Shown piece after piece: positions 1 to 64,000 of a stretch of 64,000 bases of DNA; position 1 is the first letter of the stretch; each line of letters begins with the position of its first letter. The stretch lies in NCBI GenBank assembly GCA_004022145.1, contig RCNU01000003.1; one strand, given 5' to 3'. This stretch comes from Paecilomyces variotii (lineage: Eukaryota). The position numbers were made by a program, and so were the translations under genes. The notes beneath the pieces are model-generated. The model did not search any database and was not told the origin of the DNA. It worked only from the letters and a program-made list of their open reading frames with translations.

Positions 1-147
1 CGCAGGAAACAAAGACCGCCTGCTCAGGAACGACACGCTATCCAACAAGCACCACGCGGCCTAACCGTCGATGCGGAGGAAGCTCCGGCGCGGAGCGGGC
101 CGACATTGTTCCGGCGAACGGGGCAAGTTTATGCTGTGCCTGTGTGA
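1..147 (+). CDS. 3' end of an unidentified gene entering from the left edge (...ARSGPTLFRRTGQVYAVPV*)
   Basis: Frame 1 is open from base 1 to TGA 145-147. The GC-rich, codon-like sequence is followed by an AT-rich 3'UTR-like tract. Confidence 0.5.
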   Translation, partial: RRKQRPPAQERHAIQQAPRGLTVDAEEAPARSGPTLFRRTGQVYAVPV

Positions 148-631
148 TAAACATATTCAACGAATCCTCCATTTAGTTATATGTATTATCAGTTATCACC
201 TACTGTAGTAATTAACATTGTATATGTTCTTTGGATGTGAGGAGGAGAGACGCCCAAATTCAGGGCACTTGTTGTTAGTTAAGGCATGGGGTCCATGGAC
301 GTTGCCTGATCTTAAGTATGTACTTATTCCAATTGCTTCAATGAGATAGTCTTGCGATCATTAAACGGTCTAGTACTAACAAATGATCCCTTGACCCAAA
401 TAGAGAAAAAAGACTTGGGTTGTCGACTCCGTATCATACTCACTTTTGTATATACTCTAGAGCCTCGCAGTGACGTTGCGCCTGACTAAGCAATCGGCCC
501 CATCGCAGCTCCGCCCTTACAGTAACGGCGACAGCTCTATCCGCTTCCCAATGTTGGCATTGTCTGCTGGAGACTCTCCATGTTTATCTTGAACCTCCCA
601 GCTGGAATCTTCCTTCCAGCTACGGTCAATT

Positions 632-3600
632 ATGGGACCGGGAGATGGTATCGCCAATCCCCGCAAGCGAAGGAAGCTCAGCCCGCGCAACGCTGCTCCC
701 TACGTTCTCCAGCAGCTTCTCGATAAGGTACCGTTGATAACGGAAGAGACTGGGCCAGATGTCCATATTACATGCGTGGAATACTGGAGTGAGTGAAACC
801 GGCCACCGCTTATAGAGAGATTTCCTAACAATGAATGCAACGGCATAGATGACAACCTCTACATCGGAACCTCCGTCGCGGAGATCCTGCACTTCGTTGC
901 TCTTCCCGCAGACCCATCGGATGCTACAGACGACAAGACCTTCATTCTAGCGTCGAGATTGCCCATTGTAGGGTCTCAAAATGCCCCTACAGGGACGCAA
1001 CCTCGTGGGATCCAGCAAATACTTCTTCTCCCCCGCGTTAACAAGGCCTGCATCGTCTGCAATGGCGTCGTCACTTTCTACACGCTGCCGGAACTCAGCC
1101 CGGCATTCGGGAATACGAAGGTCCCCAATTGTAAATGGATCGGAGGCCTCGATCTGAACCAGAGGATAGATGACACAACTGCAGAGAAACCGGTTATCAT
1201 GGTGGCCCTGCAGAGCAGAATCATGCTCGTCAGGATTGGAGATGATGTGCGACGGGTCAGAAACATTGAGTTTCCAGGATGTCTGGTCGCGTCGCGGAGA
1301 AACACAATCGCCTGTGTCGCCGATGGATATTCGTACTCTCTACTCGATGTAGAGCACCAGCAAAAGATTCCTCTGTTTCCGATATCGTCTTCTAGCGAAG
1401 TCTTCCAGTCCGGGCACGTGGAAGATATCCCACCCAGGCAGTATCACTCACCCCAAAGGTCAGGCACACCATCAGGGAATTCTCCTGGTCACAGACGAAG
1501 CGACAGTTTGAATGCGCCTTTAGATAGTCTAGGAGGACGTCAGCGCAGCCCTCACGGTCCCGGCAGATCTGGCGCTGGGACACCAGACCCTTTTATGGCA
1601 ACGGAGACGTCCAGCAGATCAACATCTCAGGACCGTAAATCTCCTAGCCCAGCAAAAGATCTCCCAAGTCCTCCAGCTGAAGAATCGCAAGGCGCCACTG
1701 CCAACAAACAAAAGCCCCTGCCGCCTCCTCCAAAAGTGTCCTCGGCAACGCTGAAGCCACACATTGAGTCTCCGACACCCTCTGAATTCCTGCTAGTTAC
1801 GGGGACAGAAGCCTCGGAGCCTGGAGTTGGTATGTTTGTGAATATGGATGGCGATGTCGTCCGTGGCACAATGGACTTTCACAGGTATCCAGAAGCGGTT
1901 GCCGTCGATAGTACGCAAAATAATGGCGAGGAACAACCAAGTACCGGCACCGAAGAGGGCTTTGTACTCGCTGTCGTAGAAGTCAACGAGGATGGGAAAC
2001 TGCGCAAACGCATTGAAGTTCAACGATGGGACATCGATCCGGGCGAAGGAGAGAGGCAAAAATCATGGGTCGAGATACCGGCGCCAGACGATGCTCCAGT
2101 ACCACCGGTTGGCATCCGTCATACTATGAGTTCAAGCCAAATCGGTCTCCGGAATGTCGAGGAATTGCTACGTATGGTCCGACTGAAGACTCCTCCGCCA
2201 CGTCTTTCGGCCCTTCCGGCGGACCCTCGGACCCAGGAGTCTATAGAGCAATTGCAGAAGGAGAAAGAGCTGTTCGAGTCCCAGGAACTCAACGATTCTG
2301 ACGGCCCTAAGAAGGGTCAGGCTGGGTCGCAGCGCAGCTGGGAGGTGGAGCGTAATATAGAAGAAGCTAAATTTGCGCGTGGATTAGGTGTTACGCGAAG
2401 CAGTCTCATCATGTGGTCCGGCGACCAAATCTGGCGAGTGCTGAGGAATCCTCTCACCGTTCAACTCGACAACGCTCTTGGAGCGGCGCGCGAGTCGGCA
2501 GACAATGAAGAGACTGCCATCGATAGAGAGTCTATCAGGAGCTTGATAGATTCCATTCAGGACACGGAACCACGAACTGAAGCCGAATTTCTTGGTCTCA
2601 ATTATATTCGACAGAAAGCCAGTCTCTTGCTTTTCGCAGATCTCATATCCATGGAACCACGCGTCCGGAATGAAAGCGTGATAAGGTCTACGGAAGAGGT
2701 ATTGGTGAGTGGAGGAATAGATCCAAGAATCGTCTTGTTGATGATTCCGCTACTGCGGTCTGAAGTGCTCCAAGGACCGCAAGGCATCTGGGTCCACCAT
2801 GGACTCGCTGCAGCCGCCGAGCCTCACATAGAAATCTCGGAAGATGGACAAGGTACACATCCAAAGCCCTTGGATAATGCAGTTCTCGATATGATCAAAC
2901 AGTATCTCCTCTCGTGGCAGCGCAAGAGAGGGTATGGCAGTATTACGGATGAGAACTTTGTCTTTGACAGCGTCGATGCTGCTCTTCTACATCTACTTTT
3001 GGAGCAGGACTCTCAACTCATGAAGCGAGGAGTGCCGTCTGTCAGTGTCCGAGCCGAGCTGAACAAACTAGTCGACAACTGGAAAGGCAACTTTGACCGC
3101 GCAGTGGAGCTCCTCGAAGCATATAACAGGCTCTTTGTGCTTAGCCGGCTGTACCAGAGCCGAAAGATGTCCAAGAACGTATTGAAGTCGTGGCGCCGAA
3201 TCGTCGAAGGCGAGAAAGACCTTGGCGGCGAGGTCACACCGGAGGGCGTTCAGATACACATGCGCAAGTATCTGGTGAAGATCCGAGATACGCAACTCGT
3301 TGAAGAGTACGGATCATGGCTTGCCGCTCGGCATCCAGCTCTTGGTATCCAAGTCTTTGCGGATGATAGCAGCAGAGTCAAGTTGGAGCCGGCGGAGGTT
3401 GTCGCGTTGCTCAAAAAGCAGGCTCCAAACGCGGTCCAGGTGTATCTAGAACGCCTGGTCTTCTCGAAAAACGTGAGTGACATGGCTTCCACAGGCTTTA
3501 CTTTCGAGTTAGCTAACCATCTCCTCAGCTCACTCAATACGCTGATGACCTTATTGCGTATTATCTGGATACTGTGATATCCGTGCTGGACTCGTCTCCT

Positions 3601-4443
3601 GCCGCTCGGGAGTCGTTAACAGAATCCTACGCGACATACCGCGCTCTTCGGCCGCCGAAGCCCTCCTATCTCAACTTCATCACGGAGAATGCGCCGTCTG
3701 AACCTTGGTGGCAATCTAGGCTACGACTTCTTCAACTTCTCGGTGGTGGTTTTGGTACTCGGTATACGGCCATGCCTGCGCCTTCGAATTTATCTTATTC
3801 CATTCCTACAGTCCTTGCTCGAATTGAGCCATATCAAAACGAGCTTGTCTCAGAGTGCATAATCCTCGACGGTCGCCAGGGCCGTCATCAGGAAGCTTTG
3901 CGTCTCCTGACTCACGGTCTCGGGGATTACGACTCTGCCATCCGATACTGTCTTTTCGGCGGTCCTTCCAGTACCGCATCCGCAGACGCGCCAGTTGAAC
4001 TGCCTAAAGTATCCGATCAATCGGGTCTCTTCAAGCACCTCCTATCCGAGTTCCTCCGCATCCAGGACCCTTCCGACCGAATCGAACGGACCAGTGACCT
4101 CCTGTCACGCTTTGCGTCCTGGTTTGACGTCGGCGAAGTCCTCGCTCTCGTGCCCGACGACTGGAGTGTCGACATCCTCAGCGGTTTTCTCACACACGTA
4201 TTCCGCGACATGGTATCGCACAGCCGCGAAGCGAGACTGCAGCGCGCACTCAGCGCGAGTCTCAACCTGCAAGTCAGCGTAGCCTACATCGAAGGGACTG
4301 AGAAGGTGGGCGGCTGGATCGAGGACGACGAAGGCCTACGAGCATTGAAGGGCGGACCGGCCCCGGTTCCACGGGAGATCGACGATGGTCAAAGCGACTT
4401 TGGCGATATGGTCAGTGCTGCGCGTGATGTCACTGGCCAGTGA
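632..4443 (+). CDS. Vps39/Vam6/TGFBRAP1-family (CNH domain) vacuolar tethering protein; 3 exons
   Basis: ATG 632 (MGPGDGIANPRKRRK...ITCVEYW). Intron 789-848 (GTGAGT..CTAAC..TAG) gives NDNLYIGTS, a CNH-type start. Intron 3473-3528 joins the 872-aa and 289-aa ORFs in frame. C-terminal 'GRHQEALRLL..LGDYDSAIRYC' and 'LVPDDWSV' are typical of this family. Confidence 0.85.
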
Positions 4444-4917
4444 CGGGCTGGCTAGTTAGTTCAAATATATGATTTGTTCGTTGACAATATTACTATACTA
4501 TTGAGATGATACCTCGTTTGAGCCTGTTTAGCGAACAGCGATGAGTTTATGTCTGCTTTCAATGTGTTATATAGCGACAGCGCGTGTATCAATGATGACA
4601 TGCACGGTTATTACTGTCGGATATGGATCTGCGCCTACCTCTCTCTCTTCCTTTATGGAATCAGTATTTTATCAAATCGCTAGTAAATACTGCGCTTTGA
4701 AATATATACGTATTTCCTAGATCATAGTATAACGAGGCGAAAAGGAAGAACGTCCCATACTCTTCATTCCTCATCTCTCTTTCCCTAAGCATACTGCTCC
4801 ACACACAGCCATGGTCATAAACAAGGGAATACGCGCTCATAAAAAAGAAATCCTCAAGCTCACGAACAAACAAACCGAAAAAAACTCAAGTATTTTTAGA
4901 ATAATTAAACCAACCAC

Positions 4918-5992
4918 TCAATCCAAATCCGGAATAGGCAATCCATTCACGATCTTGACTTTTCTCCCCAACTTATCCAATGCCTCTCTGGATCGCTGGT
5001 CTCTCAAATTACTGGACTCCTCCTCAGTGACGAGAACAAAATCGTACGTCATCAGATGACTGCCTTCGGGCATGTCGTACTTCTTCGCGAGGGTGGCGTC
5101 GACTTTGCCTAGGTCGACGACGAGAGTGTCCTTGACGCCGAAGACGGCGTCGGATGTTTCGTAGGGGTCGTTGCGGAGGTAGAGGGCTCTGTTGGTTGGG
5201 TTGTTAGTTTGGTTTTTTGCTTCTTCTTTTTTATTTTATTTAGAGGGGTTGGTTGGGGGAAAAGGAGACGAACGTAATCAAGTGATCGTAACCCGGCTTC
5301 TCAAACATAAAATGCATATGCGAAGGTCTGTACGGATGACGATGGAGTTTCTTCAACAGTCTACCCACAGGTCCATCATGCGGAATCGGATACGGCACGG
5401 GCTTAATAGCCTTGAACCAGAAAATACCATCCTTATCACTGCGCATGATACAACGACCATCAGGACCGTTCCGCTCCGCATACTGCACGTCGTAGTGGCC
5501 CGTCGAGTCAGTCTCCCAGATATCGATCTTACAATCGGGGATCGGTCGGCCTTGCGTATCCTTCAGCGTGCAGAGGACCAGGAGTGGCTCTCCCTTGGGA
5601 TCCTGCGACAGGGCCGAACCAGCGACCATCTCCTCGGCCTCGTGGGTGTGGAAGGGTCCCAGGACGGTGCCGTCGGTGGAACCCGCGGGCTTGGGGTGAT
5701 CGATCGAGTCGACCAGCAGCGAGAGACCGAGCACGTCGGATAGGAGGATGAACTCCTGTCGCACGTCGCTGCAGATCTGGCCGACTTCCGTCAGGAAGAG
5801 CAGACCGGCCATCCATTCTTTGGTGCTGAGGCGGGTTTCGCGCGCAAAGTCGTGCAGGTGAGTGACTAGTCTCTCGAGGATGTATTTCATGCGGGCATCC
5901 TCGCATTGGGAGTTGATGAGGATGACATTCTCGGTGATGTTGTCGATGGTGAGGTCCTTGAGAGGAGGGATGCTGACTTGAGAGGGGTCCAT
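4918..5992 (-). CDS. Intradiol ring-cleavage dioxygenase (hydroxyquinol/catechol 1,2-dioxygenase family); 2 exons
   Basis: Motifs QEFILLSDVLG, TVLGPF, G-x-YDVQY, PYPIPHDGP and RPSHMHF. An intron at about 5189-5274 restores 'LITALYLRNDPYETSDAVFGVK'. Stop TGA at 4918-4920. Confidence 0.92.
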
Positions 5993-7438
5993 GGTATGTT
6001 AAGTATGTAATGGTGTTTTCTGTTCCTCTCGTCCTCGACTTGATCACAATGGTAAGTAATGTAACTAACGTAGGCTCTGCTTTCTGATTTAGTTATTATT
6101 TTTCCCTGCCAAATAATAACAAGTACTTATCATATCAGTCGTATTAGCAAAAGGAAGAAAAAGAAGAAGAAGAAGAAGAAGAAGGAAAAGACAACCCCCC
6201 CCCCCGCCACCCCCAGCCACCCCCACCCCGGATGAATTTCAATCTGGTGGAACAATAATAATAATAATAAATGGCCTATTATTATGATTCTGCTAGTTTA
6301 GCAACGATCATTTTCTTCTTAACTTTTACCCCACATCCCTCTTCGGCAATTGACCACCCGGGAGTTCCTTTCGAGTTTCTTCCCCCTCTCCGGACAACTC
6401 ACCGATTTCTGATTACTACTACAGTACTACTAGTTACTGTTCGACTAATCTAACTCGCTAGTTGGTTAGTTAGTTAGTTAACTTAATTGATGGGTTAACT
6501 TGTTATTAACAGTTAATTACTACTAACTAAAAGAATTGTACATAATAGCTGACGAGCTGGACGGAATTCCCCCGCTGAACTCTTAACCAGCTATACCTAG
6601 AGTATATTATTATCATTATCGTCAAACCCCCTTAATAAACTAAACTGTACCACACAATGAACTAGAACTAACCAGTTAGCTTCGGTACGGCTGTACGATG
6701 ATAATGATTATCTCCTCGACTTGGCCACCTGGAGAGCTGGATCTTCATGATCTTCCCGGGGCTCGGAATTTCCGTACTACATAGATAGTTATTCGTTTGG
6801 AATTATGGTATGTCTCATGCGCACGGATATTTTTTCTTCCTGCGGGGTGAAGAATCGGGTAATTATTTTAGCACTTCCCGCGAACTTGATCCAGATTGCG
6901 GGGATTGGAAATCATCATCGCTGTACCTGGATCGAAGCTATTAACTGACTACGTATACGTGCGTATGTATGTACAAGAAAGACAGTCAAGAAGGAAACAA
7001 AATATAGCAGATGAATTATTGTCTGACAAAGTTCAAACAAGACACCACTCAAGATGTACAAGCCATACATACACACAGGAGAGAACAGTTTAATATAGGC
7101 GGAAAGATGAAGAAGTTGAAGACAAAAACAGCAGGGTAGTGCAGACACCCCGTGGGGTGTCTGTGTCAAATGCTACACAAGGACGCCCAGGATATCCCGA
7201 CGCCAACGAAAACTAATCCAAAGTCGCTCAACTCGCTCGGACAATAATGATGACACACGGCTATCTCTGCAGCCAAGACACGGAGCTTTTCAATCCATGC
7301 AAAACAAGAGGGGAAAAAGATGCTGATCAAACGAAACCATGAATATGGCGATTGTTCGGTAAGTCCCATAAACGAGACAACATGTCATGATATCAGGAGG
7401 AAGGAGAAGAAAACGCGTTGCAGACCGCAGATGTAGGA

Positions 7439-9386
7439 TCATGCCTTGGCCATCCTCCGTTCTCGGTCTCGATCTGTGATATCCTCTCCCCGTTCCTTCA
7501 CAGCGGCCGCCACGCGTGCATGATGATCGACGGTATCCATGATGGCCTGCATCAGCCGCTGGTTGGCATCGGGATCATCGTCATCCTGCACCGGGCCGTT
7601 GCGGTTGATGCTGAGCCGTCGATCATGACTCGAGACCGCGCTGCCCTGGATCTCACTGGCAGCACGGCGAGGTAAAGCAGGTTCCCGGGATTGCTGGGAC
7701 TGTTGCGTTTCCGAAGCGGGACGGCTAGGGGCGGACTCACTGCGGGAATTGTTGCCCGGCACCGGTTCTCGCTCCCGCTCCGCTTGAGTCGGAGGCGGCG
7801 CGGCAGTGTCCTCGCGGTGGGATTCATCCGTGGCCTCCCGGTTGCGGACCGGCGGCCGGAATTCTCGCAGCTCCTCTTCCTTGACGTCCTTCCAGGAGCA
7901 CTTGGCGTGCTTCTTGGTGCAGCCCATACATGCCGTCAGGTTCTTCAGACAGTCCATGTGAAGACGACGGCAGCGGTCGCATGGGGGCAGCACGCGCTCG
8001 CCCCGTTGCAGCTCTTCCATCCGCGTGACCATTTCCATCTTGTAGGGACCACCGTCGTCGCGATCGTAGTGACTGGATGATTTCGGTGGCGGCAGCAACG
8101 ACGATGGGGTACTGGGGATCGCCACCGTCCCGGACACTCCGGCATATACGCTGGTGGAGTATTCACTGGCGTCCGAACCGCGAGGCCGCGGACGCGCAGA
8201 TTGGCGGCCCATCTGCTGCATATCCTCCTCGGGCGGGTATCCGCGAGCTTGACGATCAGCGGTGGTAAAGAATTTCTTCATCAACTCGGCACGGGTGGTC
8301 GGAGATGCGCCCTTGATCGAGGTCCCGTTGATGATGGTGATGTTCTCAGCATTCGGGTGGGAAAACATGAACTGGGAGGATAGATTGCTGTTCTCCTCCT
8401 GCGGCTGCTCTGCCGGACCGGCACGGTGCGTGTTGACAGCGACGAAGCCAGAGGGGGGCGACTGGGGATTGGCATGACCGTTGCTGTTGTTGACGGGACC
8501 CTGAGGGACTCCGTTGGCGTCCCGCCAGGCCGGACTGATCGAACGGGATGTCTGCGAGTGCAGGGACGCGTCGTTCTCCCGTCTGCTGATGATGGCCGTC
8601 CTGCGGTTCTTCAGACGATGGTTGAGCTGTCGTGCGCGCGCAGACACTATCCAGGACAGACCAGTTAGCATTTCCTCGTAGATAGAACCTAGACCGTTTT
8701 CTTTTTCAAAACGTACCTTGATCTGCCATCTGGATGATTTGCTGCAGATTCTTCTCGAGAATCTCCAGGGCGCCCAGTTCCTTCTCCTCGTCCTCGACGA
8801 TCGGTTGCGGGGGGATCATTTTCTGCGGCATGCCCGAGGCGATCAACACGTAGTCTTCCTCGGAGATCTCGACGCGACACTGCTTCGTATAGAACTGGCA
8901 GACGCGCACGCCATTGCGGGTCTTTTCCAGGTTGAACTGCTCGGGCTTGTTCTTGGCGAATTCGACGATATCCAGCCAGGTGACTGTACTGCCCTCCTTG
9001 CCGTGGGATTTGAGCACATGCGGGGGCCCGTCAAACAGGCGCTCGAAGCGCTTGATCAGGATGGGGCCCAGGGGACACGCGCCCAGGTTGCCGGCGATAC
9101 TCTCATGGCGATGCAACACGCCGTCGTACTCGCCAATGAGTCGCAGGATGGCGGGCAATGTATCCTCCGTGGAGACGAGCGGGAGGTTGTCGGAATACTG
9201 GCGCGCCAGGTAGTTGATCTGCAGGTGGTTCGAATGCGTCTTGGGGACTTTGGAGGCAATCGGGGGCAGTTCACTGGACGGAGACCGGGGTCGCTTGGTA
9301 GGAGGCTCCGCCGGCGCGGTTGTTCTCGAGTCCATGGCCACGGGGGGACGACGGGTTGCTTCAGCCAAGCTGGGGGAATTCAACAT
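7439..9386 (-). CDS. Hypothetical fungal protein with a Zn2Cys6-spaced cysteine motif in its C-terminal half; 2 exons
   Basis: Intron 8647-8716 (GTACGT..CTAAC..TAG) joins the 226-aa and 410-aa ORFs (MADQ|VSARAR). Motif CDRCRRLHMDCLKNLTACMGCTKKHAKC = Cx2Cx6Cx6Cx2Cx6C. Confidence 0.8.
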
Positions 9387-10353
9387 GATCGAGGCAGCGT
9401 TGGGGACTGCTTCGACGAGCGGTCAGGCGGACCGGGCGACGCTGCTGGTTGAACGACCGGACGTCTTACCGGGAGCGGAGCAGAGGCGCACGAGGCGCTC
9501 AGCACGGGGAGGGCCGGGACAGCGCAGGCAGAACGGATACTCGTGGATTGAAAGGACGCAAATCGCAGTTGTCGCAGTTGGGAAGAAGCGTCTGGATGGC
9601 GGAGAGAGGGAGAGAGGGAGAAAGAAAGGGGAGGAGAGGAGAGGAAGGAGAGGGAGGAGGAGCGAGTACAGGAGAGGAGAAGAGGAAAGCGTCGGGGCGA
9701 ACAGAGGGCGAGGAGGGGGGAGACGGGAGACGGGTTATGGTTAGGTTGGGTTGGAAGAGGGTGGAGAGGCGGACGGAAGGGCTGAGCGCGCGCAGGGAGA
9801 GTCGGGGTTATTATTATTGTATTATTATTAGGCAGAGAGAGAGAGTCTAATAATAAAAATAAAATTACTCGAGTCAGCTAGAGCCCTTCAGGTAGCTGGA
9901 GGGGCGCGCGTCGGGAAAGCTTCGCAGCACCACTAGAGAGCAGTTGGGCGCAACCGCTGTGTGTTTGCGCCGTGCAAGTTAACGACTCTACGGTGGCTGC
10001 TCTAGTTATTGTTATTATTATTATTATTACTGTCCTGCTGCATTCCTCTCAAGAAGAAAGAAAAAACACCCTGGATCTGATCCGGTTTCTCGAGGTTTCT
10101 CGACGATCGAATCGAATAATAATATGGAACAAACGAGGTCAGGCCGCAGCATGGATGAAGTCGGGGTGGGCGGAGTCGCCATCCCGCCGGACTTTTCCGC
10201 TGGCCGTTTGACTCGAACGGGCTGGTCCGGAGGGCTTATGGTAACTGATACAATAATAATACCGTCTCTGATACCGTTTCGTCTGGCTTCGAGCGGAACG
10301 ACCGTCGAGTCTCTGGATCTATCTCCTGGACAGTCTGGCCTACAGTGACTTTG

Positions 10354-10380
10354 ATTATTATTATTATTATTATTATTATT
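10354..10380. repeat. (ATT)9 microsatellite, with shorter ATT runs scattered through 9800-11020
   Basis: Directly visible. Confidence 0.9.
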
Positions 10381-11388
10381 ATGATTAACAGGTCTCATAC
10401 TTATAACTATAACTACTACCATAATAATTATTATTATCTATCCTATAACTAACGATCCTGTCGACCGCTCCGGATGCACGGATCGCCTAGAGTAACGCCG
10501 CGACGGCCGATGGGGACCGGTCGGCATTGCGCAGGCCAGACCCGATTCGAAGCGGACGGAACAAAACCAAAACACTGCTCAAGTGACCTCGAGCGGTAAC
10601 TAACTACTAGTTGGATAAATTAAATAATCATTACCCCAGGCACACACACATAAACATAGCCCCCAATTATAATAATGTGTCACCCTGAAGCCATCAGTAA
10701 CTAGCTCAGACAGTATTATTATGATTATTACTTAGCTTACCTACCTAGGTAGGTAGCTAGATAGTAGACAGTGACCCCGTCCAAGTCCAGTCCAGCCCCC
10801 GTGTTGTTGTTGCTGCACACTCGGGCCTAGACAGCCGACTAACTTAACTTACCCCCGTCATCGGGCGTTACATACCAATACAGCAATAATACACACAGCG
10901 CGGTCCGGACAACATCTCTCGTGCTGAAGCCATCCTTCGCTTTCCCCCTCCCCCCCCCCAATCCCCATCCTATCACGGACTGTTCTCGTCACTTACTCTA
11001 TCTATTATTATTATTATTCTATTCCATCCAAAGCAGTCCTGAACGACAGCTGTTGGACTCGTTTGGGTGCGTCCCCAAGAAAAATCCCTCATAGAGTACA
11101 CACACTCCTCTCCCGTCCCCTCCCCTCCCCTCCCTTTTCCCCCTCTGAACCAACACCCGTCTTTTTTTCTTTTTTGCTTTCCCCCCTCCCCCCTCTCCCC
11201 TCTCCCCCCAACCTCCCCGCGCACCGTCCGTCCCCTAGGCTGCTCTGCTGGCCCCCTCCGCCCTTTCGATCCGCAGAGATTTCCAGACAACCTTAGACAA
11301 GGGACCCCCCCCCTAACCAGAATACCAGACCAGACCCGACCAGACCAAACCACATCAGACCATATCAGTGCCAGCTCGCAGCCAAGCC

Positions 11389-12086
11389 ATGTCCGAGCGA
11401 GGTTCCTTCCGAGGGGGTGCCCGAGGCCGCGGCGGAGGTGAGCATCGAGGCGGCCGTGGCTCCCACCCCACCCAGCACAGAGGTGGCGGTGCCGGTGGCG
11501 GTGCCCAGCAGCAGGAGAAGCCCAAGAAGGAAAACATCCTCGACCTCACCAAGTACATGGACAAGCAAGTCAACGTCAAATTCAATGGCGGCAGAGAGGG
11601 TAAGTTTAGTTTATTTTAGTTCAATTTACTTTAATTTACTTTAGTTTTATCCTGTCCGGTCTTGTTTTGTTAGATTAGATATACTGATCATCTCTTATCA
11701 TTTTTATCATCATTCGATCTTGCCTTGTCTTGCCCTTAAAATCATCATCGCCCATTAACTACTTGATCTCACTAACCATCTATTATTATTATTTTCAGTC
11801 ACTGGCACTCTCAAGGGCTATGACCAACTCATGAACCTCGTTCTCGATGACGTCAAGGAAGTCATGCGCGGTAGGTTATTTCTCTTTCTTCATGCCACTC
11901 GATACTCCATTCTCTCGAGCCATCACATCTAACGTTAACATCTTGATAAATCTTCCAGACGACGAAGGCAATGAGACCACCCGCTCCCTCGGCCTGGTCG
12001 TCGCTCGAGGCACCCTTCTCGTACTGATCTCCCCGGCCGACGGCTCCGAAGAGATCCCCAACCCTTTCGTCCAGCCCGAAGAGTAA
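11389..12086 (+). CDS. LSM7: U6 snRNA-associated Sm-like protein Lsm7 with an N-terminal RGG-rich extension; 3 exons
   Basis: KKENILDLTKYMDKQVNVKFNGGRE|VTGTLKGYDQLMNLVLDDVKE...RSLGLVVARGTLLVLISPADGSEEIPNPF. Introns 11600-11798 and 11871-11958. Confidence 0.95.
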
Positions 12087-13237
12087 AATTCCGTCTCTCT
12101 TCCAATCGCTTGCTATCCAATTATCACTAGCAGGCACTCACGTCGACGCGAGCCCAGTGAATAGACGATTGAAAGCTTCCATATACCGGATCCTTTCTAT
12201 ACAGTCTTAATTCTCACTAGGCGCGTCTTCTCTTTATTATCTTCCTCACTGTATCAATGAGGAAAAGCCATCGACCCTCTTCTTTTTTTTCTTCTTATTC
12301 TCCTTCTTCGACGAGAAAAAGGAAAAAGAAAACCCCCCAACCTACACATACCATGCCCTATAACAGCACTAAGCTGAGCTGGGGAAACCTTCTCCTAACG
12401 AATTCAAACGAATTATATTATGCTCATGATCATACATGGTCCTTGATATCTATTTCCTGGGGGGGCATGGACAAGAGAACAACCAAAAACAAAATGTATG
12501 ATATCTCTTTTTCTTTTGAAGGTAGAATTGGAAAATGAAAACCAAAAAATAAATGAGATAATGTATATTGTCAGTCACATGCGCGTAGGCACCCGAGCAT
12601 TTGGTTATCTATATTACATATGGTACGTATCGTGGCTGGTGGTCTCCGCTCCGTCGGCCACCCTCCGTACCTTGTTCCTCCGCCCTGCAACCCCTCCCTG
12701 TCCGCCCTACCCCGCTCACCTCAAGCACTCTGCATGCACCCAAAATAAATCCAGATGGAAACAAGGTGGAACAAAGTGAAATTCATATTTTTCTAGATAG
12801 CTGTGTACATATAACCCTTCTCCACATGTTTACGTTGCTGAGATTCTAGCCAACTCACTGACCACCAGATACTTTTCTGCTCGCTGGGCTGATCGTCACC
12901 GCTGCCTTCTGATATCATGCCCAACCCCGGGACCATCAGACTGCTTACTGGTCTCGTCGCTCCTGTTCAAAAAGACAAGACCAGCCATCCGGCAAGGCTA
13001 AAACTGCAAGAAAGGTGCCAGGAACGTTTCAGACGCCATCGTCAACCAAACTCTTCAAGTCATCAAAGTAATCCGTGTCATGCTTCGTAAAACACTCCTT
13101 CCTACATCTTCCCTTTCTCTCACAGCACCCCGCACATCGGGGGCACTAACATTGCAACCGTACGCAGAAGCGAAGACACCCACGGCAAAGTCTGTCATCA
13201 CCCTTTCATCTCCAAAACAGTGAGAAACACACAAGAG

Positions 13238-16163
13238 CTAGTGCAGTCTTCTGGCTGCTGGTTTCAGCAGCGCCTGGAAGGATGACTCGACGGCCTTCTT
13301 GAGTTCCTTGTAGCTCACGATGAAGCAGCTCTGTTCATCGCGGCTGATCAAGGTAATCTTCTCATCGGTGCCCGCATCCAGCTTGTTCAGACACGTCAGC
13401 ACATGCCCCAGGTCCACAACGGGATTGTTTTGCGCATCCACTTGGTGGAACACATAATCCCGGAAAAGCTTCAGGAAGTATCGCTCTCCATTTTCAGACC
13501 ATTGCCGGTCGTGCTCATATTCGGGTCGCTCGTTGATAAAGTTCAGTTTCGCCATCAGTCGCACGAGTCGTCCGTTTTCGAGTTCACGGCTCAGATCGGA
13601 CGTCAGCTGGTCATCCAGATGGAGCGCGGAATCGAAGGTGGACATCAGCTGCGACGAAATACCAGTAATGAAGATGTCAATATTGCGTTCCTGATCCTTC
13701 TGCAGAGCGTTCAAGAGCCAGAAGACCGAATTCTTCAGTTGAGGACTGTAAGCCCGTGTAAAGTGCTCCATTGCCTTGGTAGGGTTGTGCATGACGTTGG
13801 GAGAGTTCGCACCCAGGGTCACGATCAGCTGACCGAAATTGACGAGATCCTGGTGCTGGAGTTCCGTAATCGATCGCTGTGTGTCGTGCTGCACCACGTC
13901 CATGATTGCACACGCGTTAAGCCGGATCCGATTCTTGCCCGTTAACAAGATCTTGCTTGGGTCAATGATCCGTGCTGCCAGTCCATTGCTATGAATCGCT
14001 TTCAGAGCATTGGCGATTTGAGTCATGTAGCCCCAGAGCACCTGCTCCGGGATATGGGTGTTATGACGATTCTGGAACCGATTTCCGGCTCCCAAGTGCT
14101 GCTCGGCAAGAGTCTTGGACAGAGGATGGTAATCCATCACGAAGATCAGGGAACTGTCTTGGAAGCTTCGGTTCGTGAACGCGTCGTGGATAGTCACCAC
14201 ACTCCCATTGCAGACGCGCTTCCATGATTGCACGGACCGAATTGCCTTCTCATTAGTCAAGCGGAAGCCTAAAGGCGAGTAGTTAGACGTGTCTGCCTTC
14301 TCCATATAAATCGCATATCAAGCATACCTTCTAATCTGCGAAGTACATAGAAGTTGCCGTCTTTGCTGGACTGGGCTTTATACACCCAGCTTGGGTAGCC
14401 AAATATGGTCGCGTTTTTCTGGTTGTTCAGGTCCAAGGGAACCAGCGAGTGAAAATAGTCGACTTGGGCGGGCAACGAGGAGTCTTTGACGGTTAGTGAA
14501 AATGGCCCTCATGATAGGCTAAATGACTGCAACATACTCGGCAACGTTTGCAACGTAGCAGCGGCTTTCTTTTGCAATTCTTCCCGGAAATCATTGGGCA
14601 GGAAGAAGTCGTGCACATTCCGCTGATAGCCAAGGGTATTCTGGTTGTGCGGACCAATGGGTGCATATAGGTGATATTGAAGCTATATTCTCATCAGCAA
14701 GACCAAGAAAGTAAAGGGAAATGCCCATACCGGTTGCTGGAAACCACTCTGACCAGCAAAAAAGGCGGCTCCGCTCAATGCGGCCGCATCGTGTGCATAC
14801 GGGTTGGCCTGAACCGGACCCACGGCGCCCGCAGCAGTGAGCGGAGCGGTCGCTGTCACAAAAGGATCATATGCAGCGGCTGATGCCAAAACACCGTTGC
14901 CGTTTCCTTGGAGAGATGCCTGGAAGATTGGATCAGCATCCGGTGCGCTCATGTACGATCTTTGTCTTTTGGGATGAGATCGGGGGTCTGTCCACGTCCT
15001 GCCAGACTCGATTTCGGGAGAGGAACAATGAGGGGAATCAGGAAAGAACATGGGGAGAGAGGTAGATCGTAAAGATCGGGGATGAAAGGCGTCCGCCAAA
15101 GCATTGAGACTGCGCTGCAAGCGAAGACGATGATTGTAGCCTGAGGGGAAATCATCCATAACGCACGACAGATGGTACTCCTTTCTTGACCTTCACAAGA
15201 TGTGTGCTGGCTGGTCGAGACTTAGATGGAAAAGAGAGAATTGCAAAGATCTCGTGATGGAAAAGCAATGCTTCATGTTAGGCTCAGGGGTTGACGTTGC
15301 AAGGCAAGGGCAACGGCTGAAAGAGGCAGCTTGTCGCTTATACTTGGAAAGAGCAGTTCTTACCACTTGCGTTGCATCGAAGCCGTGGGGCACAAAATCC
15401 TGTATTTCTGCCACAGACCAGTCCGGTGTAGCTGCATCTTGTCGTATGGATGGAGAGCTGGTGTTAGATCCTGGTGTACGTTCAGCCAACGTCTTCGTTC
15501 TGAACAAACAGACGAGGGTACCATACGCGACGCGACACTCTTGGGAAGAAATGGAGCAGCGTTGGCCGCTTTAGGGGAGATTGTGGTCGTTTTCTTCGTA
15601 GTCGATGTGCCGTTGGCGGCTAGTAGAGACGGAGTAAAGCTGGGAGAATCGACATTTAATCGCTTCTTACTGCCATTACTGCGACCAGAGCGTAAGCCAT
15701 CCTGCCACTGCCATATACACATTGCATCCCTGCCAACATAGGGACGCCCGTTATCAGGGGTGATCTAACCTGTCCGAATGATGTGCCGAGTTGACTTTAT
15801 GAGGGTCATGGTTAAAGGCGCAGCCTTAATATATAGATCCCACGGTTAGATGACATTACGGTAGACTATACAGAGGCAGGTGAGGAGTAACCGCAGTACC
15901 TTTGTCTTCATATCGACATCGGCCGTAGATGGTGACATTGCGACACAATGTATCTTTCGCGTTTTCTGCTGCAACCGCCCGTTAGCACGCATGGTTTCTT
16001 TCAACCATTTCATCCCCACCCGCTGCTTCTGCACCTCGTGATTTGCATCGTGGTCGTCGCAGTAAACAGATAAGCTGCGCATCCACTCACCTCGGCCCTT
16101 TAACTTGGGCGATCCCATACTGCGACGGGAATCGTCCAGATTCGACTTCCCCGTGGAAGCCAT
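13238..16163 (-). CDS. PAN3: PAN2-PAN3 deadenylase subunit Pan3 (CCCH finger, PAM2 motif, pseudokinase, C-terminal knob); 9 exons by my splicing
   Basis: Spliced CCCH finger 'CRNVTIYGRCRYEDK|GCAFNHD', PAM2 'LNVDSPSFTP', 'LSRELENGRLVRL' and 'WSENGERYFLKLFRDYVFHQVD'. Canonical introns reconstruct one frame. Confidence 0.95.
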
Positions 16164-16978
16164 GATACCCACAATCAGCAGCCCGGATCAGCGCAGGATG
16201 ATCCCCATTGATCCGAACGCAAGGAAAAGCAGATGATCGGAGGTGTGCCGAAAAAACCACATTCCTTCACCCCCAAGAGGTGAGCTGGCTCGGGCTATCC
16301 AAGGATCAGGTACCGCGTCAGGCCCGCGGCAGTGCACACGCAACCTTGGAGCGAAGGGGCGGCAGGAAAAAGTCCAAGAAATTCGTAGATAGGGGAATAG
16401 GAATCCAAATGGCCAGATATCGTCAGTAAAAATAATATCCAGAAAGAAATATGGAGGGAGGGACAGGCCCTGCTCAAGCCCATGGGAGGAGGGGGATCCT
16501 GATGATGGTGGAGGGCGGCGTGAGACTCGAAGATCCCCAGCGGGCGCGAGGTGGAGCGAGCACAGACCAGCCGAAAGGCGCGCGCCTACAGTGAGTTTAG
16601 TAGCAGTTATCAGGCGGTACTTGGCTCTGCTTAGACTTTAGGCGGCATCGGAAGTACCTGCTGTCAGACCCGGCGATGACGGAGCTGCTTCGGGCCAGCT
16701 CGACAGGTCCGACGGCCACCTTCTTCTCATCACACACTCAGTGCTACGCTCAGTGGCTGACACTGTACTTAACGCCACCAGGCAGGAAGAACTGACACTG
16801 CTGTCTGAATAGCAGTTGCTTCCAACTTACTCGACGAGTCTCATTGTGTATCATAGATCCGCCAGAGTTGCTGCGGGTGAGGTGCCAGAACCTCCGGCTC
16901 ATGGAGCTGGCTAGCTAGCTCTCTGCGCGTTGCTCTTCGAAGGATACCAGATATACATGGAAGTGACCCTATTCCACC

Positions 16979-18603
16979 ATGTCTGCAGATGAAATAGACA
17001 TTGCGGAGCTCTCTCCGAGCGAGCAAGAAGCTCTGCAGACCTACACGACGGTAACGGGCCAGGAACCATCTGCAGCGATACCACTTCTGCGTCGTTCGCA
17101 ATGGAATGTCCAGGTATGTGCATGGCATTATTGTCTATGTACTTATGATACTCTGCATACATCTGATTACTGACATACCGCGCGTAGATTGCCATCTCGA
17201 AGTTCTTCGACGGGGAGGGCCCAGATCCTGTGGAGGAAGCTCGGGCTGCTCTCCACACCCCATCCCCGCCCCGAGCAAACCGCCAGACACAGAATCTAAT
17301 GATGGACGATCTTTCTCGACGACCTGCTCTGTTTTCTCGGGCTGTTGAGCCTGCTCCTCGAATCCTGACTCAGCCGGAAGACCAGCCAACTTATCGACCC
17401 CCGTTTATACTCGCGCTCTTCTTCACACCATTCAATCTTCTCTACCGTCTGCTTTGCAGCTCTTTCCGGTTATTTGGAGCTCTATTCCCCTTCCTGCCGC
17501 GTTTCCTCAACGTCACTGCGAACCCAGCACTTCAAGGTGTACGACGAGATACTCGCGGACGCAGACCCCTCGGCCCCAAAGACACGGCAGCCAGGTTTAT
17601 CCGCGAATTCGAGGAAGAATACGGCTCTCATTCCCTTCCGTTCCTGGAAAATGGATATAACATGGCTCTGGAGAAGGCCCACAGGGATCTCAAATTCTTG
17701 CTGGTAGTCCTTCTTTCACCAGAGCATGATGACACCACAACCTGGGTCCGGGAGACTCTGCTCTCTCGAGAGGTGACAGATTACCTCAATGACCCTTCTA
17801 ACAACTTCCTGATTTGGGGTGGGAACGTGCTAGACTCAGAGGCTTATCAAGTGGCCAATTCCTTGCGCTGCACCAAATTCCCTTTTGCATCCGTAATCGT
17901 ACACACCCCTAATGTCTCCTCCACGGCAATGTCAGTCATCACGAGGATAGCGGGCAACACAACTCCCTCTGAGTTCGTCGAGAAACTGAGAACAGCTGCA
18001 GCACAGCACCGCGAGCCACTAGACCGGGTTCGTTCAACGCGCGCAGAGCAACAGGCCTCGCGTAGCCTTCGAGAGCAACAGGATTCCGCATACGAACGGT
18101 CCCTAGCTCAGGATCGGGAACGAGCGCGACAGCGCCGTGAAGCCGAGGCGGCCCGACAGCGCGAGGAACAGGAAGCTGCCGCAAGAAGGGCGGCAGAAGA
18201 GAAATTGAAGCGGGATCGGGAGCAGTGGAAGAAGTGGCGCATACAGTCCCTCCCTGCTGAACCTGGCCCCGACGTCAAGGATGCTGTGCGTGTAAGCGTC
18301 CGATTACCGTCTGGTGAGAGGGTCATCCGCAAATTTGCGGCCGATGCAGATATCGAGGAGCTCTACGCTTTTGTTGAATGTTACGATGTTCTTCAGGCGG
18401 CTGAAGGGGCAGACGGCACCGAGAAGACGCCAGAACCTGAGGGTTTCGAACATAAGTATCCCTTCCGACTAGTATCTCCCATGCCTCGGACGGTCTTTGA
18501 AGTTGAAGCAGGTGGGTCTGTCCGCGAGCGTATCGGCCGGGGAGGAAACCTTGTGGTAGAGCCTATAGATGACGATGAGGAGGAAGAGGAGGACGAATCT
18601 TAA
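16979..18603 (+). CDS. UBA-UAS-UBX domain Cdc48 adaptor (Ubx2/Ubx3/FAF2-like); 2 exons
   Basis: N-terminal UBA-like 'LQTYTTVTGQ...LRRSQWNVQ|IAISKFFD' (intron 17114-17187), hydrophobic hairpin, UAS 'KFLLVVLLSPEHDD', coiled coil, and UBX 'VRLPSGERVIRKF...LVSPMPR'. Confidence 0.9.
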
Positions 18604-18832
18604 ATATAACATTAAATCATAGCCGCCTTCTGCGAGCCTATTCAAACCAGACCGTACAGTCATTCTCGATACTGACTCAAATCCACATGGTCCCAGATGT
18701 CTGTTCCAATGGTAATAGGCCGCCAAAAGAAAAGAAGAGAGAAATTTACCTTATATGTGTATTTCCACTTCAATTAACTAATAATAATAAAAGGTAAAAC
18801 TTGAAACTATCGCACTAGCTTCACCACAATGC

Positions 18833-19729
18833 TCAATTGGTATACACTCCCGCCTTGATGTCCTCGAGAAGAGTCCGTCCCGACGGCGTCCATCCGAGCT
18901 GCTCCTGGGTCTTCTTGCTCGAGGACGGGTTATCTATGCTAACAACATTGGCCATGAAACCATCGAAATGCTTAGAAGCCTCCTCGCGTGTTTTAGAGAC
19001 CGTCGGAACCCCCAACGCTTGCCCAAGAGCTCCGGCGATATCTTTCATCGCAACTCCCTCTTCACCAACAGCATGGTATCTCGCGCCGGCAGTACCATTT
19101 TCCAAGGCCAAGCGGAACAGACGAGCCGCGTCGGTGCGGTGGACAGCTGGCCAGCGGTTGTGTCCATCACCAACGAAGACAGATTGGCCCTTTGCGCGCG
19201 CCACCTGACCAATCATATAGATAAATCCGTGGTCACCGTCACCGTGGACAGTGGGTGGGAGACGAACAGCAGATCCGCGCACGCCCTGGCTGGCAAGCTT
19301 CGAGACCTCATCTTCGGTAGCGGCGCGGATATTGATCGGGTTGCTCAAGTCCGCACCTGAATCTTCCGTGGCAATCGGACAGCTCTGAAGCATCACTGTG
19401 CCGGAAGCTATCACCAGCGGACGATTGGATCCGGCAAGGGCAGCACCGAGAGCGAGGACAGCTTCATTATTGACCCTGACGTTCTCTGCGAATTTGGTGA
19501 AGTCATGGTCGAAGGCAAGGTGGATAACGCCATCTGATTCGGATGCGCCACGCTTGAGGATTTCGGTGTCTTCGATCGACCCATTGATCACATCGACGCC
19601 TTTACTTTGTAGCCATTTGGCTGAAGATTCGGAACGGGCAAGGCCGACGACGGTGTGGCCGGCCTCGAGGAGGTCGTCCACAATCGCTTGGCCGATAAAA
19701 CCTGCGGCACCGGTAACGAAAACGCGCAT
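18833..19729 (-). CDS. Atypical SDR / NAD-dependent epimerase-dehydratase family oxidoreductase; intronless
   Basis: Rossmann motif MRVFVTGAAGFIG, plus GVIHLAFDHDF, VRLPPTVHG and RWPAVHRTDAARLF. Confidence 0.9.
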   Translation of the reverse strand: MRVFVTGAAGFIGQAIVDDLLEAGHTVVGLARSESSAKWLQSKGVDVINGSIEDTEILKRGASESDGVIHLAFDHDFTKFAENVRVNNEAVLALGAALAGSNRPLVIASGTVMLQSCPIATEDSGADLSNPINIRAATEDEVSKLASQGVRGSAVRLPPTVHGDGDHGFIYMIGQVARAKGQSVFVGDGHNRWPAVHRTDAARLFRLALENGTAGARYHAVGEEGVAMKDIAGALGQALGVPTVSKTREEASKHFDGFMANVVSIDNPSSSKKTQEQLGWTPSGRTLLEDIKAGVYTN

Positions 19730-20236
19730 AGTGATATTTGGTTGATTTAACCGAGTGTGAAAGATGAACCTCTTGTTAATTGAACGATGTGGAAGTGTGC
19801 TGGAGTGTGCTGAAGTCTATAGTTCTTTTGCCGGCTACCAGACAGGTATTTATATGCCTGGTAGGCAGAACATAGTAGCAGCTCCACAGCGGATATAAAG
19901 CCATTAGGCCCGTTTTTGTCCTAAAACAATTCTTCTGGACAGTTAGTCAAGATGTTAGTCTATAGCTCTTGAGCATCTTCCATTGCGAACTGTAGAAAGC
20001 CAAAACATTGTCCAAACCTCAAATACGAGTGCGGGTTAGCGCGGTTTTGCCGGCGGCCAATCGGGGCCGGACAACCCGCGCGGAGTTAAGCAAACGACTC
20101 AACGTAATGACCGAAGCTATTCCTGCATTCGTATTCCATCTTTCCATCTTTCCATCTTTCCACCTTAACTACCTAGGTACCTAAGTTACCTAAATTATCC
20201 TATCTTTTCAAATTGCAAGGAAATGTGAGAACAGAA

Positions 20237-21583
20237 ATGCCATCTCCGCAGTCGGGCGCGGGAGAACTTCCTCCCCGCAGACGTCGAGCACATACCAAGT
20301 CGCGACGGGGCTGTCGGAACTGCAAGCTTCGTCGAGTCAAAGTAAGCGCCCCAGTCAGTCAGGAATAGGAACGTGCTGATAGCCGCTATCAAAGTGTGAT
20401 GAAGGCGAACCCAGTTGCCAGAAATGTCTCCTCTTCAGAGTGGCCTGCAATTACAATGCACCTGATGTTCCGGACTTACAACTAGCATCGCACGAGAGAC
20501 CTGGCAGTACCTCTCCACAGACCAATTATGGCCAGATTGTGTTTGACATGAAACCCAATCTCACACTGCTTCGTCCAGTGGTTACTATTGGGAATAAACA
20601 TAGCTCTTTCAATTTGGACTTGGAGAGTATTGCTCGTCTGGACAAATTCAGACATCGTACCGCATTCACCTTTGCAACCGCGATCAATCTCGAATCATAT
20701 CAGAATGATGTGGTGCAGCTTGCGATAGAAGTGAGACCGCATTACCCCAATTGATTCTTGCATTTGGTTTTGACTGGTAATTATTCAGAACCCGTTCTTG
20801 ATGCATGCAATTTTAACCGTCACAGCTACGCATGATCGTCATTTGTCCATGTCCCCAGACAATACAAGACGATCCCTCACAGAGGCTTATCATTGGTCAC
20901 GCTGTGCTGCGTTGCTCAATGAGAAACTATCGGCTCCAATCAAACCACAGGACCGTGATCCTCTGTGGGCTGCGGCCGCTATGCTGGGTATACTTGATAT
21001 CTCTTCTATCGAGGCATCATCTCCAGAGGAAGCGTGGCCGCTCAAATCCTCTGATCCATCCGATCTGAACTGGCTATCATTTGCACAGGGGAAACATGCA
21101 GTCTGGAAAGCGACCAATCCACTGCGGGCGGATAGTCTTTTCAGTAAAATGGCGGACGAATATCGAATACTCATGACCAAGCCACCGCCGTGTGAGATAA
21201 AGGATATTCCTCCGGAGTTTGTCCGCTTATGTCACCTGGACCAATCAGTGCCACTTCATCAGAATCCGTATTACTCCGCTGTCTCCATCGTGGCTCGACT
21301 TTGGGATGTCCCATGCACCCAGGCGTCCATGATCCAGTATCTCAAATTCTTGGGGTTCATGGAACCGGCCTTTAAATCCTTTTTACACGGTAAGGATCCG
21401 CGTGCGCTGTTAATTACTGCGTTTTGGTACGGACCCATGTGTGACTCCCTTTGGTGGATTGCGCGACGGGCTCGGTTGGAATGCCAAGCGATCTGTTTGT
21501 ATTTGGAGAGGTATCACGCCGAGGAGACAGAGATCCAGCGAATGCTAGAACGACCGAAAAGGCAGTGCGGGTTGGCAAGGTAA
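20237..21583 (+). CDS. Zn(II)2Cys6 transcription factor (Upc2/Ecm22-like architecture); 3 exons
   Basis: RRAHTKSRRGCRNCKLRRVK|CDEGEPSCQKC...CNY across intron 20342-20394. Intron 20731-20788 gives NPFLMHAIL. C-terminal 'DPRALLITAFWY...WW'. Confidence 0.88.
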
Positions 21584-22264
21584 ACAATACTCACTCAACG
21601 CCTCCCCAGACCATCGAGGTCAGTATATGTGAGAAGCGTGTCCCGCGGCGCTGGCATAGTTTATATACTACCACTCTCGTAAATATACTACCTATAGCTG
21701 GGTCTTGGCACCGTATTAATGAACTGCTGAATTACTGCGAATACATACGTATAATAGTAACGATAAAAGACCGCCTTTGGCGTTTGTTTCGAGTCTCGAT
21801 CATGAGGGCTCACATTTGCGCCGCAGCCCCCCGTGACCGAGGATCATAGCTGGGCAGGATCCAGGCAGAATGCCTACCAAACCTATCTGGGAAGAACATC
21901 TCGAAGTTAATACAATATGTATCAATAAAAGACTGTGAATGACACTGAGGTAGGCAACAAAGTATCCTAGGAGGAGTATATTCTTCTTTATCCCCCGCTA
22001 GTCCTAGGCCACACCTGCCACCTCATCTGCACCGAACTCTTTTTATTATTTTGTTATCAAACTATAGTTTAGGACTAACTCTAGCCCGTCGTTATACTGG
22101 TTCTTAATTATCTACTACTTGTGCATTTGAGATATAATACTATATCTACGCCGACGACCCTCTTGGGCCGAAGAAGTCCTATCTAATATTTGTCAATATA
22201 TACCAGGCTTTGTTACAATCTCGACTTAAAGTCTTCAAGGTTTTCTTTATACATTCCAAAATCC

Positions 22265-23418
22265 ATGACAGCCACCAGTCGTATACCATTAATTAGATTC
22301 AGTCCAAGCAGCTCACCACGGAAGAGAAAGATGCTTCTGGATGACGAGAAGATCAGTGAAATTCTTAGAGATCTCGATGACGAAGATGTGACTGTTCAGA
22401 AACTGAAAGCTTTCCTGAACGATGCCGAACAACTGACGCAGCAATTAACACCTTCCAAGAAAGCCAGGCTGGGAGCTCAAATAATTCAGGCATCGAGCCT
22501 GGAAAACCTTAGCCACGTCGTGCAGATGTTCAGCCTCGAGTATCTTGAAGACGAACCCTATATATGGAGAGTGCCAGAAGGGTCAGACGTGCGTCTCTCG
22601 GACGAAGCAGGTACAGTACAGTACAGTTACATCTTGACTTGATATAGATATATAATATTGATATTATTTCAGAAGCACTACTTACTAGAATGCGCCGCGC
22701 GAGTTTCTGGGGTGATCGAGGATCGGCGGACGGCCTCTCACGCACTCTGATCGACATTGTATTGTTCGATCGAATGGATGCCCACCAGGAAGAACTGGCC
22801 GCTAGAAAGTTATCCATTCGCGGAGAAGTTCCTCTTGAGGCCGTTATCTCTTCTGAAAATGAAATCATAGTCGTGGGTAATGCAGACTATGCGTTAGGGT
22901 ACGATCCAGTTATTCCTATGAATTCGAAAGGTTTTGAGAGCATATCTGTGGTTGTGGAAGCCAAGAGAGAAACTAGCGAGACACAGGCGGTTGGAATTGC
23001 CCAAGCAGTGGCCTATATGGTCGGCATTAGACAGAAGCGGATGAATTTGAGGAAACCCAAGAGTATCGTCCATATTACTACGTATGGCATGGTTTCTGAT
23101 GGAATTTACTGGACGTTCTTGCGTCTAGACGGGAAGCGCTTGCAAGTTTCTAGCTCACTACGAATTTCCGATCCAGATCAACATTCCTCCGTCTACAAAT
23201 TCGTGGATGATATCGTTAGATCCACGATATCCCTGTCCCCTCACACCAATCCGCAGCGTTGCTTCCCAGCCACTCAAGAGCGTTGGCTAAATAATATAGA
23301 GCCTCCTATATTCGGAAGGCCAGCTCCAACCATGCAGCAATTGTTGGAGAGCCCCGAGAAGGACTTCATCAGTCCCGCCGAAGACTATGACAATATCGAA
23401 CTCCAAGACATTGAGTAA
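22265..23418 (+). CDS. Putative PD-(D/E)XK restriction-endonuclease-fold protein (about 363 aa); 2 exons
   Basis: Intron 22611-22672 joins the two ORFs in frame (DEA|EALLTRMRR). Motifs E(RGEVPL)...G-N-A-D-Y...VVVEAK...AQAVAYM...YGMVSDG..WTFL. Confidence 0.7.
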
Positions 23419-23703
23419 TTCGACGTGCAGCGGCCAGGACCTTCAGAAGTAAAGGTATGTAACTATAGATTTTCGCTTTATTTTACCTCTATCCAGGCTG
23501 ACATTATGGTGATTCATTACGTCGGCAGATTAACGCATGCAATTGGCTTAAGCTGCAGTGATCTGGACGTCCCAGGGTGAAAAGGTAAACAAACTACCTC
23601 CCTATATAAGCCGCTTCGTTTCGTGTCTAGCTTAATAGTTCTACGCTTTTCACACTTCTACCTACCTTCATAGCCTTGCTTCCGTGTCCTTCCGCACTAC
23701 AAG

Positions 23704-24128
23704 ATGGCTTCATCTATGATTGCTGTCTTCAACAGTGACATTATCAAGACGCTGACTATTCCTCACTGCGATGAGGTTGTTAGGACCAGTCGGGTATGCA
23801 GAGACTTGCAAAGGAATTGACATTTACTAACTCAAGATAGATGCGCGCCACCAAATGTGATTTTGTGGAAGTCCCCCCGTTGTTACTACATCCTCATCAA
23901 AACATTGTGGTGGCAAATCCTGGGAAATAGAGATGTATGTGCCATATCTCTGGATGGGAGCGTCTCGATCGTCTAATGGGTCTCCAGTTCGCATCGATGG
24001 AAGCCTATCAGGGCTATTTGGCGCATCTAGCGACCACTCTGCACAACAAATACCATCTCGATGTGCGCCCATCTGGGCTTTTTGAGGATGTTTTCTCTGC
24101 TATTTTTTTTTTTTTTTTTTTTTTTTTT
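23704..24128 (+). pseudogene. Degenerate spliced gene relic or short ORF ending in a T26 tract
   Basis: TATATAAG near 23603, ATG 23704, and two canonical-looking introns (GTATGC 23794..TAG 23840; GTATGT 23935..CTAAT..CAG 23987). Exon 2 needs a frameshift to continue into exon 3. Confidence 0.35.
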
Positions 24129-24778
24129 GTAGTTGGTGCCAATCAGAGCCAAACGCTCTTTATCTGCGCCCACGCCTCCAAAATGCTGATTACAGGAACG
24201 GTAACATCAAGTACCAGTATAGCAGGACGATGAGACTCTATGTTCGCAGCCATGTCACCAGCGACTCTGACTTTTCTAACTAGGCGGCAGGTTATACTCT
24301 TTACCGCGTAACCTTCTTTAAATAGATTCAAAGATGGTCAGATCTGTTATTATTCTATGTGAACTTGGAAAGAGCTAAATGGAGTCATGTGGGGTTATAA
24401 AATGATGCCTTTCTGCCAGTCGACCGAAAAGGAGAACTCCTTGTTGGTCTACCTGGATCGTCAAAGTACAATACATGGGAGCACAGTGAAGGGAGTTTCA
24501 TCGGAAATAGCTATATTCTTTCTCAGAAGTACTGGTCATTTTTGTTATCTTATCTATCTCATACAGTCCAGTTGATACAAAAAGAAGCATTACTACTATG
24601 TGCTATAATAGATAATAGAAGAGAATCTTAGAAGTTTGACTATCTAAAATTGCTTACGCGCAGCTCACTCCATGACGGCGACGGTAATTTAGCCTTTCCA
24701 AGTACGAGAGCGCACCTCGACTAATAGATTTGAGGAACGAAGATATAGGAAGATCCTGTCTCTGTATCAGATCCGACT

Positions 24779-24886
24779 ATGAATGATTATGACAAAACTG
24801 CTCGTGAGCTCATGGAGATCGATCCTAATGGCGACGTTGCCCTTTGTGTAGAGTTGATGGACTTTTTGCATTATCAAAGATCCTGA
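24779..24886 (+). pseudogene. Truncated fragment resembling the start of a fungal BTB/POZ-domain protein
   Basis: MNDYDKTARELMEIDPNGDVALCVE resembles the 'IDPxGDVxLxV' first strand of fungal BTB proteins, then terminates after 35 codons. Confidence 0.35.
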
Positions 24887-25134
24887 GCATGGCATTTAGT
24901 TAGCTTTCCTGACACCTAGCTAGAGTCCTGAATTCAAGCTTCCTATTAGAAATCCCAAGAAGACATGAAAATAAATTAATTTTGACTGTGATACGTGTAT
25001 ACGAGCTCATCTAAAACATCTACCCTATTCTTTCTCACGCAATCATATCTGTAATATATCGCGCCGCGTTATAATCGAAGTTATTACTGGAATCATAGTA
25101 TATCCGACCGAACATTCAAGATATATATATCTAC

Positions 25135-27392
25135 CTATTCACTCTCCTGTGTGGTCTTTTCCGATTTGGGCTTCGTGCTGGATATTCCAAAGATCTCGAT
25201 AAACAATTCCTTAAAGAACCGTCTAGTTTCCCAGATGGGCAAGATACCGCATAAGGCGACCGCTCCAAAGACCCAAATGAACGAGATGACCACCCATGCG
25301 ATGAAGAACCCCTTGGAGAAGACGTAGTGGCTCAAGAACATCGGAATGGGAATCAGGAAGTCCATGATGAATGAGAGAACGGTCGACGCCGTGACGGCAA
25401 GGATGAACGCCCGCCTGAGACGCTTGGGGTCATCGACCACAGCTTCGTCTTCGATCATCTCCTTTTCTTCATCTTGCACAGTTTGGAGATTGTGATTGTG
25501 GTTAGGGTCTTCACCACCGGTCTGGACTATGATGGGATTCTCGCCAGCAGCTGGAGCGTTGATGGCCCGGGTGATTTCCCAGTCGAAATCGTCGGGTTTG
25601 ATAACTGAGACGACCACTGATACAAGTAGGCCGGTGAGCACGGCAGCCATGTTTCCAGCAAGAGTTGGGTATGATTGCCCAGTCGTGGTGACGTTGAGCT
25701 CTCCGTAGTAGACTTTGCATTCAGCAAGCCATGCCGTGAGGCCCGCAATGAGACCACAGATCGCTCCAGAGATGGCTCCTGCTTTTGTCTGACCTTTCCA
25801 GGTGACAGTAAACGCAGCTGGGAAGACGGCTCCGCCGATAAGAAGACCCATAACAAGGAACAGCCAGCCTAGGTCGATACCGATGGCATTCCAGATGCAT
25901 GCGAAAACTGCCATGATAACACCAAAAATGCAGATCATGACGTGCGATACAAAAATCAGCTCCTTGGGAGTAGCCGACGGTTTGATATAGACTTTGTAAA
26001 TGTCGAAAGTAAGGATAGATGACACCGCAATGAGCTCAGACGCAGATGAGGACGTTACGGCCATAAAAAGCGTAATAAGCAACGCTACAGCACCGTGCTT
26101 TCCTAGCAACGCGGCTGCTGCAAATGGAGCAGAGAGACCAGCTGATACCTGCGCTGTGGTCATGTTGTTCGGGTATGTCGGATAACGAGGGTTATCTGTG
26201 AGAGCAACGGCAGCCAGACCGAGAGTTGTAGAGAAGCCAAAGGGAATGGCGAACCACGCAAAGCCTCCCATAATGTACGCTCGCACAGCGCTAGAGGGAC
26301 GACTTGCGATTGCTCTCTGCCAGTAGCCTTGGTCTAGGAAGACAGTTCCCATTCCAGAGCAGAGCTGGATAACACCGAATATGAGACCGTAGTTGGACTT
26401 GAGTGTCAAGTAAGAGCCGTCGGTATTACCAGCCACGGGCCGCTTTATGGAAGCTTCCTTCAAGAGCTCGTACATCTCCGTAGGTGATCCGATCAGATCA
26501 CTGGATGTGTACGTTGTGAACATGAAATAAAGTATAATGATCATCAAGATCACCGTATGAGAGTAGTCGCCTGCATAATCATATTAGTCTCCTTCCTCGT
26601 GCCAATATCATCGCAATCTGACGAGGATGTAGTTCACATACAAAGAAAAGTAGCTCGAAGACCGCCAAGAACAACATAGACGCAGACACCCAGTGGGATC
26701 AAAAAGACGGCTGCATATACGTTCATTCCGGTTAAGGCTGTAACGACGGCACTGCCACCAAGCAGAAGCTGACTAGCCACCAGAATGTTGGTCATCATGG
26801 CAAAGAAGATGAAGACAAGGTGAGTGACTCTGCCATATCGATGGTAGACTATCTCCAAGTACGTATGGCAGTAAGGAGCATTCTGTTTCACCTTGCACGC
26901 AAGTACTGAAAACATGAAAATCTGCACTGTTGCTCCTGCGGCATCTGTACCATGATGTGAGTACTCTTCCGCAGACACAATGAATCAATATAGGATACAA
27001 CTAACACTATCTCAAGTCAGAATAATCTCCCGAAAAAGGGCTGATATTTAGTGAACATACCCAGAATGGTCCCGAAATTCCATATTCGTAAGCTACAGTA
27101 CTGCTTTGAAGTAAGGTAGCAGCCCATGTCCATGCCGAAACAACACCGCTAGCGATCAAGCCGGGCTTCACACTTCTACTGGCCGTATTGAATTCCTCAC
27201 TTGTCTTTGTTGAGTACTGCGTATATTTGTTCTACTTGAAGTCAGCATCAGCTTTTCACATGCTGGGGATTGTACACGGACCTGCATCCAAGAAACACCA
27301 GCCATGACGAGAGCGAAGAAGAAACCAATACCGACAACTACCCCGTATCCTGCCCCCTCGGGCAGGACAGGCACGACGGCATCAGAAGCCAT
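25135..27392 (-). CDS. Urea/polyamine active transporter, sodium:solute symporter family (Dur3/UreA-like); includes a predicted 1-nt exon at 27006
   Basis: [99 protein letters not shown]. Introns at about 27232-27282, 27007-27060, 26945-27005 and 26571-26641. Confidence 0.92.
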
Positions 27393-27599
27393 CTTGGATG
27401 GTCGAAGTATTTTTTCCTAGATATGCAATATACAATGATACCTACTTGGCAACAGGGCGAGCGCGCTAGGGTATTCATGCCGGACTATAAGGAACTTATA
27501 GACCACGACAAGAGATAGATGCATGCGACGAGAGCCATCACTCTGGGGGGCCACGATCGCATGGCCAGATGCATCGAAGATCCGAACATGACGTCGAGA

Positions 27600-28830
27600 T
27601 ACTACCTACCACGCACTCCAGGCGTGATAACGGTGTTTGATTTCGTTGTTATCATTATCAGTGATAACCAGAATCGCATTCCATTTCTGGAAGTGGAAAT
27701 ATGCTGGTCTGATCATATCGTGTAGATCATGTAGATCAACTTAATTCGTCACGGTTGAAGATAGCTTATTTGGATTCCGACAAATATCGTTGGCTACCGA
27801 GAAATGCGTACGGGAATGATTGGTCATTATCAAACTCAAGGTGCTGGTAGTCAGAATCCGCATCCTTTAACCTAGCTGATTTCCTTATCTCGTGGTTGCG
27901 CAGACTAGACTAGCTGGGCACGTCGACTTGAACTGGCGTCCTGTTTGCGAGCGACGAGATAAGTCTCCCATCAAAATAAGCAGATGATTGGCTTTGGTAG
28001 ATCCATTTCCAACATAGTACTTCATGGTCAATCCAAGAATACGAGTATGGTCCCTGTTTGGGTCCACTTTCAGTAGGTATCTACTACTGCAGACCCCTGA
28101 TTTTCCATGGCATGGAGGTGGTAAACAGTAACGGTCCAGGGCAGCAATAACCCCTCAACAGTCAGGTACATCGTGCCAGGGAGAAAGTCCAACTGTCGCT
28201 GAGATGCTCCGGGAGCCCATATCTGCAGTTGTACAGTTCACTTCAGTGAGTATGCGATTGCAGAATAATGGCTGCGTCCACCACACTACACGGCAGTTCG
28301 ATGTCTCGACTAAAGCTCGGGCCAATTACGCGTGGATGGGATATCAGAGCTTCGGCGAACCACCGTGCTGAGGGGTAACTAGTCGGGGTACGATGATATG
28401 CGGAGGACTTATTCAACCCCAGAGTAAGCCAACGTTGGAAGGCAGTTTGACTCTCGACGGTATCCACTGCAATCCCGAACTCTTCGTTCCGCGGGGATAT
28501 AACCAACGATATGGCTTGTCGGATGCCTAGTGTTCACTCGGTGCGGGTTTGAGAGTTTACTGTAGGTGGTCTTGATAACATCGCCTCAGCCCCACAGATA
28601 CCGATTATCACCAAGCGCCCTTCTTCTATCGCCCGAAAAGCTGTACAATTCGGCCTATGAACTCTATATCGATACCTTAAACTGCAGGCCGAACACCAGT
28701 GGGATGGAAATCTCGAAAGTCAAACTGCGCACGGGCTAGTGTTTATCATGCTGATTCGGGAAATTTTGTCTATTTCGTCAAGATCGTTCGGGTTCCAATG
28801 ATAGAGTAGCTGATAACATGAGAAACACCG
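27600..28830. promoter_or_regulatory. Bidirectional promoter with clustered HGATAR sites (candidate AreA/NIT2 nitrogen-regulation sites)
   Basis: About a dozen GATAA/TTATC motifs, including the dense cluster GTGATAAC...GTTATCATTATCAGTGATAAC at about 27624-27668, between two nitrogen-related genes. Confidence 0.55.
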
Positions 28831-29050
28831 GACAGGAGAGAAATCTGGACGAGATCGCCAAGGGTCCATGCGTTTTGCATATCCTGATCGAGTAATCCCG
28901 CATAGAGAATAGCTGCTGTAGAGGTCGGAGATGCGCGAAATATCAACTCTGCCGCTGAAGCGGCCTTAGGTATTTATAATCGTTCCAAAGAGCCTTGTAG
29001 GTATTCAGCTATCGAACAATCATTTCGAGAAAACAGGATTATTTGCCACC

Positions 29051-30555
29051 ATGTTTAGACGCGCCGTAACAGTGAGCTTTCGAGCGAGGCTCATCACTCG
29101 TCGTGCATACTCGACTGCACCCAACGCGCTTCTTGCGGAGAAGCTCAAGATCAATGGTGATAGGCTCTGGTACGGGTCATGTCGATGAACTGGCTAGTTG
29201 GAACGTGAACCTGGCTGACTTGAACAGGGATGATATCCACTACACAGCTCAATTCAGTGCACCTTCTCCTGGTGGTGTGACCCGTCTATGTGCCGACGAG
29301 AATGATAAGAAGGTCCGGGACTGGTTCAGAGATCAGGTGCTTGCACTGGGAGCAAAGTACACTGTCAGTATAGGCTTTCCGTCATGATGCCCTGGATATG
29401 AGCTGAAGAGGGCCTAGGTTAACGCGACTGGTACCCAAATCGCCACCTTCGAAGGCGAGGACAACAGCATTCCACCCATTGCTATGGGAAGTCATCTAGA
29501 CACCGTCGCCACTGGAGGTAGATTCGATGGCCCCCTCGGAGTGAGTCGTCCCCCAATCCTCGCATGCACGACTTTGTTTCTTACAAAAACAGGTCATATC
29601 CGGACTCGAAGTCATCCGAAGTTTGAAAGAACAAGGAATAAAGACTCGTGCACCACTCACCCTTTTCAACTGGACAAACGAGGAAGGAGCGCGCTTCTTC
29701 CCTCTTCTTGGATCCTCCATTGTGTATGCTGGAGAATCATCCGTCGACCAAGCACATGCCTCATACTCAAATGATGGATCTGGCTTGACGCTGGGCAGTG
29801 AGCTGGCCAAGATCGGATACGTCGGTGATGGTCCCAATACCTTTGAGGAATTCCCTATTTCAGCTCATTTCGAGGTACATGTGGAACAAGCCACCGATCT
29901 CGAGAAGGCCGGCAAACCCGTCGGTTGGGTTGAGGGATGGCAGGGAATGACCTGGTATCAGGTCATCTACCATGGTGACGATGGCCACGCGAATACCTAT
30001 CCCATGTATGGACGTAAGGATGCCCTGGTCGGTGCCTCTAAGCTCATCGTTGCGCTTGAGGATCTTGCATATGACTTGAATGGTTATACCACGACCACCA
30101 ACATCCAGAGCGGTCCATGGGGTGCCTGCAACATCCAATCAAAGACCAAAGTCGTCTTCTGCTTGATGCACAAAGAAGCACAGGGCTTAGAAGACATGGG
30201 AGAAAAGATCGTTAAGAAGATCAAGGGTATCGCCGCCTTGCATGGCCTTGAATATGAGCTTGAAAGACAAGTTCACCTACTCCCTGGAGACTTCTGGCCA
30301 GAAGCCATTGATTGCGTCAGGCGAGCCTGCGGCGACAAGGGAATCGGTTCCCGCACTGGTACTGGCCACGACTCAACCATGACCAGACTCAAGTGCCCAA
30401 CCGCCATGGTTTTCGTTAGGGGTAAAGATGGAATCAGTCACTGTGCCAGGGAGTGGAGTGATAAGGAGGACTGCGCTGAAGGAGCTCTCGTCTTGGGCAA
30501 AGCTGTCCTCAACTTCGACGAATATATGAAGACGAAGGCCTCAGGAAAGGCATAG
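29051..30555 (+). CDS. M20-family Zn amidohydrolase (beta-ureidopropionase / N-carbamoyl-amino-acid hydrolase-like) with a predicted mitochondrial presequence; 4 exons
   Basis: INGDRLW, GSHLDTVATGGRFDGPLG, NWTNEEGARF, HFEVHVEQ, GHDS and GISHC. Introns 29170-29227, 29364-29417 and 29541-29592. The N-terminus MFRRAVTVSFRARLITRRAYS is Arg-rich with no acidic residues. Confidence 0.9.
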
Positions 30556-31399
30556 AATAGTGGTTATTGTAAGTTAGCGTCTTGACGGATATTATATTCA
30601 ATCCAAGTATCAATATTTCTCTCTGAATGAGTGTGCATACATACATATGCGTTGTTCCATTCTTATCAAATCAAAGCAACTCTTAACTTCAATTCTGTCA
30701 GCACAGATCATGAAATCAACAAAGGTGAGAAGCCATATTCGTACCCGGAAGTAGTAGTACACATACTTGTGCATAAAATCAGTAGAGTTCATGTTCCATA
30801 GAACGACGCGGTCCTTCGATATTCAGGACCAGGACCTCCACAGAATAAATGCAATTGACCCGTCCCCTGTATTAGCCATGGCAAAGTAGACTAATAGGAG
30901 AATATGGCTTGGAGCTTCATATAAGCTAAATGAATTTCGAGTAAATATCCTAGGGATTATCACCCGTAAGTACGCTCTTTAAGAGCATTTGCAACCGCCT
31001 TAGTCATATTTGTTCGCATTGACAATAGCTAGACTAAGGGTTATCTTAAATAGAGCTCTTTAAAAAAGACCATCATCGAGGAATTCTTTATAATTGAGAT
31101 AGAAATATGGGAGGTACACAACCGTGGATTTTTACTGGGTAAGAAATAATGATAGTCCCGGCTCCAGATGAACTAAGTAACTCCCCAACTGCCGTTATTC
31201 ACCGCTTCCGCGCAATCAAATCGCCAGTGTCTCAGATATACGAATTACCCAGCACTTATATAGACACTGGACAGTGCACCAGAACCCTGTTAAACCAGAG
31301 GTCAATAACTATCCGATTGTCTCCAATCTCTCTCTCTATCCACCAAGTACCATAATACATCACCCCCGAGATAGAAGAGAACCCAACCGAGCTCCAGAA

Positions 31400-32248
31400 A
31401 TGGCGGATACCAAGGAGCCTCTCCTACACTCCAAGAGCGACGCATTGGATACCGTCGAACCCCCGCCATCGTATGAAGCCTCGTCCACCACGACACCAGC
31501 TCGCGCATCGCTACTACCACGACCTCCTCCTCTTAGTCTCCCAGCGCTCATCAAGCTTCGATCAAAGCGAGTGATCCTCGCGTCTGCATCGCCCCGCCGC
31601 AAACAGATCATCTCGTTCCTCGGCCTGAACAATGTCGAAATCATTCCTTCCAACACGGCAGAGAACTTTCCCAAGACGATGACGCCGTTCGAGTACGTCC
31701 TGGCGACGGCGACGGAGAAAGCAACGACCGTTTATAGTCAGGAGATTGATAATGAGAAGAAGGGCGAGCCGGGACTGATCCTGGCGGCAGACACGGTTGT
31801 CGTGGATACGACGACGGGAACGATTTTGGAGAAGCCCCGCTCCGAAGGCCATCATATTGCGATGCTCAAGGCGCTTCGAGATGCGCGCGATCATAAGGTC
31901 TACACGGCCATTGCGGTGATGGTGCCGCTGGCAAGCGCGCGGCAGCCCGGATATGCACTTGAAACGGCGGTCGAGGAGACCAGTGTGCGGTTCGATAGCG
32001 AAGTGACGGATGAGTTGATCTTGGCTTATGTCCGGACGAGAGAGGGAGTAGATAAAGCCGGCGGATACGGCATACAAGGACTAGGTTCAATACTCATCGA
32101 GAAAATTGAAGGAAGCGCCGATAATGTCATTGGATTGCCGTTGAGGACGACGCTCAAGTTGATCGAGAAGGTGATGTCGAAAGCGGACGATGATGACAGG
32201 CTACCGGATGATGAGGGAATGTCCGGCGAGGAGGACGAGGACGAGTGA
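31400..32248 (+). CDS. Maf/ASMTL-like nucleoside triphosphate pyrophosphatase; intronless
   Basis: VILASASPRRKQI, ILAADTVV, ILEKP, DKAGGYGIQ and GSADNVIGLP. Confidence 0.92.
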   Translation: MADTKEPLLHSKSDALDTVEPPPSYEASSTTTPARASLLPRPPPLSLPALIKLRSKRVILASASPRRKQIISFLGLNNVEIIPSNTAENFPKTMTPFEYVLATATEKATTVYSQEIDNEKKGEPGLILAADTVVVDTTTGTILEKPRSEGHHIAMLKALRDARDHKVYTAIAVMVPLASARQPGYALETAVEETSVRFDSEVTDELILAYVRTREGVDKAGGYGIQGLGSILIEKIEGSADNVIGLPLRTTLKLIEKVMSKADDDDRLPDDEGMSGEEDEDE

Positions 32249-32575
32249 AACAGGAAGATTATGTTTTCGGTCTTACAGATTTTCATGAAATGACTTATAT
32301 GCTCAGCCAGTTCTGCACTTTCTGGGCTTTACGTCTGGCGTTCGGGCGGAGGGTTTAAAAGATAGACCAAACTTATGATTTTGTAGTACATAGAAATAGC
32401 TCATAGGCAAATACATATAGTTTTCTATGACTAAAGACAATGAAAACATCGGACAGGCGCCTGCAGACCTCGGCCCACACCTAAGTGATCAATACAACAT
32501 ATACACAGGTAGGCACCGGGAGAATCTAGAGAGAAAGCAGAAACAAAGGAAACGATGCTAGTGAATTCTGCGGGA

Positions 32576-33546
32576 TTACGCCTTCCACACACGCTTGATG
32601 GCCTCAGTCAGACCGACATCGTTGGTCTCAAACTCGTAGAGACCAACGGCGGTGGCCAGCGTAGCGGCGCGGAGCGCCCACCAGGCGGCGGCCCGCGTCT
32701 TGGGGACACGCTTGAGCGGGAGGTAGTCGATGATCATAGACCTATTGAAAGGGTCAGTGTGCAAATCCTATTTGCAAAATGTGAGGTCGAGACGTACTGG
32801 AATCCGACATGCGAGTGAAGAACCAGGAGAGCGCAAAGGAACGAGTCCAGAGCGGGATTCAGAGAACCAGCGGCAAAGGGAGCGATAGTGACGGGAACGA
32901 GAGCGGCAGAGACCAGTCTGTTACAGAAACAGTCAGCATTGAAGATTCTTTCCCACGACTTGTTAGTGCAATATCACCCACCTCTCGAAGGTCCAGTGGT
33001 AGCTACCGTGAGTGGGCGATGGAGGAGGAACCGGGGCAGCGTCGTTCGCTAATTATCACATCAGTCAGTTCTCAATTCATGATACGTATTCTCATGCTTT
33101 TTTTATTCCATGTTGCGATTCTTTCGACGGAGTCTCGCGAATGTAATGTGACTTGTTTTGTATATGCGGACAAACGGAGGTTTTATAGGGTAGACATACT
33201 GGTTCCGTGAACGACCTCTGCAATTACACATTCCGTTAGCATCAATGCTCAACACGCAGCTCCTACACATCTCATGCGAACTGCTTCTTGCTCGCATGAT
33301 AATGGCAATTGCGGAGGGCTAGCACTCACGAGGCAGAGGAGGCAGAATCTCTTTCTTTCCGGAAGCGTGGAAAGCCGCAACCTGCGACGAGACGGCGCTC
33401 TCCTTCTTCTGGACCTGAGAAGGACGGACAAAAGTCGCGGCGAGAGGTGACTTGGTCGAGTAGAAGGCAGTGCGAGTAGCAGGCGTCCTGGACATGGAGA
33501 GGACGCTCTGCCTCAGGACCGAGGAGGGGCGGACGAACGAGGCCAT
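32576..33546 (-). CDS. SDH4: Succinate dehydrogenase cytochrome b small subunit (CybS); 5 exons including an 18-nt exon (33200-33217)
   Basis: Mitochondrial presequence, then spliced 'HGSYHWTFER', 'HSHVGFQ|SMIIDYLP' and 'GLYEFETNDVGLTEAIKRVWKA'. Confidence 0.92.
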
Positions 33547-34238
33547 GATTGCTGCTGAGAAAATCGGTTCTCGGAGCAGTAATAGACGACAGAGATTGCC
33601 GGAAGTGTCAAGCGACCGTAGTTGAGCGTTCGAAGATGGCTCTGGGTATAGACCGTCGTCAAAAGGTGAGCTTGTCAGTCAAGATGCTCTTAGCCGCGAG
33701 TTCGCGGAGGAAGTTGGATGGATCTTCCTCGGAAGTTCAAGTCGGAATGCGGTCATCACATTATGGGTCATGTGATTGGCCGCTTCATCCGCTCACTAGC
33801 CGAGAAGGCCCGACAGGCGGCAATAATAGCAGTAGCAATGATAGCAATAGCTCGTAGATACTGTACTCTATAATCTAGCTTGAGCATTACTGATAGTTGT
33901 TGTTGCATCGCAGGTTATCTGAAGACTACATGTTGCGTCTCGCTAATAATATAGATGACTGAGCAGCTCATGAACTACGCCTTCTAGCGACTCCAACCGA
34001 GTTCGAAGATTATTATCTGGGAATCACATTGGATTCGAATCATCATTTCTACCATGATGTCTTTGTTCTCATAAACTACCGATAAATGCTAACAGCATCC
34101 AAAGGGATGAAAATTTCCTCAAAAACTGCCCATGCATACATAGTCCACTGTCTCATGCGACTACGCAAACATGGCGTTTCGGTGTCATGACTTCATATCC
34201 GTCTGATTTCCGCTTCAGGTTATATCCGCCGACCGCGC

Positions 34239-35273
34239 TTAAAACTTGAGCACAGCCTTGCCCTTGTTCTTGCCGTGGAAAATACCAACCAGACCTTCCG
34301 CAGCGTTGTCGATGCCAACGGTCTCGTGGGTCAAAGCCTTGAAAGAACCTTCCTTGATCCACTTCTGCACGTTCTTCTGGTGCGGTTCGAGGTACGGGTC
34401 GGCGAAACCAGGGTCCAGGACGATGAAGCCGCGCATCTCGAGACGCTTCACCAGCACATTGGAGATGTTCTTGATGGGGTAGGGGTTCGTGGTGTTGTAC
34501 TGAGAGATCATACCACAGACAACGACCCGACCAAAGTCCCTGATAGCATCCAGGGCAGCTTCGAGGTGCTCTCCGCCGACGTTCTCGTAGTAGATGTCGA
34601 TGCCCTCGGGGGCAAGGCGCTTCAGAGCATCTGCAGGCTTCTCGTTCTTGTAGTTGAAACCGCCGTCAAAGCCCAACTCCTTGGTGATGAACTCCAGCTT
34701 TTCATCCGAACCAACACTGCCAATGACCTTGAGACCATCGTGCTTCGCGAGTTGTCCAACAAGCTGGCCAACGGCACCGCTAGCTGCAGAGATGAAAATG
34801 ACTTCGCCCTTCTTGGGCTTTCCAATCTCATAGAGGGAAGAGTAGGCAGTCAAACCGGGCATGCCAAGGGCACCCAGGAAGACTCGGATGTCCTCAATGC
34901 CAAGAGGGTTGTCGAGAGGCTTGATTGCGCCAATTGAGTTACCATCAAGCAGGATATACTCCTGAATGGGAAGCTGACCAATGACAAGATCCCCCTCCTT
35001 GTACTTGGAGTTGTTGGACTTGAGGACCTTCGCGATAATGGCGCTATCGATCGGCTTGCCGACTTCGAAAGCCGGAGCGTAGGACTTCACCTCTGCGGGG
35101 CGCATCCGGCCGCGCATGTAGGGGTCATAGCTGGCGTAGAGGGACTTCAACGTGACTCCATTTGCTGGCGCGGGAGAGTTAGCATCGCCGGAAACCGTCT
35201 CGACGGCCAAATGCTCCCCAGGAACAGGGTATTCGGTAGGGACCTTCTTGAAAACGAGTGCCTTGTTACTCAT
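34239..35273 (-). CDS. NADP-dependent medium-chain oxidoreductase (prostaglandin/alkenal reductase-like); intronless
   Basis: SYDPYMRGRM, GALGMPGLTAY, ISAASGAVGQLVGQLAK, GIDIYYENVGG and CGMISQYN. Confidence 0.92.
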   Translation of the reverse strand: MSNKALVFKKVPTEYPVPGEHLAVETVSGDANSPAPANGVTLKSLYASYDPYMRGRMRPAEVKSYAPAFEVGKPIDSAIIAKVLKSNNSKYKEGDLVIGQLPIQEYILLDGNSIGAIKPLDNPLGIEDIRVFLGALGMPGLTAYSSLYEIGKPKKGEVIFISAASGAVGQLVGQLAKHDGLKVIGSVGSDEKLEFITKELGFDGGFNYKNEKPADALKRLAPEGIDIYYENVGGEHLEAALDAIRDFGRVVVCGMISQYNTTNPYPIKNISNVLVKRLEMRGFIVLDPGFADPYLEPHQKNVQKWIKEGSFKALTHETVGIDNAAEGLVGIFHGKNKGKAVLKF

Positions 35274-37380
35274 GATGACTATTCTCGAGTATAGATATCA
35301 AGAGGGTTAAATTGGGTATTGGCAGGGTATGAAAGTAAGGTAAGACTCCCAGGCCAGAAGGGTCTCTAGATCTGAGGGATTGGAGAGCAACTTATACTGT
35401 CGCGGTGGACTACCAAGAATAGGTATGCGTCCGAGCAACGTGCAGTATGTATTATAAAGCAACGGAGAAGAGTCAACCCGAAATCTGGTTCGAAGCTTCT
35501 GGAGCTCTAATACCATACGACGTCTGCGTGGACGTGGTGGCGATCTCCACAAAAAAAATGTACTCTAGAAATTGATCTTTTTAGCGGCGTATAGCTCGAA
35601 AACGGTAGATCCTTTTTTCTAGATGCGTAGAATAGGCGAAATCTTCCCAAGTCGAATGAATCAAATTGGGTTTAAAGGTTGAGAGACAGCGAGCTTTGCC
35701 CTCATCCGGGAGCATATTCACTCTGGCGTAGCCGTTGCGCAATAGCTGTCATATTGTGGCTGAACACGACCCAGAAACGACCGCACATGGAGAGAGGAGC
35801 GCCAGCAGTTGATCTCCATAGGCTCGGGCACGCACTTCCTCACAGATCACTGCAGCGGGGAGCTTTTCCTGTAGGAAGTAGCGGAACCGGTAATAGGGCC
35901 GTGAGGTCACCGTCAAGCTTCAACCGTGCCCCGCCGCGTTTCACACTTCTTTCGCTTCAGAGGGATTCACTGCATGACATGATCCAAATAGGTATCAATG
36001 GGATTGTTGAATCTCATAGCATAAATCCTCAAGAGTCACTATGCTTCATTCTCTCAACTGGAGCACCCAAGACATGAATCCAGCGAGATCATTATTATGT
36101 GATGTCAGTTAGCATACTGGGACACGTAACGGGGTGTCTTTGTGCCGCATTATTAATCAATTCCAGGAACATCCACTTTGTGCTCTCCCAGAGGATTTGA
36201 TACCAGACTCGACGCTCATGCTAAGTACACCGTAGTGTGGTATTTTCATGCTGTAGAAGCGTATTTCATAGGCAAACCCACCTCACTGGGGCCATCCTGG
36301 ATGATATCAATTAGCAATCAGCCATCATCCTTTTTGGCTGTCCTGGGGACATACCTCGGTTGGTAGACGTACATCTAGCGCGTCGCAGGACACCGGAGAT
36401 GTAACTGCATTCTGGTTAATCGTCCGATAAATGAACTGTGTTTCCGCAGGATTGGGCAATGTAATTATGGAGTCAACGCATTGCTGCATATCATAAGGTG
36501 GTGGATATCTGTATTATTATCCAAGTTGCGTATTTGACGATAAGGGCCTCTGCTGATCGTAATGAAGTAGAAAGTCGCATAAGGGGCAAGAGTAGATGTA
36601 CGGACAGAGACAAGCAGGGGGGGCGTCGGAGGGAAATAACAAAGTTGGATGCATTGAAACAGAACTTCCACTCAGCGCGTCACTCCATGTTATCTGCGCA
36701 CCATGGATCTTTGCCAGGTATGAGACCAAATCGCAACAGAAATAAAGGTAAAGATTAATGTCATGAGTCACTTCCAGATCATAAAGTCCAAAGAAACTTC
36801 TTATCTCCTCAGGTCAAACGTTGAACCACCGGGCCGGATGTGTCTGTAAGCACTAAATTTCTCCTGCAGGGTTGCACTTGACAAGAAACTCGATGCTATT
36901 CGACGCAGCACCTTCTACAAAGATGAAGCAAGAATATGGCTCTGCATTCAATGTTCAATATTCCAAGCTGCAGAAAGCATCAAATGCGAAAGGCGTTTAT
37001 TCTCAAAGTGGAATAGGGGTCTACAAATCAAGCTTGCATCGTGGTGCTAATTATGTACTGTACGAGTCCGCCCAGGTCGTTATCAGAACTTCTTGCTCGA
37101 CAGTTCCTAGCAGAATTGCCATAGCTTGATCTTGGCCATTTTCTAGATAGCAGGTCATGGAAGCATAGCAGCTTTAAAACTACGTACAGTACATTGGATA
37201 ACGACAAAGAAAAAAGAAATGAACTAAAGTTTTGGAGAATATAGGTGGACAGTTGTATACTGTACAAGACGCGCTGCTACTACCACATGATCTATCTATC
37301 ACCTGGCAAAAACAAAGGAAAAGATGATGGCATGATGGGACGGAAACACGGCGATATAAAGACCCAAGGTCTCAATTCCT

Positions 37381-39041
37381 TTACGCAAGGTTGCGGCTCA
37401 TGTCGTTGCGGATTCTCTGGTAGTCGAGCAGACCCTCGATGCTTCCGACAGCGCTGACAGCGACATCCTGATCCCACAGCTTTCGCGTAGCAAAGTCCAT
37501 GACATCCTTCTCGGTAATCTGTCCAACGGCACGCTCAACATCCTCGGGGCTCAGTCGGCGACCGGTGGTGATGATCTGGCGACCAATGTCCTCAGCAACG
37601 GCGGTGGTTCCGTCGAGGGACAGAAGGATAGAAGCCTTCAGCTGAGCCTTGGCACGCTCGACCTCGGCGGCGCTGACGTTGAAAGACAGACGAGACCACT
37701 CACGAAGAGTGAAGTGGACGAGGTCATCGATGTTGGTAAGGTTCTCGGTGACAAGGTAGATACCCCAGAGACTTTATACGTTAGCAAAGCTTATGAATCA
37801 TGGATTAAGGTCCTCATATAACCTACCCAGTGTCGCTGTAGCTGGTGGAGAAGCTCATGAAGCTGTTGGCCAGGTTGTGGTGGTTGACGAAGGTGCTGAG
37901 CTTGCTGCCGAGGTAAGGGGAGTTGCCCATGGCACGGTCCCAGTTACCGACAATGGCCTGAGTGACGAGAGCAGTGAAGTAGTCATCGTCCTTCCAGCTA
38001 ACACCCTCGACGGCAAGGGCAATGTTAGCAGTGGGAATGGTGTCATCACGGATTCTCACTTCAGAGCCAACGAAGTCGGGAGTGCGCTTCTGCTCAGCAG
38101 CGATGGCAGAGGCAGCGGAGGAGTGAGGCTGGCTGGGAAGGTTGCCGAAGTGCTCCTCAGCAAGACGGACGAGCTGGTCGTGGGGGATACCGCCGGCACC
38201 AACGAGAACCATGCGGTCAGCGGTGTAGTTGGTCTTGATATAGTTGACCAGGTCATCACGCTGGATGCTCTGGATGTTCTCCTTGGGTCCGAGGATGGTG
38301 CGGCCGAGAGGCTGGTTCTGGAAAGCAGTAGCATGCAGGTGGTCGAAAACAACCTCCTCGAGCTGCTTGTCAACCTCCTCCTGCTCACGCAGAATCACAT
38401 CTCTCTCCCTCTCGATAGCGGCAGGCTCGAGCTTAGAGTTCTGGAGGATATCGGCAAGGATGTCGACGGCCTTTGGAACATCGGCGTTGAAGGACTTGGC
38501 GTAGTAGACAGTGTTTTCGCGCTATCAACGGCAATTAGTATCTCGAAAGAGATCTTTCCATGACGTTCCGAATATTCATACCGAGGTGTAGGCGTTGAGG
38601 TGGCCACCCATGTTCTCGATCTCCAGCTCCAATTGGTGCTGAGAGCGCTTGTTCGTGCCCTATATCACTGTCAGTCTCCATCGGTTCGCGTCAGAGTCAT
38701 AATGGTAATGTACCTTGAAGGCAAGGTGCTCGAGGAAGTGCGCAGTTCCGTTGGTCTTGTCGGTCTCAGCCCTGCTTCCGGCATCGATCCACACACCGAC
38801 GGTGGAGGTCTGCGCCCATGGCGAGTACTCAGTAGCGATCTGTATCCCATCAGCACATCGTCAATCCAATTGCTGCGACCGGAAACCGTACCGTGAGGCC
38901 ATTGGTGAGGGTCGTCGACTGGGTGGTGCTCGGGAGCGTAACCGGGGAGGCGAAACCGCGTCTGACGGGCTTCACGGCATTGATAGCAGCGCGACTCCGG
39001 AGAGCCTGGTTCAGAGAGAAAGCTAGGCGCCGGGAAGCCAT
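37381..39041 (-). CDS. MAS1: Mitochondrial processing peptidase beta subunit; 5 exons
   Basis: Presequence, [11 protein letters not shown], the inverted Zn motif [24 protein letters not shown], and C-terminal [32 protein letters not shown]. Four canonical introns. Confidence 0.93.
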
Positions 39042-40002
39042 TGTGATCGAGTGTGAGGGGAGGTTGGGGGGAGGAGATTGAGGAAGGGTGAGGCGGCGAA
39101 GAGAGTCTGTCTGCCCTGGAGTTGCGAGGTGAAGATCGGAAGTCAAATTGTTCGAAAGCTCGTCGGCCAATCACATGACCCCCTTTTCCAACTGACCCAG
39201 TATTGCCATCCCGGCCGTTCCCTACAGCAACCCCAGCGCAACACCACCAGTATGGCAGCATGGCCTATCTGCCACGCAACGACTTGGAGTAGCAAGACTT
39301 TGTTCTTTTCTTTTTCTTAAGATTCAGTGCGATCTACTAAGCTATTAATTTTTCTTTTCAAAATGTTCAATGCTTTGCAATAAGGAGTGCGTGGTGACTT
39401 TCCATTCAGCCGAGAGCAGGGTATATATATCCCGTGAGGTTTATACCTGCTGCATCATGCTTAACGACGTCACAGTATCTTCGAGATAATCTGCTATTTA
39501 TTTATGACATGTTGTCTCGATACAAACAACATTACTCGTATCCTTCTGAGTGTCAACGATTACGGTGTAGTAGACCTAGGCTTACCTGTTCATTCACTCG
39601 CCACTGCTTCCAGGACAAACTTCCAGATACTAGAGTATGGAAACAACGTCGGACCGAACCGGAGGCTTCTATATCGACACAACTGTCCCTGAGGCGAACT
39701 GTAGAAACGGGATCTATGGTTTTGGCATTCATTGTTTGCAGAATGCTGGGTTGTTTAGAAGATATAGGCTGGTGAAAATAAGCCACAGAAACAGACGACG
39801 CCATTGAACCATCCATATCTTGCGATTTGCATTCTACTCGTTTCCCGAGCAGAGTTACGATGGCGTCGCTCTCTTATTCATATAAAAAGAAGTTCACTAA
39901 GTAAGAGTCTCAGATTCAGATAATCTCTTATATCCCATCCACACCAGTTCCAGAGGTGTATTTCCCGATCCATTATACCATACACACCAAGGGTATCGCT
40001 AT

Positions 40003-40974
40003 TTATTGCACAAATCGACTAGCATACTGCCTGAGGTTCTCCCTGAACGGAACATCGTCGACGAATCCCAGCTGCTTTGCGCGAGTGGTGTTGAAATTTG
40101 GAGACCATGACTGCACGATCTTGTCGATGTCGGCGTCGTACCTCTCTTCCACCAGGGCACGTCTCTCCTTACCACCAATTTCCTCCAAGGCGTCCAGCAT
40201 TTCTTGGACAGTCACTTTCAGTCCAGGCAGATTCACTGATCGAGACTCTCCAAATGCCTCCTTGGGTATATCCTTGGCGTGCACAAGATTCCTGACCACC
40301 GTGTATGGCGAGCAAATCCACAACTCGGTCTCCTTGCTGACGGGAAGTATTGCTTTCTGTCCGTTGAATGGCTCTCGAATGATGTCGCTCGCGAAGCTAC
40401 TCGCGGCCTGTGTCGGCCGTCCTGCTCGGACAGTGACTGTGGGCAGTCTCACAGCGCGTCCATCCAGGTATCCCTTCCTGGAGTAGTCGTTGAGGAGGAT
40501 TTCGACGATAAGTTTCTGTGAACCGTAGGAAGAGGAGGGCATGGGTGGGAGGTTGGTCTCGTCGATCACGTATCCTTTCGGGGTCGGACCGTAGACGGCT
40601 AGGGATGAGGTAAATATGACCTTGACACCGGGCATGGTGGCACGCAGACGATCCAGCATATATCGTGTCGCATCCAGATTCACATGCAGTCCCAACTCGA
40701 AGTTGGCCTCCGCGCCGCTGGACATGATCCCATGAAGCAGGTAAACCGTACTATACGGGTTGGAATCCTTGATGATCGTATCGACGACCTGCGTCGATGT
40801 AAGGTCCGCTTGGACGCTCCTCAAGCGGTAGGCATGCTGGGCCGCCGACGCAGGTATCTGAGGCGCAACGACATCAGTAATTGTGATGATAGTCTCTGGA
40901 GGGGTAGCGTGGAGGAGAGCAGAGGTCAATTCCTGCCCGACGTAACCATTCGCACCGGTGATGAGGATAGACAT
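40003..40974 (-). CDS. Extended SDR / NAD-dependent epimerase (D-erythronate dehydrogenase-like); intronless
   Basis: ILITGANGYVG, HGIMSSGAEANFELG, FTSSLAVYG, YGSQK (YxxxK), RLPTVTVRAG and AASSFASDIIREP. Confidence 0.88.
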   Translation of the reverse strand: MSILITGANGYVGQELTSALLHATPPETIITITDVVAPQIPASAAQHAYRLRSVQADLTSTQVVDTIIKDSNPYSTVYLLHGIMSSGAEANFELGLHVNLDATRYMLDRLRATMPGVKVIFTSSLAVYGPTPKGYVIDETNLPPMPSSSYGSQKLIVEILLNDYSRKGYLDGRAVRLPTVTVRAGRPTQAASSFASDIIREPFNGQKAILPVSKETELWICSPYTVVRNLVHAKDIPKEAFGESRSVNLPGLKVTVQEMLDALEEIGGKERRALVEERYDADIDKIVQSWSPNFNTTRAKQLGFVDDVPFRENLRQYASRFVQ

Positions 40975-42499
40975 GGCTTCACTGGACGCCTGCTAGGACG
41001 GAGCGCTTCTCGAAGGTCCAAACGAGTATGGAAAGAAGGGAAAGCCTTCACTCTCTCTGTTCCTGTCTGCCATTTTTCTCTGTTCTCGTCTGGTCCCAAC
41101 CAACAGAGCTGGCCAGTTCAAATAGCGCAAGCAATTGCGGGGTTAGGGCGGAGAGTTTAACAACAGCCGTGGAAGAGGATAGGAGCATCTCCGTGCCGGC
41201 GTCTTGCTCTCTTCAGTGGGTCGCGGGGAGGACGAACAGGAAGTCAGCATGATTGACAATATTAATAGACCCGAGAAAACTCCAGGGCTAGGGCCCCTTC
41301 GCGGCGCATTCGGTCGCCGCGAAATCCGACGCCGGTCAGCAACAGGCACAAGCGCTAGTTAGTTAATCAGACCTGGATGTGCGCTGTGTAGACCACCGAG
41401 TGGACGGTATATACTTAGTTGGGTATGCCTGGGGAGGGGTGTCTGTCAGTCGCGCTCGCCACCAAAGGGATAACTACCGTCAGGCGTGCTGGAAAGAATG
41501 CCATCTCATCCTTGTTGCCTCTTCCTATGGTATGGCAGTGTTCGACGGGCAGAACTCGGCTGTAGGATCCCCGTTCGCCGTGATTAATCCGTAGGACCAG
41601 CGATAGTTAGCGGGAGAGGAAAGCTCATAAGGTTGTTGTTGGAGACATATGATCGTAGAGGGGGACGATCTTGGCAGCTAACCACGTTAAAGCTTTCAAC
41701 ATTTACTTGTACGACGCCTGACGACCACAAGGCGATCGTCCATCCCGGTCTGGCTGGTTTTTCCCGTGCTATAAAGAAGATGTTCCACATATTCTCCGAG
41801 AGATAGCCGTTGGCAGCAGATCTTCAAGGATCATCTTCCGGGCAAGCATCGAATCTGCTAAATTATGGCTGCAACATGTAGGATAGGAAAAAGCTACTAA
41901 CGAGCACATCCTTGAAGTAGTTAGGCCCAATAGTGAGGATACGAAGCTCATACATTATTAGACGTTGCAAACTGGTGGTTAGTAACCTGATATTGGGAAG
42001 TACGTCTAGAATAAAAGAACATGGCCAATTCCTTTTTCAATCACATGCTTCACGAGAACAGCCATGTCTTACGAACTACACAATGCATACCCAGGCGGTG
42101 CCCATGACCCTTGAGAATATGGCAGAGATAGTCGGCCATTCAAACAGTTCTAATCTGCTGAACCAAGCGGCAGCATGCGCTCATGTTAGAAGTTCCCGTT
42201 TACCATATCGAAGATCAATATAACGGTGGATAGCTTTTTCTTTTCCCGGAGGAGAGCATTAACGTAATTGTTGCAAGACTGCCGCACTTTTGTTTTCAAA
42301 GCAGGAGAATCGCTTGGATCCGAGCGAGACCAGACACCTGAAGCTTCCTGTGACTTAAAACGAAGAAAATACACGTGCAACCTTGGAAGATAGTGAACAA
42401 GAAGATTTCAAAAATACAGCACACACATCACTAGACGCCAGAAGAGACATATATCACCAGACATGAAAGAGCAAGATACAAAACTATCTATGCGGATAT

Positions 42500-43717
42500 C
42501 TATGCGGAGCGCTTGTAGATACCAGCCACGATACAGTGGTCACGCTCGAAGGGTTCTATCACAAGTGTTAGCAATCAGCGTTGTCTCACGGTAACGGCAT
42601 GCATAGTACTTACCCAGCGTCAGCTGTTCCTTGGGCTTTATCCGCTCCTCTCTCATCTTCTGGACCTCTCTGGCGAACACAACCTCGGGCTTGGCGGTAC
42701 TGTCGATACAGCTGGCCTTGATGGAGATGATGACACCACCGCCTTCCTTCAGGAACTGGTGGGCATTGAGACCCACGATACGGGCCTGGTCAGGCTGGGC
42801 AACGTCTGCGAAGATGACATCGACCATGCTGACGAGCATCCGGTAGCGGAGAGGGTGTCTGGCATCCTCAACAATGGGGATGACGTTGGTACGGTGGGTA
42901 GCCATGCCAATCAGGTCACGGCCGGAACGGTGAGAGAACTCGACAGCGTACACAGTTCCAGTAGGTCCGACAATATCAGCAACGTGACTGACGGAAGTAC
43001 CGCTGGCAGCACCCAGGTACAGAACCTTGGAGCCGGGGCGCATGTAGATGTCATCCATACCACCCAGAATACCGGCAGCCAGCTTGGAACGGAAAGGGTT
43101 CCAGACACGGTATTCGACCTTGGTAGTAGCGCCATCTTCCCCAGTAGACGGGGCCTCAACCGAGATACGCTTCTCGCCGTAAACAGCCTCTCCGGGGGTC
43201 AGGTTCCTGGTGACCAGCAGGTCTTCCTTACCGCCGCGGGCAACGAAGACACCGGCATGACGGTGAGGCTCCTAGAAATGACGGTGTAAGTCAACTGCCA
43301 GAAAATTCGCATAGGAGTTGTGATTGAACTTACAATGATGACCTTGGCACCACCCTTGACACCGGGCTTGCCGCCGCGACCACCACCACGACCACCTCTG
43401 GGAGCACCGCGACCACCACGGCCGCCTCCACGGGGTCCTCCACGGCCACGGGGGGCACCACCTGTGTAACAGAACGAGCAGATTAGCCTCGTGGTCACAG
43501 ACTAGGACAACTAGAGGTACGTGATCTCAAGGTCACTTCTCCCTAAGGAGGAAGATAATCCCATAGCATCGAGTACCAATGGACAGTCCTTCAGCTTTGC
43601 AGGAAATGGATATAACAAACCTCTGCCACCGCGACCACCAAAGCCACCACCTCCTCGAGGGGCACCACGGCCACCACGAGCCGGTCCACCGCGTCCTCTA
43701 GGAGCTCCAAATGCCAT
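42500..43717 (-). CDS. NOP1: Fibrillarin, rRNA 2'-O-methyltransferase; 4 exons
   Basis: GAR-rich N-terminus, [44 protein letters not shown] and EQLTL|EPFERDH. Confidence 0.96.
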
Positions 43718-44527
43718 TATGTCTGTATGTAAAGTTGACCGTTACAACGTTCGAACTGATGAAAGACGTTCGTGCCGTAGAGGGACCGTCGTCGATGAAA
43801 GTAGGTCCCGAGGGGAGAAAATTTGCTGACTCCGGTTAAGACGAGGAAGACACTGGATCGCAAGTGGCTCAGAAATCGAGAACCTGACCTGCTTCAAATG
43901 TCACAGGTGAAAATGGTATCAGGTTTCTATCGAAGCCGTCGCAGGTGCTCGTCGTTGCCGCGCTCGAGATTTTCAGACTTTTGAGCTTTTCGGTTTCTCG
44001 AAAATCAAATACGCTAAACCCGTCGTGGGCTAGCGTACCGCTGCCCGGCACCGCTTCTGGCCTGTGTGGGAAAGCAACTATCATCACGTGAGGTTGAAAA
44101 CCTCTGCCGATAGCGAGGTCACGGGATAACCGTTAACCCTATCAGCGGTCGCCGCCAGTCGAGGTGCGTGGAGTGGTTCCAAGTTGTATCCAAAGTCATT
44201 GTTGTCGCTTTGAGAGAGTCTACTACTACGTACTCTGATTCGCGCTATCTTATCTCTGACTCAAATATGTATTCTGAAATAAGGAAACCCGAGATTGAAT
44301 CGGTACCTTATGATCTGCACAAGAATGAAGATAAAAACGTGCTATTATTTGATGACCGATGGACGGCTCATTGGAACAAGGTATGTGAATAAAACCAGGA
44401 GAAAAGGGGAATAACCATTCCACAAAAAGAAATCGAAGAACACAGGTCACCAGCTCTGCTGCAGACAATGCCAAATTCAGAACGCTCAGACAGCTGCTAG
44501 GCAATAACCGATCACGAAACAAGTGAA

Positions 44528-45394
44528 CTAGCCATAGAAGTAATAATCTGCCGAATATTGGACAGTAAAGGTCTTACCCATACCCTCACACGTTGCTGGA
44601 GGATTGCCGCCCGCCGTGTTTACGCGGTAGACAGACTTGTAGTCGCCGACAGTACCATTAATGGTATCCAAGTAGAGCCAGGCCACTGCGCCATTCCCGG
44701 TATTATGTTGACCCTTCACGGCATCAGTGGGGGCGCTCATAGATGAGTTCTTTTTGCTGATTGCGATGCCATACTGCCGCTCGGGCGTGGTGTCCAGGTT
44801 GAATACCGGCGTAGTGGTGTCTCTGAAGAAGTGATGGCCGAGCAACTCGAGGTTGGCAGGTGGAAGTGTGGAGGAGGACTTGGTAGGTAGGGCGATGTTA
44901 ATCACGACATTCGGTGCCATTGACATTAGATCTGGGTAATTTGCAGCAACGCAGGTGGCGTTGTAGAGACTGGCAAGAGCACCGATAGCCACAGGCTTAG
45001 TATTGGCTGTTGAGTCGGCGCAGGTATAGTTCTATACACATGTAGTTGTTAGCCTGATGGACTATTTACAGTAGTGATACCATGGCTGTATATCGCGAGC
45101 GAGCAATAGAGAAATACATACCTGTGTCCCTCGACCAACTGCAACATGTAACACTTTCTGCCCCGCTGGTGGAGCAGGCAGCCCGCTTGCCTGGGCGGGC
45201 AATGCGATCTTCGATGTATCGCACGTTGGAGATGCAGTGGATGCTTGTCGTATCTCGCCAATGTAGTGACTGACTCTTGAGTAGAATTCTGCGAGCTCGG
45301 CAGAATACCCATAGACATTGTTCCGGACAATGTTAGACGGGGCTGCAGCAACGCTCGCCACCAGGGACGCAACAAGGACAGGCAAGTACCGCAT
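44528..45394 (-). CDS. Secreted DUF3455-like protein (family often labelled 'malate dehydrogenase' in annotations); 2 exons
   Basis: Signal peptide MRYLPVLVASLVASVAAAP; 'HVAVGRGTQ|NYTCA', 'GHHFF', 'AVAWLYL', 'VYRVNTAGGNPP..C' and 'VQYSADYYFYG'. Confidence 0.85.
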
Positions 45395-48114
45395 CGCTAA
45401 CAATGGCCTTGTAAATGTTTTTGACGTTGGAAAATTTGAGTTGTTGAAAGCAGCAAAGGAAATTCAAGAGCAAGACAAGTTGTAGTAGTTCAATACGAAA
45501 TAGCAAGGGTTTGAACAAACGATATTTCGCAGATAGATGTGCTGCTCATATGCGCAAGGAAAGGATAACAAGAAAAATCTAAGGTAAATCGTGACTGACT
45601 CAAAGAAATACTGTAAAGGAGTAAGGAAATACAAAATAGGAACTTGATCCAGAGAAATCATGATGGAAGGTGCAGTCGTTGAACCTGTATATGTATGATC
45701 CCCAAGACGATGAACTATCTACTAGAGCCTCTCTGCACATAGCAAGAATAGAAACGACTAATTAAACCCAAACAGCGTATTCTATTAACAGTCATAATGG
45801 AGGGTCCTGGCGCCAACAGTACATCGAGATCGTGATCTTTTCATTGGCACCCCTACGCGCCGACCTGAGGTGGTTGGTTGAGAGTTGACGCCCGGCTTGC
45901 GGTAACATGCACTAAGAGGGCGGGGCATGTTGCTCCCTGGCCATCGCTTGTTTACTGGCCAACACCCCGATTCCAACATCTGGAGGCCATCTTGGTTCGA
46001 ACTACGAGAAGTCCTATAATCGGTAGTTCCTAATTTGGAGCATGCTAGCAGGAATCAGGTCACTGAAAAACCAGGCGCTATCTGCTACGAAGCCTAAGCA
46101 TCCTCTTCCCATAATGGAATTAGTACGTTTCTAGTGATTTTGCCTGCCCCTGTCTGACCCCGACCGCGAGAAAAGACTCTGTTGTTCATCAAGGTAGCGT
46201 ATGCATGGACAATTTGATTAGAATAGATTGCGGACGCCTTGATATGTGCAAGGAGCTGACCGTGTAGAATAAGTCTTAACAATACCTAACCACCATACCC
46301 AGCCTATCTTATGTAGATACCTAATCCAGGTATACGTGATATATGTAACTGTAGTTCTGCAATTATGACCGAATGAGTGATCACAGAGAAGATAGCGGAG
46401 TTACACCTGATAATACAGCATGGACCAAGGGCAGCACTTTGCTGCGTGATCTGCCCGGGTACAACGATAACCTGTAGATCCGGCTGGCGGTTACCGACTG
46501 GCGAACAGCGATCGAGAGACAGTAGTCCCGATCATAACAAGGTCAAATAAGCCCGCTCTCAGATCTGGATATTAATGCAGCTCTTTCTCGGTGGCTTACA
46601 CCGAATCTTCCGCGCTACGGACATACGGGGATGGGATATCCAATCGATGTATGAAGCTCTACTGAACCTGAAGCAGGACGGCTGATCTAGTCGTTAGCGC
46701 TGATGTCAAAAATAGAACCGGGGCGCCTTCGTTCGTCTCCGCGTCTTATCTCCATTGTAATAGATCTAGCACATGGGGTCACAGCTTCTCTGGTCACCGA
46801 TTGGCTCGATATGTGCTGCATACTGAGTCTCATATCGAGCACAGTGATATATTGGTGGCTTTTGTGCATGTGCTCTTCTCAAAAAATGAAATAGTCTCTG
46901 TAACCTTGGAAGCCAAACATAGCAGCTTAATGCAGCTTAGTCTCTTTCGGGAGTGGTATACACAGTTCCAATGTTGATAATCTGTAGGCATGCTCTAAGA
47001 TTAAATGCGGGCCTCTCATAAATCACATACGTACTTGGTATTCAGATAAGAGAACATACGACCAGCTGTCGGATGACTGGTTAGGTACCTATCATTAGCT
47101 GTGAACTTATCCACCTAAGCTCTACGGAGGAGCCTGATAAATGATGAAGGATGAAAAGCCCAGGACTTCCACCCAGGTCTTCATGGCGGCTAGAGAAATG
47201 AAAGCGAAACAGAAAAAGCAGACTAAGAAGGTCGTGTTGCATCGAGATAGGGCGGCATTGGGCCACGGGCACTCTCATGGACTATATCCTTTTACGGAGG
47301 CAAGCTAGTTGCATTATTGCAGGCACTAATCTCGATCACTGGGTCCCAAAGTGCATTAACTTGCTTGTTTGTTCGTGCGGAACGCTCTGTTCGCGCCAGA
47401 CAAAATATCAGGATATCTCGTGAGACAATATGTGATCTGTTCGGGTGGGGTTCCTTCTTCCTCAGCTCAAGAAACGAGGGAGACTACGGTTCCTGTTGAT
47501 GTGATGGTAGGGATGCTCAGGACTGGCGCCTTATACTTGCCGTCTGAGTCGAGTGTGTGGACATGCGTATTCCGTGGCAGAGTTCCAAGTCAGGGGAATG
47601 GATGAAGGTAGACACCAATACAACTCTCTAAAAGATAGCATACACAGAGAATAACAAAGAAAGTAGCTATCCCATTTGACGTAGTCACCACCGGATCAGG
47701 TGGCATTTACCGACCTAGTGGTGCTTCGGTCCGGACTCAATTAGCGGAGTGGTCTCATGCAAGCAATGTGACTATTATCGTCGAAGCAAGACCAAATCTA
47801 TCATCGTCCTCTGTCCCGTGCAATATGTAGCCCAGGCCCCACAGTAAAGTATCACAGAACATAGTCTGATGTATTCAAATGGAGCTGTTACACCATAAAC
47901 GCCCGTAACCCAGACCATTTCCGCCGTGAAGTTGTGCCTGGCTGGTAGAAAACGACAGAATACCTGGCAAGGCTCGCACCAGGCCTGCAACAAGCGATTA
48001 TAGTCATTTCCTGATTGCTGGTATGGCAAAAGCATACAGCATGCAGCTGCTTGTTACAACTGAGGACCTTGAGTCCACCCTGTTATCCAAGAAATATCGA
48101 GCACGCTCAAGCCA

Positions 48115-48498
48115 TTATCGCCGGAACGAGTCTTCCACAATACCACCTCTGCGCTCAATCTCTGCGATAAGATTCCTCCTCTCTTGCAGCTGCAAGTGCA
48201 TGAATTCGACTGTCTTCTTTAAGACTATGCTCTCGCTGCGGCCTTGGCCTTCAAGACCCGGCACTAGTTCAGTCAATCGATCGAACCCTTCCCGAATTGC
48301 GGCGCGGCGTTTCTGTTCGGAAGCAATGTGGTTGTTCTTCTTCTCTTGTTCAGTGAGCCGCGGCTTATCCTTGTCGGCAGCGGACGCTGCTGCTGGATTT
48401 GATGAGTCTGCGCCACTTGCCCTTCCGGCTGGCGCTGGAGATGATGACGGATCAGGCGAGATCGAAGAGACGGAAGCAGGTGGTTGTGCAGATGGCAT
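48115..48498 (-). CDS. Small bHLH transcription factor (Ino4/Max-like)
   Basis: KKNNHIASEQKRRAAIREGFDRLTELVP...SESIVLKKTVEFM. First in-frame ATG at 48498. Confidence 0.88.
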   Translation of the reverse strand: MPSAQPPASVSSISPDPSSSPAPAGRASGADSSNPAAASAADKDKPRLTEQEKKNNHIASEQKRRAAIREGFDRLTELVPGLEGQGRSESIVLKKTVEFMHLQLQERRNLIAEIERRGGIVEDSFRR

Positions 48499-49158
48499 GG
48501 TGGATGTGGCACGTCTGCACGTGTCTCGAGCGTCAAAGATCTCCGATCGCAAATGGGGCGGACCAGGGTCTAGGGGTCAAAGATCGCGATAATCGCTCCC
48601 AGATGCATCAAGGGAACACGAGGGTTCGTTAGGGAGGCGCTGGATGCTAGCCAGCCAGGCGCGTCGACGCCTCTCTGGTTCTGGTCACTCGTGGATGAGG
48701 TTGACGGTGACACAGAGACAGAGACAGGAACATTGTTGTCTGCCGGATAAGGTGATCTTGTGGTGGACGCTGCCAAAAGTGCGGAGTAGTCTAGTCTACT
48801 GTAGTCTAAAGATACATAAGTAACCTAGGCAAGTTTTAAGGTTGTCGGGCGATGTCCCGCTCTGGCCCGGGCTAACCTAAGTACATACTCTTAGTGGTTT
48901 GTTTCAATTGGGCTGGAATCGATCCGGAGAGAGTACTTAGCGATGCACGTCATCGTCTCCTCTGTAAGACTAGCGCTGGTTTCCGCTGATTTCCTGCGAG
49001 CACGATCGTTTTCCATTTCTCTCTATTGCTATCAGCAGTCTCCTCACTGTCGATCTCGACTGATACTGTTTATCTAGAGCAGCACTCGCAAGCTTCACAG
49101 TTCGGTTGTTCACAATTGCTGGATCGTACATACCTATACTTCCCGGAGCAATCTGAAC

Positions 49159-50018
49159 ATGAGCCACCGCCACTTGCGAGGAGGCTGCGCTTGCGGTCGA
49201 AACCAATACATGATTATAGTACCTGAAGGTGTCACAGAGGAAGCTGCCCAGGTTTATTTTGACAGTGGTAGAGACCACCGTAAGTTGCCTTGTCTAGCAT
49301 GTTTGCCTTCAGTTATAGATAAACTGACCGGTAGTCTCATCTCTCAGGTCGATCCATCGGCGCACCACTTTCAGTCTGGCTGCGAGTTCCGTTGGCGTGG
49401 TATCAATCAAACACACGATCCTATTATCCAGACGAATCTCACAACTCTATCCGTCGTACATTCACTCCTCTACACGCTCCTCATAGCCAGCGTAGCTTCT
49501 GCGGTTTCTGCGGCACTCCTTTGACATACTGGACAGAACTGCCACCCGAGGAGGCGGACTTTATGTCTATATCGGTTGGCAGTCTACGTGGAGATGACCA
49601 AAGGCTATTGGAGGATCTCAAGCTCCTTCCAGATGATGTGGATGACGAGGCACTGGATGCGCAGGCGGCCATAACTAGGAGAAACCCCCCATTGTCTGCT
49701 CCCACCGTATCATCCACTGCCGACGTTTCAGACTTCTCGAGAAGCTACAGTCAGGGCACCGTAGGCGGTATTCCGTGGTTTGAGGAAATGATCGAGGGTA
49801 GCCGCCTAGGTCGCTTGATGAGGAGTCGACGAGGAGTCGGTAGGAGCGATGACCAGGCCACCACAATCGAATGGGAGATCACGGAATGGCGTGATGAGGG
49901 ACCTACTGAGGAGCTGGAAATCAATACTGACTCTTCAACTCGAAATGTTATCTCAAAGAGGAAGCATGAACAAACTACAGGGGAAGGTCGCTCATCTCAG
50001 TTCCGGACGGACTTATAA
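49159..50018 (+). CDS. GFA/CENP-V (Mss4-like) domain protein; 2 exons
   Basis: LRGGCACGRNQY and RSFCGFCGTPL. Intron 49280-49347 joins the ORFs (DH|RRSIGAPLSVWLRVP). Confidence 0.8.
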
Positions 50019-51627
50019 GTATCTCCAAGGGCTGATAATACACAAGGCCTGTTAACAAGCCCTTGTTCTGTACCTTGTGTGTTTTGATCTGTGGTTGACA
50101 ACAAAATTGCTGCAGGCACTCTCAAGTTCGGGAGATTGGGTTTCCTGCAGCTATTTGTAATAAACTAAAAACTGCCTGATGGAGTATAGTGACGCTAATC
50201 GTTTCATGCCGTTCAGATCTCGCGTTCTGCATTACAGCGGATGTATTATAATGGAAAAAAAAAAAAAGAAAAGAGACCCATTTCTATATTCGAGCAGGTT
50301 GTCGTGCTGAACCATGGTCCCGCGCTTTTGACGCTCCCCTGCATCAACCAACAGCGTCCTTGCACCCTCATGCGATGAATATCTCTATCAAACTGGTTCG
50401 TCCGCGAAGGCCATTGAAGTATTGTGGATCTTCTATGTCGACAAAGACTGCCAGTACTTCGCTTCTCATAGAATCGATAGGATGCTGCTAGCTGCACCAA
50501 TCCCATTGCATGCTGACATCAATACCCAAGCTGCCTTCGTCGGGTTCTGCAAGTGCCTTAGTAGCTTATTTCAAACACGGTACCGTGACCACCTCAGTAG
50601 ATTCTTCATTTGTAACTGTCTTCTGCAGTTTCTGGTATCGTCTCGCTGGACGATGGGGTACGCCCATAAAGCCCCGTCATCGAATTTTGACTCGAAGCCA
50701 GCAAAACGGGGAAACAGAAGCCCATATATTTCGCATACTTCACCTGATAGTTGAACATAGTTGGTTCCCATTGTACCGTATAGAACTTTGGAAGCCACTA
50801 GATATCCAATTTGTACATACTATATCCAGAAGATCTTTATTCACGGACGCTGTAGCTTGAAGAGTCGTCGCTGGAGTGGTCACCTCCCACGTTAGAAAGC
50901 GGATATCTTAGTAGGTTGGTGATATCTAGATCTGCTGATTGACCGGATGCTCAATACTCGGCCAATTCGAAAGGCCATGGAACATGCTAAAGCCTCGAGT
51001 ATAATTACCCGATAACCCTATCCCCTAATATGTGAGAATAGAGGATTAACATAGGGCAATGGGGCACGTGTTGAGTTATGCCCTCTTTTACCATTGCAGA
51101 TATCATCACGTGCATTACGCTTATATTACCTATATAGGAAGTCAGTGATGAGCACGTGAAGGAGCTACTACTCTTTATGAGCAGACTCCCTTCACTGAAA
51201 CACACAAACCTCACCTCACTCACGCTCAAAAACGATTTCCTACCTTTCATCTCTCTCCTCTTGATTGCTTCTCCAGTTCTTCGTTACATTCAGGCATCAG
51301 TTAACATCCATAGCAACGTCAGAGATCAGTCCATATCTAGTTTCCGTTTTGATATGCTGTTTGAGACTGTGACGTGCAGTGACACAGTGCTTTTTCCTTC
51401 CTCAAGACTCATTCTTTTCCTTTCCTAAAAGCTTCCACAGTTAGTATAAAGCTATTGGAAAAAGGCGAGCGAGCTTTTCGAATCTTTCAGCAACCCATAA
51501 GGATACCCAATACTCAGCATTCAGGGAATTTCGATTCATTCATCCTTTGAAAGCACCTTTGTTTTGGCACTGTCAAGCCTTTCGGAGACACAGATGCACA
51601 TATGTACTTCTCATCCAGATACCCATC

Positions 51628-54600
51628 ATGATAAGAAATGCAACCGATAATATGACGGGAACACTCAAGAAAGCTGTTGCTTCTATTCTCCATCCATCCT
51701 CACAAGAATCAAACCCAAAGGGGGCAGCAGACCAGAATAGAACCCAGGAAAATGATCACACAAGGACAGACAAGATTCATAACATTAATGGACCCGAAGC
51801 AAAGACAGCGAATAGTTTCTATGGAACGGAGAGATCTCGATTGCAACGCGGTGCACCAAAGCTGCCGACGATAACTGGATGTAGCCCACAGTTCTATGCC
51901 CCTAAACCGGCCCCCGTGCCACCGGATATGGACAGAAAAGGAATACTATCGAAGAGTAGTAAGATGTGGAACACTGTCTTCAAACGCGTGGTTAAATTCA
52001 GGGACTCGAAGTATGTTAAGAAGTTTAAACATACATGGGGAAGGAATTCAAGTTTAGTGGCCAAGGTAAGCTTCATGAGCTTCAGTGATTCAGGGATTTG
52101 GCTGATATATCTCATATCAGCCCCGTGAGCGAGTCTTTAGGTTCAGGGAAGTCAGTAAAGGGTCTCATGTGTATCCATCACTCGCTTATGATGAGGTATC
52201 GGAGGTGATTGTATGTGAATTTTTCATTTGTATTGATGTTAAGTGAGCACTAACACATACGGGCAGAAATTTAGAGACAAGGGGATGCGACATGTGAAGA
52301 GTCCTCCAGCAAACCCGGTGACCCAGGAACCCATCTTACCGTCAAAGCCTCTCCCTTCTCTCCCTCCAGACGCTGACCCTGTTGAAGATATCCGTGCCGC
52401 AATAGGAACTCCATTTGCTTCAAGGTTGACACCTCCACGCCGAACTTTTCCTCGAAAGTCAAAGATAAAGGAGGAGTGGCTTGCTTCGAGCCTTCCAGAG
52501 GCTGGATCTCCAGTCCAAGCAGGAGACAAACACTTCTCGACTGGAGGAAACAATCATTTCCTGACTCCGGCACCCGCCAGCACAAGGACTCACTCTACGG
52601 TATCATCACTGGTTCATTTTTACGAGCAGGAATCCTCTACCCTTGAGTACCCTGGGACTTTTGACAACCGTCTACAGAAATCTACATCTACTTTGACTCT
52701 TGAAAATCTGTCGTCAACCTCTACAGATACTGCACCAAACGCTACGCGTCCAGATAGTGACAACCCCTTTCCTGAGTACCCTATCATAGAAGACTCGGAA
52801 GCTGCTACACGGAGACATATCAAGTCCTTGTCTAACGTCCCTGCACTTCTGTATGAAGGATCTCTAGACTCTCTGAGAGCTAGCTGCACCTCAGGAACTG
52901 TGCGATTGTCCTGTAACACGCCCTTGTCACAGAACCAGACGGAAAGTCGCCTTAGCATTCACTCTGATATTGCCGCGACAAAGAGCAAAACACATCTGAG
53001 TCTCAGTCCTTCAGTTCAGTTCTCACACCACTCTGCAAATCTCTCTGCTTACCTCAGAAGAGCGTCTTCATCGGCTGATTATTTACGTTCACAATACGTT
53101 TCTGCCAACAAAGCCATGTCAGACTCATACCCTATTAGGACGAAAAGGCAGCTTGGCCAGTTATCACCATCTTCTCCTCCTCTCCCTGACTTGGAAACTA
53201 TTGGACGCAGCTTCTTTCCAGGGAATGAAAACGCAGACAGAAGGCAGATGTCTCCAACCGGGGAAGAGTCTCATTTAGTTCCTGCTCCGATATTGTCTGC
53301 GCCTGCCCAGACTTCCATTCCAGCAGACGAAAGAATTGTACCTAGCGGAATCCCAATAGCCAGTGGAATCCCAATAGCAACTGGCTCGGACTTGCTGAAC
53401 TCTCCAATACGGTACGAAAGACGTATCATACAAAGAATGAATGCCTCTGTTGAGAGCCGCAGTTCGATACATGTTCCTCTCGACGTCACAAACACCAGGA
53501 ATAATGTGCCTCTCGAAGACATAGGCCCAGTTAATGCCGGTCCATCTCTCAAATCAAACACTGACGATCTACTGGGCTCTCCCAACCCGAAGTATGGTGA
53601 TGCTGCCTCTCCCACACCTAACATTGACGATCCACTGGATTCGCCTATCCCTCAGTATGAGGATTCTGCATTGACGCCGTCTCTTCGACCGCAAAACGCA
53701 AATTCAGCAGCAACCCCTCTGGTGGACACTGACGACGACATCTACACGAGCAATGGACAGCTTCTCTTGCGCCCACAAGGTGTTTATACCGGAGAGTATC
53801 GTGCAAAGCTTCCCTCCAGACTCAGACTAGATCTTGGCCCTACCATGCATATCTCCAGATCTGCCGATAAACTCATTATGGGATCTCAGGACGACGTCTC
53901 TCCAGACAACCGTACTCCTCGACCGACCCAGCGCTCCCTTGGGGAAGGAATACGTGCCTCTATAGGTAGTCGCTTTTCAATCATCAATCTGAAGAACGCT
54001 GTCCAAGGCACGGAGAACGATAGGACAGAAACTGGTCCCTCCCTAGTCCAAGACGACGATGCCCATAAGGGTTCCAAGGGCAAAGCACGCGCTGACAATG
54101 AGACATCGTCCCCCACTGGCACTCCTCGCTCCAAGAGGTCTTCGGCGCAGACTCTGAAGCGGGATTTCAGTGGCAAGGAGATGAATCTGTTTCGTCGACT
54201 TGGGAGTAGAACCAGTTTGTCTAGTTTGTCTAGCTCTGGTTCGAAGACGTGCATACCTGAAGATGCACCCCCCGTCCCAGCGGTTCCAGCAGAATATCAT
54301 ATGACTGCTGCAAAGGGCAGAAATACCCAGCGTGGTATTTCACGCCCTGACTCTGGCGAACCGTCTGCCGCCGCAGGCAGAGGCCTGGCAGCAATGCCAA
54401 GCTTCAATACGCTTGTGGCAACGGGGAGAAGGGACTTCAGAGATAGAGCCCTCCATTCCCACCCAGTGGACACAGAGGAGGTGCGGACCTCGAGGGACTC
54501 CAGGTTCCCTCTCCGCACCTCCTCGCTTCAGTACCTGGGTGGGAATGGTGCTACTGCCATACGTGGACCTACGCGTATGAGGGCCGCTGATTCGGTTCCC

Positions 54601-54819
54601 GAATTCAGCGAACGGGGGACGGTGCAAGCCCGGCCTGCTACTTCCAGACGCTTCGGCGTTCTGAGAAGCGTACTCGGCTTCCTTGGGAAGTCGAAGGCAA
54701 AGGAGGGTAAAACCTCACAGGCAAATGGCTGGAGGGGCCTTAAACGGCCCTCCAAAAACCCAGCCAGGGGCAAGCAGATCTCGGCGCCGCGAGATTTCAT
54801 AAAGCTCACGCCGAACTAA
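51628..54819 (+). CDS. Large Ser/Pro/Thr-rich, probably disordered hypothetical protein; 5' exon structure tentative
   Basis: 858-codon ORF at 52243-54819. The upstream ORF can be joined through introns 52066-52120 and 52155-52243. No recognisable domain. Confidence 0.6.
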
Positions 54820-54905
54820 GTTCCCCAGGGACTTGGTTCGGTGTGGGATTTGTGGCCGTCTCCCGTTTCTTCTCTGGGTCCTGGTGTTTTCTGCGGGTTC
54901 TTCGT

Positions 54906-54965
54906 GTTTTCTTTGGTGTTTTCTTTGGTGTTTTCTTTGGTGTTTTCTTTGGTGTTTTCTTTGGT
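54906..54965. repeat. Tandem repeat, 5 x 12 bp GTTTTCTTTGGT, preceded by degenerate units
   Basis: Directly visible. Confidence 0.9.
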
Positions 54966-55570
54966 GAAATAATACCCCTGTACGAATAAGTGTCTTTTCC
55001 TTTCCTCAATGAGGAAAAAAAAAAGGAAAAAAGAAAAAAAAATTTAAATAGAAAACAATAAAAATTTGTCTGAGTATATATGTTCTTCCAACGCTCTTAG
55101 TAAGCTCTCCCCTTAAAGGAACAATCTTTATGATATATGACCTCTTACAAAACTCTGAAATGTTCAGCTCACAGACTCTATCTACACTGCAAATAATCCT
55201 TTGTGATGATACCATCCTTGGAGTCTGGAGGGGGCTACCTAAAAGTGGTTCACTACACACAAGTCTTTCCATTGCCGTGACGATTGTTGTGAAGCAAAGT
55301 ATCTCGGCGCCTTTGAACGCAACCAAATATGGGTGGGCTCTACTCGTTTCATAACAGACCTGGACAAGTGATAGCACCCAGGGAAATATCTGTTATTATT
55401 CTTTTCACTCCTTGCACCTCCACTGTTCTTCTCATGAACAGTTCCAGGTTCTCCTCTCTACCTACATCTTCATATCAACAGTCAAGCATCGGCTCTTCCT
55501 GATTGCCCGGCCTGATTCAATAACTCCTTTCTACTACTCCTACATACTCTATCTTTTCAAGACCGCGAAG

Positions 55571-56852
55571 ATGGGGAAAGGGCAGAGAGCCAGAGTTTGT
55601 TTACCCCCCCCTCCTCTCCCACCCCCCTGAATCTTCGGCCCTTCGCCACATGACATACACAAGCTCTGACGAGATATACAGCTAGCTGCTACTCGTGAGC
55701 GTTGGAGGATTCTCGCAGAAGGAATACGCAAAGCCGAGACCGAGATTGAGACTGGAGTTCCTGCTGCAACTCCTCCGGTCATTGCCTCTCCTTCGCTGCA
55801 GTCCGTAGCTGTGATGGAATCTGTGGAGCATTTTCCTGCGCTGCCCACTTGCGAGACCTCTCTCGTGAAGAAGGGAAATGAGGAAAAAGAGAAAGAGACT
55901 GAAGTCGAACATGTCCTTGGGGCAGACATCTCTGAAATAGCAGCAGAGAAACATGACGAGAACAAAGTCGATACTACCAATAAACATGCCGACGAGGGCG
56001 AAGAAGCTCCTACTGCTATCATCGACACAAAGACCAAAGACGCTCCAGCTCCAACTGGGATCTCCAAACAGCCTGCTACTCCTCTTACCGCTGAGGACAA
56101 CGCCCAATCAAACTCCAAGAAGAAACAGCGCCCCAAGCGGAAGAACAGATTCAACAACCAACACGACAAATTGAAGAAGAAGGAGAATCGCAGATCTGAG
56201 ACTGCCCCGACTGTTCCTGGGGCTGCCACCGCTGAGAATAAACAAAGCGCAGAGCCAAGGATTACAAACTCTACCGAGTTTGCCTCTGTCCCTTTCCATA
56301 GGCAGTACGAACAACTTCACTGGGGGCCTTTGTATCCTGCTGCTTATCCGACGACGTACCATCCCGTTTACCCTCCATACCTCAGTCCTTACTCGGGTCT
56401 GGGTGGTACTGTGCGCCGTAACTACATTTCTCAGTCATCTGGGGTTGCGAACATGACTGAACATACTTACTCGCACTACCTCAGTCCTTATTCTGGACAG
56501 GGTGGTATGGCACGCCGTCACTTTGTTCCTCAGATATCCGGGGCTGCCAACATGAATCACTACAATCATTTTTCTGGTCTTGGTGGTACTGCGCGCCATA
56601 GCCTCGTTCTTCCGCCACCTGGCTTTGGCAATATGAATCAGTACAGCCCTCGTAGAAACAGAGGAAGTCGGTTCTTCCCTCGCGAGCGGGTAAGTAAGAA
56701 TCTAAAATCGAATTGACCAAAATTATATGACTGATACCATTAAGGCCAATGAGAATAGGAACCGGAACCAGGCTGCTGCGGCGGAAAGCGCCCAGTCCGC
56801 CGAGCTGCGTGCCACGGCGCCGGATTTCGTCCCAAGCGACAAGCAGACTTAG
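55571..56852 (+). CDS. Hypothetical protein with three internal repeats and a C-terminal PAM2-like motif; 3 exons
   Basis: ATG 55571. Intron 55595-55681 (GTTTGT..CTGAC..CAG) and intron 56690-56744 (GTAAGT..CTGAT..AAG) are both phase 0 and in frame. The last exon ends ELRATAPDFVPSDKQT*. Confidence 0.65.
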
Positions 56853-57136
56853 GCCTCAACAAAACGGAAGATGACAAAAGACCCATTGGGGTTAGTCTAT
56901 GAATGGGTTTACTGGTTTTTAGGGCTTGCTATCAGTCTCCGGTCAGATCGTGGTGTGGTTGGTAACATTATTATCGTGCATAAATGTCTAGTAAGAAAGG
57001 GGAAAGACAAAAAGCTTTGTTCCCATCTATTCAAAATCAACAATTGCTAAGCACAAATGGAAAAACATTCCTCTGTGTAGAAAACACGGGTATAACAAAA
57101 CAAACTAAATGAACAATGGTTCAAGATATCATAGAC

Positions 57137-58201
57137 CTAGCCGTATCTCCTGTCTTGGATCTCATCTGCAGCTAGTCTGACCAGCTGCGTGATCGGACCT
57201 CCTCTTCTTCTGTGTCTCCTCGGCTGCTTAGGAAGATAACTCATTTCCGCTTCGTATGGATCTGCTGGAGTTGGCTGGTATCTTGGCTCTGAAGATCTCG
57301 GCCCCTTTCCCTCACGCTGATTCCGGTAACCCTGATCTGCTGGGTATCCAGTCTGTGGTTGTTCCGGATCAGCAACCGACTGTCGAACCTGCAATGTCAA
57401 CCCGATACCAAGACAGATCACGACGACAGCAAATTCCTCCAGAACAGCCATGACGAGCATTATTGTCACATTGCCGGTGATCATGTTGAAGTCTGAGTTG
57501 TGCACGAAGACAGAAAGGACCGAGTAAATGAGCCGCACGAGAATGAAGGGCAATGACATTCCCACCGCGGCGAGAAGGCGATGCTCTCCATCCTCAATAT
57601 CGTTGTATCTGCCACGGAGGGCAAGCAGGATAAAGCAAATGGCTACCCAAATGACCACGAAGAGGATGATACCGATCTTCGTTTCGATTTTGGGGTGCGC
57701 AAGAGTCGCGGCAGAAGAACCGCCGGTTGTTTGACCGACAATTCCTACGATCAGAGCAGCCAGCGTAAGGAAAAGGAGTCCTCGAAAGATGAGTGGGTTG
57801 AGCGGTCGGTTCGTTTTTCGATCGATCGAATCATTGCTGGTTCAAGGGGGGGCATCGTTAGCTTTTGTAGTTTCATAGAGTAAAGTTGGATGGATAGGTA
57901 GCATTGGTTCAAACACTAACATTCTCGAAAGAAGACCCGTGTTAGCATGAAGTAGCGGTCCTACACCCACTGACGAGCACACCGCATATGCAATATACAG
58001 GTCGGTTGATGTTGGATAGCTGATTGTGGCTAGATAACAGCATGAACCCACGATGCGGGCAAGACTGAATATGATGAAATAGTACCACCCGGAACTCTTC
58101 CTGAAACCATGTCGAAATGCCAGCAATAGCGCAACAAAAATGGCGGGTGTGTAAAAGATGAGTTCCAGGATGGAGATCCCATGGCGGTAACTGATAGCCA
58201 T
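57137..58201 (-). CDS. Multi-pass (about 7 TM) fungal integral membrane protein, RTA1-like topology; 2 exons
   Basis: MAISYRHGISILELIFY...RHGFRKSSGWYYF...GVGPLL and 'LPFILVRLIYSVL...MAVLEE'. An intron at about 57837-57920 joins the ORFs. Confidence 0.8.
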
Positions 58202-59285
58202 TGGAGACAACAAAGATCCAGCAAATGTAGCAGTGGGCAATGAATAGGTAAGGAAAAGGATGAAGTAGTCAAAATGAGAGGCTCGATAATTGACTTGCAG
58301 CTGAATACCTTGTAACTACTGCTTATGAGCATCAGATCTCATGAGATCGCGGGGGGGTGTTATATAAGTATCTACGAGTAACTATGCCTCCAGCTGCATG
58401 GTTTCCTATTTCGGTAATCGTTGCGATTTTACCTGCAGCAACAATAATAATATCCAGCCAAATCAAAAGGGCAGTGCATATAATTATTACACGAGTTGCA
58501 TGAAGCCATGGGTTGCCTTATGCGCCCCTAACACCTCTAGCATCTCGTCTCCCGTGGCTCTCGTGTGTACTAAACAACCAGCTCGCAGTCTAGTGTGATT
58601 CGGCTAAAGGTAAATTATCATTAACCTCAGCGCTCAGCCTCTGGGATTTCACGCTAGATAAGACTATGAAAAGCTTGACCTGTCGAATGCCAAGACGGGC
58701 TCTACTTAATTACCTTCTTCTAGGACGTCTCATTCGTTGAGAAACATCGTCGAAAAACTTCTGGTTCGCACGGCATACCGGATTCGGTTTGGTGTTCGAG
58801 AGACGTGGCTGAGCACTTATCTTTTCCTCCCTTATTATTATGGGGAAATGATGGAATATCGACAAAACCAGGCGTGTTTTTTGACAAGATCGCCATCAGC
58901 TGCGCCAGGCAGCAGCAATTCGGCACATGGATTGCTAACAATCGCTGCTGCCTGACCGAATGAGAGCGAGAAACTACAGAAAATACGGGGTCGAAAAATA
59001 TCTAGCTAGCCGATTCTAGAGTGTCAGGGCCCTCGTACCTAATGAAGTTCCAAAGTTAACGGCCTTAAAAAATCTATCAGCAGCTGAAAGATACAGGTGC
59101 TATTTAGTATGTAGGCGAATGTTGGAATATATTTGAGAATGACTAAGAATAGGGCAAACGCCTGCTTTGATATCGAGGCCTTAATCAAGTCTCAAATCGG
59201 AAAATGTCTGCTACACACAACAACATAACTTCTGTGCGCAACGTATTACTGTATCGTGGAGTTCACAATATAGGATGAATTAGCA

Positions 59286-59847
59286 CTACGGCGTATACGG
59301 CTCTGGAAAGATCTGGTGTCCGGCCAAGTCAATGGGTAGTGCTCGAGGGTGCCGGCGGCTGTCTCGGTCACAAGGGGATTCAATACGCGAAGGAAATGGG
59401 TATGCGCATCGTTGCTGTTGATGGTGGTAAAGACAAAAAAGAGCTCTGCATGAAACTTGGTGCGGGACGCTACCTTGATCTTACCACACAGAAAGATATT
59501 ATGGAGAAAGTCATGGATATAACGACGTATGGTGCACATGGAGTCATTGCATTGTGACTGCTGCAACTCGGGTCGTACAGGAGCAACTACCCTACCCTCT
59601 GGGCACTTCGTAATGAGAGGTCTGATGCGGATGACCGCCCATGACCATGGCTCCGAAGGATTTGAACGTAGTAGAATCCATCACAGGTAGGAGGAGAGAC
59701 GTGGATGAAGCTTTCGAGTTCACCTCACGAGGACTGGTCAGGCCAATCCTGGTCAAAGGTTGAATGGAGGACATCAACGTCTTCGCGAAAAGGATGTTGG
59801 CTGGGCAGCTTCCAGGTCGAGCAGTAGTCAAAATTGCTGCTGACTGA
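59286..59847 (+). pseudogene. Zinc alcohol dehydrogenase (ADH1-like) pseudogene: 5'-truncated, frameshifted, with an internal stop
   Basis: TTAYTALERSGVRPSQWVVLEGAGGCLGHKGIQYAKEMGMRIVAVDGG...GAHGVI, then a frameshift and deletion, then 'DVDEAFEFTSRGLVRPILVKG*...LPGRAVVKIAAD*'. The catalytic N-terminal half is absent. Confidence 0.85.
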
Positions 59848-60164
59848 ATTTCCAGTGCTTCAAAATGTATAGAAGAATAAGAAGAAAAGAATAAAAAATA
59901 AAAAATAAAAAAACACCCATCCCATATCCATCACTCCAAGCTGTATAGCCGCTGGATACTTCGTACCGTCCCCATCCATGTCCTGTGTCATACCAGACAA
60001 TCCAAAACGATGTTGTAATGATGAAACGAGGAAGTTCTGTCCTGTCTGCGTTCACCGCGGATTATCAACTTCCAATAGTTTCCTAAGATTAAATAGTAGT
60101 TCACTTGAACGCGCAAAAAGAGAGAAAAAAAAAAAAAAAAAAAAAGGAAAGAAAGAGATAGAAT

Positions 60165-62763
60165 TCACTGTGGTAGATTCCAAATGAAGTCGAGCGCACC
60201 GTCTTCCATTCCTAAAGACTGACCGCCTGCCGTACCGAATGGTGCCATAGAGGGATCGAAAGGGAGGAAGAGCCAGTCATCCGGCGGCATATCGGTCAAC
60301 GAGGGGACAAAGTCCGCATCGAACGTCTCCTCTTCCATGGGGTCATTGGATGCTTCTGTACTTAATGCCTGTTCTTGAGGCAGCGAAGATGATGGCCTCG
60401 TAATGTCGCAGCTTGTCCCAGTCGTCTTAGATGATGCGGCGAAATGGCGTCGCAGCCGCGAAACATGCACCTCAAGAAGTGTTGCATAACGCGCTGCCAA
60501 GTGTATGTCGTCCAGTGTATTCAGTCTCAGCGCCCGGATGCTTTCGTCAAGGATGTCGAGAGATTCTTGGAGTTTCGCGTTGCGTACTCCTAAGCTGAGA
60601 GCTTTAAGCAGAAAGATAGACGAGCTTGTTACACGAAGAAATATCCTGACGGGGGCGAACTGGAGAGCCTTGTCATTTGCGAGTTCTGTTACTTTCTGAA
60701 GTATGGAACAGCATCCGTCGATTACTTCCTGGATGAATTCGTAGTCAACCGGGTCTATACTCATCGCGCGAATATTCGCCATGAGATGACCAGTCGACCC
60801 ATATCCGTCTACCAGAAGACGTTCCACTACCGCCTGCATTCCAATAGAATTCATATACACCCGGACGAAATGGTATTCGATGAATAATAAATCAAAAGAA
60901 CGTTTTCCTAGATCTGTGGAGGTAGTATTAGCGATCGTGCTTGGTCATACTCTCCATGGAATCCAAAAGTGAGGTGAGGGTGTGATAATGAAGGCACCAT
61001 ACCTCTTGGACTAAGATGGGTTTCACGCCACCGCTGGAGTAACTGACGAAAGTGGTCTAACAGACCTATATACCGTCCACTCTGTAGCTGATTAGTGGCT
61101 AACGACGTAGACGGGAAGAACATGTCGTTGATAGACCCCATAAGTTTTGTTAGATCCATCCATGATACCATGAATGCCGACCACTCATCAGCCGACTCAT
61201 CGGGTGCCCGCATCCAGAGACGGCTGATAACAGTACGGTTCAAGCTTTGAGGCATTAGAGATCTGCAACCTATTCGAGAAGCATGTTGATTAATATAGAT
61301 GTAGAGCAAGCGCTGAACGCGTTTCTGTCGATAGCCATATTGCCCAGATGAGCCTGGCATACCGTCATTATTCGTAGCGCTCGCCGACTTTTCAGCGTCT
61401 GACTCGAAGATTCCAAGTTCATAGGCAAGTGACAATGCACAGCCAAGTAACATCCAAGACATCCTGTCAGACCTTGTCGCAGGCGCTATGACGTCTTCAA
61501 TCCATCTGCTTGAGGATGAAATCTGATCTCTTGACATGCTATAAGATGGCTCCTCAAGCGTAAGGACTAAGTCAGAATCCCACCCATCACTGTCGGGTGG
61601 GAAATGGAGAGAGCGAGGATGCCACTCTGACATCAGCAGAAGCGCCTCTATAGTGCCAACAGTCCGCGTGTTCCGTTTTGATGACTTTTCCTGCCCCAAT
61701 ATTAACCTCATAATCAGCTGTTCGCAATGCTGCCATAGACGGTGATGGATGAAGAAACTCCTTGAAGCTCCGCCGCTGCCTGGTAGAACGTGATATCGTG
61801 AGGATATCATTAAGATAGTGCAACAGAGTATGGGCTCATCTTTGAGAAGCAGCTGGTGATTATTGTGATCACTGTAGAAACCACACAGGATAGGGGACAA
61901 TGGTGACATGTTTTTGAAGAATCTATAAAAGATTAGTATAGGAAGTATGGTATAAGAGATGGGTGCCCAGCTAACAGGTCAATATATGTGACAGCTTCTC
62001 TAGCAGTGAACCATCCCATTCTTACGAACCGACATGCCTCCCAAATCCGAAGGACCTCCTTCCCCGCATTTGAAAGTCTCTCTGGTTCATTAGTCATGGC
62101 CATCGAGAGACGAGGTTGAGTCCCTTCATGGGCAGTCGTGCGCCCATTCTGTTCCCGGCGGGGAACATTGTCAACATCGCCGGCTGGGTTTGTCCCATTT
62201 TCGTGAGCAGTAGCTGCCTCGAAGAGAATGTTGAGCGCATCATTACCACTGGAAACAACGGTACGCACCATCGAGCTGTCCAAAGTCATCGAGACTGATC
62301 GGCTCTCTGCTTGATAATTCTCGTGATGATGGGCTGGTTGCGCACGGCCGCTTCTAGCCTCGTCGGGGGACCACTGCTCCTCAGTATCGTTGCGGCTATT
62401 AAGTCGAGGATTAGCGGATGGTGATGAGAATTCCGATGCTGCAATACTGTTCCTCCCCAAACCCGGACTCCTGGAGGTCCCTTCATGTGCGGGAAGCAGC
62501 TGATCCGTTTGAGCTATAGAATTATTAGCGAAACTCTTGCGAAAATTAAGGATTTATTGATACAGACACGTCCTCCGTCTCTCCCAGGCTCTCTTCTTAG
62601 GGAATACGCATTGCCTCTGCTCTCTGCGGCACTTTGCACAAGGCGGCCCAGACGGTTTGCCGTCGGCTCCGCTACCCAGGTCGCATTTTGCTTTCCGTTG
62701 GCGACATGGGACGCACGCTTTGTATGCTCGCTGCCTGGTCTTGGTTGGAGTAGGGGCTTCCAT
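60165..62763 (-). CDS. Zn(II)2Cys6 transcription factor, ARO80-like family; 4 exons
   Basis: RAYKACVPCRQRKAKCDLGS...PPCAKCRREQRQCVF, WEACRFVRMGWFTAREAVTYID, IEALLLMSEWHPRSLHFPP, RSDRMSWML and FAPVRIFLR. Three introns reconstruct one frame. Confidence 0.88.
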
Positions 62764-64000
62764 AATCAGTAATCTGCATATGAGAAGCGGATAAGTGATA
62801 CAAAGTTGATAATATCACAGATGGCAGATTGATAGCCGTTGATATCCGTTGATATCCGCTTCCGTGTGTGGGGTCCGCTCCGTGCAAAGCAACGGCCGGA
62901 GAAAACAACCTTGGAAATAAATACCTAAGTACAACAATAATATTTTGCTTGGGTATCACCACTTGGTTGTTTAGGCACTAGGACGCCGACGAGTGGAATT
63001 TCGAGCGCCAGGCATGAAACTTGACTCTGCACTGCCACTGAGCAGGCAAGAGTGGCGGTGAGCACGTGATCATGTTGTGCATGTTTCTATCGGTGAAGCA
63101 ATAATAATAATATATTTAAACAGCTTCCTAAACTCCTGGAGAAAGGAGAGGCTACAAAATAAAGCTAATCCCACAGTTGTCTAGATAAAACATCCCCAAC
63201 ATACCTATCGCTCTGGACCCACCAGGACAAGACTAAGTCCAAAGTGATGGAGGGCCAGTCCAGGGAAATCTTGCGGGTGATATAGAATCTAAAGGAGATG
63301 CTTGTATAAAGAAATATCATCTTTCAGCAGATTGCCACTAATTCAATAGATATAAACGCGGACTAACGATAGCTGAAAGACCAAAATGCGGATCTACAGG
63401 AAGCCTACGGGCTAAGTTGGAAGGTACCTTGTGAACAGCAGGACCTTTAACAAGATCATGGGTAGAGGTGGCAGCTCATTACCGTTAGGGACCTATGGGA
63501 AATAGAAGATCTTTTCTACCTTAGTACAAAATACTGTATATTCATTATATACCATGCATGGGAAGAAGTGGATTAATTCGTCATGCTGACGAACATATAA
63601 CACGCATAACTAACTATATCGACATAGAACGATACTAGTCATTGATACAGCTCATTGGTCGGGGAGTCCGTCCTTGAAACACCATAGGGGAAACCAGACA
63701 GGCGCATGGAAATAGTCATAACGAATGAGAATGCGAATGGGTATTTCTATCCCTACCAATCTAGGATACTTGATAATGGAAGAAACATAACCGTTTTCCT
63801 TTTGGGGCGGGAAGACGTCAACCTTACCAGAACTCAGAGTCTCCCACATGGTTTACTTACCATGGTTCGGCTACTTAGAATATAGATCCTGGTGATTCTT
63901 TCACATGGGGCTAGGAAACGGCCTGTTTAACGCCCTCGTTACTTGCTTCTTGATACGCTCTTACTACCGACATCATGATAACATGGAATGACGTATATAC

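Follow-up and report, generated by a model that had tools for sequence, protein, structure and literature searches.

Evidence for a conserved one-nucleotide exon between two short introns of a transporter gene in Paecilomyces variotii

The window studied here, i.e., the whole 64,000-nt stretch of contig RCNU01000003.1 of Paecilomyces variotii (assembly GCA_004022145.1), contains a minus-strand transporter gene in which two introns are parted by a single T at position 27006. This raises the question whether or not this T is an exon of its own. With one base, an exon reaches its physical minimum, and documented cases are few; the literature searched provided APC11 of Arabidopsis, CYP621A of Fusarium and 13 Coprinopsis genes that are not named. 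In the following, we argue that T27006 is very probably a real one-nucleotide exon, apparently constitutive, which sits between two complete introns and gives Trp94-Tyr95.

The gene model is as follows (all features on the minus strand). Coding exon 1 (27282..27392) starts with the ATG at 27392-27390 and comprises 37 codons within one open frame, ending in ...SWMQ. It is joined in the spliced contig X1 from 27282 to 27231, such that intron 1 (27232..27281), an ordinary 50-nt intron with the splice signals GTCCGT...GTAG, is absent. Coding exon 2 (27061..27231; 57 codons) is highly conserved across orthologues and ends in ...GISGPFW with a complete TGG codon, i.e., ...GGA CCA TTC TGG up to position 27061. 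It is followed by intron A (27060..27007; 54 nt) with donor GTATGT, the branch-like motif CTGAC and acceptor ATAG, by the single T (27006), which opens the codon of Tyr95 (T+AT), and by intron B (27005..26945; 61 nt) with donor GTTAGT, the branch-like motif CTCAC and acceptor ACAG. Both branch-like motifs are CTRAY-like and located 10 nt (A) and 13 nt (B) from the respective 3' end. T27006 is the sole T within the 116 nt that is preceded by AG and followed by GT. Coding exon 4 (26642..26944; 303 nt) continues with AT GCC GCA GGA from 26944, i.e., ..Y AAGATVQ, and has 68 of 100 residues invariant in the 17-sequence alignment A1. A further ordinary intron of 71 nt (26571..26641; GTATGT...GCAG) is likewise absent from X1, where the cut is ambiguous by one position and was placed to give GT..AG. 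The last coding exon (25135..26570) includes the stop codon TAG at 25137-25135 and shows 100% identity to deposited P. variotii proteins.

The central evidence for the use of this layout comes from the X1 contig (4026 nt) assembled from a public run, with 0 exon mismatches and a mean word depth of 41. Between the two exons, it skips 27060-26945 with exactly one letter retained, namely an A on the plus strand and thus T on the gene strand. That is, introns A and B are removed, the T is kept, and both flanking ordinary introns (27232-27281, 26571-26641) are skipped within the same contig. The run's label as RNA is only a guess; we take X1 to be RNA because it contains three GT..AG skips, none of which is present in the DNA run X8. 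Since X1 reads TGG-T-ATGCC with the single letter kept, the mRNA should read TGG-T-AT, i.e., W-Y-A. A mature RNA holding the base is therefore seen in one de Bruijn contig of one run. As rare variants are lost from such contigs, minor isoforms (T-skipped or with an added Val) may exist as well, and constitutive inclusion is apparent rather than proven.

The DNA itself was assessed with further runs. The DNA run X8, at a depth of about 2129, shows the same collinear order as the window, although the two are near-identical and X8 may have been the source of the window. Contigs X2 and X3 from another study show SNPs in intron A while none is listed at 27004-27008, so that an assembly error can be dismissed as the cause of the layout. 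Both are metatranscriptome contigs that are unspliced and DNA-like over all three intron regions; as they are uninformative on splicing, they were used solely as strain variants of the DNA. Two canonical GT..AG introns one base apart are thus found in X8 as well as in the strain variants. The layout of two complete introns parted by one T, as claimed in an earlier note on this DNA, is accordingly confirmed in the sequence and in the X1 contig.

Both the open frame and a conserved Tyr depend on the T. When it is included, the model forms a single frame of 673 codons that equals the deposited protein P0002 minus one Val. Removing all 116 nt as one intron shifts the frame and results in a stop at codon 113, in agreement with the frameshift stated before. 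One could still assume that the gene is broken, i.e., that the 116 nt are one intron with a frameshifted product while the T of the contig is an artefact of assembly or alignment. The donor of A and the acceptor of B could indeed pair in this way, and five deposited P. variotii models skip about 19 residues at the junction. Nevertheless, the extra letter is found in a de Bruijn contig of the above depth without mismatches elsewhere, the complete frame is preserved, with 100% conservation between strains, and AG-T-GT is kept in four other distinct sequences (see below). We thus attribute a negligible probability to a broken gene.

Two other single introns would keep the frame. The first, an alternative absent from the earlier note, is an intron of 112 nt with canonical GT..AG ends that uses the second GT of GTATGT as donor (27056) and the ACAG acceptor. 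It results in W-V-Y-A and thereby in the deposited 674-aa protein P0002; the same W-V-Y form is used by two Hyaloscypha models (P0041, P0093). Within X1, however, the match ends at 27061 and not at 27057, such that one letter is kept instead of four. Furthermore, a Val is found at the junction in none of the 97 clean orthologue models, while other species show V-N, V-H or V-D. Since the latter are produced by the same device, the added Val is best explained as a repair by the gene finder. The donor at 27056 reads GTTCAC, which we take to be poor by the established fungal consensus and thus to count against this intron. Altogether, we consider the 112-nt intron very unlikely. The second is an intron of 97 nt with a GAG acceptor at 26964, which is in frame and inserts YSHHGTD before AAGATVQ. 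It can hardly be upheld, given that X1 resumes at 26944 rather than at 26963 and that such an insert is present in no clean orthologue (97 clean models). The outcomes that the earlier note had named as speaking against the exon, i.e., a GAG-acceptor product, a frameshifted product only, or orthologues lacking Tyr, were found neither in the X1 contig nor in the orthologue models.

The one-nucleotide exon also accounts for the state of the deposited gene models. W-Y-AAG is present in 97/129 deposited orthologue models, while 32/129 improvise at the junction, among them each of the 8 models from P. variotii. The Tyr expected from retaining the T is found in 97/97 clean models, i.e., none of them shows another residue at this position. 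Among the improvised models, 9 show W-V-Y, W-V-N, W-V-H or W-V-D. Such a W-V-x pattern should arise if a gene finder chooses the second GT of GTNNGT as donor and thereby repairs the deficit of one base. Another 10 models carry inserted residues ending in D before AAG, which corresponds to the acceptor G plus AT, and the 5 P. variotii models already mentioned drop residues instead. The one-base exon would explain the errors at this codon in the deposited models of Aspergillus, Penicillium, Talaromyces, Rasamsonia, Hyaloscypha, Melanomma and other genera. In terms of annotation, the 8 retrieved P. variotii models and 24 orthologue models are wrong at the Tyr codon. In these deposited orthologues, we deduce the presence of both introns from the wrong protein models and not from their DNA; the same layout is also implied in one Dothideomycete model. 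A few proteins from assembled runs (e.g., P0143, P0155) read W-Y-AAG. They were found by a protein search with residues 38-196, whose matches are mostly genome-derived models, and are not counted as RNA evidence, since they may stem from RNA or from intronless DNA.

At the DNA level, we compared the junction among 80 orthologous metagenome loci, which follows the earlier suggestion to look for a conserved AG-T-GT. The double-intron layout (GT..AG-T-GT..AG-AY) is present in 7/80 loci that represent 4 distinct sequences (L003=L004, L020, L025=L026=L027, L048), with introns of 50-51 and 51-54 nt. A single intron at the same position (TGG^TAY) is found in 28/80 loci and no intron at the junction in 30/80, while 4/80 (L067, L068, L069, L075) are unclassified as the contig stops short of the junction or the upstream exon was not identified. 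Considering all 5 distinct junctions (P. variotii and the 4 others), AG-T-GT is invariant while the remainder of both introns is unalignable. Besides this, the invariant intron columns comprise both donors, a branch motif of the form CT.A, the AG at the end and a single additional T. That is, among the 80 loci the layout is kept in 4 distinct sequences despite diverged introns.

The layout exceeds chance, since the RNA contig uses it and AG-T-GT is kept in four other distinct orthologous sequences. Within a tree of 101 rows (FastTree), double-intron loci and improvised models are confined to one half (30 rows vs. 71 others) with a minimum of 6 changes. This low number is no proof of a single origin, because support is SH-like only and related rows share labels. 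Judged from these sequences, the one-base exon arrangement appears to be old and conserved, with occurrences in Eurotiales-like and Leotiomycetes-like orthologues. RNA support together with this distribution therefore argues for a structure that has persisted for a long time and is not peculiar to one lineage. The P. variotii exon is thus a new, unusually widely conserved case of an already reported rare kind, and the orthologous loci provide a natural variant series for how two spliceosomes handle abutting sites.

How might such a junction be processed? Two short U2-type introns (54 and 61 nt) abut the T, each equipped with its own donor, branch site and acceptor, and both are removed. As short fungal introns, they would be recognised by intron definition. 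The acceptor of A is located within the region that U1 would contact at the donor of B, which makes successive removal probable, and A is likely to be first because it is transcribed first. Once A is removed, ...TGG-T followed by GTTAGT would represent an ordinary donor for B. Direct joining of donor A to acceptor B, in contrast, would lose the T and lead via the early stop to a dead product.

An on/off switch by skipping of the T had been suggested in the earlier note. In a regulated form of this idea, the exon is real but the T would be skipped under some nitrogen conditions and the frameshifted mRNA degraded (unproductive splicing). Such a layer would be compatible with the one-nucleotide exon proposed here, as an addition to it. 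The stop at codon 113 lies upstream of a further intron, and the structure was retained in several lineages though clean intron loss is evidently possible, given the 30/80 intronless loci. On the other hand, precise loss of both introns is rare, which accounts for retention as well, and no skipped isoform is seen in the X1 contig, though contigs cannot show rare forms. We therefore regard a switch as improbable. The same low expectation applies to its evolutionary extension, namely that the exon is older than the divergence of Eurotiomycetes, Leotiomycetes and Dothideomycetes and was kept as an NMD-coupled, T-skipping off-switch that tunes the transporter to nitrogen supply; we consider this doubtful at best.

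Recursive splicing, known from the Drosophila ratchet points, places a 3' splice site almost directly before a 5' splice site and removes the intron stepwise. The AG-GT of ratchet points leaves no base and serves the removal of long introns, whereas in P. variotii one coding base is kept between two minimal introns. A recursive splice site, i.e., an exon of zero length at AG-GT, was thus rejected, since one base is retained in the RNA. A split donor composed of the last G of TGG and the T was also discarded, as the sequence implies a frameshift.

A relation to fungal stwintrons had been suggested too, and there are common traits: two consecutive splicing reactions take place in one short fungal stretch, and orthologues show intron positions one base apart. 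In a stwintron, however, the external intron has one of its splice signals disrupted by the internal intron and no base remains, while in P. variotii both introns are intact and one base is kept. Here, donor, branch-like motif and acceptor of both abutting introns are complete in the primary sequence and neither intron interrupts the other's splice signal, such that the stwintron relation does not hold. Micro-exon or adjacent-intron terms have 0 occurrences in the stwintron paper PMC5587772, and stwintrons together with urea gave no literature match.

Among the closest known cases is the one-nucleotide exon of Fusarium CYP621A (Nelson & Syed 2026, PMC12940212). Both are nuclear genes of filamentous ascomycetes in which a single base within a conserved motif is flanked directly by two short introns, where phase-incompatible boundaries break gene models, and where support comes from orthologue alignment and public RNA reads. 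They differ in the retained base: the G of CYP621A (AGGGT) is consensus at both splice sites, whereas the T of P. variotii (AGTGT) is non-consensus at donor position -1. The retained T, not being the splice-consensus G, thus bears on the idea put forward in that study (PMC12940212) that G is favoured. Furthermore, the Fusarium exon is described within one genus and in a P450 gene, while the layout studied here concerns an SSS transporter and is shared by Eurotiales-like and Leotiomycetes-like sequences. Arabidopsis thaliana APC11 (Guo & Liu 2015, passages of PMC4674806) is similar in that its one-base exon is constitutive and misannotated. It is a plant gene with base A (A333) that was proven by GFP-fusion constructs, in contrast to the sequence and RNA contig used here. 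For the basidiomycete Coprinopsis cinerea, the passages of PMC12230235 report 13 one-nucleotide exons in 13 genes from a long-read annotation; this is a genome-wide count, given in these passages without per-gene conservation analysis. One-base exons are therefore a known, if rare, feature of fungal genes. Within the literature searched (supplements excluded), no one-base exon was found in this gene family.

Finally, we investigated the identity of the gene product. PF00474 scores 71.8 bits over the full domain (cut-off 22.8) and TIGR00813 scores 215 bits (cut-off 184), both on P0002, i.e., the studied protein plus one Val. The gene thus encodes a 673-aa protein of the sodium:solute symporter (SSS) family, which is a UreA/DUR3 paralogue. 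Tyr95, the mis-modelled residue, aligns with UreA Y106 and is its counterpart. Given a fixed offset of 11, 8/15 named UreA residues are identical, including W82, G99, Y106, A110, T133 and R141. Among the conserved urea-transporter residues, Y106 and A110 match at this offset while N275, A374, Y388, Y437 and S446 differ, where later indels make the offset unreliable.

In one deposited P. variotii record, the Aspergillus nidulans homologue is given as AN7373; orthology rests on that name. UreA and AN7373 are SSS family members like the P. variotii protein, and the passages of PMC4077062 (Sanguinetti et al. 2014), the one relevant paper found on AN7373, state that urea transport by the UreA paralogues, AN7373 among them, is not significant. 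The designation as a nitrogen-uptake gene made in the earlier note is therefore unsupported and uncertain. The same passages tie UreA Y106 to substrate selectivity and state that it was chosen partly because paralogues, e.g., AN7373, appeared to differ there. If the model of AN7373 carries the same error as the models discussed above, the premise of Y106 non-conservation, as worded in these passages (PMC4077062), would need re-examination. A conserved amidase of the hydantoinase/carbamoylase family adjoins the transporter gene.

The transporter gene lies on the minus strand, where the exon ending in ...GGA CCA TTC TGG (to 27061) is followed by intron A (gtatgt...ttctgac ttgagatag, 54 nt, 27060-27007), a one-base exon T (27006), intron B (gttagt...tactcac atcatggtacag, 61 nt, 27005-26945) and the downstream exon AT GCC GCA GGA GCA ACA GTG CAG (from 26944). 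This matches exactly the layout claimed in the earlier note, i.e., two introns parted by a single T. Both introns begin with a GT donor and close with an AG acceptor, carry a CTRAY-like motif at a distance of 10 or 13 nt from the intron end, and have sizes in line with the ordinary introns of the same gene (50 and 71 nt). The TGG exon closes on a full codon and the AT GCC exon is one base short at its start. Translation of the gene confirms that the T is needed for the frame, as had been proposed: removing all 116 nt leads to a stop at codon 113, while keeping the T gives a CDS of 2022 nt with one open frame of 673 residues, which equals the deposited protein P0002 minus an extra Val.

Over the last exon, identity to Paecilomyces variotii proteins is 100%. 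The deposited P. variotii models of this one gene conflict with one another precisely at the GPFW junction. That is, GPFW is continued by VKQNAP in five 655-aa models and by NAPY in one 652-aa model, the model of strain No. 5 reads YEY-DAAG, and the 674-aa P0002 reads GPFW-V-YAAG.

Of the public runs that carry the gene, we compared three RNA or putative RNA runs and one DNA run with window positions 26400-27500. The putative RNA run X1, labelled 'RNA? (a guess)', provides one contig of 4026 nt at a mean word depth of 41; in the parts that fit, contig and window show 0 differences. This contig lacks 27232-27281 (50 nt), 26571-26641 (71 nt, with a one-base ambiguity of the cut settled in favour of GT..AG) and 26945-27060 (116 nt). 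At the last skip, one letter stands between the two sides, namely A on the plus strand and thus T on the gene strand. X8, the DNA run, is collinear with the window and may be the window's own source. Because the three skips are bounded by GT..AG and none is found in DNA, the X1 contig comes from spliced RNA. Apart from the one at 27006, no T in the 116 nt has AG before and GT after it, which leaves this T as the only canonical origin of the letter kept in X1. Introns A and B are both removed and the T is retained, so that the core interpretation of the T as a one-nucleotide exon holds.

The same contig bears on three other splice forms. A single 112-nt intron starting at the second GT of GTATGT (27056) would add the Val of P0002 and is in frame according to the translation of the gene; it was absent from the alternatives of the earlier note. 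It predicts a match up to 27057 followed by a 112-nt skip, and the contig shows otherwise. Use of the GAG acceptor (97-nt intron) would let the downstream exon start at 26963, but the contig does not resume there. The frameshifted form, with all 116 nt removed as one intron, predicts zero letters between the two sides, where the contig has one. This evidence on splicing comes from one contig of one run; contigs lose rare variants, and minor isoforms may exist. The metatranscriptome runs X2 and X3 hold unspliced contigs only, across all introns, and are uninformative on splicing. These contigs represent other strains and differ from the window by four SNPs and a 1-nt deletion at 27038, clustered within intron A (27026-27041); none of the listed changes falls on the AG-T-GT core (27004-27008).

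With regard to orthologous proteins, the upstream anchor is present in 129 of 197 stored homologues, and 97 of these 129 read W-Y-AAG. Orthologues lacking the Tyr had been named as an outcome that speaks against the one-base exon; no other residue is found at this position in any model that runs straight through the junction. The other 32 models deviate here, i.e., 8 from P. variotii and 24 from elsewhere (Aspergillus 13, Penicillium 2, Rasamsonia 2, Hyaloscypha 2, and 1 each from Talaromyces, Melanomma, Amorphotheca, Emmonsiellopsis and a record labelled Tricholoma). Nine deviating models show W-V-Y, W-V-N, W-V-H or W-V-D, which is the expected outcome if the second GT of GTNNGT is used as donor and the fourth base is joined to AT. 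Ten carry inserted residues ending in D, a residue that acceptor G plus AT would encode. Judged from the protein models, both patterns imply a donor right after TGG and an acceptor right before AT, and thus a deficit of one base, just as at the window's own junction.

To assess the junction in DNA, metagenome contigs were scanned using an alignment whose anchor is the downstream exon, and 80 loci resulted. There is no intron in 30 (TGGTAY contiguous), a single intron after TGG in 28, a single intron one base earlier (TG^G) in 5, and a 17-nt micro-exon between introns in Pro and Gly codons in 6; 4 loci have no junction state assigned. The conserved AG-T-GT that the earlier note suggested looking for is present in the remaining 7/80 loci, which have the window-like arrangement GT..AG-T-GT..AG-AY and represent four distinct sequences (L003=L004; L020; L025=L026=L027; L048). 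Their introns measure 50-51 nt and 51-54 nt and have their own donor, branch-like motif and acceptor. The exception is intron B of L048, where no branch-like motif was found with the pattern used and CTAAA lies near the 3' end. When the five distinct junctions (window included) are aligned, the first donor GT and its +5/+6 GT, AG-T-GT, the second donor's +5 G, the CT.A branch motif, the final AG and one isolated T are invariant, while the remainder of both introns is unalignable. This is the pattern that selection acting on the splicing signals alone leaves behind.

The TG^G loci are L044, L045, L046, L049 and L080, the last being nested among intronless loci on the tree; loci with the intron after TGG are found among L001-L024 and others. 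Both positions yield the same W-Y and lie one base apart, an intron position shift such as is discussed in papers on stwintrons. The micro-exon loci (L060, L064, L065, L066, L070, L071) belong to a different lineage; their ATTCTGGTACGCCGCTG-like 17-nt exon lies between the exon-2 and exon-4 matches, bounded by introns that split the Pro codon as CC^A and the Gly codon as G^GC. Together with the other junction states, this amounts to at least 5 intron positions within ~20 nt of a conserved motif across orthologues.

A FastTree phylogeny was built from 561 columns and 101 rows, the latter made up of loci whose DNA state is known and of named models of full length. It falls into two halves, a split supported at 100% (all support values are SH-like only). 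One half holds all five double-intron sequences and all deviating models. Here, the window and L048 are placed among Eurotiales, where 20/21 rows are double or deviating (exception A. californicus). The two Hyaloscypha models adjoin L003/L004 and L020, L025/L026 fall into the same Leotiomycetes-like group, and Melanomma is placed among Dothideomycetes. The other half comprises lichen-forming and other lineages with no intron, the after-TGG intron, the TG^G intron or the micro-exon. Separating the 30 double or deviating rows from the 71 others takes a minimum of 6 changes, a count that shows clustering without direction, given labels shared by related rows and a root that was not inferred. In the simplest reading, the after-TGG intron would be the more widely shared one, the second intron, one base downstream, would predate the divergence of the Eurotiales-like and Leotiomycetes-like groups, and both would have been lost later in some lineages. 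Alternatively, an exon base may have been lost and rescued by a cryptic AG-N-GT within the intron, an origin proposed for Fusarium in PMC12940212.

P0029, P0115 and ~15 Mycena/Auricularia/Exidia records are close homologues under basidiomycete names (84-91% identity, N-terminal region). P0029 (Tricholoma matsutake) is found inside the Eurotiales rows and has the deviating junction W-D-AAG. These records may reflect contamination or transfer.

Short fungal introns are recognized by intron definition, and at a donor, U1 touches roughly three bases of the exon and six of the intron. The acceptor AG of intron A would thus lie within the U1 footprint of donor B, which makes simultaneous processing improbable; the two introns are probably processed at different moments. 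If A, the first out of the polymerase, is removed first, TGG-T^GTTAGT would provide an ordinary donor context. If B is removed first, ATAG^T-ATGCC would provide an ordinary acceptor context, such that both orders appear workable. Pairing of donor A with acceptor B, the base skipping that the hypothetical switch of the earlier note would depend on, would lose the T and bring in a stop at codon 113, ahead of a further intron; the truncated product would probably be degraded.

Over the full domain, P0002 scores 71.8 bits against PF00474 (cut-off 22.8) and 215 bits against TIGR00813 (cut-off 184), and is therefore assigned to the sodium:solute symporter family. Homologues are named 'urea active transporter' in their sources, and A. 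nidulans AN7373 is given as the homologue in one P. variotii record. According to Sanguinetti et al. (PMC4077062), the UreA paralogues of A. nidulans, AN7373 among them, show no significant urea transport. At a constant offset of 11, 8 of the 15 UreA residues that these authors name as functionally important are identical in the transporter (W82, G99, Y106, A110, T133, R141, G168 and D286 in UreA numbering), compared to at most 3/15 for any other offset from 5 to 17. Tyr95, the codon of which begins with the one-base exon, is therefore the counterpart of UreA Y106. According to the same paper, Y106 is linked to substrate selectivity and a possible gate, and was picked partly for being conserved in urea transporters, unlike in paralogues. 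Models from relatives of A. nidulans (P0051, P0122) read W-V-D-AAGS, which suggests that the AN7373 model may contain the same junction error.

One-base exons are a known kind, having been reported for Arabidopsis APC11 (PMC4674806), Fusarium CYP621A (PMC12940212; presented there as second example overall and first in a fungus) and Coprinopsis cinerea, whose long-read annotation has 13 one-nucleotide exons in 13 genes (PMC12230235). The transporter junction agrees with this kind in four respects, namely the layout in genomic DNA, the RNA, the need of the frame for the base, and conservation among orthologues. The link to stwintrons drawn in the earlier note was not borne out: the splice signals of both introns are uninterrupted, which rules out a stwintron. 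A recursive zero-length exon is likewise ruled out, as, in contrast to such exons, one base is retained. Our search of the main text of open-access papers found no account of this exon: there were no papers joining stwintron and urea, nothing on this transporter family in the one-base-exon literature, and AN7373 only in the UreA paper and an unrelated one. The transporter exon is a new case of a rare known kind. It exceeds a single-locus oddity, being conserved across ascomycete classes, and gains interest from keeping a T where the splice consensus has G, from how many deposited models it disrupts and from the functional importance of the residue it begins.

The divergently transcribed neighbour gene encodes a Peptidase_M20 protein (29545-30555, plus strand; upstream exons from ~29050) of hydantoinase/carbamoylase/allantoate-amidohydrolase type, with scores under the NCBIfam cut-offs because one exon only was scanned. 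Such an amidase-type neighbour, also found beside the transporter in L048 and L028, hints at a ureido or N-carbamoyl compound as a possible substrate of the transporter. The spliced X1 contig reaches ~1.8 kb upstream of 27500, past the transporter start codon and towards the amidase gene, which reflects either a long 5' UTR or overlapping transcripts merged by the assembler.
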